A stretch of 64,000 nt of DNA from Perna viridis. Lineage: Eukaryota. The stretch's first letter is position 1. Each line of letters starts with the position of its first letter. The notes under the pieces were generated by a model, which did no database searches, was not told where the DNA came from, and saw nothing but the letters and a program-made list of their open reading frames with translations. The stretch covers positions 38,446,862 through 38,510,861 of the forward strand of contig CM074511.1 of assembly GCA_037379345.1 (NCBI GenBank). Reading direction: 5' to 3'. The position numbers and the translations under genes are program-made. Below, piece after piece: positions 1 through 64,000 of the stretch.

Positions 1-469
1 CTGTTTGTTAGTGTGTTCGAATAGTACAAGGCAGGGTTTGATGGAAGATCTCATCTGTGAATGCATGAAATATTCATTGGATCAATCATGTAACTTTTGA
101 TTTGCCTAGCAGCATTGAGTTTAGTTGAGCAACTGAAAAACTACTTCATCACATGGTACTGTTGATTAGTTGGCTTCTACAAATACACATATTGATGATT
201 TGATAGCTAAGTAATTTGCTCACTTGATACCAGTCCATTAATGAAGGAAACCAATATTCACCAATTAAACTATTGTTGCAAATACAAATCAAGGATATAT
301 AAAATTAAAACACCAAAGCTGCAACACAGGTTCACAACACACCCCTTTAACTTGTCTATGTAATACTGTTAGTAATATTTTTCATAAAAACACAAAAAAA
401 AAAAACAGAGATTATACGAATGAACATGACCAGTAATAGAGAATGTATTTAATCTCAACTTGTGCATGA

Positions 470-850
470 GGTCTCACTTACCACTTCAATATCAAATTGT
501 CACCACTCTGTCGTTGGTCTGTATAGTACCAAAAACACTGAACTGGATTTATGCACTGTTAGTATGTTAATCTAAAGAAGTCAAAATAAGGCTGAGAAAG
601 TACAATTTAAATTTGTGTGTGTAATTTGCTACAAAAGAACATGAGTGTAACTGAAAATTTGCCTCCATGAGGTGTAAAGGTGAAATACGGATTTAAGTAT
701 TTTTTTGTGAAAAACATGTAATATCATGGTACCATTAGATTAATGATTTTGCAAGCCTAATTTTCACAGCTTCAAGCCGATTTCACAGTGCAACTTTAAA
801 AAAATACTTAACAACATGCATAGTAAAGGAAACATTAGAAGTGGTTAGTA
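470..850. mobile_element. Older diverged family A MITE
   Basis: ggtctcacttaccacttc...agaagtggttagt termini; internally colinear with 1427-1886. Confidence 0.75.
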
Positions 851-1314
851 TCTGCAAGTATAGACACAATCAAAAATTTTACTATAGAGAGTGGAGAAAT
901 AGATTAAGTCAAGAATAGACTGTAGTTGAATCAGTTTCTGTCATGAAATCTGCAGCGGATTTGGAAAATAAAAAAATGCAGGAACTTAATAGCCACCCGG
1001 TGGATAAAATGAGTCACGTGCATCACAGACTTGGAATCAATGGGAGAAAAGATTTTTTTCAACATATTTATGTAGTTACTTATAAAGGTAATTTCTCATT
1101 TTAGTCAACTAAACTGTCACATGAATTTGAAAACACAAAAAAAATGTCCCTCATCAGCAGCATTAGGACCAAATACACAGAAAGATTGCGATACATACAA
1201 ATCGAAATGGTAGGCCAAGTATTCTGCATGTGGGAACTTCACAAACCTTCATTTTCAAAGGAAAGTGCAGTAAATCGTCTATGTAGACACGAGATACAAC
1301 GACCATAAATTGAA

Positions 1315-2275
1315 TAAGAGACTCCCAGGAGCCTGAATCGCTCTCTTGGTTAAATTTTGCCTTTCAAAACTCCTAAAAAAGCATCATTTTTCACCTTTCA
1401 AGGACAATAACTCTTAAAAGGGGTTGGGTCTCACTAACCACTTCCGGGTCAAATGGCCACCCTACTATGTAGTACCAAAAACACACTGAACCTAGACATA
1501 TGCATTGTAAGTGCATTATTTGTGTATATTATGATTAAAAGTAGTCAAAATAAAGCTGAGAATGTGTACTTTAAAATCATATATGTAATTAACTACAAAA
1601 GTGTATGAATATTGTTTACATGTGTGAGTAATATGCCTCCATGCTGTCAGTTAGCAGAACAGGTAAAAATGTGGATTTTCAGTATTATTTATTCAAGTAA
1701 ATTTTGTGAAGAATTTCTACTATCATCGTACCATTAGCATAATGATTTTGGAAGCCTTATTTTCCAAGCTTCGCAACAGTATTCAGCTTTAAGATGTCAT
1801 TTGTCCTGGGAATTCACAGTGAGACTTTGAAAATTACTTTTTTAACATGTAAAGTAATGGAAACGTTAGAAGTGGTTAGTGAGACCTTGTCTGACAACTT
1901 TGATCATGTGGAGACTTTCGTAGGCCTTATAACATTTTCTGCAATTGAAAGTATTCGGCTAAACCTAACGATTTCAAAGATATAATATGCGAAAAACTTC
2001 TGTCTGACCCCTATGTTCATTTTCTTGGTAACTGCAGCCAAGTTTTTTGACGGATCAAAAGACATGCATCAATTAGAATGCTTTCTACTTATTCAAAAAT
2101 TCCAGAATTTGGCTAAACCTAACGGTTTTGGAGATATATGCGAACAACTACTGTTTGACCTCTATGTTCTATTTTTAGTTATGGTGGCCATGTTTTTCGA
2201 CGCCGATGGATAAAAAATCTCTACATCAGTTCTATGCATGATACCCCAAGGAACATTCATACCAAGTTTGGTTAA
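1315..2275 (-). mobile_element. Helentron-type non-autonomous element (HINE/DINE-like, family B), interrupted by a MITE
   Basis: Reverse-complement homology to 47580-48412 and 50092-50598, including the 3' hairpin aggctcctgggag.ctc. Confidence 0.7.
1427..1886. mobile_element. 460-bp MITE (family A), 18-bp TIR GGTCTCACTAACCACTTC, 3-bp TSD TTG
   Basis: Perfect TIRs; TTG at 1424-1426 and 1887-1889; nested inside the Helentron-type element 1315-2275. A 3-bp TSD suggests the PIF/Harbinger superfamily. Confidence 0.88.
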
Positions 2276-3366
2276 CACTCTTAGAAAAAAAATTGTTTTA
2301 CAAATTGTTATTTTTGCTCAGGGTAGAAAAAAGTTTGTCTCGGAAAAAAATCCATAGCACCCCCACCCCCGACAATCAAAAGGTTGCTGCCTTAGCGCAT
2401 CATCACCCTCCTTGCATGGGGTAGAATGTCTTAATCATAACGAAAATAACCTAGATTATAATAACTTAAATTCTGACAAAATATCCCTTACAACAATAGA
2501 CCCCTTCAGTTCAACTGCTGTGTAGTTGAGGGGCATAAGTTTGGTACATACTCCAAGTATATGTCACACATGCTCATCAACTACCCCGCAGTTAACACGG
2601 GGGTATATCTTGACATGTTGCTGATGTGAGGTATTCCCAAGAAGGGGTTTTCTACTATAATATCTATTTACAAATCTAAACTTCTGATTGTTGAGCAAAT
2701 CCTTTTGTTCTGGACCGACACATTGAATTGGATTTTAATGTGCCAGCATGCAACAGACTACAGAAAGGCATACCAAACCTCTCAGGTACACTATTTTGGA
2801 CTAAAAGCAAAACACGTTTTTGAGGATGAAGCAGTGACTACTTCCCTAAATAAAGTCTTTGGTATAACTCATCTTGTGAGTTATCAAAGACCTCCTAAAC
2901 TGCAGAGGATCCCGATACCGGTCTATCTAAAGAGGCACATAATTTCTTGTTTTATTTTCTGATTCAAATTGTTCTATCACAGTGTCCTGCTACAAAGAAA
3001 GTGGGAAAACAAATAAGAAGTTATAAAGTGCAGCACTATATAATGACCCGATAAGAACATCGGTTGAAATTTAAACATTTGAAAAAAGCAGTTCTTCTTG
3101 TCTTACATGTTTTATATATAATGTCACTGCCTGCGAAACTTAGAAAGCTGTGACAGATCCAGAAATCTGAAAAGGGGGGGGGGCACAAGTCTAAAGATTG
3201 TTTTTACTTATTTGCAAGGAGTTAAATATAAATCCTTGTTAAATATAATAACCAAATATTTTAGCAAAGAGGAGGGCATCCCCTTTGGACCAGCCTGTGG
3301 AAAGTGACCAAAATATATATGTTCAGCCTTTCTAATACGGGGTCAGACATGTACACCTGAAAACAT

Positions 3367-4110
3367 CAAGGGAATCAAGATTCTAGCGGAAATCAAAAGA
3401 ACGTAATCCAGGGACAAAAACCAGACAAACGCAACAAAGAACAAAGTAACTAAAATAATACAAAGTAACCGAAGTAAATGAGCAATAAATTAACAAGAAG
3501 CTAGACTTCTTTTATTTGCATAGCAACATCTTATTTTTAACCCACAACTAAAAACTCGACAAAATAAAACGTTGATGATACAATGTATATTACTAAATGT
3601 AGAAACCCCTGCACATAATAGAAACTCAACATAGAAGCTCAACTTCCATACCCCCGCAAGTTACTATGGTATCGGTTACTGCTTTAACTGTGGTTAATAA
3701 GTTAATTTATGCGGTGAGTAGGTTTTGTTTTGTGCTTTGCAAATAATATAATACTACTATAAAAAATTGGAACGGAAATACATGAATTTTAAAGGTGTTT
3801 GCAAATAAATTCATTTTCACGAATAAAATTTTCCGTTGTAATAGGTATTCCTAATGTTAACATTAGGCAAGCTGTTGCACACAAAAAGCTGCTAGAAGTG
3901 CTAGAAGTATGTTACCGTTCAAAAATTGGATACAGTAATGATGGGGGATATCCTAATGAATCTTGTTTACCATGCAATTTAGAATTTAGCTTCCCGTTTA
4001 AGAGATGAATGTCTAGATCTAGAAAGAGACAGTGCTGACCGTCAACATTAGCGCTATTCCAAGTAAGTTCTGACTGGGTATATTTCTTCTGTGCAAATCT
4101 GCCCTTATAT
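3367..4110 (-). mobile_element. Degenerate Penelope-like RT relic plus shared 3' segment
   Basis: Minus strand ~3830-4100 reads ELTWNSANVDGQHCLFLDLDIHLLNGKLNSKL and VCNSLPNVNIRN with frameshifts. 3367-3485 matches 9016-9130. Confidence 0.6.
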
Positions 4111-4987
4111 CACTCAAAATTAACAAATATAATATACCATAATATACTGTTCAAATTGATATTTACTGGCAATAGACAATGATTTATTACAATAAAGAAA
4201 TAGATCGACAGAAGTGGTGCAGTTAGTTCGCGAAGGAATTCCGATAATATCATTAAGAAATTACACTATCAAGCCAGTCCAATTTAAACAGTGTTCTTTT
4301 TATGCTTTCTGTGGCCTAGACGAATATTTACATTGAGATTTTTCATGTGTCCGTTTTATTATATCAGTAATGAGTTATATACAGTCTAAAACCAAGTTTG
4401 AACAGACTCAAGAGGGCCTTCATACTTACATAGCACACAGTTTAGCAAAGGGTTAATTACAACACTCCAAAATAATGTATTCAACAAAGTAGGCATTGCT
4501 GCAAAAAATTTATAAGGAAGGTTTGTTTTTCATTGAACATGTCCCAGATATTAAAACTAATCTGTTGAAGGTTAAACGAGTTCAAGACCAATAAGAATCC
4601 AGAAATTTAAAAAGGTGATCTGATCTAGAAACTTGAAATGGTTGGACTGGCTTTAATTTGATCACTTTTGCCCAAAATTTTTTTTTTTCAATAAAACTGA
4701 GGGCACCACCCCTGGATCCTCTACTTCAAAATACAGGTAGATATTTTGTGTTTTTTTGAAGTACATGCATCATGAAAGTTCATAGCTACCTGTATATATG
4801 TAAATTCTTGTTAAATTCTTATTGTATTTGAGGTATGTATTGATAACATTTGTTATGTTGTGGACTCACAGCCACTTAGTTACTACTATGTAGTTTTTCT
4901 GTTTTTTTTTTAAATTTCTGGAAGTTTTTCAGTGTTTCTATATTTTCTTAGCAGGTGTCATGGTTTTAAATGCTGCTGTAGTTGTCC

Positions 4988-5470
4988 CATCCTCCCAATT
5001 CAGGGTTTTGAGTCCACCCTCGCTCCCTCAAACCCCTGACATCACTCATTCATATTTAGCGGGTATCGTCAAGCCCCATCTAGTGAGTTACTTCAAGTTA
5101 ACCCGAATCCAAAATCCAATCAAATCACTCATAATAGAAACTCTTCGATATAACTTACAAAGTGGCTACACAAAACGTCATTTTTTTTTTTTAGTAAAGA
5201 CTCTAAACAGAATCTTCAGTTATCATTTTTGCTCATATTGCATCATTTGTGAAATCATACAACTTTCAGTTACTATATCGGACGTCCATTACCGTGTATT
5301 ATTGTTTAGCTTTCCATAGACATTTGATGTTAAATTGATTTTCATTGGTGCTTCTCACCCAGAGAAGCAACCAATCAGAATTGGCTGGACGATACTCGCT
5401 AAATATGAATGAGTGATGTCAGTGGTTTGAGGGAGCGAGGGTGGAGTCAAAACCCTGACTTGGGAGGATG
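4988..5470. mobile_element. MITE with ~87-bp terminal inverted repeats (Mutator-like)
   Basis: catcctcccaattcagggttttgagtccaccctcg...gtatcgtcaagcc is mirrored at ~5383-5470. The 9-nt flanks tagttgtcc / cttttgtcc could be a decayed TSD. Confidence 0.8.
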
Positions 5471-6747
5471 CTTTTGTCCTGGCCAGAATAAATCAAGTTA
5501 GTGTCAACATAGTTCCAGAGGGTCTCCTCCAACCATTGCATTTAAGAGTTAAAAATAATGTCTATCAATACTTGTGAAAAAGGACTGAAATTATAAATTT
5601 ACCTAATGATAATACATACACATGCATAAGTAAAGGCACAAATTCTCATCCAGAAAACATTCCATGAAAAAGACCATTCAAATCCTATGGGCCAATGGTC
5701 AAGGACACATGAAGGCTGTAATGCTACTTCACATCCCATCCTAAATATCTACAGCCTTGGTCAAAATACACAAAAATTCAGCACTGAAAATCATTTTGTA
5801 TGAGAATTAAAATACATAGTCTTGATAAAGCAATCAATGTATTACTAGATATGGCTTCTGTTCATTTCAATAGTCACTTCATTTCTACCATGATTACGTG
5901 TATGCATATCAAAAAGAAAATGAATACATAACATAATGATTCTATTTACCCCACCACAGAAATAAAATGGTGTCAAGGAACCCAGCTTGATATGACTCCA
6001 GATTTCAATCTGTGTTGGTGCAATAACTTTATTTACACTTCACTTAAGGTTGATTCAACTCTGAACTTAGGTAAGTTTTTGATTGAGCAAAGATGTCTGA
6101 CCAACAATGAATTGAATTGAAATATTAAATTAAGACTATTTTTGTCTAAATAAAAATCTAATACAAAATGTATAACTTTATCATATCAAATTAGCAAGAG
6201 AACTTAGTGAAAGATTCAACATATTAAAAAATCCAAAGACTTCAACTTTTGAGGAAATCAAATTGAGATGGGAGCACATCTTTAAAATTTAACAAATATT
6301 GTAAATGTTTCTTTACATTCCATTCAGGGAGTTTGAGGAATAACAGATAAGAGGATACCCCTCTGCCAATAGAGGTATGGAAAGAAGTAGAAATGAAAGA
6401 AAAGATCCCCCCATCAATATGTACCCCCACTTTGCAAGTAGAATGGAATAATTATCCTGACCAGAATACTAAATTCCATACCAACATTTTCCCAATCTGA
6501 GTTAAGCAATCTTACACTTTCATAAGTCAAACGTGAATATACAATCTTAACAGTAACCAGTCAATCAATGTTCAAAAGAAAATCAGGTCTTGAATTATTG
6601 TGCTTTCTCTAAATTAACAAAAACTACAAAAAAAACTTTTACAAAAAGTTTAATTAGCATGACAATATTTTCCGAAATGATATATATAGCACATGATTAG
6701 AAAATGACACATTAACAATGTATAAAATCCAACAATAATAAAAATTC

Positions 6748-9700
6748 TTATGTATCGTCCGTCCTCCTTCTCTTTTCGGCACTCTCATCAACATTTTCAG
6801 CGGGTCTCTTATTTTTATTATTGTTCCATATTTGATCAAATGTAACAATAATACAAGTCATATTGTCACATCCAGTTCCATCTCCTAGAGTGTTTGGTGC
6901 AAGACATTTATCAAATAACTGAAAAAAAAAAATAAAAAAAAAAAAATGACGTAACTATAATAAATTCTTGAAACATCTGCATGTGCTTTGTTTTACATGT
7001 AGATTTTATGGTAGGAAATGCATTCAACAGGGGTTCAAATGATTGTGCTTTGGAATCAGTCTTAAATATAGTCAAGCACACTATAAGTGATGATGAAGTT
7101 ATAAAGTGCGATTGAAAAAAAAAATTTTTTTTAAATTGGTATTATCTGATGAATATAGCATACTTGTTTAGTTTTAATCATACCATCAACTAGATTTAAG
7201 TACCAGTCCACATGAAATTCAGACACTGCCAATGGTAAAGTGATTCATAATGAAGAAAAACCCACCAAACAAATATTTTTCTGAGTACAAATATGCTACA
7301 CTATCACATAACAAGAATCATTTCTGCATTCAGCTTTGCACTTTTTAGAAAATCATACATTCATCTCCCAAAAAATTCAACCAAAGAAGCCAAAATCAAG
7401 AACAATAATGCTTGCAAAATGCAAATTTCATGTACAATCAAAAGTGCAACAACCAAATGAAAAATTAAGACTGATTATGTGATCAATTACTGTTATTGAA
7501 CAAGAAATAAAGCTGAATTTGGTAAGTTTTTGACATGCATAATAAGCTTATCAAGTTCAGTTATTAAAATGAGAGAACTTAATTACACAGACGCTGTTTA
7601 GTACTTAACAGATTTTAACATGTCAGCTTAAGGAAACAAACTCTTAGAGATAGACAAGTCATCCAACTTGGACATTTTATTCAAGTCAAACTAACCAATT
7701 ATCACTCAATCTATTACAGTGGAGGAGCAGTGACTACTAATCAAAAGCCTTTTGTATGAGGGAACTATGTAATCAATGAACCCATTCCACCACACAACAG
7801 AATAAATATGGTACAACTATAGCACCAAGAAAGTTTTTATTTGTTGAAATTCTTAATACAGCACAAGTTTTATACTGTATAGGCTATTGACAGCTTACCA
7901 TCTCACATATCAATGAAAGCTTTTTTCTATTCTCTTCCTCTCTCAACTTTTCCCTGACAAAATCAACAACTTCTTGACTGGTCATGTAGTTCCTGAATAA
8001 TAAAACAGCTATAGTCTATATGTACAAGAAAAAAAGACCCCAAGTTTACAAGGTCTGATCATAGGTAGTGAAACTTACAGCAATGACATAAATAGCTCTC
8101 TAGGTAGAAATCTGCTACTTCAATCACTCAAAAGCCTAGCTAGAATAGTATTGAAAACAATATCCCTCTAATTGCTAAAAAACAATGTTAATTTCCATTG
8201 ATAGGATATTTGACTTAATCTTTCCAACTTATAGACTAACCATTTCATTTAAACACAAATTTCAACATACTAGTATTTTATCTTGAACGAGACTACGTTG
8301 TGTTCTTTTTTTTGTTGGGAAACACCATCATACTGCACATAAGGTGGCTAATGGACAAAACTTTTCAAATTCAGGAACCATTCTGTTTCAAATCACTTAA
8401 TAATTCCAGTTTTAGAAAATGTTGTGGACCATGTAATGACAGATACCCAACTGATTTGGGCAAATTACAGCAAAATTCAACTATGATGATAAATTCACAA
8501 AAATATCAAATTCTAAATGTGTCCTGAAATAGTTACCATATGCCATCACAGGCAAGGACAAGGAATTCATCATTTTCTTGCAGCGAGGCAGTTTCAATAT
8601 CTGGAAGGGCAGTAATCATCTGTTCCTTTGCAGTCTTCTCAATATTTCTTTTGTAGAAGTGGTCACCTAATAATATATCATAAGACAACCAATTAATACT
8701 TTAGTTTCATCTTTATTTGTGAGGTACTTATTTTCATTGTTTCATGGGTGGTGTCCATGAACATATGAAATCAATAATGCAACAAACAATTATATATGTG
8801 AATGAAAATCAATTCAAGATAGATTTTTTGTATGGTACATGTGAAATTGTGAAGGAAGCCATTTTGAGCTGTTGAATTCTATCATCCCTTAATTGTTTAA
8901 TTAAAGGACACATCAACAGTAATTTAGAGCCTATTGGGATTTGGGCTATCTGAGTTATGAATGAATGATCTTTATTTGCATAAAGCATATACATGCTATT
9001 GCAACAATGAGTAACCAAGGGAACCAAGATTCTAGCGGAAATCAAAAGAATGTAATCCAGGGCCAAAGACCAGACATGGAAAACAGACACACACAACAAA
9101 GGACATAAAATAACCAAAATAATACATACAAACTCGGACTCCACTAAAATAGTTAAGCATGGACCAGGTGCACCAGTAGGACAAGCGTCCTCTGCTTTTC
9201 TAGAAACAGGGATGTTGCCACAGATGAAAGGAAAGTTGACAATATGGAATGAATAGGCATTGCATTTGTCATTTAGTTTGGTCAATAGTTTTCCTTTACC
9301 ATCAATCTCAAAGTGTAAGTCAAGATATGAGACTGACTTCACAGTGTCTGTAGTATCCTTTATCTCAAGTTCTTTTGGGAAGTTGTGATGTATAAAATCC
9401 ACAAAACTAGCATTGTTTAATGATAGCACGTCAACAATATAGCGAAAACTGAGATTAAAGGATCTAGCTAAACAATTTTCCTTCTTTTGGATCAGATCAG
9501 CTATTAAGTCAGCCTCATAAGAGTGAAAGAATAGGTCAGCCAGTAGAGGAGAACAAAATAGACATAATTATAATGACAGAAAATAATATTATCAAATCGA
9601 GGTATTTACACAATTAAATGAGTTCCAAGCGGCTTTAAGGTAGTTGCAAAGTTTAAATGTCAGAGATCTGTTTAAAACCTGAATCAGTCTGTAAAACTTA

Positions 9701-12700
9701 TGTATATAAGGCCATGAACAATAAAATACTGGCATAAACTGTATATGTAGAAATTTAAAAGCAGGACAAACAGTACAAAGTGGTATTCATCTTCTAAAGC
9801 ATTATGTCATGGCAGTGTAAACCATAAATAAAGTGTTAGAGTGTCACCAGTAACGATTGACATAGATGCCGCATTTGGTAAACACAGGGTTTTACAATAT
9901 TTGTAAGATAAGAATGGCAATGGTACCTAAAATTTTTATTCAAATGAATTTTTACTTTTACTTGAAATCAGGGAAATAAAATTAGAATCATAATTTACCA
10001 ATGGATGTTTCATGTATGTATGTAACCTTCATTCATAATGAAAATTACTTGTCTCAAGTGCTGAGAAACAGATATCTACTTGAAAACTAAATGGAACTAA
10101 GATTTTTGTTTTGTTTTTTTTTCTTAAACAAAAAATCTTTGCTGAAATATTAAATTGTACAGGAAATGCCAACAAATAGTTACTTTTTTTAATTCCTTTA
10201 TTCTCCCACAAATCAAAAATTCAAATATCCAACAAAATGCATTTGTTTCTTCTATTTAAAATAAACCACAGTACTTTCAAGTCATTGCCAAATGACTTAA
10301 AACCATAGCGAATACTTCCCTTTCTCTTTCCTCCCATGTAATATCACAAACTCATTTTTTTAATCTGAGTGAAATTAAATTTCAAATGAACATAAAATTT
10401 TGGAACTTATTCAGGAACCATTTCTATTTCAAAATGAAGATTTTGTTTCACACCACATATCTGACTACAAATACATTTACTGAATTAACACTATTAAGAA
10501 TATGCTGCACTTTCTATTGCAAAATAAAATTATTATTTCTGATGGTCATACCTATAGCTCTTGACATATTCAGACCGCCATTAACCCGACCCTCTTCTGT
10601 CACTTTGCCTCCAGCAGCTTCTATACGAGTCTTTTCAATTAAATCTTCAGGCTTGTGATCTGCAGAAAGGTCGATAGCTTTGCCACCACGACACAGAACA
10701 CAGCGTGAGTCACCGGCGTTAGCAACAAATATTTGTTTGTCTTTTATCAGGGCTACAACTGCTGTGGTGCCACTGTCTGACCCTGGCTACAAAGATGATT
10801 TGTACATCATTAACTTATTTCAGAACAAACGAAATTCATGGCTTTGTTTAAATCTATCTGACAACATATTTACTGCAGTTCATATACCAGATAAAGATAG
10901 AAATATCATTGAAAGCATATTTATTGGCAGTGTAACAGTGCTAATATTTTTTTGGTTTTACAGTAGCCTATGAAAGGAAATTTAAACATCAAGGACATAC
11001 AATCTTTTATACTTGATGTAAAGGTTCGGTAACCTATGGTTCTACTCAAGAACTTTCTTTGTTTATTTTCTTTAAAGCTTGAATGGAACATTCATGTGAA
11101 TGCCGTAGACACTCACAATTATCTCATTATGTATATTTAGGCATGCTATTGTTTGTTATTAAGTATTTTGGGAAAGTTTGTAAGTACAAGTTCGTCCTCA
11201 CTATTTTTCCCCCATTTTCAGGTCCCCTCTTTAGTTTGTCCTGTTTCTCACCAGTCATTTCATGTGTAAGGGATATATTGTTACCCCAAAATTTTTAGTG
11301 TATCATGTCATTTAAATCACTGGGCGCCGCCATCTTCTTCCGGTATTTTCCCCATTTATCGTTTTTACGTATGTGCGCATCTGTTACCATGCTTGGGGGC
11401 ACTCAACCAATCAATAGTTCCAAGGGTCCACAAAATCAAAGGAGTACAAAACCCCCAACATCATCTGCTTCTGGGAGACTGTGACCCATTACCAGGACTA
11501 GATACTTGAATTACCCTTTATAAGTGACCAGAGCGCTCCATCAGTCTTTATAAACCAACAACCAGGTTGAATTATTTCCCTGTGTACGTACCCCATATAT
11601 ACATATATATGATCGTAGTTTACGACCTATTGATCTGACCCAGTTCCCAATAATAATCCCGTTCCATCAATGGACCTATCTAGAAGGAGAAATGAACAAA
11701 AACTTCTACTTGTTTGTGTTCACTTCACCCATTTGTCTTTGACAGGGAGCTTTTGTAATAGATTACACAGACAAAAATGCCAATATTGTCATTTTTCAAA
11801 CAGAATTTACTAAAACTTCTCCTTGCTTTTGATGTATAGATTAGGCCCTGCGTTCTGCTATAGTAGTCCTGTTTACTATTTATAAACAAACCAAATACGG
11901 GGTCCTTGATTATTCTCTAGCGCTCTGGTGGGATTTCATAACATAATTGTTATTGTTAGTTATATTTATGTTATTTGTCCATAATAAATAGTATATTAAA
12001 TTGAATGGCTAATGTTCTTTATGAAACATGAAAGAATCTGTGCCTTACTGTTTAGCTACCAGTATATTGCCACGCTACCAGTGCATTTATACTATAAAGA
12101 TAATTTTCTACAGTGGTAAAGACCACAGCCCTGACATATTAACACTGACACAACCGCAACCCCCCCTCCCAACTTTACAATACAAAGAACCTTTGGAAAC
12201 TTCAAATATTATGGCCATGTAAGACCACTAATAAAGACCTCCTCAACAGATGCAATCAAGAAGATGGCAAGACAGGCAGAAGTGGCCTACCTTTGTTGCT
12301 GTCCCATATGCCATTAAGTGTAACAGCAGCAAATAAGTAGTAAGGGCATACAACAATGTATTAAAAATTGTGAAAAAACAGGCTTATATACATCTCTCAA
12401 GCTGAAAATACCAAAACCAAAACCATACCTCTTCTGTCATCTCGTTCATGACTGGAGCACTGCTTTCCTCTTCATCTGTGTCATCACTTTCTTCCTCATC
12501 TTCATCTTCATCCTCTTCGTCACTGTAAATGAAGATTTAAAATATCATAGTTTCATTTCAGAATCCAGCTCATGACAGGAGTTAACTTATGAAAATTACC
12601 AAATTATCTTTCACTGGGAATTCTTGAGTCTTGTCATAAAACAGATACAATAAATAAGTTACTTTTGTCCCTTTTTTTTTTTTTTTTTTTTTACATATTT

Positions 12701-15700
12701 TAAAAGTTTTATAATTTTTCTGTCTTTTTTGAAATAACGAATATACTGGTAACGTATACCATTTAACTAGGAAGGTTTCTGAGTAATTCAAAAAGCCCTA
12801 ATTGTAGAATTCTTGCCTTCATTATACCAATGTGTCCTACTTACTACTACCAAATACATGTATCTTTTATGTTTAAAAAGCTCTCAATTACGATAAACTT
12901 ACCATCTTAATATCATATTTTATAATTTTACAGTGATCAAAAATAGACACAGATTCTATTGATTATTTACCTTCCAGCACCTTCATAGTCATCATCTTCA
13001 TCTTCATCTCCACTTGCCATCAGTTCCTCAATGTCCTCTTCAGAATCATCCTCATCTGCCAAGTTGTCTTCGTTAGCCCCACTTCCACTACCTCCTGAGG
13101 ATCCAGCCTCTCCACACTTAGAAGATGATCCTCCTGAGGATGAACCAGATCCACCAATCACATCTGAAGAAGATCCACAGGCAGCTTCTGATGAACTTGA
13201 TGATGATGCACCACCACTAATTGAAGAACTACCTGCGTTTCTGGCTTCATTGCTGCTGCTAGCCTACTCACAGGAAGAGAAACATTATTCATTATAGGAT
13301 GTTAAGGTAAGATTGTCAGCATTATCATTATTATTTAAAAATACTGTACATTTACAGTACACCAAGAGAGGGAGGATTCTCTTACTTATATTTCTGTGTC
13401 CAATGGATCACAGAATTTTACAGTGTCCACTCCTGAAATCCTCCAAGTGATTTCTCCCATCTGGGAGTATTTTATTACCTTTTTGGCAGTAAGACAGGAT
13501 GTAGGTGGTACTTCAAAGGATAATCAGGGCAATAAAAAATCCCAGCTAGGAGTATTTTATTGCCTTTTGGAAGAAGTATGCCAAGATCACCCCAGGATTT
13601 TTAACACATTTTTGGGAATTTCCTGGAGTCACTCTGAAAATTGACTTTGAAATGGGAATTTGAGAATCTATACTCTTTGGGTGTACTGTAGATTCATGAA
13701 AGCACTCCCGAGCCATTAGTTCACAGAGGCAACTCACTGGAACAGAACTTGAGAAGATGACATGAAGACATCCTCACATCTTATTTTCTTGTGAATAACT
13801 ACATGTGGCTACAGCCTTGCACAAAGATAAAATGTACACATTGCAGGAAGATATTGGTAATTTAACAATGTTCAAACACAATTAAGTTACTTAAATGACA
13901 GTCTTCCATTGTCATTACTCACTAGCTCCATATCTAAGATCAGTAAAAATTTATTTTGGTTCAAATACAATTGACTGTTAAGGTTAGTAACAAAACAATT
14001 ACACTAACTGTAGTGTAATAACAACAGGTGGCTGTTTTAATTCAATGTTTGTAGCATGTAGGTGACATAATGTAAAACTACTTTTCTTAACGATGAAATA
14101 GAAAATTAAGTTTTTACTAGTTTGAAAATATCACACTTTATATGACTTTCTTCGAAAAAGATAACCAATCATAAAAATGTGACTTGGTTAATTCTTCCAA
14201 TTTATATTATTATTAATTAAAAATACTGCACATTTGGATTCATGAAAGCTCTCCCTAGCCATTTGTTCACAGTGGTAAGTCATTTGAACAGAATTTGAGA
14301 AGACAACATGAAGACATCCTGACGTCTAATTTTCTTGTGAATAACTACATGTAAGTACAGCTTTGCAAAAAGATAAAAAGTACAAATTGCAGTAAGATAT
14401 TGATGTACCTTATCATATGCATAACCACAAAGAATATCAATATAAAAATTTCACAAAGCACAAAGCCAAGAATCTACTTGAACTTGATAGTGGAAGTTTC
14501 CATTAATACTACTACTAAGTCCAACCTTTCAGACAATTCATTCATTGAACATTTCTGAATTAGAATATTCAAAATTGACAATACCTCTCCAGACTCTGTG
14601 CTTCCAACTTGATCAGATTCTGATTTACTGGATCCACTTCCACCAGCGTGACTAGAACTAGATGCACCCTTCAAAGATGTAGCTTGTGATGAACCAAGCA
14701 ATGTATTGGATGAAACAGATGAGTCTGCCTGGTTGTTTGATGTGTCAGCTGTGAGGGATTTTTCTTTTGAAGAACTTGGCAAAGATGAAAATGATCCATC
14801 AACAGAGCTACTGACTGTGTCCTGCTGGACGGAAGATGATAATGATGGAGTCACACTACTCATTTGACTCTCCTTTTCTAAATTAAGATTATTTTCATTT
14901 TCTGCATGTCCGTTTGAAATTTTCTCTTCTAAATTAACATCCAAGTTAGCATTTTTATTAGAGTCTGTGGCTTCTTCACCTGCATCCGAAGGAAAGGACA
15001 TCTTTTTAGGTTTTATAACAGGTGAATTAGTAGCATGTCCTTTTTTGCGTAAAAGCCTAGCCCTTGGCTGTTGTGGAGTTTCTCCATATTCATATTTTGC
15101 CATCAACTCCTCGATTGGCATGTCTGCTTCTTGTCGTAGCAACTCTGCTTCTGATTTTTTTTGCTTTAAACTCTGGGCTTTATCATCTGAAATGAAAAGT
15201 GCAAAGCTGTCATTTCTATGATGAAGATGAATCATGATACAGTCCTTGAACTGATCCATGCAACGATTTGATGGATCGATAACCGCTAATGATTGATAAC
15301 CCATGACTGATCTAGTCGCAACTGTGTTTTGTGAAATGGCAGATCCATTAAAAATAAAACAAATGTAAAAATAAAAAATATAAATTGATGTTTAAATCTA
15401 TTGCACTATGTAAATATGTGTAAAACTGACAAAGAAAACAATGAAACCTGTTAAATATAATAACCGTGCTGTGATTATGTGATGCTACCACCAGTTTCAT
15501 TGATTGGTTTGACGGCTCCATGACTGATTGGAAACTGACTGGTGATAGATGACCGATTGCAATTTTTGATGCACGGATCAGTTCAGGTACTGTATCATGC
15601 TTCTGCTCGTGGTTATGAGATTTTGCTAAGTCCCCATTGGTATCAATATCAAACCTGTCTATGCTACTTTATGAATCTTTTTTTTTTGCCATATTTATGA

Positions 15701-18258
15701 AACTGACCTGTAACATCATGAACTTTATAATTTTTAACATCATTAATATGAAGAGGTTCACTGTCTTAGAGCATAACTGGCCATCAAAACTAGTAAAAAC
15801 TACAGAGATCCTTTAAAGATAATTACCTCTGTAATATATAATTGTACTATGACTATTTACTTCTACAGAAATAAAATATACCTCACTAAAATATACAGGA
15901 AATAATAATAAACAAACAGCTCTGCACATGGTATGCTCATTACTATTTTTGGGTGTAATTTAATGGCAGCAGTTTTACAATGAATGCAGTCATAAGAAAT
16001 GATGGATGTATAAAAAGAGAATAAACCTTCATGTTCATCATCTGATTCTACTCCTGCCAACACCTTCAATTCTTTAATAACCTCTGGTGTAGTAAGTAAG
16101 GCATCAAATCCTAAGTACGCCTCTTCTAATGCTTCAATGTATTTTCCTTCCTTGTATAATCTTGATTCCTTCAAAAATGAAGGAAGGTTAGTGGCACAAT
16201 ACTGCGCCACCTCAGCACCTGTAATAAAGGTTAAAATGATACATGTTGAAAGAGAGGCAGTGAGTTCAATGAAGATAAGACGGTACAAAGATTACCATCA
16301 TATATTTGGTACATGTATTTCATCAACAGAATATGTGTATGAATTTCCAAATTTAAATCAAAAATACAACAAAAGACAACATACAAATGTAGTGTAAAAA
16401 TATACAAAAAATGTTAATCATAAGTTTTCCAAAATTAACCACCATCAATAGACATAAACAAAATCATTTGCTTATTGTGTATTACGAAAAAATTTACAAC
16501 ATATAAAACTTACCACCATGACCATCGTAAACTGCAAACAGGGCTGAATTCTCTTCATAATCTGGTAAACAGTTGTGAGCATCCTTAAAGATTAATAAAA
16601 TGGTGAACTTTTTTTTCAAAAATCATAAAAATGACAGAATTTTGAGTATTTACAAAACAAATTTGTCTGAGGGTTTATCACTTTTAAAATACCTGAACAT
16701 TCTATTTTCAAATATTTGCTTTGTGGTTCTTACTAAAAGTTCACATTTAATAATCATTAACTGTCAAGACATTTTCATTGAAGAAATGGTTCCAAATACA
16801 TTTACTCGATTTCATCACTTCTTTTACAAAAAAGGTGGTGGCTGGCCATTTACACCTTTAAATCAATTTTGCTACTACAATGATTTGATGAAGTGTACAT
16901 CCGATTCTTGTGACAGATTTGTAATTGTATCAATTAATTTGGCATTTAATTAAACAAGCACCTCTTGTGATTCTCAATAGGTTTATAATGTTCTTTGTCT
17001 CTTTTTTTATGTTGCTAATATTGTAAGTGACTTCTTGCACTCGTAATTTCAGTACTTAATATTTGCATATGATTTGCATAAATATATAGTTATATGCCAC
17101 ATAATGCTGCAGATCTTTGCGGTGTTTACCACCATAGTGTCATAGTTTTAGCTTCATACGAGAAAAAAATGTACCTCTTAAATATCATGCATATGTGTTG
17201 TATGCCTTGTGTTTCTTGCTTGTACGAGAATGGGAAGATTACATGAAATGATCAGTTAACATTGAACATTACCCAGTTTCCGATTCAGGCACAGGGGCAT
17301 GTTACAAGACTATATAGGTCATATACATTAGCATGCCCCGATATTTATGAATATTCATTGCTAGTTGTTTAATCTGGTTCCCAATCTGGTTCCCTGGTCA
17401 ATATTATAAGCATCCAAAGATCGCCGCAACGTACCTCTTTTAAAACATTTCATACACATGTCTATGTTTGTTTTTTTGCTTGTATGAGAACGGTAAGTTT
17501 ACAAAAATGTACATTAAAAGATGACATGATTGGTTAGCACTGAATTCATGTTCATGTTATGTTACCCAGTTACCTTATTCAAATACAGGCATTCGCTACA
17601 ATTGACTACTTGTTTATATGGGTCATTTATATTAGCAGGATCCCGATATCTATATATAGCCATTCCCAGTTGCTTAATCTTGTTCTGGATGATTGAAAAC
17701 ATTCAGGTCATCAAAGTTATGAAAGAGTACACCATCATATCAAGGGAACCAAGATTCATTCAGTGGAAGTTACCCAATTTTAGAGTATATCACATTCGTG
17801 CCATTTCAGATGTTGAAAGTAAGCCAAAATCATTGACAGAGAATATTTGAAGATTAGCAACTTTGAAGAATTCAGTCTTTGATCTTATAGTCTGTCACAT
17901 CAAATTAAATATTTTAAAGAGCTTGTTCACAAGAAACTGTAATTTGTAAACTACAAGCAATCAAAGAATTTGCATTATGCTGTTCCTAACCCTTTGCAAT
18001 TTCATTTGATTAAATAACATATAACATATCCTGCATGTCTCATATGCATGTGAACAGTATTCATGAAACATAAATTATATATAAAAGCACGAACAGGGAA
18101 CTGAATTCCAATAGGGGACAATAACAATAATCAACAATAAATTTCACCTCCTGTGTCATCCTCCATCCTTGCATGGAAGATGCTCCATATGTGAAATTTT
18201 TACAGGTCTCATCACAGGAATTCTTTTCTGTGTTTGGTGTTGACAAATACACCCCCAT
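6748..18258 (-). CDS. PPM1G: Protein phosphatase 1G (PP2C-gamma), 10 coding exons, 663 aa
   Basis: Exons (minus strand, all GT-AG, phases consistent, 1992 nt): 18148-18258, 16514-16583, 16027-16218, 14585-15186, 12971-13263, 12429-12522, 10552-10786, 8537-8666, 7899-7992, 6748-6918. PP2C motifs [61 protein letters not shown] Ser/Gly-rich and acidic internal insert and a basic C-terminal NLS-like tail ([16 protein letters not shown]) are typical of PPM1G. Confidence 0.95.
9008..9555 (-). mobile_element. Penelope-like (Naiad/Chlamys-type) retroelement relic with internal deletion, PPM1G intron 7
   Basis: Reads [55 protein letters not shown] (YIDD decayed to YIVD), then jumps to a 3' segment (9008-9207) shared with 3367-3485 and 43985-44190. 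Clade assignment is from recalled motifs. Confidence 0.75.
11265..11767 (+). mobile_element. Candidate solo LTR, PPM1G intron 6
   Basis: TGTAA...TTACA inverted termini, 503 bp, GC/CpG richer than its flanks, internal CGCCATCTT, CTTCCGG and TATA-like motifs; TSD imperfect (CATG/CAGA). Confidence 0.4.
13691..14402. repeat. Two diverged ~166-bp direct copies (13691-13856, 14237-14402) in PPM1G intron 4
   Basis: gattcatgaaagc...catgaagacatcct...ttttcttgtgaataactacatgt...aagatattg present in both, offset 546 bp. Confidence 0.85.
15233..15599. mobile_element. MITE-like element with ~30-bp inverted termini, PPM1G intron 3
   Basis: catgatacagtccttgaactgatccatgca (15233-15262) pairs with tgcacggatcagttcaggtactgtatcatg (15570-15599); no clear TSD. 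Confidence 0.65.
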
Positions 18259-20467
18259 TTTTCAGAAAACTAAGTGAATTCAGGACATAAACATTCACAT
18301 TTCCACATGTGTATTTCGCGGTTGGTCATGTGACATGCAATTGTAGGATCGAAGTGAAAATTTGTTTTTGTTTCAGTGGTTAGTTGTATTTTTCAACTGC
18401 ATTTTATAAATCATTTTATAAAAATATCTTTCCCCACAATAACGGATAAATTACATTACTGATGATGTATTTTAGTGAATATAGTTTTTTTTTTATTCTG
18501 AGATCACGAGTGAGTATATGCAAACTTCAAAGCGAATTTTTGAGAAAATCAAACAAAACGAAAATGACTTTAGCTATTTCAAAACGAAATAAACAAACTA
18601 TCCTTTTTATATCAGATTGTTGCTTTCATAACTTTCTACATCATTATTGTATAAACATGGTGAAATTATCACTGCCATTATCAGTAACTGTTTAAACTAA
18701 ACTAGTATGTAAATAAACAACATCTAAGAGTTTTCTTGTCAAGATATTTTTGTGACAAAGTTTTGTAACAGTCTGCAAACATTTAAAAATATGTCGATTC
18801 CTGTAAACATGTTAAGTTTGAAAACACGATAATAATAAAATAACTATGAAACAGAAAATGATAGTCCTGAAACCAATGAAATGGTAGTGATAGGTCGCGT
18901 CTAACAAAAATTCCACTGATTCAATGTTCAAAGCAAGATCGCTAGACTGCCACACTATGCCAAAGGACGTTAGAGGAAAACACATGAATACAGGGTCTCG
19001 GAAAATGTTAAGTGTCTTATATAAGTGTTATAATCATGTTAAAACATTCAGTATTACATTCCTTAAACTGAGTTGATTATGACTTCTGGCCTTGTTGAAC
19101 TGGAAAAGCCCAAAGCAAATACATGTACCAGTTTTGCTAAATTGATTCATCTATTAAATTAGTAATAATGGAGCTTTACCTCTGTGGTCATTTAAATTTT
19201 TCCTTTTCGTGGTTATACACTAGTGGGGCTGCATATTTGTATTTGTATGATCCAACTGTAATTGTATGTACGACTTCACGCCACGTTTCCTTTTTAAACA
19301 AATTATTTGTAAAAATAATAAAATATAAAACTGAATGATTTTTTTTGTTGTTGCATTTAATGATTATAAACTCATGGTATTAGTATCATAGTATTATGCG
19401 TCTACTGAACAGCTTCTTCGAAACCGTACAATGGAGTGGAACAATTTAATCTAATCGGTTAAATGCTGAATCAAACTCATTGTTGTCTTGTGTTTCTCTT
19501 TCAGCAATGCAGCTTCAGCGTCAGAATTCGTTATAATTTTCTTACCGTGGCACTGATGTGGGAAAGCTGGTCTTGCGTCGATCATATTGCCCACTTTACG
19601 AAATAGTGATCACTAAGATATTTTGAACACCGAATTGTAGTCTTATTATTAACAATACCCTTTTTAATATACTGCTTGTAAATTCCTATTTAAATTTCGT
19701 TGCAATTGTAAATTGGCAATTTTCTTTTTATAAAAATGCTTTCTAGTTGCAGAGGCAATTTTGCCGTCTCTAGCAAAGTAACGAGTTCCATAAAGTTTTG
19801 CTATTATATTATTTCCTTTTTGCATCATTCACTTTGCATCACTTTCATCAAATATTACAATTATTAATGATTTTATATTCGTCTTCCGTGATCAGCCAGA
19901 ATTCTAAGGTTTGATCTTTTCACCCTGAGCGATATTAAGTTTTGATAACATACAAATTACCTCACTGTTCATGCACGTAAGCACTTGGTTTAAAAGGCTT
20001 ACTGTTATGCCGTGTTTCATTGAATTTTTTAAAACTCCATTCCGGTATTTGTTCCCTCATTGTTTCAGAAAATTTGGCAATTCTGTATTCTTAGATTGTA
20101 TGTTTTGACCAACTTGAAAGTTTTAATAGGACCGTTCAAGTATTTTGAATTAACTCAGTTGTAAGTGCAACTCATCTATGCCAGTGTCTGTATAATTGGG
20201 AAAAAAGTTATATTCCAGAGCAGTGTTAGGAAATCCCGAAAATGCACATTCATTGTTTTTTGTAATATTTCGAACCTTTGTCGTTCTTTTAGTTTTCTGT
20301 TTAAATAATAGAACGGTTTTAGTTTGTTTCGTTTTGTTTAATCCGTGCTTGATTTCGTTTTTATATTTACAGGTACTATACACCTAATTATTTGCTGCGA
20401 ATCAGTAATCAATTTCCGTCTGCTAAAAATTTTGTTCACTTTTCGACATCAGTGATTTTATTTCGAT
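18259..20467. promoter_or_regulatory. Divergent (head-to-head) promoter region of PPM1G and NRBP1
   Basis: 2.2 kb between opposing start codons, relatively CpG-retaining. E2F-like TTTCGCGG (18314-18321) and E/M-box GTCATGTGAC (18325-18334) lie just upstream of the PPM1G ATG. Confidence 0.55.
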
Positions 20468-23400
20468 ATGGGCGATGTTGACCAAGAGAAGCCAGAGAAA
20501 ACAGATAGTGCTGATGAGTCTGAAGACGAAGGGGAAGTTTTAGAGTACTCACCATGTGGAAGGTGGCAAAAGAGGAGAGAAGAGGTATGTTGAAAAGTAC
20601 GGCTCCTAACGGGAATGACTTGACATGACACTCCCACTTGTCCCTGTAGCCCGTCTTGAGATGGAAATAAATTGATTTTATATGTTTGCCTATGAATATG
20701 ATTTAAGGCTTTGCATATTGGGGATGGAGCAATATGTATACTATACTCAAATAAACATTTGACTTCGTAACAATTAAAATAGTTGTTAATCCACTACTAC
20801 AATTACAAATGTATTTTGTTACATCGATGATATTTTAATCAATGTGAATATGCACGATTTCATATAACACACGCTGTAAATATGTATTTAAAGTTCAAAC
20901 CATCACCTAACTGTAGATATCATTTCCGAAGTATGTCACTCGACAAAAACACGTTGAGCCATTCATCTTTTAGAGCATCCGCACGCATATGTAGTGATAC
21001 AGAACATTGCTGATGCTCTGTCCTTTTTTAAGACATTGTCCTCTAAAGATGCCATCACATTTTTAAGATGGGATTGTCAAAGTTAAAGTATAAGGTACAA
21101 ATTGTATATGATTTTATCAGCGATAATATAACTTACATGTATGAGGCAGGTTTAATCTGCAAGAGGACAATGTTTTAAGCTTGGATGGCCCTATAGGAGA
21201 GTTTGCCAATCTCATTAGTGATGTCATATTCACTAATTTGCATATCATTAAGCGTAAAATTGGTTGACAAATAAACAACTAAATAAACAATTAACAATTT
21301 TGTGATTAGAATCCCAATTTTCAAAACTTATAATTATAGCTTTGTTATTTTATATCCCAATTTTGGTTCTGTAAAATATTTCATTTAGATAAAATAATTC
21401 ATATTTTGTATGTGAATATTTTACTTAAAAAATAAATTTAAAATGATATTTATATGTAAACCTCTGTGTTTATTAAAAATTAATTTTAAATTTTTATGCT
21501 AATATAGTCTAATTACTGAATATTCATTTTAAAATTCCATGGATTAAAAAGAGTTTTATTGGCAGTGTAGGGAACCAAAGGAAATTTTCAATTATTGTAA
21601 AAAATTAAAAAGTTATCATGATTTAAAGTTGATGCCCCATGCCATTCAATGGATTTTGTGCCAACCAAATCCAAATCATAGGTAAGTGATAACATCACGA
21701 AGAACTCTCCTGTTGATGATGACCCAAGTTCTAGTAGACTTGGGACAACTTGTCTCACATTATATGACTGGGCACTTTGATGGAGTGTTATGGCATTTGG
21801 CATTATGATCTGATACCCAAAGAAGAATATGAGGTTGCCCAAAAAGTTTACAATTTATTCAAAAATATTATAATTAACTTGAGAAAATTTTTGACTGTAG
21901 GATTTCTTAATTTAATTTCTAACCCTGTTTTATTTTTTTCTCTGACAACTGAACACTACTAAAAAAAATTGTAAGGCAGCCACAGTGGTAATGGTAAATA
22001 TTTGTATTCTTAGAATTGATTCCTTTCATTCAACATTGGTTTTAGGTAGAGCAGAGAGATGTGCCAGGTATTGATTATGCCTTTCTTGCTATGGACACAG
22101 AGGAAGGGGTGGAGGTTGTATGGAATGAAGTGCAGTTCTCTGAAAATAGAAATTTGAAAGCTCAAGAGGTTTGTGTCAACATCAGTCACAGTACAAGTCT
22201 AATGATAGTATTTAGTTCAAGGTATACATTTGAAAAAAAAACTTAGTTTTGGAAAGAATTCAACTCATGCTTACTAAGTTTATTTTGGAAGAAATTTTAA
22301 CAATGAAATGATACTTGTATTCTACTGCAAGATAGTTTTGTCACTTACAAATATGAAGACAGAACACTATTTAAAACTATGTATAACATAAATCTGTCAG
22401 AATGGTTAAGACAGCCTAGTAATAAGTTTTTTTTATATTTTTTTCTAAAATACAAATGTACTACATAAAATGAGACTGGTGAAACCTGACACACTCAAGT
22501 TCATATCCCAAGCTTAGTCTGATCAAATTTTGGTTCACTTTTCTGATGTTCGATTGTAATGTCATGCTTTATGGGGGTTTAAAAATTCTTGTGCCAGAAA
22601 CTGTTTTCTGACATTTCATAGTTTTTTTTGCAAATAGTAATTACCATTTAGCTCTCCTTGGGGGCCTACATAACAGAACATCAAAACTTACTGATTTAAA
22701 TAGCTCATTTTATCGTAATACGATATTTCATATCATTTATTTCAGGACAAAATAAGACAAGTGTTTGATAACCTTATTCAGCTTGATCATCCAAATATAG
22801 TGAAATTTCACAAATACTGGACTGATACCAAAGATGGTAAATCCAGGGTAAGTATCTACTATTTTTACAGAAGTACTTAAGGGTACTGTTCATGAACAAT
22901 GTCTTCTTCGTTAACTACAGATTTCATGATAATGTCAGGATAACTTCAAAACCATGGATAACATGCTGCAGTGTCATTGTACTGTTATAAATATGGGAAA
23001 GGCAAACCAACAACCCTGAATGCTTGCAAATTAAGCAATTTGATAAAATTTCTTCCCCTAGGAAAGAGCCTATATTCCCAGAATAGTCAGATCCAGTTTT
23101 TAGTAAATTGATACAACTTTGTTTAAAATTGTCTACTGTCTGCTGGTAGTTGAACATCTTAAACCTACATTATTTGTAATTTATTTTTATTTTCAGGTTA
23201 TATTTATAACAGAGTACATGTCTTCTGGCTCCCTGTCTCAGTTCATGAAGAAAACCAGAAAAAATAACAAAACTTTCAACTTGAAGGTATTTTTTTCCCC
23301 TATTTGATAAAGGAATATTCCATCAATCAGTTTCATTACTGAGAAAAAGCTAATACATTAAACAATTTTTTTTATGCCAGACATACGGTAAACAAAAAAA

Positions 23401-26400
23401 GTAATAATGCCTAATAATAATGTTTGAAACAAAACAAATACAATTACTAAAGACTTTCACTAATCAGATTTTTGAAATATGACAAGTTAAAAAAATAACT
23501 TGTGATTTAAGCATTCTTGAAAATAGTATCTTACCCCCTTTCTGTGTATTTGTGCATGCTATTATCATATATTTCTATTCAACCACTAAAATATCAGGGG
23601 AGGGGGGTTGTCCTTAGAAATTTTGTACCCAGGCAATAATTGGTTTTACATTGATCCAATTCTTTCGACCCCATGAGTCATTATTGGAAATATTATATTA
23701 CTCAAGTTTGCATTGACTTCATTAGGAAGTTGCTTGTCAATGTATGGTGTTAATTATTTGCTTATGTAATTAAATTCAATGAATGGTTTTTTTTGTAGGC
23801 ATGGAAACGTTGGTGTACACAGATTTTGTCAGCTCTCAGGTATATTAAAGTGGATTTAAATAGTGCTTCCTTTGTTAATAAAATATATTTTGTTTTTCAA
23901 AATTCCTGACATGGTTGCCATACAACTTTTAAAAATACTATGATCACAGAATATTCTGATTTTTACTGGTAACTGGATTTCATAACATCACAAACAGTTG
24001 CAAATTTGCTAGAAAATATTCTGATGGAAGTAAAAATTTGTAGACATGGTAGTTGACAATTGTGCAATTGTGCAGGCACTGTTTTTTTCTTTTAATACGT
24101 TGATACAATATTTTACATTTACTTATCTATTTAATAATTATTTGGAAATTATTGGCAGTGTAGACATGTTTTAAGCTTTCCCAGACAATCAATCAATCAA
24201 TAGATCTATTTCTGCAAGCTTTCTTTTGGTTTATATAAATTTTTGGAGACATAGAACTTTATTCTTGATATTAAAGTTGTGATTTTCCAGTTATTAGACA
24301 TTTAATTGAAAATACTGTGCAAGATATTGCAATTTTTTAGTAAAATGTTTGTCATCATTGAAGAAAGCTTACTTTTATTTCTTTTTGTTTTTTTTTATTT
24401 AATTTTCATTTCTGAGGTATTGGATTGTAACACCGATAAAGGATGATGGGCCTAGCAAATGCTTTGAGTACAGCTATTAGTTAATTAAGGCTTGATAAAT
24501 AGTCAAAATTGGAAATACATGTATCTCAAAAGAAATACAGTGTAACCTGCCTAAATGGAACCCTGAGTAATCTGAAAACCTGTCTAAACCAAACACTTTT
24601 ATAAGTTTGAATGTATTTCTAACCTTGGAAACCATTCACCTGTCCATTAAAACCTAATCAATTTGAAGGCCCAAAAGGGGTTCAGTTTAGACCGGTTTCA
24701 CTGTATAATTACACCAGAAAAAAGGTAACTTTAATGAACACATTTTTTTCACTATAGATGGCTATTACTATCTTGATATGACACAACAGATTTAACCATT
24801 ATTTGTGATAACAAGTACTTATATTTATTTACTGAAAAAAATTATAATTAGAATCACAACTATATTTCAGCTATCTGCATTCCTGTAATCCTCCCATTAC
24901 CCATGGAAATTTAGCCTGTGATACAATTTTTATACAACATAATGGACTCATCAAAATTGGTTCAGGTAGGCAAAGCAAACTAGTGAAAAGGTTAAGGATC
25001 TAGCTTCTGTCACATTCATGCAAACACACTCTATATTATTGATTTTTGTTATTGATATATTTCTCAGAGATGAGGAAGGCAATTTTAAGACAATATATAT
25101 TGATATTGCATCGAAAGATTTTTCTGAGTCATTATCTTTTCAGAAATAGATATTTCCCACATCTTTTGCCTTTCTCTTTTCTGAATACACAGCTGTAGGT
25201 TTGGGTATTTGATTTTAAGTTTGTTATTTTTATGTTTGGATTGCATATTTTTTATAAGTTATTTTATATTTCTGCTTTGTTCTGCCTTTTATCCTGCTTC
25301 AGTTTATTATGTATATATTTGGTTCATTTTAGTTTAGAAGAGCAGAAAAAAAAATATATTGGGGATATTATAATTCAATACACAGTAACTAAAACTGTAT
25401 TCTTTTAATAAAAATGCAATTCTCATTTGAAATAGCTTTCAAGTTTCTGTCAGAGATCTATATAGTTTGAAAATTAAAATTTTTTATGATATTTCTAGAC
25501 GTTTTGACACATTGGTTAGGCAGTTTTTCTTTCCTTTTGCTTTTCCTGCTTGCTGTTGAAAGCCAGTTGATTGTGTAGATGTGAAGATATCAAAGAGTTA
25601 TTGGAATAGCCTGTTTTCCTTCAAGCATTTTATAGAAATATCTTATGAACTTTCATTTGATGAAACTTAATAAAATTGAAAAAGGATTACTATCTTACAA
25701 GGCCTAGGGCAGACAGATTTTTTTATATTGAACAATGCTGTGATGATCTGAGATTCCTTTGGTATACCCGGTAATACTGGGTCATGGCCACTCTGTGTGT
25801 AAATTTTGGGTCTGCCTTTTGAAAAAACCCTGTAGATAGTACATGTAGTTTAAACCCCATAATATTTTCAGCCTAAAAAATTAATTGTTAATAACAACAT
25901 GAGCATGTTAAGCAGTTTTCTCCCCTAGCAAATTTTGTTCTGTGCTTTGCTGTATTATACATATAGCACCATATGTTTGGAAATTTAATTTTGGTGAGAA
26001 TGGACCAACGATACTGTGCTTTAATTATTGTAAAAAAGCCTCACAAGCGCTGACTTGCCAGTAAGCACTGTACTTTTTTCTTCAAATTTAGGTGTTGAAA
26101 ATCAAATTGTAATTTTATACTTAAGATAAAGAATATTAGGAATTGCAGGATAGGAAAATTATTTTTGGAGGGAAAAGGGGAGATAACACATGCCCTACTA
26201 CGTGAGAGGTAATATGTTGTAGGTGGAGGTATTGGTGAGTGAGCTCAAAACTCTCATTACCACTACAGTGTTCCAGCTTAACAATAAGAGCTGAGTGGAG
26301 TTATCCCTTATACTGCATACCATTAACATTTTCTTCCAAGAGGGCGTTATTCCCCTTTCAGTTTGTTAATGTATATAAGTTAAAATATATACCGAAAAAG

Positions 26401-29400
26401 TATAAGGTTTTGTTTTGTTTTTGAAATTGTGTATTGAAAAAACTGATTTCCAAAAGAAACGTCGAACAGGACTTGTTTTGGTAATTTTGTATATGTGTCA
26501 TAATTTGCCGAATTTAGTACTGTGAAAGTACTTTAATTCGTGAATACCAATTATAGTGGATCCTAGAATTCGTTGTTTTGAAGTTTTCAGTTTACTCATT
26601 AATGGAAATCTACTATTCTTTGGGAACCAAATTTCATGGTTCCATGAAAACCATGAAAATTGGTACCCTACAAACAATAGTACTTTGACAATATCCCTTA
26701 GGAATAATATGCTATATGGTATGAAAAGGACAATAAAGAACCTACAATAATTGTTCCTTGGGTGATTATTTATCATCTTTATTTTGCTTTTATCTAATAT
26801 CTTGGTTTTACTTGAATTTTGTTATGGTAAAACCAAATGAAGCTTGCATGGATCTATGTCCACTCTGTCTCGGTCAAGCTTGAACACTGGATCAAAGTTC
26901 TTTATTACATAGGCTAGTTTTTTGAACCACCTAGTACTTATATTTTATGGTGTTGATAATTCATAGGCTCAACTTTTTAGTTGAAGCATAGAAAACTTCA
27001 GGAATTGTCTCCCAGAGTACCAGTAGACCTAATGCTACGATTTTATTTTGACTTTGCTTTATTTCCCCTATAGAGTATGGTGCAGTTTGTTATGTGACGG
27101 GAATACCGGGACATATCATCACAAAAGGTTAATACATGCAACTATAACCTGGAATAGTGTGGTGGAAACGCATGTTTTCTTTTCATGGTGTTTAATCATG
27201 ATAATCATTGTTTTGTATCCAAACATTGTCTCATTTTGTATCATGACATGTGGTTTCAATTTCTTTTTTGTAAATTTCATGCTTATAATAGTATCTGGCA
27301 ATAGGAATACTGGTAATAAAAAAAAAATTATTTGTAATTTGAAACACTACAAAAAACGACAAACTTTATTTCTTGAATTACTACTGCAAGTCTTAGAATT
27401 CTCAGCTAGTCCACCCCACTTTTTCTATGCTTCTGATTGTATGTACATTAAGATTAGATTTTTTTCTTCTTTCTTATTTTCCCGATCTAGATGTGTTTGC
27501 ACTTCCTCAGTTTATTTGTACATAGTGTTATTTGTTTTCCAATATCTAAACATGTGAATTGTAAATAAATTGACAAAAGTTTTGCACTTAAAGCCTTTTC
27601 CTTGTCTAAGTTATTTGTTTATTTTACCACATGTGTTTTTTTCACAGTTTTATACCAGTGTATCATTTATTGTAGTAACAGAATCTAACAGTTTTAGGCC
27701 TAATACCTAAGAATTGAGAGATATTATTAAGCTAATGGATACCATTTTGTTTTGCTGTAGTTTTTTTAGAATTTACAATGGTTAACTTGAGCTTTGCTAC
27801 CATATCATGATTTTATTTTTCTTTAAAATTTTGTGACAGATTGGAAATTTTGATAGCAGATTTTTATTCTCCGCTTGGCAGTTGTTTTATTTATCGTAAT
27901 GTGGAATGGAGTTATTGTGAATTAGTATTTGATGATCTTCCTGCTGGTATAATATTGCAAATATCTTTGCCTTTTTAGATTTTTATGATGAGGAACATGA
28001 TTTCTATGCAAGCAGTAAATTTGAAATGGTTTTCTTTATGGAGAATATGAGAAAAAAATCTTCTTTTTTTGTTCCTGTTGGTTTATTTAAGGACGTAATT
28101 TCTTGTCCAGTATTGCATGATATTGCATATGTTTTGAATAATAATAATGAAATAAATTCCTTTTAATAGGGCAGGATTTTTTCAGGATTAATACTTACTT
28201 GTTTTGAACATTTTTTAACCATGCATACTTAGGTAGGTACTGGCACTTAATGCATTAAAAAATTGTACTTTGCATTTGGAAGGAGTGTGTTTAAAAAAAA
28301 TGCCATAGTGAACTAGTAAAAAGGTCCATTCATTCAGTTTTCTCAAGGATAGTTTTTTTTTAAATTTCCTAAGTTTACTCTTGATATTAAGTGCAAGTGA
28401 AAAAAAAACACATCAATGTCCAATATATTGTTAACCCATATACATTATATTTATTGATCTTGCATGCTAAGAAATGAAATCTATCAGAAGGTTGTATGGC
28501 CTTTGTGAATGTTAATAATCTGTAGCCTGTGTATGTGGATGAATGATTGTAGTAGAAAATTTATTGGAAGGTAGTTTTTCTGTGTTTGCATATGTATATT
28601 AGCATTGTTTTCTATAAATGTAATTCTGAAATGGTTTGGACATGCATGCTGTAGAGAACCTGTTGCATGATTTAGAGTAATATTGTAAATATTAGTGAAA
28701 TTAGATATTTTCGATAAATATGAGTATACTATACATTATATTATTGTGTGTTGGGTACCAATTTTCATTATTTTCATGAGCTTGTGAAACCTAAATCCAT
28801 ATTCCCAACAAAATGTATTGAAATCAACCTATTGGAATATCTGTTGATATTTTGGCACCACCTCGAAGGTTGATATCCATGCTTAGTACATGTATATCAA
28901 TTTGTTCTTTTAATCGTATGATATAAGGACAGTCTTTGCCATAGTAGACGCATATTTTTGCATGTCTGACTGTGCTGTCCAACATACAATAATTTTTATG
29001 TGGATGGTTCGACTTTTTGCCCAAAATCTTTTTTTTTTGTAATCATTTCTGATTTTTTTTTCATTTCAGAGTTGCCACAAATATATTTAGGGTTTGGATA
29101 TCATATGCTTCAAAGCAGCATGCTATTTTTCTTTATGTTTCTCTCTTGAATTACACAGTAATAATTATCTTTTGGCATAAAACAAACTTTTTGGAAATAG
29201 ATTTTTTTATCTGTGTGACCAACATCATAGTTTGATCCTTTTCCCTATATGTTCAACAAGAAAATAAGAACATTTCTGCCAGACTGAAAGAGATTTTGTA
29301 TTGACTTATATCATACGCATTTTGTATTGACTGCATCAAGATTGAGTTTTAACCAATTAAAAGCCAGATTTAGTTTGTTACTCATACATATTTGGAATAT

Positions 29401-32400
29401 CCTACTTTAAGAATGATTTTATCTTACTTATTAAATACAAGATATACAGCTTGATAATAAGATGTCTACAATAATTGCCATCTGTACTTCTATTATTATT
29501 GGGAATGCATTATTTTTATATGACTGTAAATAATTTTCTGTTGTATAATGGTACATGCTGCTGTTGTCGTCTGGACAATAACTTGAGTATAGATATCACA
29601 AGGTGCCATATCACAAAAGGAAGCCTGTGATTGATTTTGGAGAATGTAAATGGAACCGTTTTGGAATTAGGGGCCAAAAAGGAACAATAATTTTCATGAT
29701 GACCCAGACCATAACTTAAGTATATGTAAAGGGATCTCTTTAAAATTGTACCACAAAATGTCATGCCACAAAAAGAAAGGCTAGGAATGATTTTGTACTT
29801 TAAACCACTTAGGAATTAGGGGCCATAAAAGGACAAAAAAACAACTGTTTTCATGATGTCTGGACAATTTGGGGGTTGTGCTTATTGGGGAATAATTGGC
29901 CAAAAAGGGGCCTCTGCAATTTTGGTCAAATTCTTTTTTCATGTGTCAAATATTTAATTGCAATAAAAATTCAGAGCTGCACCAAGCTTGAATGGTATGT
30001 CCATACTTGCCCCAACTGTTAAGAGTTTCGACCTCTGCAGTCATATCAAGCTGTGCACTGTGAAGCATTTTATCATTTCATATCATATGAACATGCTACT
30101 ATAATAAATAGCTTGAAAAAGAAAAACATATCTATATTGAATGATGCTTATACTGAAATGATGAAAGCTTTGAACAGAAAGAAAGAAATCATACTAGAAG
30201 CTTTGAGGAAAGCTTTGTTATTAAGTGACTTGAGATTGTTCAAAGAATTTTGAACCTAATGTCACCTTTATCAAAACTTATGATATGGATACTGTAGCCT
30301 TTTGGTATCCATTGAAGTTACTTGAACTCTTTTAGAAGTTTTTTGGGGTTTATTGGTTTACTGAATTTAATTCATGCCTTTTTTTTCATTTTTTTATTAT
30401 ATTAACATCTTCTTCAATATTAGTTCAGAACTACAAAAATGTACTAGAATTAAAAAAAAAATGTAAAAATTTACTTTGAATGATTTCTGCCTCTTAAACC
30501 AAAATATAAGGAGAGGAATGAAAAAAAATTATATCTTGTATAAATGGTGATGGTCACATATTTAAATGTCTGGAAACTCTCACTTATGCATGTGTGTTGC
30601 TACATGGAGATTTTAGGCTTTTAGTATTCTAAATAAGTTGTCATTGGAATCATAGAATTTTCTTTTAGTCCAGAATCTTTTTCTTTGTATAAATGTAATT
30701 TGGTCGAACTCTGTCAAACATCTGCCCAGCTGTTTATTTCACGTGTTCCTCAACAGAAAAAATGTGTCGTGCTATAAACCATCCTGAACAACCTTCTTTG
30801 TCATATACCTTATTTTATCTTTGAAGTGGCATAGATGGCTTATTTTGATTTAGCAGTCTTTATAAACATCAGACAAGAGGTTGTTCATGCATATCAAAAA
30901 CCCACCAAATTCACTTTTAGTTCTTATTCAGAATCAGTTACAGACCATATAACCAGTTATAGTTTTTTATTTTGGTGTTGTGCTCATGAGATAAAATTCA
31001 TATAGATTGTACATGAAATTAGCACTTTGCAAGATTTATCATTCTTTATTTTGTTCGATTTGGTTGATTTTAGTGGGAGATAAATGTATGATTTTCTTAA
31101 AAGTACAGATTTGAATATGGAAGGACAGCTGTTACGTAAAAATATAGCATATGTAGATTGAAAAAGCATTGTTTGTGCAGTGAGTTTTTCTTCACCATGA
31201 ATCACTTTAATATGGACAGTTTCTGAATTTTATATTGACTGGTACTTAACAGAAATGTTGTTGTAGTTTAAAGGGAAAAGTACTACAGAAATTAGTAATG
31301 ATTCCCAGCTCCTAAAGAGAGAAGGGGTATATGGTTATACCCTAGTTATTCTCCTTCTATGTATCTGTTAGTCTGTAAGAACTGTTAGCTTTGTTGTTTT
31401 CCAAGTTTTACTTTCATTTTTCTCTGCAATTTCTTGTTGGTACTGTTTTTTTTTCACAACAGATTTAACATGCCATTTGATGGTACATCAATATTTTACA
31501 TTTTATATAAAAAAAAATGTCACACACCTTTTGTTTTTTTTATGACATGGTTTTTCATTCTTGAATCTGAATGTTACAGATTTACGATATTTTACAGAGC
31601 TTTATGATATTTTTCAGTGGCACCAGATGCTATGCATCATGTAAAGACATACAGGAAAGACATTAAGAATATGCATTGTATTGCTCCTGAGTATGCTGGT
31701 ATGTAATTCTATGGATTTGTGGCTAGATGTAATTAGTTATACATGTAGGACTATGTTCATCTAGATCTCGAGTAATCTTTTTCAGGGTTGAGTATGTTTG
31801 CGTTGAACCCCCTCTTGTCTAGAAGTCAATTGATTTGAATAATCAAACATTTTAGAGAACTGTATACAACACTGTGAATAATTCTATCTTGATTTCTTAT
31901 TTGTTAAGTGTAAGTATTTGTAAGAATCAGGCAAATTGGGAAAAAATCAGAAACATGCATGTCAAAAACCCACTCTTCTGACAGTATAATTTAACTCAAG
32001 GATGCTTTCTCTATTTGAAAAGACCATTATTTGATCTCTGCATCACTGGAATAGCTCTAGAAATTTTCAATAGAATGTTATAAAAATGAAATTTTTGACA
32101 GAGTTAACTGCCCTTTAAATATTCATTTTCAGTGCATTTTAATGAAATTATAACTCAATGCACCAACATGATATAGAATATCTTGTCTTTTTTCCTTGTT
32201 TCTGATGATGCAAATAGTCAAATTGAACTTTTAAAATGGTGATTTTTTTGTTGTTTTTTTTTTTCATACCATGTTTCACACACCGTCTGATTCTTACAGA
32301 GACTGACACTTAAAACAGTAATTTCACATATAGGAAACATTTGATTTATTACTTAGATGGTCATGTTTTGGTTGGTTATATTTTATTGGGAATTAGACAC

Positions 32401-35400
32401 AGTGTTGTATGTTAGACAGAGTTTCATCCTTGCACTTATCTGTGTATTTATAGTAACTACTGGTATGTTTTTTATCAGTAAATATAAGTTTACCAATATT
32501 CATTCAACTGAAATGGTGATTAAATGAATGACCAATTATATACAGTAAAATCTGTCTAAACAAAACACTGATTTAAATCTCATTATATCAGTTTAAATGT
32601 ATTTTGAACCTGGGTAAATTGAATACAAAATGTACTGTAAATACATTAATTTTCATGGTGTACTAATTTTCACTATTTTCATGGTGAAAAAAAAAGGGGG
32701 CAGCAAATAGTTACAGCAATATATTTTGACACTTATGTATTGCTTATCACTTTTTTGAAGCTGTGAAAATTGATTCCCACAATTGTGTTCATGAAAATTA
32801 GCTACCTCGGAAATTAATATGTTTACAGTACCTATCTAAACCAAATACACCCTACAGACCAGAAGGGGGTTTCACTGTATATGTCTGATTTTTTTTATTG
32901 GCATCTACTGTAGCAAATATGCTTTATTTTCTCAGATATTACAATAACTGATCATTCAGGTAAACTTTAGGTCATTGCTTTGTAAGATTGAGTTTTAAGT
33001 CGAAGAGTTTTTCTCAAAATCAGTGGTATCAGTATGTTGCATAACGATAAATTATCTCATCTTACTTTTCATAAAGTTGTTCTGAACTTCTGGGTTTCTT
33101 CTATATATTGTGGAATAACTATTGTTTGTGGGGTGGGGGCAATAAAATAGTAGATTTCAATTTATCCTGTATTCATAAATTTACAAAGTCATGAAACAAT
33201 TAAATTTGGACAAACCACTAAAAGTGATACCAACAAAAAAAGTAACTTCATACAACTGGGTTCATGAAAGTGACATTATGAGTACAGTGAAATCTAAACC
33301 CTGAATAATCTGAACACCTATCTAAACCAGACACTTTTTGTGAAGTCTCTATATCAATTTAAACATATTTTGAACTTTTTTAAACTGAACACCTGTCTAA
33401 ACCAAACCAATTTTAAATTCAAAAAGGTTTGGAATAGACAGTTTTCATTATATTTCACTTTAAAAAGAAGAAATTGATACCACTAATAAATCACTAAGTT
33501 TACCATTGAAGTTGAAAAAAGCTCTCAGACTCAAGAATTTTTGTTATCTTTTTGTGACACATAGACCCAAGAGAATTTTGTTTCTGTTTTTCTGTGGTTA
33601 GATACAGGAAAATTTTGCCACAAATAAAAGTTTTACTCTGGTGTTGGGAGTTATAGTCGACTTAAATAACTTTTCATTATTTAATTCACAATAGATAAAC
33701 AGGTCTATTTCTCTTAGTAGTATTTGATTTTTTAAGTGCACTTGATTGATTCTCATTTTTGTCATAAATGTTGACAGTTCAATTAAATTATAATTTTCTC
33801 ATTGTACAGTAATTTCATTTTAAGCTTCTTAGGCCAAAAAAAATAATAAATAAATAAAAGTCTTGTTTCCTGCTACCAGCATAAAAAAAATAGGGTAGGT
33901 AGGTAGGGAAATTACTTGATTTTTCATGAACTTTTTACATTGAGTTAATGGGGAAACAATCTAGACTTGAATAGTGTATGAGCTAAAATGGCCATAAAAT
34001 GTTTAGGGAAGGCACAAAAAACTAGGGTAGATAGTGGGTAGGGTAGCAGAAAACAGACATATTATTTGTTTTGGTCTTATATTAGAGAAGTGGTACTGTA
34101 AACAAATATTTTTTTTCTTATAATTTCTGATGCATATGACAATACTTATAGATTGTTTAATATTTCATGGACCCTTTTTCATTGTATAGCTACTTTCTTT
34201 AACTTATTTATTTTAGTGAAATATTAAAAACTTAAGGGATAGTGATTTGGCATTTATAAATGTATTATATCTAAATTTAAGTGGTATAAGAACTAAATCA
34301 TTGTCAACTGATTTATCTCTTTTATTTTGACAGATCCTGGTGCTTTTGGACCACCAATTGATATTTACTCTTTTGGAATTTGTGCATTAGAGGTAATTAT
34401 AATGGAAGAAAAGGCCCCCAGGGCCACAAATCTTGGGAAAATACTTAAGTCTGAGAGATAGTATTTTTATAGTTTTGTGGCACTCTGACCTGACAAATGT
34501 TGGGGTTCATTTCCTGAAAATTGCAATCGAATCTACAGTGTTTTATTATAAATAAATTTGTTTATGAATTTGCCCTCTCTTATCTTCTGACCATGTTCCT
34601 ATCTTTGTTGTCACGCGCAATATTTTTGTTGTTATGTACTGGTCAGAGAGTAGATCTTGTCATTTTCAAGACAGAAGCGCTTCTCACCAATATGCTCACC
34701 AAAATTATATTCCTTGATGAAAATCATTGTATAATAGCTAATAATAGCAATATCAGTAATCTCTTAGATGTTTTGTATTTAAAATTTGGGCATGAACTTG
34801 TTTCACAGGAGATAACAAAAAATCAGTTGGCGAGAACTACTTGACCAGTAGAAGTTTTGAAATTTTTACTTCATAGCCAGTTCAATGATATACATTTTGA
34901 ATATCAATAGGGATTCCAGTTTCTGTCTGTGAAGGGGGATATATGTAATATGTAACAATCTTGTATGATAAATATTCACCACTTTATCAATTACAGATAG
35001 CAGCTCTTGGTTTCCAAGGCAATGGAGGTGAATCCAGTGTACATGTTACAGAAGAAAATATCAAAAGAACTTTGGAGTCTTTGGAGAATCGTTTACAAAG
35101 AGTAAGATATTGCTGTAATAAAAAAAAATTCATAGATTCTCATCCAACTTTTCTGAATAATTTGGGCGGGGGACAAACTTTATTTTTTATATTTTATTTT
35201 TCCTTCAGTAACTATCTCTCATGCAGAAACTAGCATTGTTGTTATGGTCATTTATGTGTTCTAAGTGATTGATTTAACCAGTAGAAGCATGTTGCAACAG
35301 CTCTATAAAAGTATATGTGTCTTTACTATACCAGTCTCATCTAATTTGGAACCATTTTAAAAAGGAATAGCAGTGAAAAATTATTTTCAAACTGGAAGTT

Positions 35401-38400
35401 ACCTAAAAAAAACATAATTATAAATCGGGTCCAACAGAGATGAGAAGCTAGGATTTTTTTTTATTATGGCCTATAGGATATATATTGGTGAAAATCTGTT
35501 CATGTTCTTTACCCAGAGCATGACAATCTAAAAAATCAAATTTATCTTTAATTTTAAAACTTTTAAATGAATAGAGGTTTTACCACCTTTTTCTAATAAA
35601 AAGTAATGTCATTGTTAGCACATCGGAAAACACTAGATGATGCATGGATTGTTTAAGGGGAGTGTTAATGGGCAATACTCAATTATCATCTGTTATTAGT
35701 GGGACTTCAGTCATACTGTAAGTCTTATACATCACTCTTGCATCCACTTTCACCAGGGGCTTTGAAACCAACTTATGGTGCATACTCAGTCCTTATGAAA
35801 TCTGAAACTTTGTTATATTCATGATTTAATAGAGGTAAAGATAACATTGGGCTTTGAATTCTTATGAAAAAAAAAGGTCTCACTAACCACTTTCGCATCA
35901 AATGGCCACCCCCCTATGTAGTATCAAAAACACACTGAACCTAGACATATGCATTGTAAGTGCATTATTTGTGTGTATTATGATTAAAAGTAGTTAAAAT
36001 AAAGCTGAGAAAGTGTACTTTAAAATCATATATGTAATTAACTACAAAAACATATGATATTGTTTACATGTGTGAGTAATTTGCCTCCATGTTGTCAGTT
36101 AGCAGAAGAGGTAAAAATGTGGATTTTCTGTATTATTTATTCAAGTAAATTTTGTGAAGAATTTCTACGATCATCGTACCATTAGCATAATGAATTTTGG
36201 AAGCCTTATTTTCCAAGCTTCGCAACGGTATGCAACTTTAAGATGTCATTTGTCCTGGTAATTCACAGTGAAACTTTGAAAATTACTTTTTTAACATGTA
36301 AAGTACAACAAATTACGACTAAAATAAGATAAAGCCTGATATTTAATTTTTGATTTATTTTTGTAGGATTTTATATCACAATGCATACAAAAAGATCCAG
36401 CAAAAAGACCAAAGGCCAGAGAGCTTTTGTTTCATGCCATATTGTTTGAAGTACATTCATTGAAACTGCTTGGTGCTCACACATTTGTTAAAAGTCTTTG
36501 TAAGTAAATATTTAATTGCATTTGTTCAAAAATTAAAACTTGAGAAATATAAACAGGAATGTGATATAGACAGAAAATCAAAGTAAATTTTATAATCCTC
36601 TGTCAGAGTAAAAGAACTGTTTAATTCCTATTTAATTGTTAAGAGGGTATCCATGGAAGACCCAGACAGTCTCTTTAAATCTTCAACGGAGAAGTTTAAG
36701 TAAATTCCGTTTGAAAAATATCAATATTGACATTTTTGTCTATGTAATCTATAACAAATAACTTCTGGCGAATGGGAGAAGTGAGCACAAACAAGGATAA
36801 GTTTTTGCTTATTTCTTCCTCTATATTATGCCCAGCTTAACTCCCATTAAACAGCGGACTCTTGTTAGCAATTACAGATATGTTGTATTGTATAATTTTA
36901 CACAAAAACTACTTTTGTCTATCAATGCCCCTAATTTAATCATTTTGGTGAATTAATTTCGTAAAACATTATTAGAAAAAGTAATTATGAATGAGCTGTG
37001 AATTAAAAATGTTTACAATGATACTATTTGCAGCAATTCTTCCCGAGAATCTCACAGATGAAGCTTTCATTAAAAGATCAGATCCTAATTCAGTATTTGC
37101 TGTAATCAAATTTAAAGACCCTCTCCAATGGAAGTAAGTAAAAGATTTTTACTAAGATAATATATATGTTTGCAAAATGTCTACAAGACAATTCACTTAG
37201 GTATAAAAGTCATTATTATATAGGAAGCAGAGAATGTTCCCTCTAAAATAAATTAGGTTATTTCACTCTCTGACTTTTTCCTGCCAAAAAAATTAATGAT
37301 TTGGAATATCAATCCACCGATTACTAAGTTAAAAATTTATATGTAAAAAAACAATAAACTTTTGAGAAAATCTTAATAATAAATAGAATAATCAGTTGGT
37401 AATCATAAATGACCAAAATATAAAGCTGGAAATGCATGGAGGTTTAACTCATGCATGGATTAGTTTGCACTTTTAATGTCATTTCTTAAGTGGAAAAAAA
37501 TCAGTACGATACAATTTGCCCTAAAAGTAGTTTTTGACATTTTAGAAAAGTTCAATGTACAGTGAACTGTTGTTTAGGCCAAAAGTGCATTCATGGTATA
37601 ATGTTTTTTTATAAATTTCAGAAGATCTCAAGTACCAAACCTAGAATTGGAGAAATTTTTAGAAGATGTCAGGTAAGTCTTGATTGACTTAAAATATCAT
37701 CAAACTGCTTACAAGAGAAACTTGATATTCAGTCAACAATTAGCTCAGTGCATTGTAGTTAACAAGTTTTATAATCTAATAGTCATTTAAGATGATTCTT
37801 GAAAAAAGAACTGGTATCATGATTGTGTTACATATTTGAAGGTTCAGAACAAAGTGACCTGTTTTCATAAAATGTTTTTAAGGTCTCACTAACCACTTCC
37901 GGGTCAAATGGCCACCCTACTATGTAGTATCAAAAACACACTGAACCTAGACATATGCATTGTAAGTGCATTATTTGTGTGTATTATGATTAAAAGTAGT
38001 TAAAATAAAGCTGAGAAAGTGTACTTTAAAATCATATATGTAATTAACTACAAAAACGTATGAATATTGTTTACATGTGTGAGTAATTTGCCTCCATGTT
38101 GTCAGTTAGCAGAACAGGTAAAAATGTGGATTTTCTGTATTATTTATTCAAGTAAATTTTGTGAAGAATTTCTACAATCATCATACCATTAGCATAATGA
38201 ATTTGGGAAGCCTTATTTTCCAAGCTTCGCAACGGTATGCAACTTTAAGATGTCATTTGTCCTGCTAATTCACAGTGAAACTTTGAAAATTACTTTTTAA
38301 CATGTAAAGTAATGGAAATGTTAGAAGTGGTTAGTGAGACCAAAAATAAATTTACGACCAAAATAAGATGAAGGCTGATATTTAATTTTTGATTTATTTT

Positions 38401-40258
38401 TGTTGTTTTACCCCCACATTTTACCATGATTATTCTTTTAATGATCAGCATATAGTTTACCCATATACACTTGTTGTTTCTTTCCCTTTGCTACATTATA
38501 AGAATTGTTCATAAGAGGCAAATAACCAGTTTTTAATAATCAACCCCCATGAAGTATTATTGAAAGTTTCTAAAGTATCTTGACACAATCATTTAGAGAA
38601 CCTTTTCACAGAGTTTTATGATACCACAGAAATACAGTAGGGAGTATATATGATTCATTTTGTATATTCATCTCTCTGTTCATGTACCTGGTTTGCACAT
38701 TGCCTTGTAAACCTACAAAATGAATTTTGATGAAATGTCATGTAAGGGTTTGATTTATATAAAGAGATACAGAACACGAAAAGGAGTAATTATTATTCCA
38801 TGCAGGAAAGGGAGATAATTCACTTTACTGGTTGTATGGTTCAACTTGGAGTTATTTTTTGTGAGCCTAATTGCAATATATCTAATTTATTCAAGTTCTA
38901 GATTTTCTTCAACAGTTTGATCATTTCTAGAATAGCTCAAATTTTGACATGTATTTGCTTTTACAGGAATGGTATCTATCCTCTGACAGCTTTCACAATG
39001 CCAGATCCCCCAAACAAACCACGACCAAAAACACCTGAAGTTGATGAACAAAAATCTGAGGACCAAAATGCTTCTGATGTTGAAAGTAGAATGGTAACAG
39101 CATCTGCATGTACAATAAAAAGAGACGATTCCTTCAAGTTCCATATTACATTGCAATTAAAAATGGATGATAAAATTAACCGCCAGTTAACAGCAGATTT
39201 TACAAAGGATGATAATGCTGAAACACTCGCCCAAGAATTAGTTCATTATGGATTCATAAACAAGGTATTGTGGCTTACAGTAAAGAGATGTGTGGAAAAA
39301 TGTCTCTATGATTATGACCGCAAATGTGAGGAGTTATGCCCCTTTGAACTTAGAAATTTCCCAAAAATCCTCATAAATTACCTTGTCAGTGCAACTCCTT
39401 TGAAACTATTGAACCAAAAATGCTCAGAACAGTTTGCAGGATGAGGGGAGACATATGTTTTTGCAGACAAAAACAATATGTTTTTGCAAACAAAAACAAA
39501 CTTTAATTCTAATTTGATATGTGCAAAAATTATGTATTGTATGTACTTAAGTACAGCTCTGACTTAAAACCAGGCAAAATATTATGGTTAGTTATTCATG
39601 CATTTCTTAATCCCAAATATGTTTTGATTGGAAATCCTTCAGTAAGTCTCGTAGAAAAAAGTGCAAACGAAAGTTGCCCACTGGAGATATTGGTTATGTT
39701 CTACTTCATAAAAGTATGGGAAAATTTCCATTCAGAATTTTTACACTATAACTAGTCAAAAAATATTTCACAATATATTGCAGATCTAAAGAAATGAACA
39801 TAGGAAGAGTTGTTTTTAGGAAGTAACATATCTTTTTGAACAATTTCATTAGCTATGGTAAATTGCCCCCTGCCTTGTTTTCAGACAGACCCATTCTTGA
39901 ATTGTTACAAAACATTTATTCCTTCATTCAATAATAGTGTAAATACATACGCAATATAGACATTGGAATAAAGTACAGGAATGTATGTAAAAACTGAAGA
40001 TAAGGAAGGACAACACACAAAATAAAAACAAACTAAAAAGGCACTTGCACTATGAACTCCCACAAAACATGAAAAAAATGCTATTGTTTACTATGATTTT
40101 TGAATAATTTGGAAACTTGTTAAAAAAAGAATATATGTATTTATTTTTGTTTATGTTTCTTTTTTTCACAGACTGACAAAGAGTCTATTGCTAAGTTAAT
40201 CAACGATCAATTGATGGGTGTGCTTACAAAATCACATGTACCGGTAGAGGGATCATGA
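20468..40258 (+). CDS. NRBP1: Nuclear receptor-binding protein (NRBP/Madm pseudokinase), 14 coding exons, 493 aa
   Basis: Exons (GT-AG, phases consistent, 1482 nt): 20468-20584, 22046-22168, 22746-22847, 23197-23286, 23799-23839, 24871-24965, 31618-31698, 34334-34392, 34997-35101, 36367-36499, 37034-37133, 37622-37672, 38967-39264, 40172-40258. Motifs LEYSPCGRWQKRREE, LAMDTEEGVEVVWNEV, VIFITEYMSSGSL, HGNLACDTIFIQHNGLIKIGSVAPD (no HRD/DFG), LFEVHSLKLL, NGIYPLTAF, ELVHYGFI. Confidence 0.95.
24538..24703. mobile_element. Tc1/mariner/pogo-type MITE with TA TSD
   Basis: TA|CAGTGTAACCTGCCTAAA...TTTAGACCGGTTTCACTG|TA; related copies at 32543-32877 and 33285-33450. Confidence 0.7.
32543..32877. mobile_element. 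Tc1/mariner-type MITE with a second TA-flanked MITE (32633-32830) nested inside
   Basis: Outer element cagtaaaatctgtctaaac...ggtttcactg; inner element tactgtaaatacattaatt...aattaatatgtttacagta. Confidence 0.6.
33832..34076. mobile_element. Tourist-like MITE with TTA target-site duplication
   Basis: TTA|GGCCAAAA...TTTTGGTC|TTA; internal GTAG repeats; second inverted copy at 63873-64000. Confidence 0.75.
35876..36305. mobile_element. Family A MITE lacking its right TIR, NRBP1 intron 9
   Basis: Near-identical to 37882-38311; ends about 60 nt before the exon 10 acceptor. Confidence 0.85.
37882..38341. mobile_element. Complete family A MITE, NRBP1 intron 12
   Basis: Both 18-bp TIRs present, 460 bp; flanks TAA/AAA do not form a TSD. 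Confidence 0.88.
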
Positions 40259-40963
40259 ATGTAGCAGATTTCAGACTGGCTCCTAATTTTGGCACTTTCT
40301 TGTTATTTCCGTATTTTAATGGAAAGAAAGTGTTACATGGTCTGATTGTTGCTTAAATTCAGTCATCAGCACAATGCTTTCAGTTCAAACTGAACAGAGT
40401 TGATCCATTCTATTCGCTTCATGGATGAAGTAACCTACAAACCAGATCAAGTCAGCGGAAAGAAGTGAAATGTTGAAGTTAAGACCTATGATTTTGATTT
40501 AGGCAAATTATTTTTGCAAAGTGAAGTTATACTTCCAATATTATACACAACCAAACACATTAGCATTTAAGTGGTTGATGAAAAAATATTTATTAGAGTT
40601 CCACACTTTTACCAGTAAATTTGAGACGGTGTTATAACAAAAGAATTGTTTTAAAATTACTCCAAATATTTTTGTGCCGTTCAATTTGTTTTGCACTGAT
40701 CTGCATGTAGAGACTTTTATGAAGTCATATATTTGTATAACAATTTTAATTATGTTTTAATACTACATGTATTTTTGTGTTTCTTATGGCATTTGAGATT
40801 TAGTTTGTGTTAAATTCTAATATGATGGACTTCAAAGCTCTTTAGATCACAGCCATGTTAAAAAAAGGGATAAACACATGACCAATATTTCATGCAACAC
40901 ACTGACTGCATCTAATAAAAAATATGAAGAAACTAGTCATATAGGAATAGAAATATATTTTTA

Positions 40964-41076
40964 TTATTATTGTTTTACCATGGGCTGGCCATTTATGTTG
41001 TTATGTTAACCCCTTGCTATCACTCAGGGTAAAACAATGTGACATAAATGGCAAGCCCGTGGTAAAACAATGATAA
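40964..41076. repeat. ~113-bp imperfect palindrome (fold-back MITE) downstream of the NRBP1 stop
   Basis: ttattattgttttaccatgggctggccatttatgt pairs with acataaatggcaagcccgtggtaaaacaatgataa. Confidence 0.85.
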
Positions 41077-41810
41077 AATGGAATTTCTGTGATTTATTAA
41101 TAGATTAAGCAGATCATGTGTATTTTAGGTATTTAGCTGTTTTTATGTACCAACAAAACAAAAGTACCGGTAAAACAAACACTAGCAATTTCCATTACAT
41201 ATCCTTCTCATGCATGTTTTTTTTCTAATTTCTAATTAAGTAGAAATAAGATTATTTTATTCTGGATTTTAGCACTGCAATGTTTTTTTAGTTGTTCTTT
41301 ACTTTTGTTTACACCAACCTTATTACACTGAACTAAAGCCCAAAACAAAATATCTGTACTAAAACATAAATAGAATTACTTTTTGTTATTAATGTTAACT
41401 TAGTAACTAAAACATTAAAAATTAATAGAAATATCTGTAATGATTCATGAAAAATTCAAGCAAAAGAAATGGATTCCTTAATTTGGATAATTTATAAATC
41501 AAAAATCTCTTTCCCAAAACAGCTAGAATCTCACCATTAATTCTTTTGTGAGGTAACAAAGATCTTCAGTATTCTCATATGATTATTTTTTTTGTTGCCA
41601 ATAAAATTTCTATGAAATTATACAAGTGCATCTAAAACTAATCTAAAAAATTCCAATGAATTAGTGCAATACTGTAGTTTAGATTATGAAAAAAAGGAAA
41701 ATATATTGTTTTTTTGTTATTGATATTTTTAATTTATTGTTCTATTCTGAAAGTGCTGAGTATTCAAATTGTATATATACATATAGTCTGTGTGAAATAT
41801 TACTTGTTTC

Positions 41811-41886
41811 TTTAACTGTCTATGACTCTCCTGTACCACTTACAACAGTTGACGACTCTCCTGTATCACTTTAACTGTCTATGACT
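41811..41886. repeat. ~29-bp tandem repeat, ~2.5 copies
   Basis: tttaactgtctatgactctcctgtaccac-type unit repeated. Confidence 0.75.
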
Positions 41887-43984
41887 TGACAATTTTTAGA
41901 AAAAAAAAATAAATTGTTCTTATAAAATTATGATTGATCTATCTCTATTGTTTAAATTGAAAATTACAATTTTTTATTCTGAACTAAAACCACACTTATG
42001 GTCTGAAAAAATTGCAATGTATTATACTTAAAATTCATCAAATTATTTATTTTGTTGTGAAGTTAGGCTGAAACACCAATTTTATTTTTCCTTTTTGAGT
42101 AAAACAGAATTAAGTTTTAATGCAGAAATGATTTGAATCAACTTTGAACTGATCTTCGTTGTTTGACTCTTTCTTCTTATTGTGATTCATCATTTAATTT
42201 TAAAGTCCATGCTAAACTGCTTAATACATGTACATGTACCTAAAATGCTGTTATCTTTACTTTCCTTAGATCAATCTTTGACTTCATGTTAATGCTGTGT
42301 GATATGATTGACAGGATAAGATTCTGTGAATTTTGTACAGAGGATAATTTAATAAATGAGAAAAATATGTGACTGAGTCTTATTATGAGAAGGAAAACAG
42401 ATTGGGCTGTCTTTGTAGCTCTTGAAATATCTTTACTTGTACACACATGTATTTAATGAGGGAAGGGTGTTCTCAACATAACTGCCTAAATCAAGAATTT
42501 GTTGTTCTTTCTCTATTCAAGTAATTTTTAAAGAAACCAACCAGAGTTTCTATTAAAAAAAAAAAAACCAGCATTATTTTAAGGGCTGTTCCAGTAAAGC
42601 ATACCAGGGGCCATGGAGGGGGAGGTGCTTTTATTCTTTGTATATGGGTGGGTGTACAGGTCTCTAGACAAATTATAAAGTTAAATACAAAACATTGATA
42701 GAACTTTTATTGGTGCCTCCTTCAGGTACCTCATACCTTTTAATGTAACAGACCAAAGTTAGTTATTATTTATGTACCAATAATTATATTAACTGTGCAT
42801 ATCATTCAAATATGCTAATCTCATTGAAAATTCAGCATAATAAATGTGTCACAAGTCAATAAAACATATTCCTGGAAATTTATGTAGGCCACACCAACAA
42901 TATAAAAACTTGGCTATTTTTATTGGTCACTGTGTATTGCATATTTTCTGTGTTATAAAAATAACTGAAATTGTGTTTGCCATCGTGGATGCTTTGATAC
43001 AGATGACATAAAAAATTAGAACCATAACGAATGTAATTACAGGAATTGAATGTTTCATTTTTGATGTTTATTGGTTGTGTGTTGACCAATTGCATGCTTC
43101 AATGAGAAAAGTGCAAAGGTCAAGGCTTTTACATGCCAATGAAATATCAATATTCTTAAATATAAAGTAAAAAAACATTTCATAATGACTAAATTGAAAT
43201 TTAAAGGTAGGATTGAAATTCTTAAGGAAGAAAATCTTGGACAGGCAATTAAATCTTTAAAGCAGAAAATGAAAAGTAAAGATTGGAGTCAGAAGTTACC
43301 AGAAGAAAAATAAACAAATAAAAAAGTTAAAATATCAACCCCATAAAAATCCAAATGTTGCTCCCTTAAATACCTACCATGTTCATTTAGAGAAGTGGAT
43401 ATGTTTCTGCATTTTGAATATATCTTTAGTGGAAACAAGGATTTATTAACCTTTGATGATGTTACTCAGATAATAGGTGAATTGTGCCTGAATAAACAAT
43501 TTCAGTGATGTCTGTGTGACAAGGGATTCAGCTGTCAGAGGATGGCTAATTACATTTTAATCATGGGGAAAATGATGATGTTGATGTACATAAGCAAAAT
43601 GTTTTCCAATGAATTCAAAAGTGGAAACCATTGCATATAATTTGCATTATTGTCTGAAACACAATTCAAACAAATCATAGTTACCGGTAATTACATTTGT
43701 CATGGAAAATACATTTCTTATCAGTATAATGTCGTGCACATATGGTTTAAACAAAACAATGAATTCAAACTACAAAAATACTTTGGTTTTGCAGAAAATT
43801 ATTTTTTTGGTGTTTCATGTTACAGTGTTTTAAGATTCCTCTTTCCTGTCACCCTAGGCAAGTTATTAAGGCCAGGGAAAGTTATTCTTGAACTATATCG
43901 TTTCCAAATAAAGATTTTTTTACATGAAATTTTAAGCTTGGAAACCCAATTTTGATTGTGGGAAACTGATTTTCATGTTGAACT

Positions 43985-44190
43985 TTTGCTTACCCTACCG
44001 GTACACCTGGTCCATGCTCCCAGTTTTTAATGGAGTCCGAGTTGCTCATTTACTTTTGTTACTTTGTATGTATGGTTTTAGTTACTTTATGTTCTTTGTT
44101 GTATATGTCTGTTTTCCATGTCTGGTCTTTGTCCCTGGATTACATTATTTTGATTACCGCTATAACCTTGGCTCCCTTGATTACTCTTTT
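43985..44190 (+). mobile_element. Short 3'-end fragment of the same Penelope-like family
   Basis: Reverse-complement match to 9010-9190 (cacctggtccatgc..ggagtccgag..ccatgtctggtctttg..ccctggattaca). Confidence 0.7.
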
Positions 44191-45177
44191 GCATTGAAAG
44201 TTAAAATTTTCAAAATTCCTAGAGGACTGTACTACTTTAAATAATTATAAGCTAACAATAATTAAAAATAACATTCTAAATGGATGTATGGCAACTAACA
44301 AAAATGTATAAAACATAAAATCTAAAGCCATCCTTGAATTTCTGAGTTTGGCCAAACAAGACAGGTGGTCAAATGAAATAAGAACTTGAGGTTCACTGGA
44401 TCAATTAATGGAGATCAAGATACTTCGTACAATCTGGGCCAAGTTGTTCAAAACTTAGTCCGCTGGATAAATATTTATCCACTGGATAACTTGCACAGGT
44501 TACACTAGACTTATCCATGTCCTTAATCTTCAATTACTCATCATTTGCAAAATTGGCACTTTCTATCTACTTTTTCTGTATAAGATGAGTCTTTGTAATT
44601 GCTGTGCGATTCTTTATCAACATTTATAAAGTGGTCTTTAACCATCATCATTGTTCTGACAAAAATATAATTTTGAAGAGATGTTTATTTTTGTATTGTC
44701 ACATTGACTGCATTGATCTTTAATTCTTAATATAAATTGTTTTAAATAATGTTCTATTTCAGAATTTCAGAAACCTAAAGTTTTGTTGTAATATATCCTT
44801 AACCAAGGATCCCTCTAAGCTTAATACATGTTCCAAATATTTAACACAAGAAATTAAAATTCTACCTTTCATAGGAATTTGTCCCAGTAATTAAGTATTA
44901 CTGCACAGTTCCTCTGTGGTAAAATTATGTCCACCGATAAATAACTTACATAATATACTTATTTTTTTTATATTTTAACAATTTCATGGATTTTTTTTTC
45001 ATAGCTACCTGCCACTTCGATTTTAAATATGTACCTAGTCTACTGCATAATCTACAGGAACGCAATTACAGTTATACCCGTGACTACATTGCAATATCGA
45101 ACGCTCCTTGTTATATTCTCTTTCGGAAGAGTTCTAGACTTATTCTACCAATCGAACAAAACGACTAAAAGATCGAA

Positions 45178-48100
45178 ATGGCGCAACCAGACGAAGGGAG
45201 TTTCTACATTGAACTTTGTAAAAATCCAATAAGATTCGACCCAGTGGATAAAGTGACCAATGTATTTTACGATGATGCGAACAAACAGGTAAATTATGGT
45301 AATTCAATGGATAATCAATAATGGAAAGGATCACAGACACTGTCACTGACACTGCCACTGCGGCACTGGTCAACATTATTGATATTATGGTCAACACAGA
45401 TCCTGTCCAGTCACTCTGCTGACTGGCATTGCTGTGGCTGTGTATCATGCTTGTGTTTTGACCTGTACCAGCTACTCCAACAAAATTTATGTGGAGAAAA
45501 ACAGCAATTTGGCAATTTTTGAAGAACCAATTTAGAATGATTAAGATTTTGTGGTGCATTTGGCTTGTTATGTGTCGTTTTTAATTTTGAATACATATAC
45601 ACTTACTTTATTCAGAGTTTAAAAATAAAACCATGAATACATAGACATTTTAAATTTTGTGTGAAAAAGCTAATTTCTGTGTTTTTGTATGTAATTATCA
45701 TAACTTAGTCAGTTAGTGGTCAATGTGCAGTAACTCCATATATATATATATATATATATATATAATGAGGAGGAATGACCTGGCCAGCGAAAGCTATATT
45801 TTATATAGCCTAGCTTGCCGAGTGGTCTAGGGCACTGGACTTAGTGCAGTCGGTGTTGCCATAGATGTCACAGCGGTACGAGTTCGAGTCCCTCGGAGGG
45901 AACGACCAAAAATTTGCTTCGCAAATTTGACACTTCTAACATGGTTGGGAATTTTTCAGACCCTTCTATAAGTTTACGTTATCTTCCCTGTATCACTTTG
46001 ATCCGATGCAGCAGTGTAGCGAATAGAGTCATCACATTCTGAGACGTTGTATAATATTGATTTGTTGTGACATGCATCATTAATTTGATCCTCTATCCTA
46101 CATAATAACACCTAGATAAACTGTCCCGTACTACCATAAATCGTGTTCTAAGTTACGGCCCTAGATTAACCTTACAAGGAGGAATGACCTGGCTAGCGAA
46201 AGCTATATTTTATATAGTCTAGCTGGCCGAGTGGTCAAGGGCACTGGACTTAGTGGAGACGGTGTTGCCACAGATGTCACAACGGTAAGAGTTCGAGTCC
46301 CTCGGAGGGAACGACCAAAAATTTGCTTCGCAAATTTGACAGTCCTAACATGGTTGGGAATTTTTCAGACCCTTTTATAAGTTTTACATTATCTTCCCTG
46401 TATCAATTTGATCCGATGGAGCATTGCAGCGAAGAGAGTCGTCGTGATGCAAATTTTTGGTCGTTCCATCGCGGGACTCGAACTTGAACTAACGATGTAT
46501 TAATATATTAATATGTTATATACATGTTCATACACACTCTGTTTATTTAAGGCACTGAAGAAGGTCATTTGTTGACTGAAAATTTTGCTCATTATATATT
46601 TTATTATAGTGTACTAACATCTTTATTGGTATCGTTGTACAATCCTTTAGACTTGTATAATTTTTTTGTTGGTGCTGTATCGTCATGACTTGTCGATCCA
46701 ATACCCATATTAAGTTTGCTGGTTGGCAGATTCCTTTAGACTTTATATATATTTTATACAAAATTTTTTTTTCCATTGGAGTACTTACTTGTACTAGGTA
46801 TATTGTAGTCCAATTGGTTCCTGTTTTTGTAGTTTTTGAGATTTGAGAAGCTTTATTGACAAATACGTGGAGCAAAACTGACTGAGAGTTAACCATGATA
46901 ATATTTCACATCTCTGTCAGTCTCCAACAACCTTTCCATATATTATTACATGCATTGTAATGTTAAAGGTAGTTATATTTAAAGTTGATTTTTGATTGAT
47001 ATAAATATTTACAAGTCTACAATCATATATCATATATGCTCTGGGAAGTTTTAATTTTATGGCCATGGTTGCTGCCTATATACTCTCTTGTAGGATTCGG
47101 TGTCCTCATTGGGCAGATAAATCAGAAAATATGTTGAAAACTGAATCCCAAAAGGGATTAGCTGACTGTATTGATTAAAGAAACCCAAGTGCTTGCTAAA
47201 TGGTCTGAATCTATGTATTTTATTCTTATGGAATCAATTTATTTCAATAACAGGTCTTCACTGTACGCTCCGGTGGTGCAATGGGTGTTGTTGTTAAAGG
47301 ACCAAAGGATATCAACTCCATGACATTCAGGTATATCGTTATAAGAACATATCTAGAACTACTGGCTAGGTTGGGTTTGAGAAAGAAAGAAAAACAGTGA
47401 TTGTAACATAAAATGTTAATTTTTTTTTATGATTTGTGCCTTGATGTAGTTATTCATAAACATTTTTTATCTGTAGACCAAAATATTTATACCATCAGCT
47501 TGAAAAGTGGGATGTATATACTGGCCATGCTGCCCTTCCATTTGTTGTTAGTGCTTAACTCAAATTTACAACTCCTCTCAAGGCCATTGAGCTATTGCCA
47601 TCACTTGGCATCCATCGTCGTCGTCATCATTAAAAATTTTTCAAAACTCTTCTCCTCTGACACTGCTTGACCAATTTGAACCAAACTTGCTATGAATGTT
47701 CCTTTGGGTATCCTTCATAGAACTGTTGTGGGGATTTTTGATCTGTTAAAAACCTGGCCACCGTTACTAAAAATAGAACATGGGGGCCAGACAGTAGCTT
47801 TTCGCATATATCTCCAAAACCGTTAGGTTTAGCTAAATTCTGAAATGGGTAAAAGTGTTCAGCATGATGAGATCTATCTGTGGTCAAATTTTCATTTTAA
47901 TCTGTTAAGCCATGTTTGAGTTGTTGCCCTTTTTCAATATTTTTTGCTATTTTTTATGTTATTTCTTTCAAAAATCTTCTCTTCTGACACTACTCGACCA
48001 ATTGGAAAGAAACTTGGTATGAATGTTCCTTAGGGTATCCTGCATAGAACTGATGTGGAGATTTTTGATCTGTGGAAAAACATGGCTGCCATTACTAAAA

Positions 48101-51100
48101 ATAGAACATATGGATCAGACAGTAGTTTTTTGCATATATATCTGCAAAACTGTTAGATTTAGCCAAATTCTTTCAATAGCTGAATGATCCATATTATTAG
48201 GACTACAAAAGTCTTCAGGGATTAAGGTGTCAGATGATTCCATGTAAGAGTTATTGCCCTTGAAAAGGAAAAAATGACAGGTTTCCTTTTTTTTTTTTTT
48301 TTAGTTTTCAGCTAATATCTTGGAAACTATGTTAGAAATTCCTCTTAAATTTACTGCCCTTGAATGACAGAATTCAAGCAGGTGAGCAATTCAGGCTCCT
48401 GGGAGCCTCTTGTTTTACTCAAACATGGTTTTCAGTGTAAAATCCATACTTATGTAATGTCAATGTTAAGCAATGAATTAGTGTATTGAAATGACTTGTC
48501 ATTACATTTCCAAATGCAGTGTTGAAACACAGTGCCCATAGAGAAATTGCAAGTAAATATTTTTTTTTTCAGAATGGAAAGCAGAGGGGATGTATTATCA
48601 ATTAAGTTCTCCCCAGACAAAAGAATTCTGGGAGTTCAAAGATCACAAAAATCTGTTGTAAGTAAACCTCAAAGTGTTAACCCTCCAGATACTCTGAGAA
48701 CATACCATTTTATCATAATTTAACTGGGTCTGTCCTGTCTGTTCCTCCAAATTTCATTCTATATCTCAAATATACTTTTATGGATTTTAGTTATATTTTT
48801 GTACAATGCATGTCTTCATAGATGAAAGCTTTCTTTGTTAATGTTTAAGAAATAAATCACAGAAACTCATCATTGTTTTACCATGGACTGAACATTTATG
48901 CCACATTATTTTACCCAGAGCAATAGCGAGTATGTCTGTAAGTGATTTTCTAAAACACAACATTTTTTTTTATTAAATTTCAATTTGATGTTCATTCATG
49001 CTACTGAAATAAATGAAAATAGCTGATGCACATTGGAATGTTACATGTGTTTGTTTGCATGATTACGGTGGGCAGTAATTTACAACACACACAAGCCATG
49101 CCCAATAAGTGGCATGCTGCTCATATAGCAATCAAAAATCAACCACAGTTGTGGTCTCAAAGTCTTTTAAGGATGTCTTAGAATATCTTATTAGAAAGCT
49201 TTTGTTTCAGAGCTATTGAACTTTATATGAAACTGGGGGCACAGATCGTGTGCTTTAGTGGAGCTGTTTTTTTTTTTGTAATGTATATTTCTCTGGTCAG
49301 TAACAATGAATTAGTCCATGAAAGTTGTATTGTTTTAATAGGTAAACATTTGTTTGCTTTTCTTCTTTGATGTTCATTAAGTTTGTAATTAATTGTTTTA
49401 AAATATCAATTAACTTTTCCAGGAGTTTATAAATTTTATGCCTGATGGTCAGACAGATCAGTTGGAATACTCACAGACTTGCAAGGTAAATTCCACTGTA
49501 TAAAGGGCTTCAAGTTTGAATAATAACTCATTCAATAATTTCCAAACTGTATAGTGGTATGATTTCTGTGTTAACTTTCATTGAATTACTTCTGGTTAAT
49601 AGATGTGTTAATAAGCCAGAAATATGTGCCATTAACTTATTGTATCCAACTCGCAACTGCTCATGTAAGAGTTGTTTAAGGGGAGATAATCATGAAAAAA
49701 GTTTGTAAACATAGCACCTTTTGACATCATTTTATGATATCTTAGTTCCTGATGAAGTAATATCCTCTCAATGTACCAAATGTCTTTCTTCTAGGGAAGA
49801 TCTACTGTTATAAGTGGTTTTGTTTGGACATCAACAAATGAGATATGCTTCATAACTGACCATGGCATAGAATTTTATCAGGTATTGTTTGTGTATTTGT
49901 GCTCACCTTAACCAAACGTTCTCAAAAGAGTTTTTTTTTATTCTTGTATAAAGTTATTTCAGAAAAGCACATAGCTGTTATGAAAATAGCTGGCATAAAT
50001 TTTTCTGATAAAAATGTATAAAAAATAGTTGTCAAATTTATAGACTGAAATGTAGTTAATTGCCCTGCAAATGCAAATTTGATTTGACATCTTTTTTTAG
50101 CTCACCTGGCCAAAGGCCAAGTGAGCAATTGCTATCACTTGGCATCTGTCGTCGTCATTAACAATTTTTCAAAACTCTTCTCCTCTGACACCACTTGACC
50201 AATTGGAACCAAACTTGGTATGAATGTTCCTTGGGGTATCCTGCATAGAACACATGTGGGGATTTTTGATTCGTTGAAAACCGTGGCCACTGTTACTAAA
50301 TATAGACCAGTAGTTTTTTGCATATATCTCCAAAACCGTTAGGTTTAGTCAAATTCTGACGTGAGTGAAAGTGTTCAGCATGATGAGATCTATCTGTGGT
50401 CAAATTTTCATTTTAATCTGTGAAGAGTTATTGTCCTTGAAAGATGTAAAATGCATTTTTTTTTTTACAGTTTTCAGCCAATATCTTGAAAACTATACTA
50501 GATAGAAAGAAACTTTCAATCGCTGAAATGATCCTTAAGATAGTCCTACTAAAGTCTTGTTGACAGATGAGCGATTCAGGCTCCTGTGAGCCTCTAGTTT
50601 TTTTTATTAACAGAATATTCTAAAATAGTCAACTTAAACACAAATCACTTCATTGTCATTTAGGCTTTTTTTTTAATTTAAGTAATTTGCAAATGTTAAT
50701 GCATCACATTCTGTTTCATAGATAACACCTGAAAGAAGAACTTTAAAATGCCTAAAGACTATAAATACTGGAGTTGTTTGGCATAAATGGCTTGTAAGTT
50801 GTACTCATAAGTTAAAAGCATTTAGTTTACTGTTGTTGAATTGAGCAAAAAATAATGGTCTAAAGCAAAAGGTGACCTGATTTCAAATAAAATGTTGTTG
50901 AACCTAAGTGTGTGCATGCAGCATAGAGGGATATTGAAGGTTAAATGGATTTTAATTTGATTGGTTAATTATCAAATGTCGTTATTTTACTTTTTACTTT
51001 TAATTTGATTTTTTAACCTTTTGTTGCCTGGGCCTTTCAGAGCTTACTTTAAGGTGTGTTGAAGACCTTTTGGCGATCTGTGAACATATTTATTATTTTG

Positions 51101-54100
51101 TATTAAGGTTATATACCGGTTTATTTGTTGTGTTCCTTTTTTCTATTCTGTAAAAGAGTAAATCACGGAAAATTGCACTGAAGGGAAAATTTTTCGTAGT
51201 TTATTTTAAAATTTTGCTGTACTACAATTATCTCTTGTTTATATTGCAGGCAGATAGTAGTCTGCTACTTGTAGCTTCAGGGAATCTCAGCAATACTTTA
51301 AATCCATTTTACTTCAGAGTAAGTTCTTCTACTCATAAGCCATAAAATCTTTATTAGATTACAACTGAAAATGTTCCATTAGAATCTGAATTTTTTTTCA
51401 AATATATTTTTAGAATCTGGATGCATTAGAAATAATATTCACTGTTAAATTTTTTTAATCCTATCATTAAGGTTGTGTCACACACGCTGATTACAGCGCT
51501 ATCCAAAAATCCTGGGGGAGAACTCTTATTGTTACAACATAACTTAATGTGTGTTATTTGTGTACTTTAGGTGTGGTCTTGAAAATATGTCTTCATAACA
51601 AAGTGAGGATGATTCTTTTATTGGTTTAAATTTCATGTTTTCTAGATAAACCTGTTTGATAAGGCCAACTGAAAGTATTTTCTTGGTTCTGTAGCCCTCC
51701 CTAATTTCATTTAAGGGTGCCTCATTAAAATATGTATCACGATTTGGATAAAGTAACACAAAAACTTTCCTCAATCTCTTCTTCTTGCTACAATGAGCAA
51801 TACAAAAACCACCTTTATCACTATTTTTAGGGGGTGGTTGGGTATTAAGAAGGCAGAGAGAAATGTTCCCTCCTTCATAGGTTTTCATAAAAATGACCGT
51901 AGAGCAAAAAAAAAAAAAAAAAAAAAATTTTGAATGACTATAAAACTCTCCAACTCTGACTTGAGGTAAACTATCATGTGTATGGTGTTTTATTTTCAGC
52001 TACAACTTCTATGGAATATAGATCTAGTTTAAATCAGTTTATTTAAACCTATGCTGAAAATTTATATGAAAAAAAATACTCTCACTCAGTCTTAGGGAAT
52101 TGTTCAAAATTGTTTTATTATTTCAGGCTGGATCTGTTATAAAACTTCCAAAGTTTGAAGTTGATTTACCAGTGGTACCAAAACAAACAAAAACATCTTT
52201 AATGGAAAGAGATGTTTCTATGGCAACAATGTAGGTGACTGTTTTGTATGTTTTTCATTGATTTATTTTTGTAAACAATAATTTCTGCAGCAGTTTAATT
52301 TTTGCTGTTTCTGCATTAAGACCTCAAATGTGAAAATTAAACAAATGTAATTTGATTTGAGAAACAACCATTCGAAACTGTGTGAAAATTGTTTGAGTGC
52401 CAAATCCACAACAAACAAAAAATGGCAAAATGTTCCTTGTTTACAGTAGATAGACCTCAGGCAACAGGAAGATTTATCTGTTTTACTTTCTTTTCTTTAT
52501 ATAGATATAACCAACTGTTCATTGTAATTCTAAGGCACCAACCAAGGCCAGGGTCACAGGGTGCTGAAATAGTCTTATATCAGATATCAAGGTGATAATG
52601 CTTGTTGGTATACATTTGTACCCTATTAGTATTATTTGGATTTTATTGTATAAAAAGACACACACACACACACACACACACTCACACACACACAAACCCA
52701 ATTTACTTCAAACATAATAAGTGAACTTCCTGTATGGAGAATTCACTAGATTTAAAAATCTTTCTTTAGTTTTTTTATTGTTTAAATTATATACCGGTAG
52801 TACGAAGTATAGAAACTGAAAGTACAAAAAATGATATTATTTTCGTAAAACTGTTTCTATATGGTAATCAAATAAGTCTAAATATTCATGTTTCAGGTGA
52901 AAAAATACATGTAATTCTGAGATTATTTTGACTTTTGGAAAATTTTCTGCAGCACAGTGTTGTACTGAGTATATAAAGTAGTAGTTGATTTTACATGAAT
53001 GGGAAATTTTCCTGAACCCACGAAAACCACGAAAATTGGAACCTCTAAGGATATGTTCTAAGATATGATGGCACAATGTCATTTTCTGTTATGACTTCAA
53101 TACTTACGACCTTTTTGTTAAATTGAGTCCTGATCTCCAATCAAAATTTCTTCTGATGAGAACACAATAGGTACTAAGTTGATTTTTTATTTAATTAGGG
53201 ATGCCCCAGCACGGAAAACAGATGTGTTAAGATTGGATATGAGTGGAAGATTTGCTATTAATATCGTAGATAATTTAATTGTGGTTCATCATCAAGCATC
53301 AAAGGTAAATCTTATTGTATGTTGTTTGAAGGAATTTATTATATGAATAGCAGCCATTTATCGAATGTGTCCTGTGTAAAAAATATTGATAATTCACACT
53401 GTGAAATAAATTTCGTAATTTCACCCGCAGGTTTTCTCCCCCAATACGTCACAACACCAGTAACAATCCACCAGTCACAAAATTTTTAAAACTGTGTTAA
53501 AAATATCAATAAATTACAGAGATCATCCATATAAGTAGGAGAATTTCCACTTTGTTATCCTATTGAGAATACTGATTCTTATTCTTCACATTGAATGTGA
53601 CTTAAAAATGGCTGCATATAGGAGATAGAGTGATGTCTTGTTGGATTGGAGGCAGAATAATGTGTTCGAGTGGAGTGAAGTGCCTCCCTAAGGGTTGTTA
53701 CATGTGTGAGTTTGCACAATATAAACCTGGCTCAGCATGTCGAACTAATACAAGCAGGGTCTGTTTGATTGGTTGAACATTTTTGTCCTGAAATGCATAA
53801 AATATCTGCCAAAGGACATTAAACTCCAATCAATCAATCAATTTACTGGTACTAAATGCATGGGATTTTACACCGTATTTCCTTACATGTATGATAATAA
53901 TACATTGTTTCTTTTACAGACCTCAGTGATATTTGACATCCAGTTGGAAACAGAAACAGATGGTTTTGCCAAGTATCACTACCCTGTGGTGTCACCATTA
54001 CCATTAAAGCCTGTCAAAATATTACTTCCATGTAGGTATCTATAAATAGGTCAGTAAGTCTCGTTTTAGTTGCATTTTCAAATTGTTACTACCATGTAGT

Positions 54101-57100
54101 TATTTATAAATAAGTCTTCAGTCTCATTAATCTAGGCTTCAGATATTATCAGTGATTAGATGTTGTCAAGAAGTAATTTGATTTCTTGCATATGAATGAA
54201 CCTTATTATAGGGAATGTAATGTGAACATGGGCACTCTTTTTTTTAAAAATTGCTTATCATATCACTACAAACTTGTCTTTAGGAATCACAATGAATGTT
54301 CGTCTGTCCATCCGTTAGTCTCTCCGCATATCTTGTAATTGCAACTCATTCTAAACTACACCATTAGTTTTTATAAAGTTTTAGAGGAAGGTCAGACATC
54401 ATATATATTTGTGCATAAGGATAATTACTGGTATTATCAGATAATCCTAAAAGGGAGTTGATCCAATTTAACTTTTACATCATCAAATTTCACAAGTGCA
54501 ACTTTTCCAGCACAGTTTAATGTAATTTGATGAAACTATATTTGAAGGTTAGGTACCATTTGTACATTTTGCAAATAGATAGTTATAAGTGGATGTCTGC
54601 AAGGGGGATCACTGCAGACATAATAATTTTTGCAGTGTACTAATTATCACTATTTTTGTTGTGGATAGAAAACTGTGAAAATTAATACCCACAAAATTGA
54701 TTTGAACATTATTTAATGCTAATTATTTTTGGAACCTGCGAGCATAAATATGCATGTTGTTCACTTGACAGAATGTGAGAAAATTAGCAACTGCGAAAAA
54801 TAAAATGTTTACAGTAATCCAAATTTTTTTTCTTCTGTTTACTCTATACAGTTTGAAGCATGTGAAGTGGGTATCTATTTTATGAGCTTGCTCAGTTTCC
54901 CATGTAAAGTTATAAAAGTCATAAGTTTTTCTTAGAATGAACAGGTTAGTTGAAATAGGACTTTTTTTTCACTCTGTGAACTACTAGAATTTGTTTTATT
55001 GATAAATTTGATAAAAGTACCAATATCTACATTATATGAATGAATGAATGAATAAATAATTTATTAAAGTGCAACCTGAATTTTTCATGTTCAAATACAT
55101 AGATTACAGATATATTTTCAGCCAGCCAGATAGGCTTATGAAGCACTGTCATATGTACACATTAAGTTAAGTAGAAAATGAGGGTTCTATAAATTTAACG
55201 TCATTTGTTATAGGTGAAATAAGTTTGAATAAGCAAGTCTTTATATAACACCACGTCGTATATCTAAACAGTCTATGATATAGTTTGTAACAATTTTGGA
55301 ATTATTCGTCAGCAGTTCTTTTAGCGCATCTAAAGGAGAGTCAAAATTTATGGAAGATAGTTGTTGTATAAGTTCATTTCGCCTAATTGCGTAAACAGAG
55401 CACAAAAGTAGGAAGTGGTTTTCGTCTTCAATGAGGTTAGAGTTACACACTTTGCAGAATCTACGGTCTAACGGAATATTGCGATAGCGGCCTTGTTCCA
55501 CTTCTAATGGTAGTGTCCCGCATCGTATTCTGGCAATAACTGATCGCTGTTTCGTAGATAAACAGTTTTTCACATACGCTTCAGTACTAAAATCGGTCTT
55601 AAATAGCTTATATGTTCTAAGTTTTGGCATGCCTTGAACTTTTGTATTTCACTCGATTTTGAAATTGTCTATAAGTGTAGTCTTTACTGAGTCAATAATG
55701 TACTTTGTCGATATCAAGTCTTGATTGTCTGTATGATTAAGTAAATTTGCCAGACCACTATTGTTCAGAATTGTTTTAACACTATTAAACCATGTATTTT
55801 TGTATCGTGCCGAAATCTCAACATCCCAACTAAACACTTTTCGACAAATTCTGAATTCCGGTAAGTTCATAAGTCTACACCACAATCTAATTGCGTTACA
55901 CTGATTGTTTATATGTACTGGAGTCCATCCAATATCACCTGTTATTGCTGGAATTGGTGAGGTTTTCCCAACACCTAAGAAAGTACGAATAGCCCGATAC
56001 TGAAGTCTTTCTAATACATCATATCGTTTCAAACCCCAAACGCCTGACGCATAGTCCATTACGGGGATGACAGTATTTTCGTATATCTTTGCGAATGTAG
56101 CATAGTCCATGTTACCCATATGAAGATATTTGGAGGTTAACGATCCAAGTGCCCTGCTAGCCGCAACTGAGAGTTCTTTTACAGATATGTTGTAGTCTAT
56201 ATTTTCAGAGACTGTTAAACCAAGATAGCGATATCTATCAACAAAGTCAATTGTTGTATTACCAAGCATTAACGAGAAATCACATCTGTCAGTTGTTGTT
56301 TTACTAACATGCATAATCTTTGTTTTATCAATATTCACATGTAAACAGTTTAATTTTGTCCACTCATGTAATTGCTATTTGAATTTTGTTTAATTATATT
56401 TTCAGCATTGAGTTTACAGTCAACAGCTACAGAATATAATTGTGAGCTTTGTATCCTTCACATCAATGATTGGTGATGATAATTTTCTTTCAAAGCGTGC
56501 AGTTAAAAAGGAATGTATTGCATTCAAGTGGTATCAATCTGGACTTAAAATTCTTCAATAAAATATCTCCCAAGCTTCGTAGTATTACAACCGAAATATT
56601 GAGACACGAAAAGCTTCTGATGAAAAAAATAACATTTTAAATAAGATATTGATCATAGCAAATTTCAGATGTAGATGAAAATAATTGAAGAAAATATTTT
56701 TTTTACTAATTCTCAGACATTATTTTTTTCCCTCTATTTAGCAGAATTCCTGTACTTCAAATCTGGATTTTAGCGTTATGATACCTTTTTTTGCTGTATA
56801 GTCACTTTTGATTTTGCCAATATCCACTTTGTTTGTTGACCTTGTAAAATCATGTCTGAATTCCTTGAAGACATGAATTCACAAATCAGGCTGAAAAAGA
56901 TTTTATATTCAGAAATTCTAATGGAAAATCTCTATAAGACCAATTGTCTTAAAAACAGCAATTCACATTGATTTCCTTAACAGATTATAGATTCAGCAAA
57001 CTGGATTGTGTTTCAGCCTAATATAGTAATAGATGCAAAGCTAGGTAAGTTTGTTCCATGTTTTGAGGTACTACATGGAGGGGCCCATGTAATCACATAG

Positions 57101-60100
57101 TTACCAATATTTATAGTCCCATAATTGTTACTCATTTGCTTTGGTAAGCAGAAGAAGGGTTCTAGATAATCAGATAATTCACTGTTAGGTCTAGTAATCA
57201 AATAATCCCTGAGAAACAGCAAAGTAATCACATAATCAAAAACATTTTAAGAATGCTGTTTCTATTGCTTTTTTATACCCCCCGTTTCGTTGTAGATACT
57301 TAGTGATTGTGGTGTACTTCCGTCCATTCGTCAATCCCCTGTTCTTTTCTGCAACTCCTCCATGACTGCTGATTGGATGATGAAATTTTTGCATGATGCC
57401 ATTGTGCATCTCTTATTTTGTTTTTCCATCTGAATGCTTAAATCACTTATGGAGTATGCTGTATGGTTTCTGAAGAGAAAAATGGGGGGTATCAACAAAT
57501 GTGTTTGCCTACAGTTTTTCTACTGATCCTTTTGCCTTGTAGTTAGGTAGCTATACAATTTCCCAACAGTCTGTCTTTGTGTCACGTCCTTGACACACTT
57601 GTTAACATTTTTAAATAAAAATTCTTTGAATGAAACATGGTAAAACCTTAAACTATATATTTTTGTGAGGAATAAACTACTATATATAATACCATATAAT
57701 ACATGTAATGTTTTTAATTGAAAAATGCACAAAACCAATATATTATTGTATGAAAATTTAATTCTTTTTGTTATAAATGTAACTTTCTTAATGATGATAT
57801 TCATTAAATAGTTTGACTTGATTTTGATGCTTTAGACATCACAAATAAATATACACATACCTCAAACAAATTTTCTGTCTTTTTTATAATTTTTTTAATT
57901 CAATATTTTTGTAGAATATTAATTATTTAGCATGGTATGCTACTATAAAAAAACTTTGTAAACAATGAAAAGGAAATACAATTTACATAATAAAAAATTT
58001 AAATATTTCTTTTACAAATGGCAGTATTTAAGATACCACTATGGCTGCCATTTAATATTAACATATTAATTTTCGCTATTTTCACGGTGGACAGAAAACT
58101 GCAAGAAATTGTACTCACAAAATGTAGACATTTATCTTTTAAGTTTGAATAGCTGTCAATTACATTTATGGTGACCTTAACCTTTGTATTAAACCATCCA
58201 CCATTGTGTTTGGGTAGCTTGTACTCTACATTTAAGTGATTTACTTGTTTCTGATTGGATAACATTATTCATTTTATTTAAATCTTCTTACGGTAACTAA
58301 AACCAATTGTGTACATGTAAAGTGCAGGGGCATCAATTTTGACTAGTTTTAGTATTTTGGCAGAACAATTGTGTCCATGTTAAGTGCAGGTGCATCACTT
58401 TAGTCTAGTTTTTGTGTTTTTGGCTGAACAGTTGTGTACATGTAAAGTGCAGTTGCATCACTTTTGTCTAATTTTAGTGTTTTTGGCTTGATAATTGTGT
58501 ACATGTAAAGTGCAGAGACATCACTTTTGTCTAGTTTTAGTGTTTTTGACTGAACAGTTGTGTACATGTAAAGTGCAGGGGCATTTGTCCAGTTTTTGTG
58601 TTTTTGGCTGAACAATTGTGTACATGTAAAGTGCAGTTGCATCACTTTTGTCTGTTTTAGTATTTTTGGCTGGACATATTGTGTACATGTAAAGTGCAGG
58701 GGCATCACTTTTGTCTAGTTTTAGTGTTTTTGGCTGGACAATTGTGTACATGTAAAGTGGAAGGGGATCACTTTTGTCTAGTTAAAGTGTTTTTGGCTGA
58801 ACAATTGTGTCCATGTAAAGGGCAGGGGCACCATTTTTGTTTCATTTATTTTTTAAGTATATAAAATAGTGGAAGAACAGATTGATGATGTGCATTGTCA
58901 CAGCATGTACAGCAAGTAATATTGTAAAGTTCAAAGAATAGAATTGGTTTTCCTTGTTAGAATGACCATTATCTGATCAAATGTCTTCAAAGGTATTTGT
59001 CTGGAGATTAACCATGGAATATAAACTTTCCATTATTTCATAGATATTTTAATCCAAGTTTTACAGAGAACTTAAATCTCACCGTCTATTTTCCAGTAAA
59101 CTACATAATGAAGTTAAAGTACTGTCATTTGATAAAGGACTAAACCCTGAAGTTAGCTACTGTGAAAGTATTATTGATTTTGAGGTTCCAATTTTCGTGG
59201 TTTTCCTGGGTTCGGGAAAATTTCCCATTTGTGTGAATGATAAGAGTTGTCAAATCCACGAATTCAAGAACCTATGAACAGATAGCTTTTCTCCGAACCA
59301 TGAAAATTGGTATCCACTAATAAAAAGACTTGTACATTATATCATTTGCTGTAATGTCCTTAGTTAATTTGTGAAATCAAGATAATACTAAAAAAATTGA
59401 GACTTAGCAGTAATAGGAGAGTAACATAACCTTTATTTCTAACTTAAGTTCACAGAAAATAGTCTTGCTACACATATCCTATCGACTAGAAGTAATTCTT
59501 GGTTATCTTTGTTATAATGTACAGCTAAAGGTTGGTTCAACCCATCATATTTACTGAAAAGAACTTCACATTTATCTCCATCTCTTGATATAAGTAAACG
59601 TTCTGGTGTAGGTCCATTGATAACCCAATAGGACCTTCTACTATTGTGTTTTCATTGTAAAGGAAGATAACATGGAAGTCAAAATCAAGGATAGTAACTG
59701 TGTTCACATCAGGACATGTGTAGCAAATTCTCTCACCATCTGTGTCTATATGTGAATTTACAAAGAGTCTTTTTTTTATTTTTCCGGTTTTTATTTTGAT
59801 TTTCATTATACCTTTATCAGGTACACAAAAGAAAATACTACCATCATAATGTGTGATTCCTGAGACACAACTCTTAATTTTAAGTGTTTTAAGGACTTTC
59901 ATACCTATGCTGTCAATATCTATAATAGATATTGTTTGTGATTCAGTATTAAAAACTGTAACTTGGTTTTCATTGATAACTTCTACATCACAAACAATTC
60001 CTCTTCCATGGAATATGATTTGAGAACTTGGGAAACAATTGCTTTGAAATATTTTTACTCTTGCATTGTCATAATCAGCAAATACTATGAGTCCACTAGG

Positions 60101-62116
60101 CAGGAGACAGCAGCCAATAAAGAAACCTTCATCTAATGTAAACTGCTTTTTAAGGATCAGTTGTTTAGAAAATTTTGTCTCAACCATCATCTGAGCTCTG
60201 TTTGGCTTGTTCTTTTCTATTTGTGTAGTTTCCTTTTCTCTTGTCACTTCAACATCTATCAGAGATTTCATTCTTAATATGGTGTCCTCTACAAGAATGT
60301 GATCGCCTATTTTGATATCTATTTTATCAATTTCACCTTTTTCAAGTAATTGTTGTAGAGTTCCCTCTGAATTTTGAAGTTCCCTTTCTATATGTTTCAT
60401 TCCAATGAATGCTTGGAAATTAGATGCATGTTGGTAAATGAGTTCCTTCTGTCCCATTATTTCATTTAATTTCTTTTCTTTTGATTCTAGTAGTTTAGTA
60501 GTGTTTATGATTTGGCTTGAATATGACTGAATCTAATTCAAACAGTGTTTTGTTTTCAAGTTGTTTTAATTTGTCAATAAGTTTGTTTGTAATTTTAGTT
60601 ACTTGTGAAAATAGATCTTACTTCTTTCTCTGTAGTCGTTCTAAGTTTTCTTCCCTTGCTTTGATTGCTGTCAAGAAAGTTTGATCTGTTGAAACTTTCT
60701 AACACTCTAATGAAAAATTCTGAACAAATCCAGAGATCAAATACATATAGTGGTCTTTTCAAATAGAGAAATCATCTTTGACTGAATTACATTGTCAGAC
60801 TGGGGGTTTTTTACATGCATGTTTCTGATTTTTCCCCATTTTGCCGGATTCTTAAAAATACTTACACTTAACTTCTTTGGTGTTGATATGTTGATTTTTT
60901 ATTAAAAGTATTCATGTGCTGACAAATATATGGTGGTTATGTAGGTCCAGACATGTTATCAGGGTGTGTAATTTTATGTGCCACTTTGATAACTTACATA
61001 GTTAAATTTTTGAATGCGTTTGTCAGCTGAAAGGTTTGTTGTACTATTGTAAAATTAAATTGAAATATAGACATGCTGAGTTTATAGGTTATTGTCTAAA
61101 TTACCATGGACACTTTATTTTGTATTTTCTTGTATTTTTAGGATGTTTATGGTATGTTGAGTTAAAACTTGATCCCTTGGTGACTATGATACCAGATAAG
61201 GTAAGAAATTGTCAGGCATAAATTATGTCTAAACTGGTTTAATCATTATCAGTTACCAATGAAATGGTTTCTCTTCATTATGCCAAAACCGTTTAATTGT
61301 TTTAAGTCATTAATTATTATACCCCTCTCAAACAAAGTTTTGGGGGTATAAAGGTTTCACCCTGATTGCCTGTCTGTCTGTCCAAACTTAGCAGCTTGCA
61401 GCATTGTTACAATACTTTGTGGGATGTAATATAACCACATGGAGATACACATACTGTCAAGAATTTATGTTTGGGCAAAAATTGTAGAAATGACAGCTGT
61501 TTGACTGCGGCATTTTTCAACAAAACTTAGCCTCAGGTGTTGTCTGCAACTTCTTTTCAAGGACTTGAAGGATTGTTATGAAACTTAATGGGGTGTTAAA
61601 TTACCATATTGTGGTGTGCATATTGTCAGGAATTTATGTTAAAAGTAAATTTACATTCTGTTATTGTATTGTCAACAGAAAAAGTACTGACTGCTGTTTT
61701 AAGTTGGACCTTTAAGAAATGGCAGCAAATTGTGTGTCAAAAGTGCTTAGTATATCTACCATAAAAATTGTATCCAGTAAGTTTGGTATGTCCACACTGG
61801 TCCCAAATGTGCAGGGTTCAACAGGATGCAGGGGGTTATAACCTTGTTATGTGTAATGTCGAGTTTTGTCTGCGGGTGTTTGTAAAATGAAAGGAGCTAG
61901 GTTTTACAACTTAAACAATATCTCTATCTTTGTTTATTTCAGTGCAAGTTAATGAAGTTCTTGTTACTGCGACAAGATAGTAAATCTGTCATCCTCAAAG
62001 TTTGTCGTCAAATGTTGTTACCAGGACAGCAAGCTAATCTGTCTGTCATAGCCAAAGTTTTAGACATGCTCAACAAAGTTTACCAGAGACATTTGGAAAA
62101 AGAAGTTCAGGTGTTG
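45178..62116 (+). CDS. RMC1: Regulator of MON1-CCZ1 complex (C18orf8/Mic1), first 15 coding exons (435 codons); gene continues past the window
   Basis: Exons: 45178-45288, 47254-47330, 48573-48657, 49423-49485, 49795-49881, 50722-50793, 51250-51318, 52127-52230, 52505-52591, 53199-53304, 53920-54031, 56406-56450, 56991-57044, 61142-61200, 61943-62116. The translation (YIELCKNPIRF..VFYDDANKQVFTVRSGGAMGVVVKGP..KLPKFEVDLP..GRFAINIVDNLIVVHHQ..YSANWIVFQPNIVI) matches recalled C18orf8 sequence. No stop codon is reached. Confidence 0.93.
45738..45764. repeat. (TA)n microsatellite
   Basis: Direct reading; abuts the 409-bp tandem element. Confidence 0.95.
45768..46484 (+). mobile_element. 409-bp tandem unit (~1.7 copies) with tRNA-derived Pol III promoter, plus inverted partial copy
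   Basis: Units start at 45768 and 46177. A-box T(T/G)GCCGAGTGG at 45815/46224, B-box GTTCGAGTCC at 45882/46291, T5 at 45952/46361; inverted fragment 46449-46484; preceded by (TA)n. Confidence 0.8.
46077..46187 (+). ncRNA. Twister-ribozyme-like motif (type P1) spanning the tandem-unit junction
   Basis: P1 UCAU/AUGA, UAA, P2 UUUG/CAAG, P4 UCGU/ACGG closing loop GUUCUAAGUU, GAG, pseudoknots UC/GA and AU/GU; ~50-nt insert at the P3 position. Manual fold only. Confidence 0.4.
46551..46590 (+). ncRNA. Minimal type I hammerhead-ribozyme motif (Penelope pLTR-like)
   Basis: GGCA-CUGAAGA-A-GGUCA(uuugu)UGACU-GAAA-AU-U-U-UGCU: intact CUGANGA and GAAA cores, 5-bp stem II, palindromic AAUU stem III, 4-bp stem I. 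Confidence 0.5.
47580..48412 (+). mobile_element. Family B HINE-like element with internal tandem duplication
   Basis: (GTC)n tract, two ~330-bp internal units, 3' subterminal CAGGTGAGC and hairpin AGGCTCCTGGGAGCCT followed by a T-rich flank. Confidence 0.72.
50092..50598 (+). mobile_element. Family B HINE-like element
   Basis: 5' TTTTAGCTCACCTG-GCCAAAGGCC-GTGAGC, (GTC)n, 3' CAGATGAGCGA plus hairpin AGGCTCCTGTGAGCCT; inserted in a T run. Confidence 0.75.
52658..52693. repeat. (CA)n microsatellite
   Basis: Direct reading, RMC1 intron 9. Confidence 0.95.
53630..53842 (+). mobile_element. SINE 3' portion with (CAAT)n tail
   Basis: aatgtgttcgagtggagtga...ctcagcatgtcgaactaatacaagcagg...caatcaatcaat; related decayed pieces at 1-95 (+), ~2700-2870 (-) and ~7590-7760 (-). 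Confidence 0.55.
55036..56340 (-). mobile_element. 5'-truncated non-LTR retrotransposon (CR1/L2-group LINE), ORF2 C-terminus plus 3' UTR and (TTCA)n tail
   Basis: ORFs 55649-56338 and 55241-55630 share one frame, split by a single TGA. Motifs NIDKTKIM, YRYLG, KLRTYKLFK, IARIRCGTLPLEVEQGRY, C..C...EDENHFLLLC. AATAAA and a TTCA repeat tail at 55036-55065. Confidence 0.88.
56451..56990 (+). other. U12-type (minor spliceosome) GT-AG intron, RMC1 intron 12
   Basis: 5' site GTATCCTT at 56451; branch box TTTCCTTAAC at 56972-56981, 9 nt from the intron end at 56990; no polypyrimidine tract; splicing restores CELY-SANWIVFQP. Confidence 0.92.
58304..58840. repeat. Minisatellite, ~63-bp unit, ~9 copies
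   Basis: Unit aattgtgtacatgtaaagtgcaggggcatcacttttgtctagttttagtgtttttggctgaac repeated head to tail in RMC1 intron 13. Confidence 0.95.
59439..60700 (-). pseudogene. Intronless TRIM/NHL-like (coiled-coil + beta-propeller) pseudogene nested antisense in RMC1 intron 13
   Basis: ORF 59537-60457 has HASNFQAFIGMKHIE and NHL-like repeats (GCCLLPSGLIVFADYDNARV, PIGLSMDLHQNVY). The upstream coiled-coil (REENLERLQRKK*DLFSQV..LIDKLKQLE) has an in-frame TAA and a frameshift. The natural C-terminus (DGLNQPLAVHYNKDNQELLLV..LFSVNLS*) is in another frame, ends at 59439 and is followed by AATAAA. Confidence 0.75.
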
Positions 62117-63872
62117 GTAAGTGCTTATAGCAATACCAATTCACATAAGGATCTGGCAAAAGCGGAATAGTGTTATATTGACTAAATGGGCCTTGGATAG
62201 TTTCATGGTTTCATAAAAAGTCTAAAATTGAGATTTTCCTAAAATTTCTCATTTTTTCCTCAATTTCAAATTTTAAGCTTGCAGATTATTCAAAATTTGA
62301 GTTGACAAAATCCTCAGATTGAGAAAATTAATAAAACCGGATCCTGTTGTTCAGAAGTATCATTATATTTACACTGTCCATACTACAGACTGACCTTTTG
62401 ATTTTGATTCCTCTTTCAAAATTTAAGTACATGTATCTGCATTTTAAAGTCCCCTTTTGAATTTCTAATGTCAATCACCTTTTTTGTCAAAAGTATCAAA
62501 GAATCAGCAATGGTAATTGGCATGCAAAATATTATGAAAAGCCTACAAAAACTGAAACGTTCATTCTTTGTAATGTGTAGTGTATACAGTCATCATTATA
62601 ATGGAACAATGGATTTAACAACTTGGTCTGGAAACATATGGTTTGACTAGCCTAAATTCCTTTATTAGACAAAAAAAATGGATGTTTTCAAAGAATAAAA
62701 AATGTTAAAAGATATAATAGAAAAAGGAACAGATATTGTGAAACACAACAAATTTACCATTGTATAATGTTTATAAAAGGAGTAAGTACTAATAGAGATC
62801 ACCAAAAGGTCTTAGATAGGTGTAAATTCACCTTAAAGTAAGCTCTTAAAGGCCCAAACAACAGAAGTAATAAAATCCAAAATAACTGAGCTATGACACT
62901 TCTTCAAAATAAACTCAAAAGTCAAATAATGGCACAAAGGCATGTTTATGACCAACCAAGGATAAAAAGTGGCAGTCCCTCAGTAGCCCATCGCTGCTAG
63001 ATTTTGAGCTGGGCTACCAAACTTTTGGGTAAAATTTAGCTGAACATAAAGAAAATATTATAAAAAAAAAATATGGTCAAGGCTACCAGCTTGTATTTCC
63101 TAATTTTAACATTGCCAACTTTGACTTTAGGGTGAAATCAGTCATTTCTAACTAAGTATCATGCTGCAAGTGCAGCAGACATCTTGAAAAAATAGACAGA
63201 CATTCAAAATCAACAAAATTAAATCAAGGCAATGAAAAATCACCATAAAATATTGCGTCATTTATGAATTATTTCTTTAAATTTTGAATTTGATCTTGAA
63301 CTTGATGATATGCTAGCTACCCTATGCCAGCGAACCTAACAATTATGGTAAGGATGTCGAACAATGGTATTCCTGGACTGGTGTTACTGAAATACTTTTT
63401 GCATGTAATATGAACAAACATACGTCTGAAAATCAAGTTAACAAAAGAAGACATTGGTCACATATCTGTGTTAACTCTCCTGCTTTCGGCAGGAGCATCC
63501 AGATATTTCTGAAAAAATTCAACACTCTCCTGCTTACATGTCCATGTCAAAGCAGAATATTTAGCAGCACTCACAGAGATTTCTCCCATCTTATTTTGTT
63601 CTATAAATATTTGTCAAAACTAGTCATAAAAACATATTCCGGGCACACCTCCCACCTTTAACAACTTCCGAATGTCAGCACCTATGGATAGGTGACCAAC
63701 ATAGGGCAACTTGACACTACACTGATACTTCCTATGATTCAATGTTACATACTGTTAGGCAAAAAAAATCCTTTGCATATAAGTGCCTTTCTCATATTTA
63801 CTTATTTATACTACAGGATATTTTTTTCTATTGAATTGTATTTCACTGCCAGCCAAATAATTTTATATAAAT

Positions 63873-64000
63873 TAAGGCAAAAAAATAATGTCCTTTTCCT
63901 GTTACCCTACCTTACCGTCGTTTTTTGTGCCTACCTTAAACATTTATGGCCATTTTGACTCAAGCTGTGTTCAAGTCTAGATTGTTTCCCCATTAACTCA
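63873..64000. mobile_element. Partial inverted copy of the 33832-34076 MITE
   Basis: ttcaagtctagattgtttccccattaactca is the reverse complement of 33940-33970. Confidence 0.7.

What the first reader, a model, noticed from the sequence alone, without database searches (positions are those of the whole stretch)
45768..46444. Pol III-type 409-bp tandem repeat with a twister-ribozyme-like fold at the monomer junction (candidate twister retrozyme/SINE)
Seen: a 409-bp unit in ~1.7 tandem copies next to (TA)n, each with A- and B-boxes. Across the junction (46077-46187) the RNA reads UCAU-UAA-UUUG-AU-[~50 nt]-UCGU-GUUCUAAGUU-ACGG-[16 nt]-CAAG-GAG-GA-AUGA. Known: twister ribozymes have the order P1-UAA-P2-GC..P4 with a 10-nt loop GUCCNAAGCC..P2'-GAR-GG-P1'. 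Here both pseudoknots differ from that pattern in compensatory fashion (CC/GG to UC/GA; GC/GC to AU/GU). Known animal retrozymes are similar-sized tandem repeats that use hammerheads to release monomers and circRNA. Inference: this may be a twister-processed non-autonomous retroelement. Caveats: the stems are short and G-U rich, the insert is long, and a T5 run could stop Pol III before the ribozyme.
Basis: partly seen in the sequence, partly recalled or inferred. Interest (0 to 1): 0.8.

Follow-up and report, generated by a model that had tools for sequence, protein, structure and literature searches.

The report
tRNA-headed Penelope-style repeat, no twister ribozyme
The 409-bp repeat is one copy of an abundant non-coding mobile element with a tRNA-like promoter that inserts into (TA)n microsatellites in the way Penelope-like retroelements do, and the proposed twister ribozyme is a chance look-alike found only in this decayed copy.

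Summary
The sequence features are real. There are two direct copies 409 bp apart (1.65 units) beside (TA)13, each with A- and B-box-like motifs, and the quoted twister-like string sits exactly at 46077-46187.

- Rfam gives no twister, hammerhead or other ribozyme match at E<=10, for this copy or for three consensus-like units.
- The same model does find canonical twisters elsewhere in this genome (E about 1e-10).
- In 29 distinct family copies, the key P4 and T1 pairs are mismatches in 26-27. The window copy looks twister-like only through private substitutions.
- There is no covariation, and the region folds worse than shuffled sequence.

The element belongs to a family with about 2,800 linker and 5,600 head motif matches. 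[quoted passage not shown]
- 3' ends are fixed at two internal TATAA sites that run into (TA)n.
- 5' ends vary.
- Partial tandems are seamless, with a 408-bp period.
- Inverted fragments often abut the 5' end.
- Copies nest with PLEs, and a PLE 3' fragment lies 40 bp away in this window.

It is most likely a Pol III-headed non-autonomous PLE partner, retrozyme-like but with no detectable ribozyme. First-stage notes flagged what appears to be the same family on other DNA of this genome.

The parts
45738..45764 (.). (TA)13.5 microsatellite abutting the 5' end of the insertion; the target or flank type of the whole family
   Evidence: TRF. Family copies are flanked by (TA)n.
45765..46176 (+). Full 409-bp unit, taken as unit positions 1-409 for the family
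   Evidence: It is 91-95% identical to full-length copies on at least 15 contigs.
46177..46444 (+). Second, partial unit (unit positions 1-266). It is atypical because it does not reach the usual 3' ends at positions 203 or 290.
46446..46484 (-). Inverted fragment of the head (about unit positions 114-153) abutting the partial unit
   Evidence: Inverted repeats I1-I3; blast
45779..45825 (+). Strong hairpin with a T-rich loop. Its 3' arm is the A box. Family 5' ends cluster in its loop at unit positions 28-37.
   Evidence: -20.5 kcal/mol, z -3.3 in the window copy; -27 kcal/mol, z -5.6 in a consensus-like copy. 5' ends.
45815..45891 (+). tRNA-like head of copy 1, with A-box-like 45815-45825 and B-box-like 45881-45891, followed by ...ACGACCA. 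Copy 2 has its boxes at 46224-46234 and 46290-46300.
   Evidence: Sequence; box conservation. No tRNA call by ARAGORN or by Rfam at E<=10.
45952..45956 (+). T5 run, a possible Pol III terminator inside the unit
   Evidence: Sequence
45966..45971 (+). Internal CTATAA, where 21 of 45 family insertions end and run into (TA)n (3' end class '203')
46050..46056 (+). Internal GTATAAT, where 17 of 45 family insertions end and run into (TA)n (3' end class '290')
46077..46187 (+). It is present, but private to this copy and not a ribozyme by any test run.
46120..46167 (+). Part of the linker that is complementary to the tRNA-like head (45828-45887). It is probably an old inverted partial copy of the head and contains the supposed P4/L4.
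   Evidence: Fold of the whole unit, z -3.4. Local alignment score 35 against a null of 20.9 +/- 3.7.
46527..46755 (+). 5'-truncated 3' end of a Penelope-like element ('PLE-B': RT plus C-terminal GIY-YIG). It ends at its own TATA site in TA-rich DNA.
   Evidence: Blast to L061 3' UTR (94%) and to the L069 pLTR (90%). Pfam on the 897-aa ORF.

Best explanation
Window 45765-46484 is one insertion, rearranged at its 3' side, of a roughly 408-bp-periodic non-coding retroelement family. Each unit has four parts:
- a degenerate class-II tRNA-like head with Pol III A and B boxes;
- a body with two internal TATAA sites;
- a linker that is partly the inverted complement of the head;
- a strong hairpin with a T-rich loop just upstream of the A box.

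The family is most likely mobilised in trans by Penelope-like elements (PLEs) of this genome. The proposed steps are as follows.
1. The PLE endonuclease nicks a (TA)n microsatellite.
2. The TA-ended DNA primes reverse transcription at an internal UAUAA site of the RNA, at unit position 203 or 290.
3. The cDNA runs to the RNA 5' end, or stops early.
4. The reverse transcriptase often continues on a second template, end to end or around a multimer or circle. This gives seamless partial tandems, the analogue of PLE pseudo-LTRs.
5. It sometimes leaves an inverted fragment at the 5' side.

Shown here: the insertion anatomy, the copy numbers, the nesting with PLEs, and the absence of any known ribozyme.

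Inferred: RNA-mediated transposition, PLE dependence, Pol III transcription starting at about unit position 30-36, and the nature of the multi-unit template.

No self-cleaving ribozyme is involved, as far as any test here can tell.
For: - Abundance: 2,780 matches to a linker 29-mer and 5,626 to a head 23-mer, on both strands, with zero control matches. Full-length copies lie on contigs C1-C15.
- 3' ends: of 45 insertions of at least 240 bp, 38 end at unit position about 203 (21) or about 290 (17), both at internal TATAA, running into (TA)n.
- 5' ends: these vary, with clusters at positions 28-37 (10 of 45, 6-15 nt upstream of the tRNA-like +1) and 327-362. Monomers spanning 28/36 to 290 also exist.
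- Tandems: 1.2-3.7 seamless units per insertion, none longer.
- Inverted fragments: 12 of 45 insertions have an inverted family fragment abutting the 5' end.
- Nesting with PLEs: 13 of 30 loci centred on PLE GIY-YIG domains carry a family copy within 1.5 kb, often sharing one (TA)n.
- PLEs here end in (TA)n.
- PLE-B shows the same behaviour. It has two alternative 3' ends at AGAC-N-TATA(A) sites, and seamless tandem junctions with a roughly 30-nt tail. The family's two end sites share the GAC-N(3-5)-TATAA motif.
- Literature: these are the published hallmarks of PLEs. They include 5' truncation, partial tandems, an adjacent inverted 5' copy, microsatellite targets with (TA)n for Naiads, and non-autonomous head-to-tail derivatives (PMC8557442; PMC8969392). 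PLE reverse transcription starts at internal RNA sites (PMC11167929).
- One locus (L061) joins unit positions 28-290 directly to a full-length PLE-B 5' start.
Against: - No autonomous PLE with extended 3' sequence similarity to the unit was found. Only the short GAC-N-TATAA motif is shared. Local alignment of the unit to the PLE-B 3' UTR is at chance level. blastn against 30 PLE loci found only inserted family copies.
- The chimeric unit/PLE-B junction is unique in the genome, so it may be a nested insertion.
- Co-location could reflect a shared preference for (TA)n without shared machinery.
- Multi-unit Pol III transcripts would have to read through T5/T6 runs in every unit.
- The tRNA-like head is not recognised by ARAGORN or by the Rfam tRNA model.
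- The RNA evidence is contigs from runs whose RNA status is only a guess. They include genomic flanks and cannot show RNA ends.
Confidence: 0.65

Rival explanations
1. One reading: a twister ribozyme spanning the unit junction (cleavage at U46081/A46082) cuts multimeric transcripts into 409-nt monomers that circularise, making this a twister retrozyme.
For: The motif string is present as described. A descriptor built from it is rare in shuffles, at about 0.005 per window. The family has retrozyme-like size and tandem form. Real twisters do exist in this genome.
Against: - No Rfam twister, twister-sister or other ribozyme hit at E<=10 in the window copy or in three consensus-like units. The same model scores real twisters in this genome at 50-57 bits.
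- In the family, P4 pair 71-86 is C.A in 26 of 29 distinct copies, and T1 pair 76-112 is A.A in 27 of 29. The P1 C-G pair is broken in 8 of 29.
- There is no covariation: 450 of 500 shuffles score at least as high.
- The descriptor matches none of the roughly 60 other junctions in 229 kb of family loci.
- The region folds worse than its shuffles.
- The real twisters here keep the canonical GCC, GUCNCAAGCC and GAG-G, which this string lacks.
Confidence: 0.02
2. An ordinary LINE-dependent tRNA-derived SINE with a (TA)n tail. The tandems arise later by unequal recombination, or by repeated insertion into the tails of earlier copies.
For: Pol III boxes are present. There is a fixed 3' end with a simple-repeat tail. 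Tandem-like SINE arrays are reported in bivalves (PMC11481361). Some adjacent copies are separate insertions, for example 1-203 + TAA + 36-290 in L007.
Against: - Most copies are seamless at more than one unit, with the linker (positions 291-408 and 1-27) present only inside tandems. Repeated insertion of 255-bp monomers cannot produce this.
- There are two alternative internal 3' ends.
- Inverted 5' fragments are frequent.
- No LINE partner was seen.
- The strong physical association is with PLEs.
Confidence: 0.12
3. DNA-level spread: extrachromosomal circular or rolling-circle copies of a 408-bp repeat, or a Helitron-type carrier, integrate into (TA)n through TA microhomology.
For: Both junctions tend to fall at TA-rich places in the unit. 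Copies longer than one unit with any phase are what a circular donor gives. The target is an AT dinucleotide repeat.
Against: - There is a strong polarity. The 3' ends fall at only two sites while the 5' ends are many. A symmetric microhomology process would not give this.
- A 5' cluster at the expected Pol III start sometimes lacks TA microhomology (L024, L061, L057).
- There are no Helitron ends or hairpin, and no conserved carrier sequence outside the unit.
Confidence: 0.1
4. A ribozyme-free retrozyme-like cycle. Unit-length RNA, defined by the Pol III start and T-run or by tRNA-processing enzymes, circularises and is copied by rolling-circle reverse transcription.
For: The periodicity is seamless, with up to 3.7 units. 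The whole unit folds into a compact, largely paired structure, z -3.4. The start cluster at positions 28-37 coincides with the T5-6 run in the hairpin loop, so a transcript running from one start to the next T-run would be exactly one unit long. Mussel retrozymes of 350-390 nt are abundant circRNAs (PMC7229834).
Against: There is no evidence of circles. Contigs cannot show ends, and the tandem DNA explains every 'goes back' joint. No known ligation route fits Pol III ends. End-to-end template jumps explain the same pattern without circles.
Confidence: 0.1

Closest known systems
Non-autonomous derivatives of Penelope-like elements, including animal non-LTR retrozymes (Cervera & de la Pena 2020, PMC7229834; Li et al. 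2026 preprint 10.64898/2026.07.22.740005) and non-autonomous Chlamys elements such as MRC1 (Craig et al. 2021, PMC8557442)
   Same: Non-coding. Unit of 150-450 bp, low GC (42%). Dispersed as short head-to-tail arrays. 5' truncation, inverted 5' fragments and a microsatellite target. Found in a genome rich in PLEs.
   Different: No hammerhead or other known ribozyme. Carries a tRNA-like Pol III promoter. No extended similarity to a PLE 3' end or pLTR was found.
Schistosome Sm-alpha/Sj-alpha SINE-like elements (Ferbeyre et al. 1998, as described in PMC6765202 and PMC2770079)
   Same: tRNA-like head with apparent Pol III transcription. Unit of about 330-400 bp. Occurs in repeats and dispersed. 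The idea of multimeric transcripts.
   Different: Sm-alpha has an active hammerhead that releases monomers; none is detectable here. (TA)n targeting and Penelope-style anatomy are not described for Sm-alpha in the papers read.
Twister ribozymes (Rfam RF03160 and the permuted types)
   Same: The order of short motifs in the window copy (P1-UAA-P2...hairpin with NNNNNAAGNN loop...P2'-GAR-NN-P1').
   Different: Lacks the conserved GCC, GUCCNAAGCC and GAGGG letters. The stems are 4-bp and G-U rich. There are 51-nt and 16-nt inserts without stems. No CM score, no conservation in the family, no thermodynamic support. Real twisters in this genome look canonical.
tRNA-derived SINEs of bivalves (PMC11481361, PMC4758252)
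   Same: tRNA-like head with A and B boxes, a simple-repeat tail, and occasional tandem and palindromic arrangements.
   Different: No LINE-derived tail or partner was identified. The tandem form is the rule rather than the exception. There are internal alternative 3' ends and (TA)n targeting.

Membership tests
Twister ribozyme | Significant match to the Rfam twister covariance models (P1, P3, P5) or twister-sister | tested here: not met
   No hit at E<=10 in window 44500-47500 or in L009:1050-2560. Positive control: RF03160 finds at least 19 sites elsewhere in the genome at up to 57.5 bits.
Twister ribozyme | Conserved core letters and pseudoknots T1/T2 with P1-P2-P4, kept across related copies | tested here: not met
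   The consensus loop is GUACUAAGUU. The T1 pair is A.A in 27 of 29 copies and the P4 pair is C.A in 26 of 29. There is no covariation.
Twister ribozyme | Site-specific Mg2+-dependent self-cleavage | not testable with these tools
   Needs in vitro transcription of 46060-46200 and of a consensus dimer.
Animal non-LTR retrozyme | Short tandem repeats of 150-450 bp, low GC, dispersed in many loci | tested here: met
   408-bp period, 42% GC, thousands of loci.
Animal non-LTR retrozyme | A self-cleaving ribozyme (type I hammerhead) in every unit | tested here: not met
   No Rfam ribozyme at E<=10. No CUGANGA core on either strand.
Animal non-LTR retrozyme | Unit-length circular RNA | not testable with these tools
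   Only contigs of probable RNA runs were available, and they cannot show ends or circles on tandem DNA.
Non-autonomous Penelope-like element | Fixed 3' end, frequent 5' truncation, partial tandems (pLTR-like), adjacent inverted 5' copy | tested here: met
   38 of 45 insertions end at two sites. 5' ends vary. Insertions span 1.2-3.7 units. 12 of 45 have an inverted 5' fragment.
Non-autonomous Penelope-like element | Microsatellite insertion bias shared with resident PLEs | tested here: met
   (TA)n lies at the flanks. PLEs here end in (TA)n. 13 of 30 PLE loci carry a family copy.
Non-autonomous Penelope-like element | Sequence similarity to the 3' end or pLTR of an autonomous PLE | tested here: inconclusive
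   Only a short shared GAC-N(2-5)-TATA(A) motif at the end sites. No extended similarity. Only 30 of at least 486 GIY-YIG candidates were sampled.
tRNA-derived SINE | Internal Pol III promoter (A and B boxes) in a tRNA-related head | tested here: inconclusive
   The boxes are present and conserved, and by eye the head resembles a class-II tRNA. But there is no tRNA call by ARAGORN or Rfam, and transcription was not tested.
tRNA-derived SINE | LINE-derived 3' tail or LINE partner, with monomeric insertions | tested here: not met
   No LINE similarity was seen. The tandem form predominates.

The most novel reading that the evidence does not exclude
The family is a so far undescribed class of Pol III-driven, tRNA-headed 'SINE' that depends on Penelope-like elements instead of LINEs. 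Unit-length RNAs would run from a start at about unit position 30-36 to the T-run at the same place in the next unit. They would be copied from internal UAUAA sites primed by nicked (TA)n, and joined end to end, or copied as circles. This would give retrozyme-like tandems without any ribozyme.
Probability: 0.3. Interest if true: 0.65.

Novelty: new variant of a known kind. Interest (0 to 1): 0.35.

Why it matters
As a ribozyme candidate the finding is negative. It shows how a decayed repeat copy can mimic a relaxed twister descriptor, and that the family consensus settles the matter.

The element underneath is more interesting. Non-autonomous PLE partners known so far are hammerhead-bearing retrozymes or internally deleted PLEs, and SINEs are defined by their dependence on LINEs. 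A tRNA-headed element with about 2,800 linker and 5,600 head motif matches and full Penelope-style anatomy at (TA)n would extend both categories. It would also offer a short, abundant substrate for studying how PLE reverse transcriptases choose internal initiation sites and build tandems.

Tried and rejected
- Hammerhead reading of the hairpin region (GAAA plus hairpin plus CUA). The strands flanking it pair with each other, and there is no CUGANGA on either strand. Rejected.
- tRNA gene. ARAGORN and the Rfam tRNA model find nothing.
- Helitron carrier. No conserved sequence lies outside the unit, there are no Helitron ends, and the 5' ends vary.
- The unit as a regular 5' module of PLE-B. In L061 the unit directly precedes the PLE-B ORF, but nine other PLE-B 5' regions instead show PLE-B's own tandem junction there. 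The chimeric junction pattern is unique in the genome.
- Extended similarity of the unit to the PLE-B 3' UTR. It is at chance level: score 22 against a null of 21.2 +/- 2.2.
- Rfam ribozymes in the PLE-B pLTR region. None at E<=1.
- RF00163 whole-genome search. Nothing was scored, and the tool itself flags the answer as uninformative.
- RNA evidence. Four runs guessed to be RNA cover the family heavily and the unique flanks not at all. But they are contigs, include genomic (TA)n junctions, and show no molecule ends. This leaves the element's own transcription and any circular RNA open.
- Species. The genome size (723 Mb) and 15 large contigs made me think of a mytilid mussel, but I did not verify this and nothing rests on it (only listed papers).
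Full report
**1. What is in the sequence**

Window 45768-46035 and 46177-46444 are direct copies (89-94% identical) with a start-to-start spacing of 409-410 bp. The 141 bp between them (46036-46176) occurs only once, so the locus holds 1.65 units, and Tandem Repeats Finder reports only the (TA)13.5 at 45738-45764. An inverted 39-nt fragment of the same unit follows at 46446-46484.

Each copy has A-box-like and B-box-like motifs.

**2. The twister reading fails**

- *No covariance-model hit.* Rfam cmscan with permissive filters and E<=10 finds no twister, twister-sister, hammerhead, HDV-like, pistol, hatchet or hairpin ribozyme. This holds for window 44500-47500 and for three consensus-like tandem units (L009:1050-2560). 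The blank is meaningful. A whole-genome search with RF03160 finds at least 19 full-length matches elsewhere (up to 57.5 bits, E about 1e-10), with canonical UAA, GCC, GUCNCAAGCC and GAG-G.
  - The P4 pair at columns 71-86 is C.A in 26 of 29 distinct rows. Only the window copy has C-G.
  - The T1 pair at columns 76-112 is A.A in 27 of 29.
  - The P1 C-G pair is broken in 8 of 29.
  - No measure exceeds the shuffles (450 of 500 shuffles are at least as high).
  - The family consensus reads GUACUAAGUU / ACAG / CGAG, where the window copy has GUUCUAAGUU / ACGG / CAAG. The twister-like look comes from private substitutions in a decayed copy.
- *No thermodynamic support.* The 121-nt region folds less well than its dinucleotide shuffles (z +2.1 for the window copy, +1.2 for two consensus-like copies). 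The MFE is not the proposed fold.
It hits no other place in 229 kb of family-rich loci, which hold about 60 other junctions. It hits about 0.005 times per shuffled 64-kb window. That makes roughly 50 chance hits in a 723-Mb genome.
- *No hammerhead core.* There is no CUGANGA on either strand.

**3. Where the look-alike comes from**

The supposed P4/L4 lies in a stretch (unit positions 353-400, window 46120-46167) that is complementary to the tRNA-like head (unit positions 61-120). CUAAG is the complement of the CUUAG in the anticodon-loop-like part of the head. The two stretches pair in the fold of the whole 411-nt unit. That fold is much more stable than shuffles (-120.7 against -101.3 +/- 5.7 kcal/mol, z -3.4). 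The inverted similarity scores 35 against a null of 20.9 +/- 3.7. The linker therefore probably contains an old inverted partial copy of the head.

**4. What the element is**

The unit is a dispersed family.
- A linker 29-mer matches 2,780 times and a head 23-mer 5,626 times (up to 2 mismatches, both strands, zero control matches).
- Full-length copies at 91-95% identity lie on contigs C1-C15.

I mapped the unit on 63 fetched loci. Of 45 insertions of at least 240 bp:
- 38 end at unit position about 203 (21) or about 290 (17). Both are internal TATAA sites, after which the sequence runs into (TA)n.
- The 5' ends vary. There is a cluster at positions 28-37 (10 of 45), inside the T-rich loop of a strong hairpin (z -5.6) and 6-15 nt upstream of the tRNA-like +1. 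There is a second, broader cluster at positions 327-362.
- Insertions span 1.2-3.7 seamless units. Simple monomers (28/36 to 290, about 255 bp) also exist.
- 12 of 45 have an inverted family fragment abutting the 5' end.

The A box TGGCCGAGTGG is exact in 54 of 69 heads. AGTTCGAGTCC is present in 50 of 69. However, neither ARAGORN nor the Rfam tRNA model recognises the head.

**5. Link to Penelope-like elements**

This anatomy matches the published description of PLE insertions: heavy 5' truncation, partial tandems forming pseudo-LTRs, an adjacent inverted 5'-truncated copy, microsatellite targets ((TA)n for Naiads), and non-autonomous head-to-tail derivatives (PMC8557442; PMC8969392). PLE reverse transcription has been shown to start at internal RNA sites (PMC11167929).

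In this genome:
- A Pfam GIY-YIG search gives at least 486 candidates.
- 13 of the 30 fetched loci carry a copy of the 408-bp family within 1.5 kb, often tail to tail on one (TA)n.
- PLEs with a C-terminal endonuclease end in (TA)n 170-450 bp after the domain.
- One family, called PLE-B here (897-aa ORF, RT then GIY-YIG), has two alternative 3' ends at AGAC-N-TATA(A) sites. It also has seamless tandem junctions with a roughly 30-nt tail. The 408-bp family's two end sites carry the same short GAC-N(3-5)-TATAA motif.
- A 5'-truncated PLE-B 3' end lies in the window itself at 46527-46755, 40 bp from the element.

I could not find extended similarity between the unit and any sampled PLE 3' end. 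A direct unit/PLE-B junction in L061 is unique in the genome. The partner is therefore inferred, not shown.

**6. Mechanism proposed (inferred)**

1. Pol III starts at about unit position 30-36.
2. In a tandem master copy the next T-run lies at the same unit position, so transcripts could be exactly one unit long if the internal T5 is read through.
3. A PLE nicks (TA)n.
4. The TA end primes at UAUAA (position 203 or 290).
5. cDNA synthesis to the RNA 5' end gives the 255-bp or 170-bp monomers.
6. Continuation on a second RNA, end to end, or on a multimer or circle, gives the seamless tandems.

Rivals are a LINE-dependent SINE, DNA-level circular integration, and a circular-RNA cycle. They are listed with their evidence in the Rival explanations section.

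**7. RNA data**

Twenty runs from eight studies hold the family. None is on record as RNA, and several are only guessed to be RNA. I laid four such runs on window 45300-47000. Contigs cover the family and the PLE fragment, and the unique flanks are at zero. But contigs run into genomic (TA)n junctions, and no molecule ends can be seen. This is compatible with transcription, including intronic read-through. It says nothing about cleavage or circles.

**8. Comparison and novelty**

The element works like an animal retrozyme or a schistosome Sm-alpha element: a tandem, non-coding unit with a Pol III-like head. It fails the defining ribozyme feature of both. It also fails the LINE-tail feature of SINEs. 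It meets the structural features of a non-autonomous PLE derivative, except for demonstrated 3' similarity to an autonomous element.

I found no paper describing a tRNA-headed PLE partner. I therefore rate it a new variant of a known kind, with modest confidence.

First-stage notes on other windows of this genome describe what appears to be the same family in the same terms. I reached the PLE reading, before seeing those notes.

Noticed in passing
window 46527-46755 (+): A 5'-truncated 3' end of a Penelope-like element (PLE-B: RT plus C-terminal GIY-YIG). It ends at its own TATA site in TA-rich DNA, 40 bp from the 408-bp element. Contigs of probable RNA runs cover it.
   Followed up: yes
L064-L068 (e.g. 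L065:1501-1560 and 1076-1137; L064:1501-1561 minus): Canonical-looking twister-P1 matches: 50-57 bits, E 1e-8 to 1e-10, below the Rfam gathering score of 67.2. There are at least 19 sites in the genome. They sit just after A-rich tracts at the 5' head of SINE-like repeats of about 240-330 bp (L065 and L067 are 91% identical over 240 nt). L065 has two twisters 425 nt apart and a tRNA (67.7 bits) 280 nt downstream. They are unrelated to the 408-bp unit.
   Followed up: partly
L061:8921-9177 (minus) next to ORF 8896-6206: Unit positions 28-290 of the 408-bp family are joined through TA directly to the 5' start of a full-length PLE-B with an intact 897-aa ORF. This junction pattern is unique in the genome, so it is either a template-switch chimera or a nested insertion.
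   Followed up: yes
L069, L070, L071 (PLE-B pLTR and 5' regions): PLE-B tandem junctions are seamless. A tail of about 30 nt lies between the usual genomic 3' end (…GACTTTATATA) and the 5' start (TTTTTACGCG…). No Rfam hammerhead or other ribozyme is found there at E<=1, although canonical C-terminal-EN PLEs usually carry one.
   Followed up: partly
L035, L037, L040, L056 (about 90 nt before the (TA)n 3' end): A second PLE family ('A') has a hammerhead-like CUGAAGA…GAAA motif near its 3' end. This was seen by eye and not checked with a model.
   Followed up: no
G000:C6:47136030-47151672 (L062): Four head-to-tail copies, at about 5.1-kb spacing, of an element with a 628-aa GIY-YIG-containing ORF and a 274-aa ORF.
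   Followed up: no
window 47142-47161 (-): A weak CRISPR-DR25 match (23 bits, E 0.21). It is a short hairpin and a chance match in a eukaryotic window.
   Followed up: no
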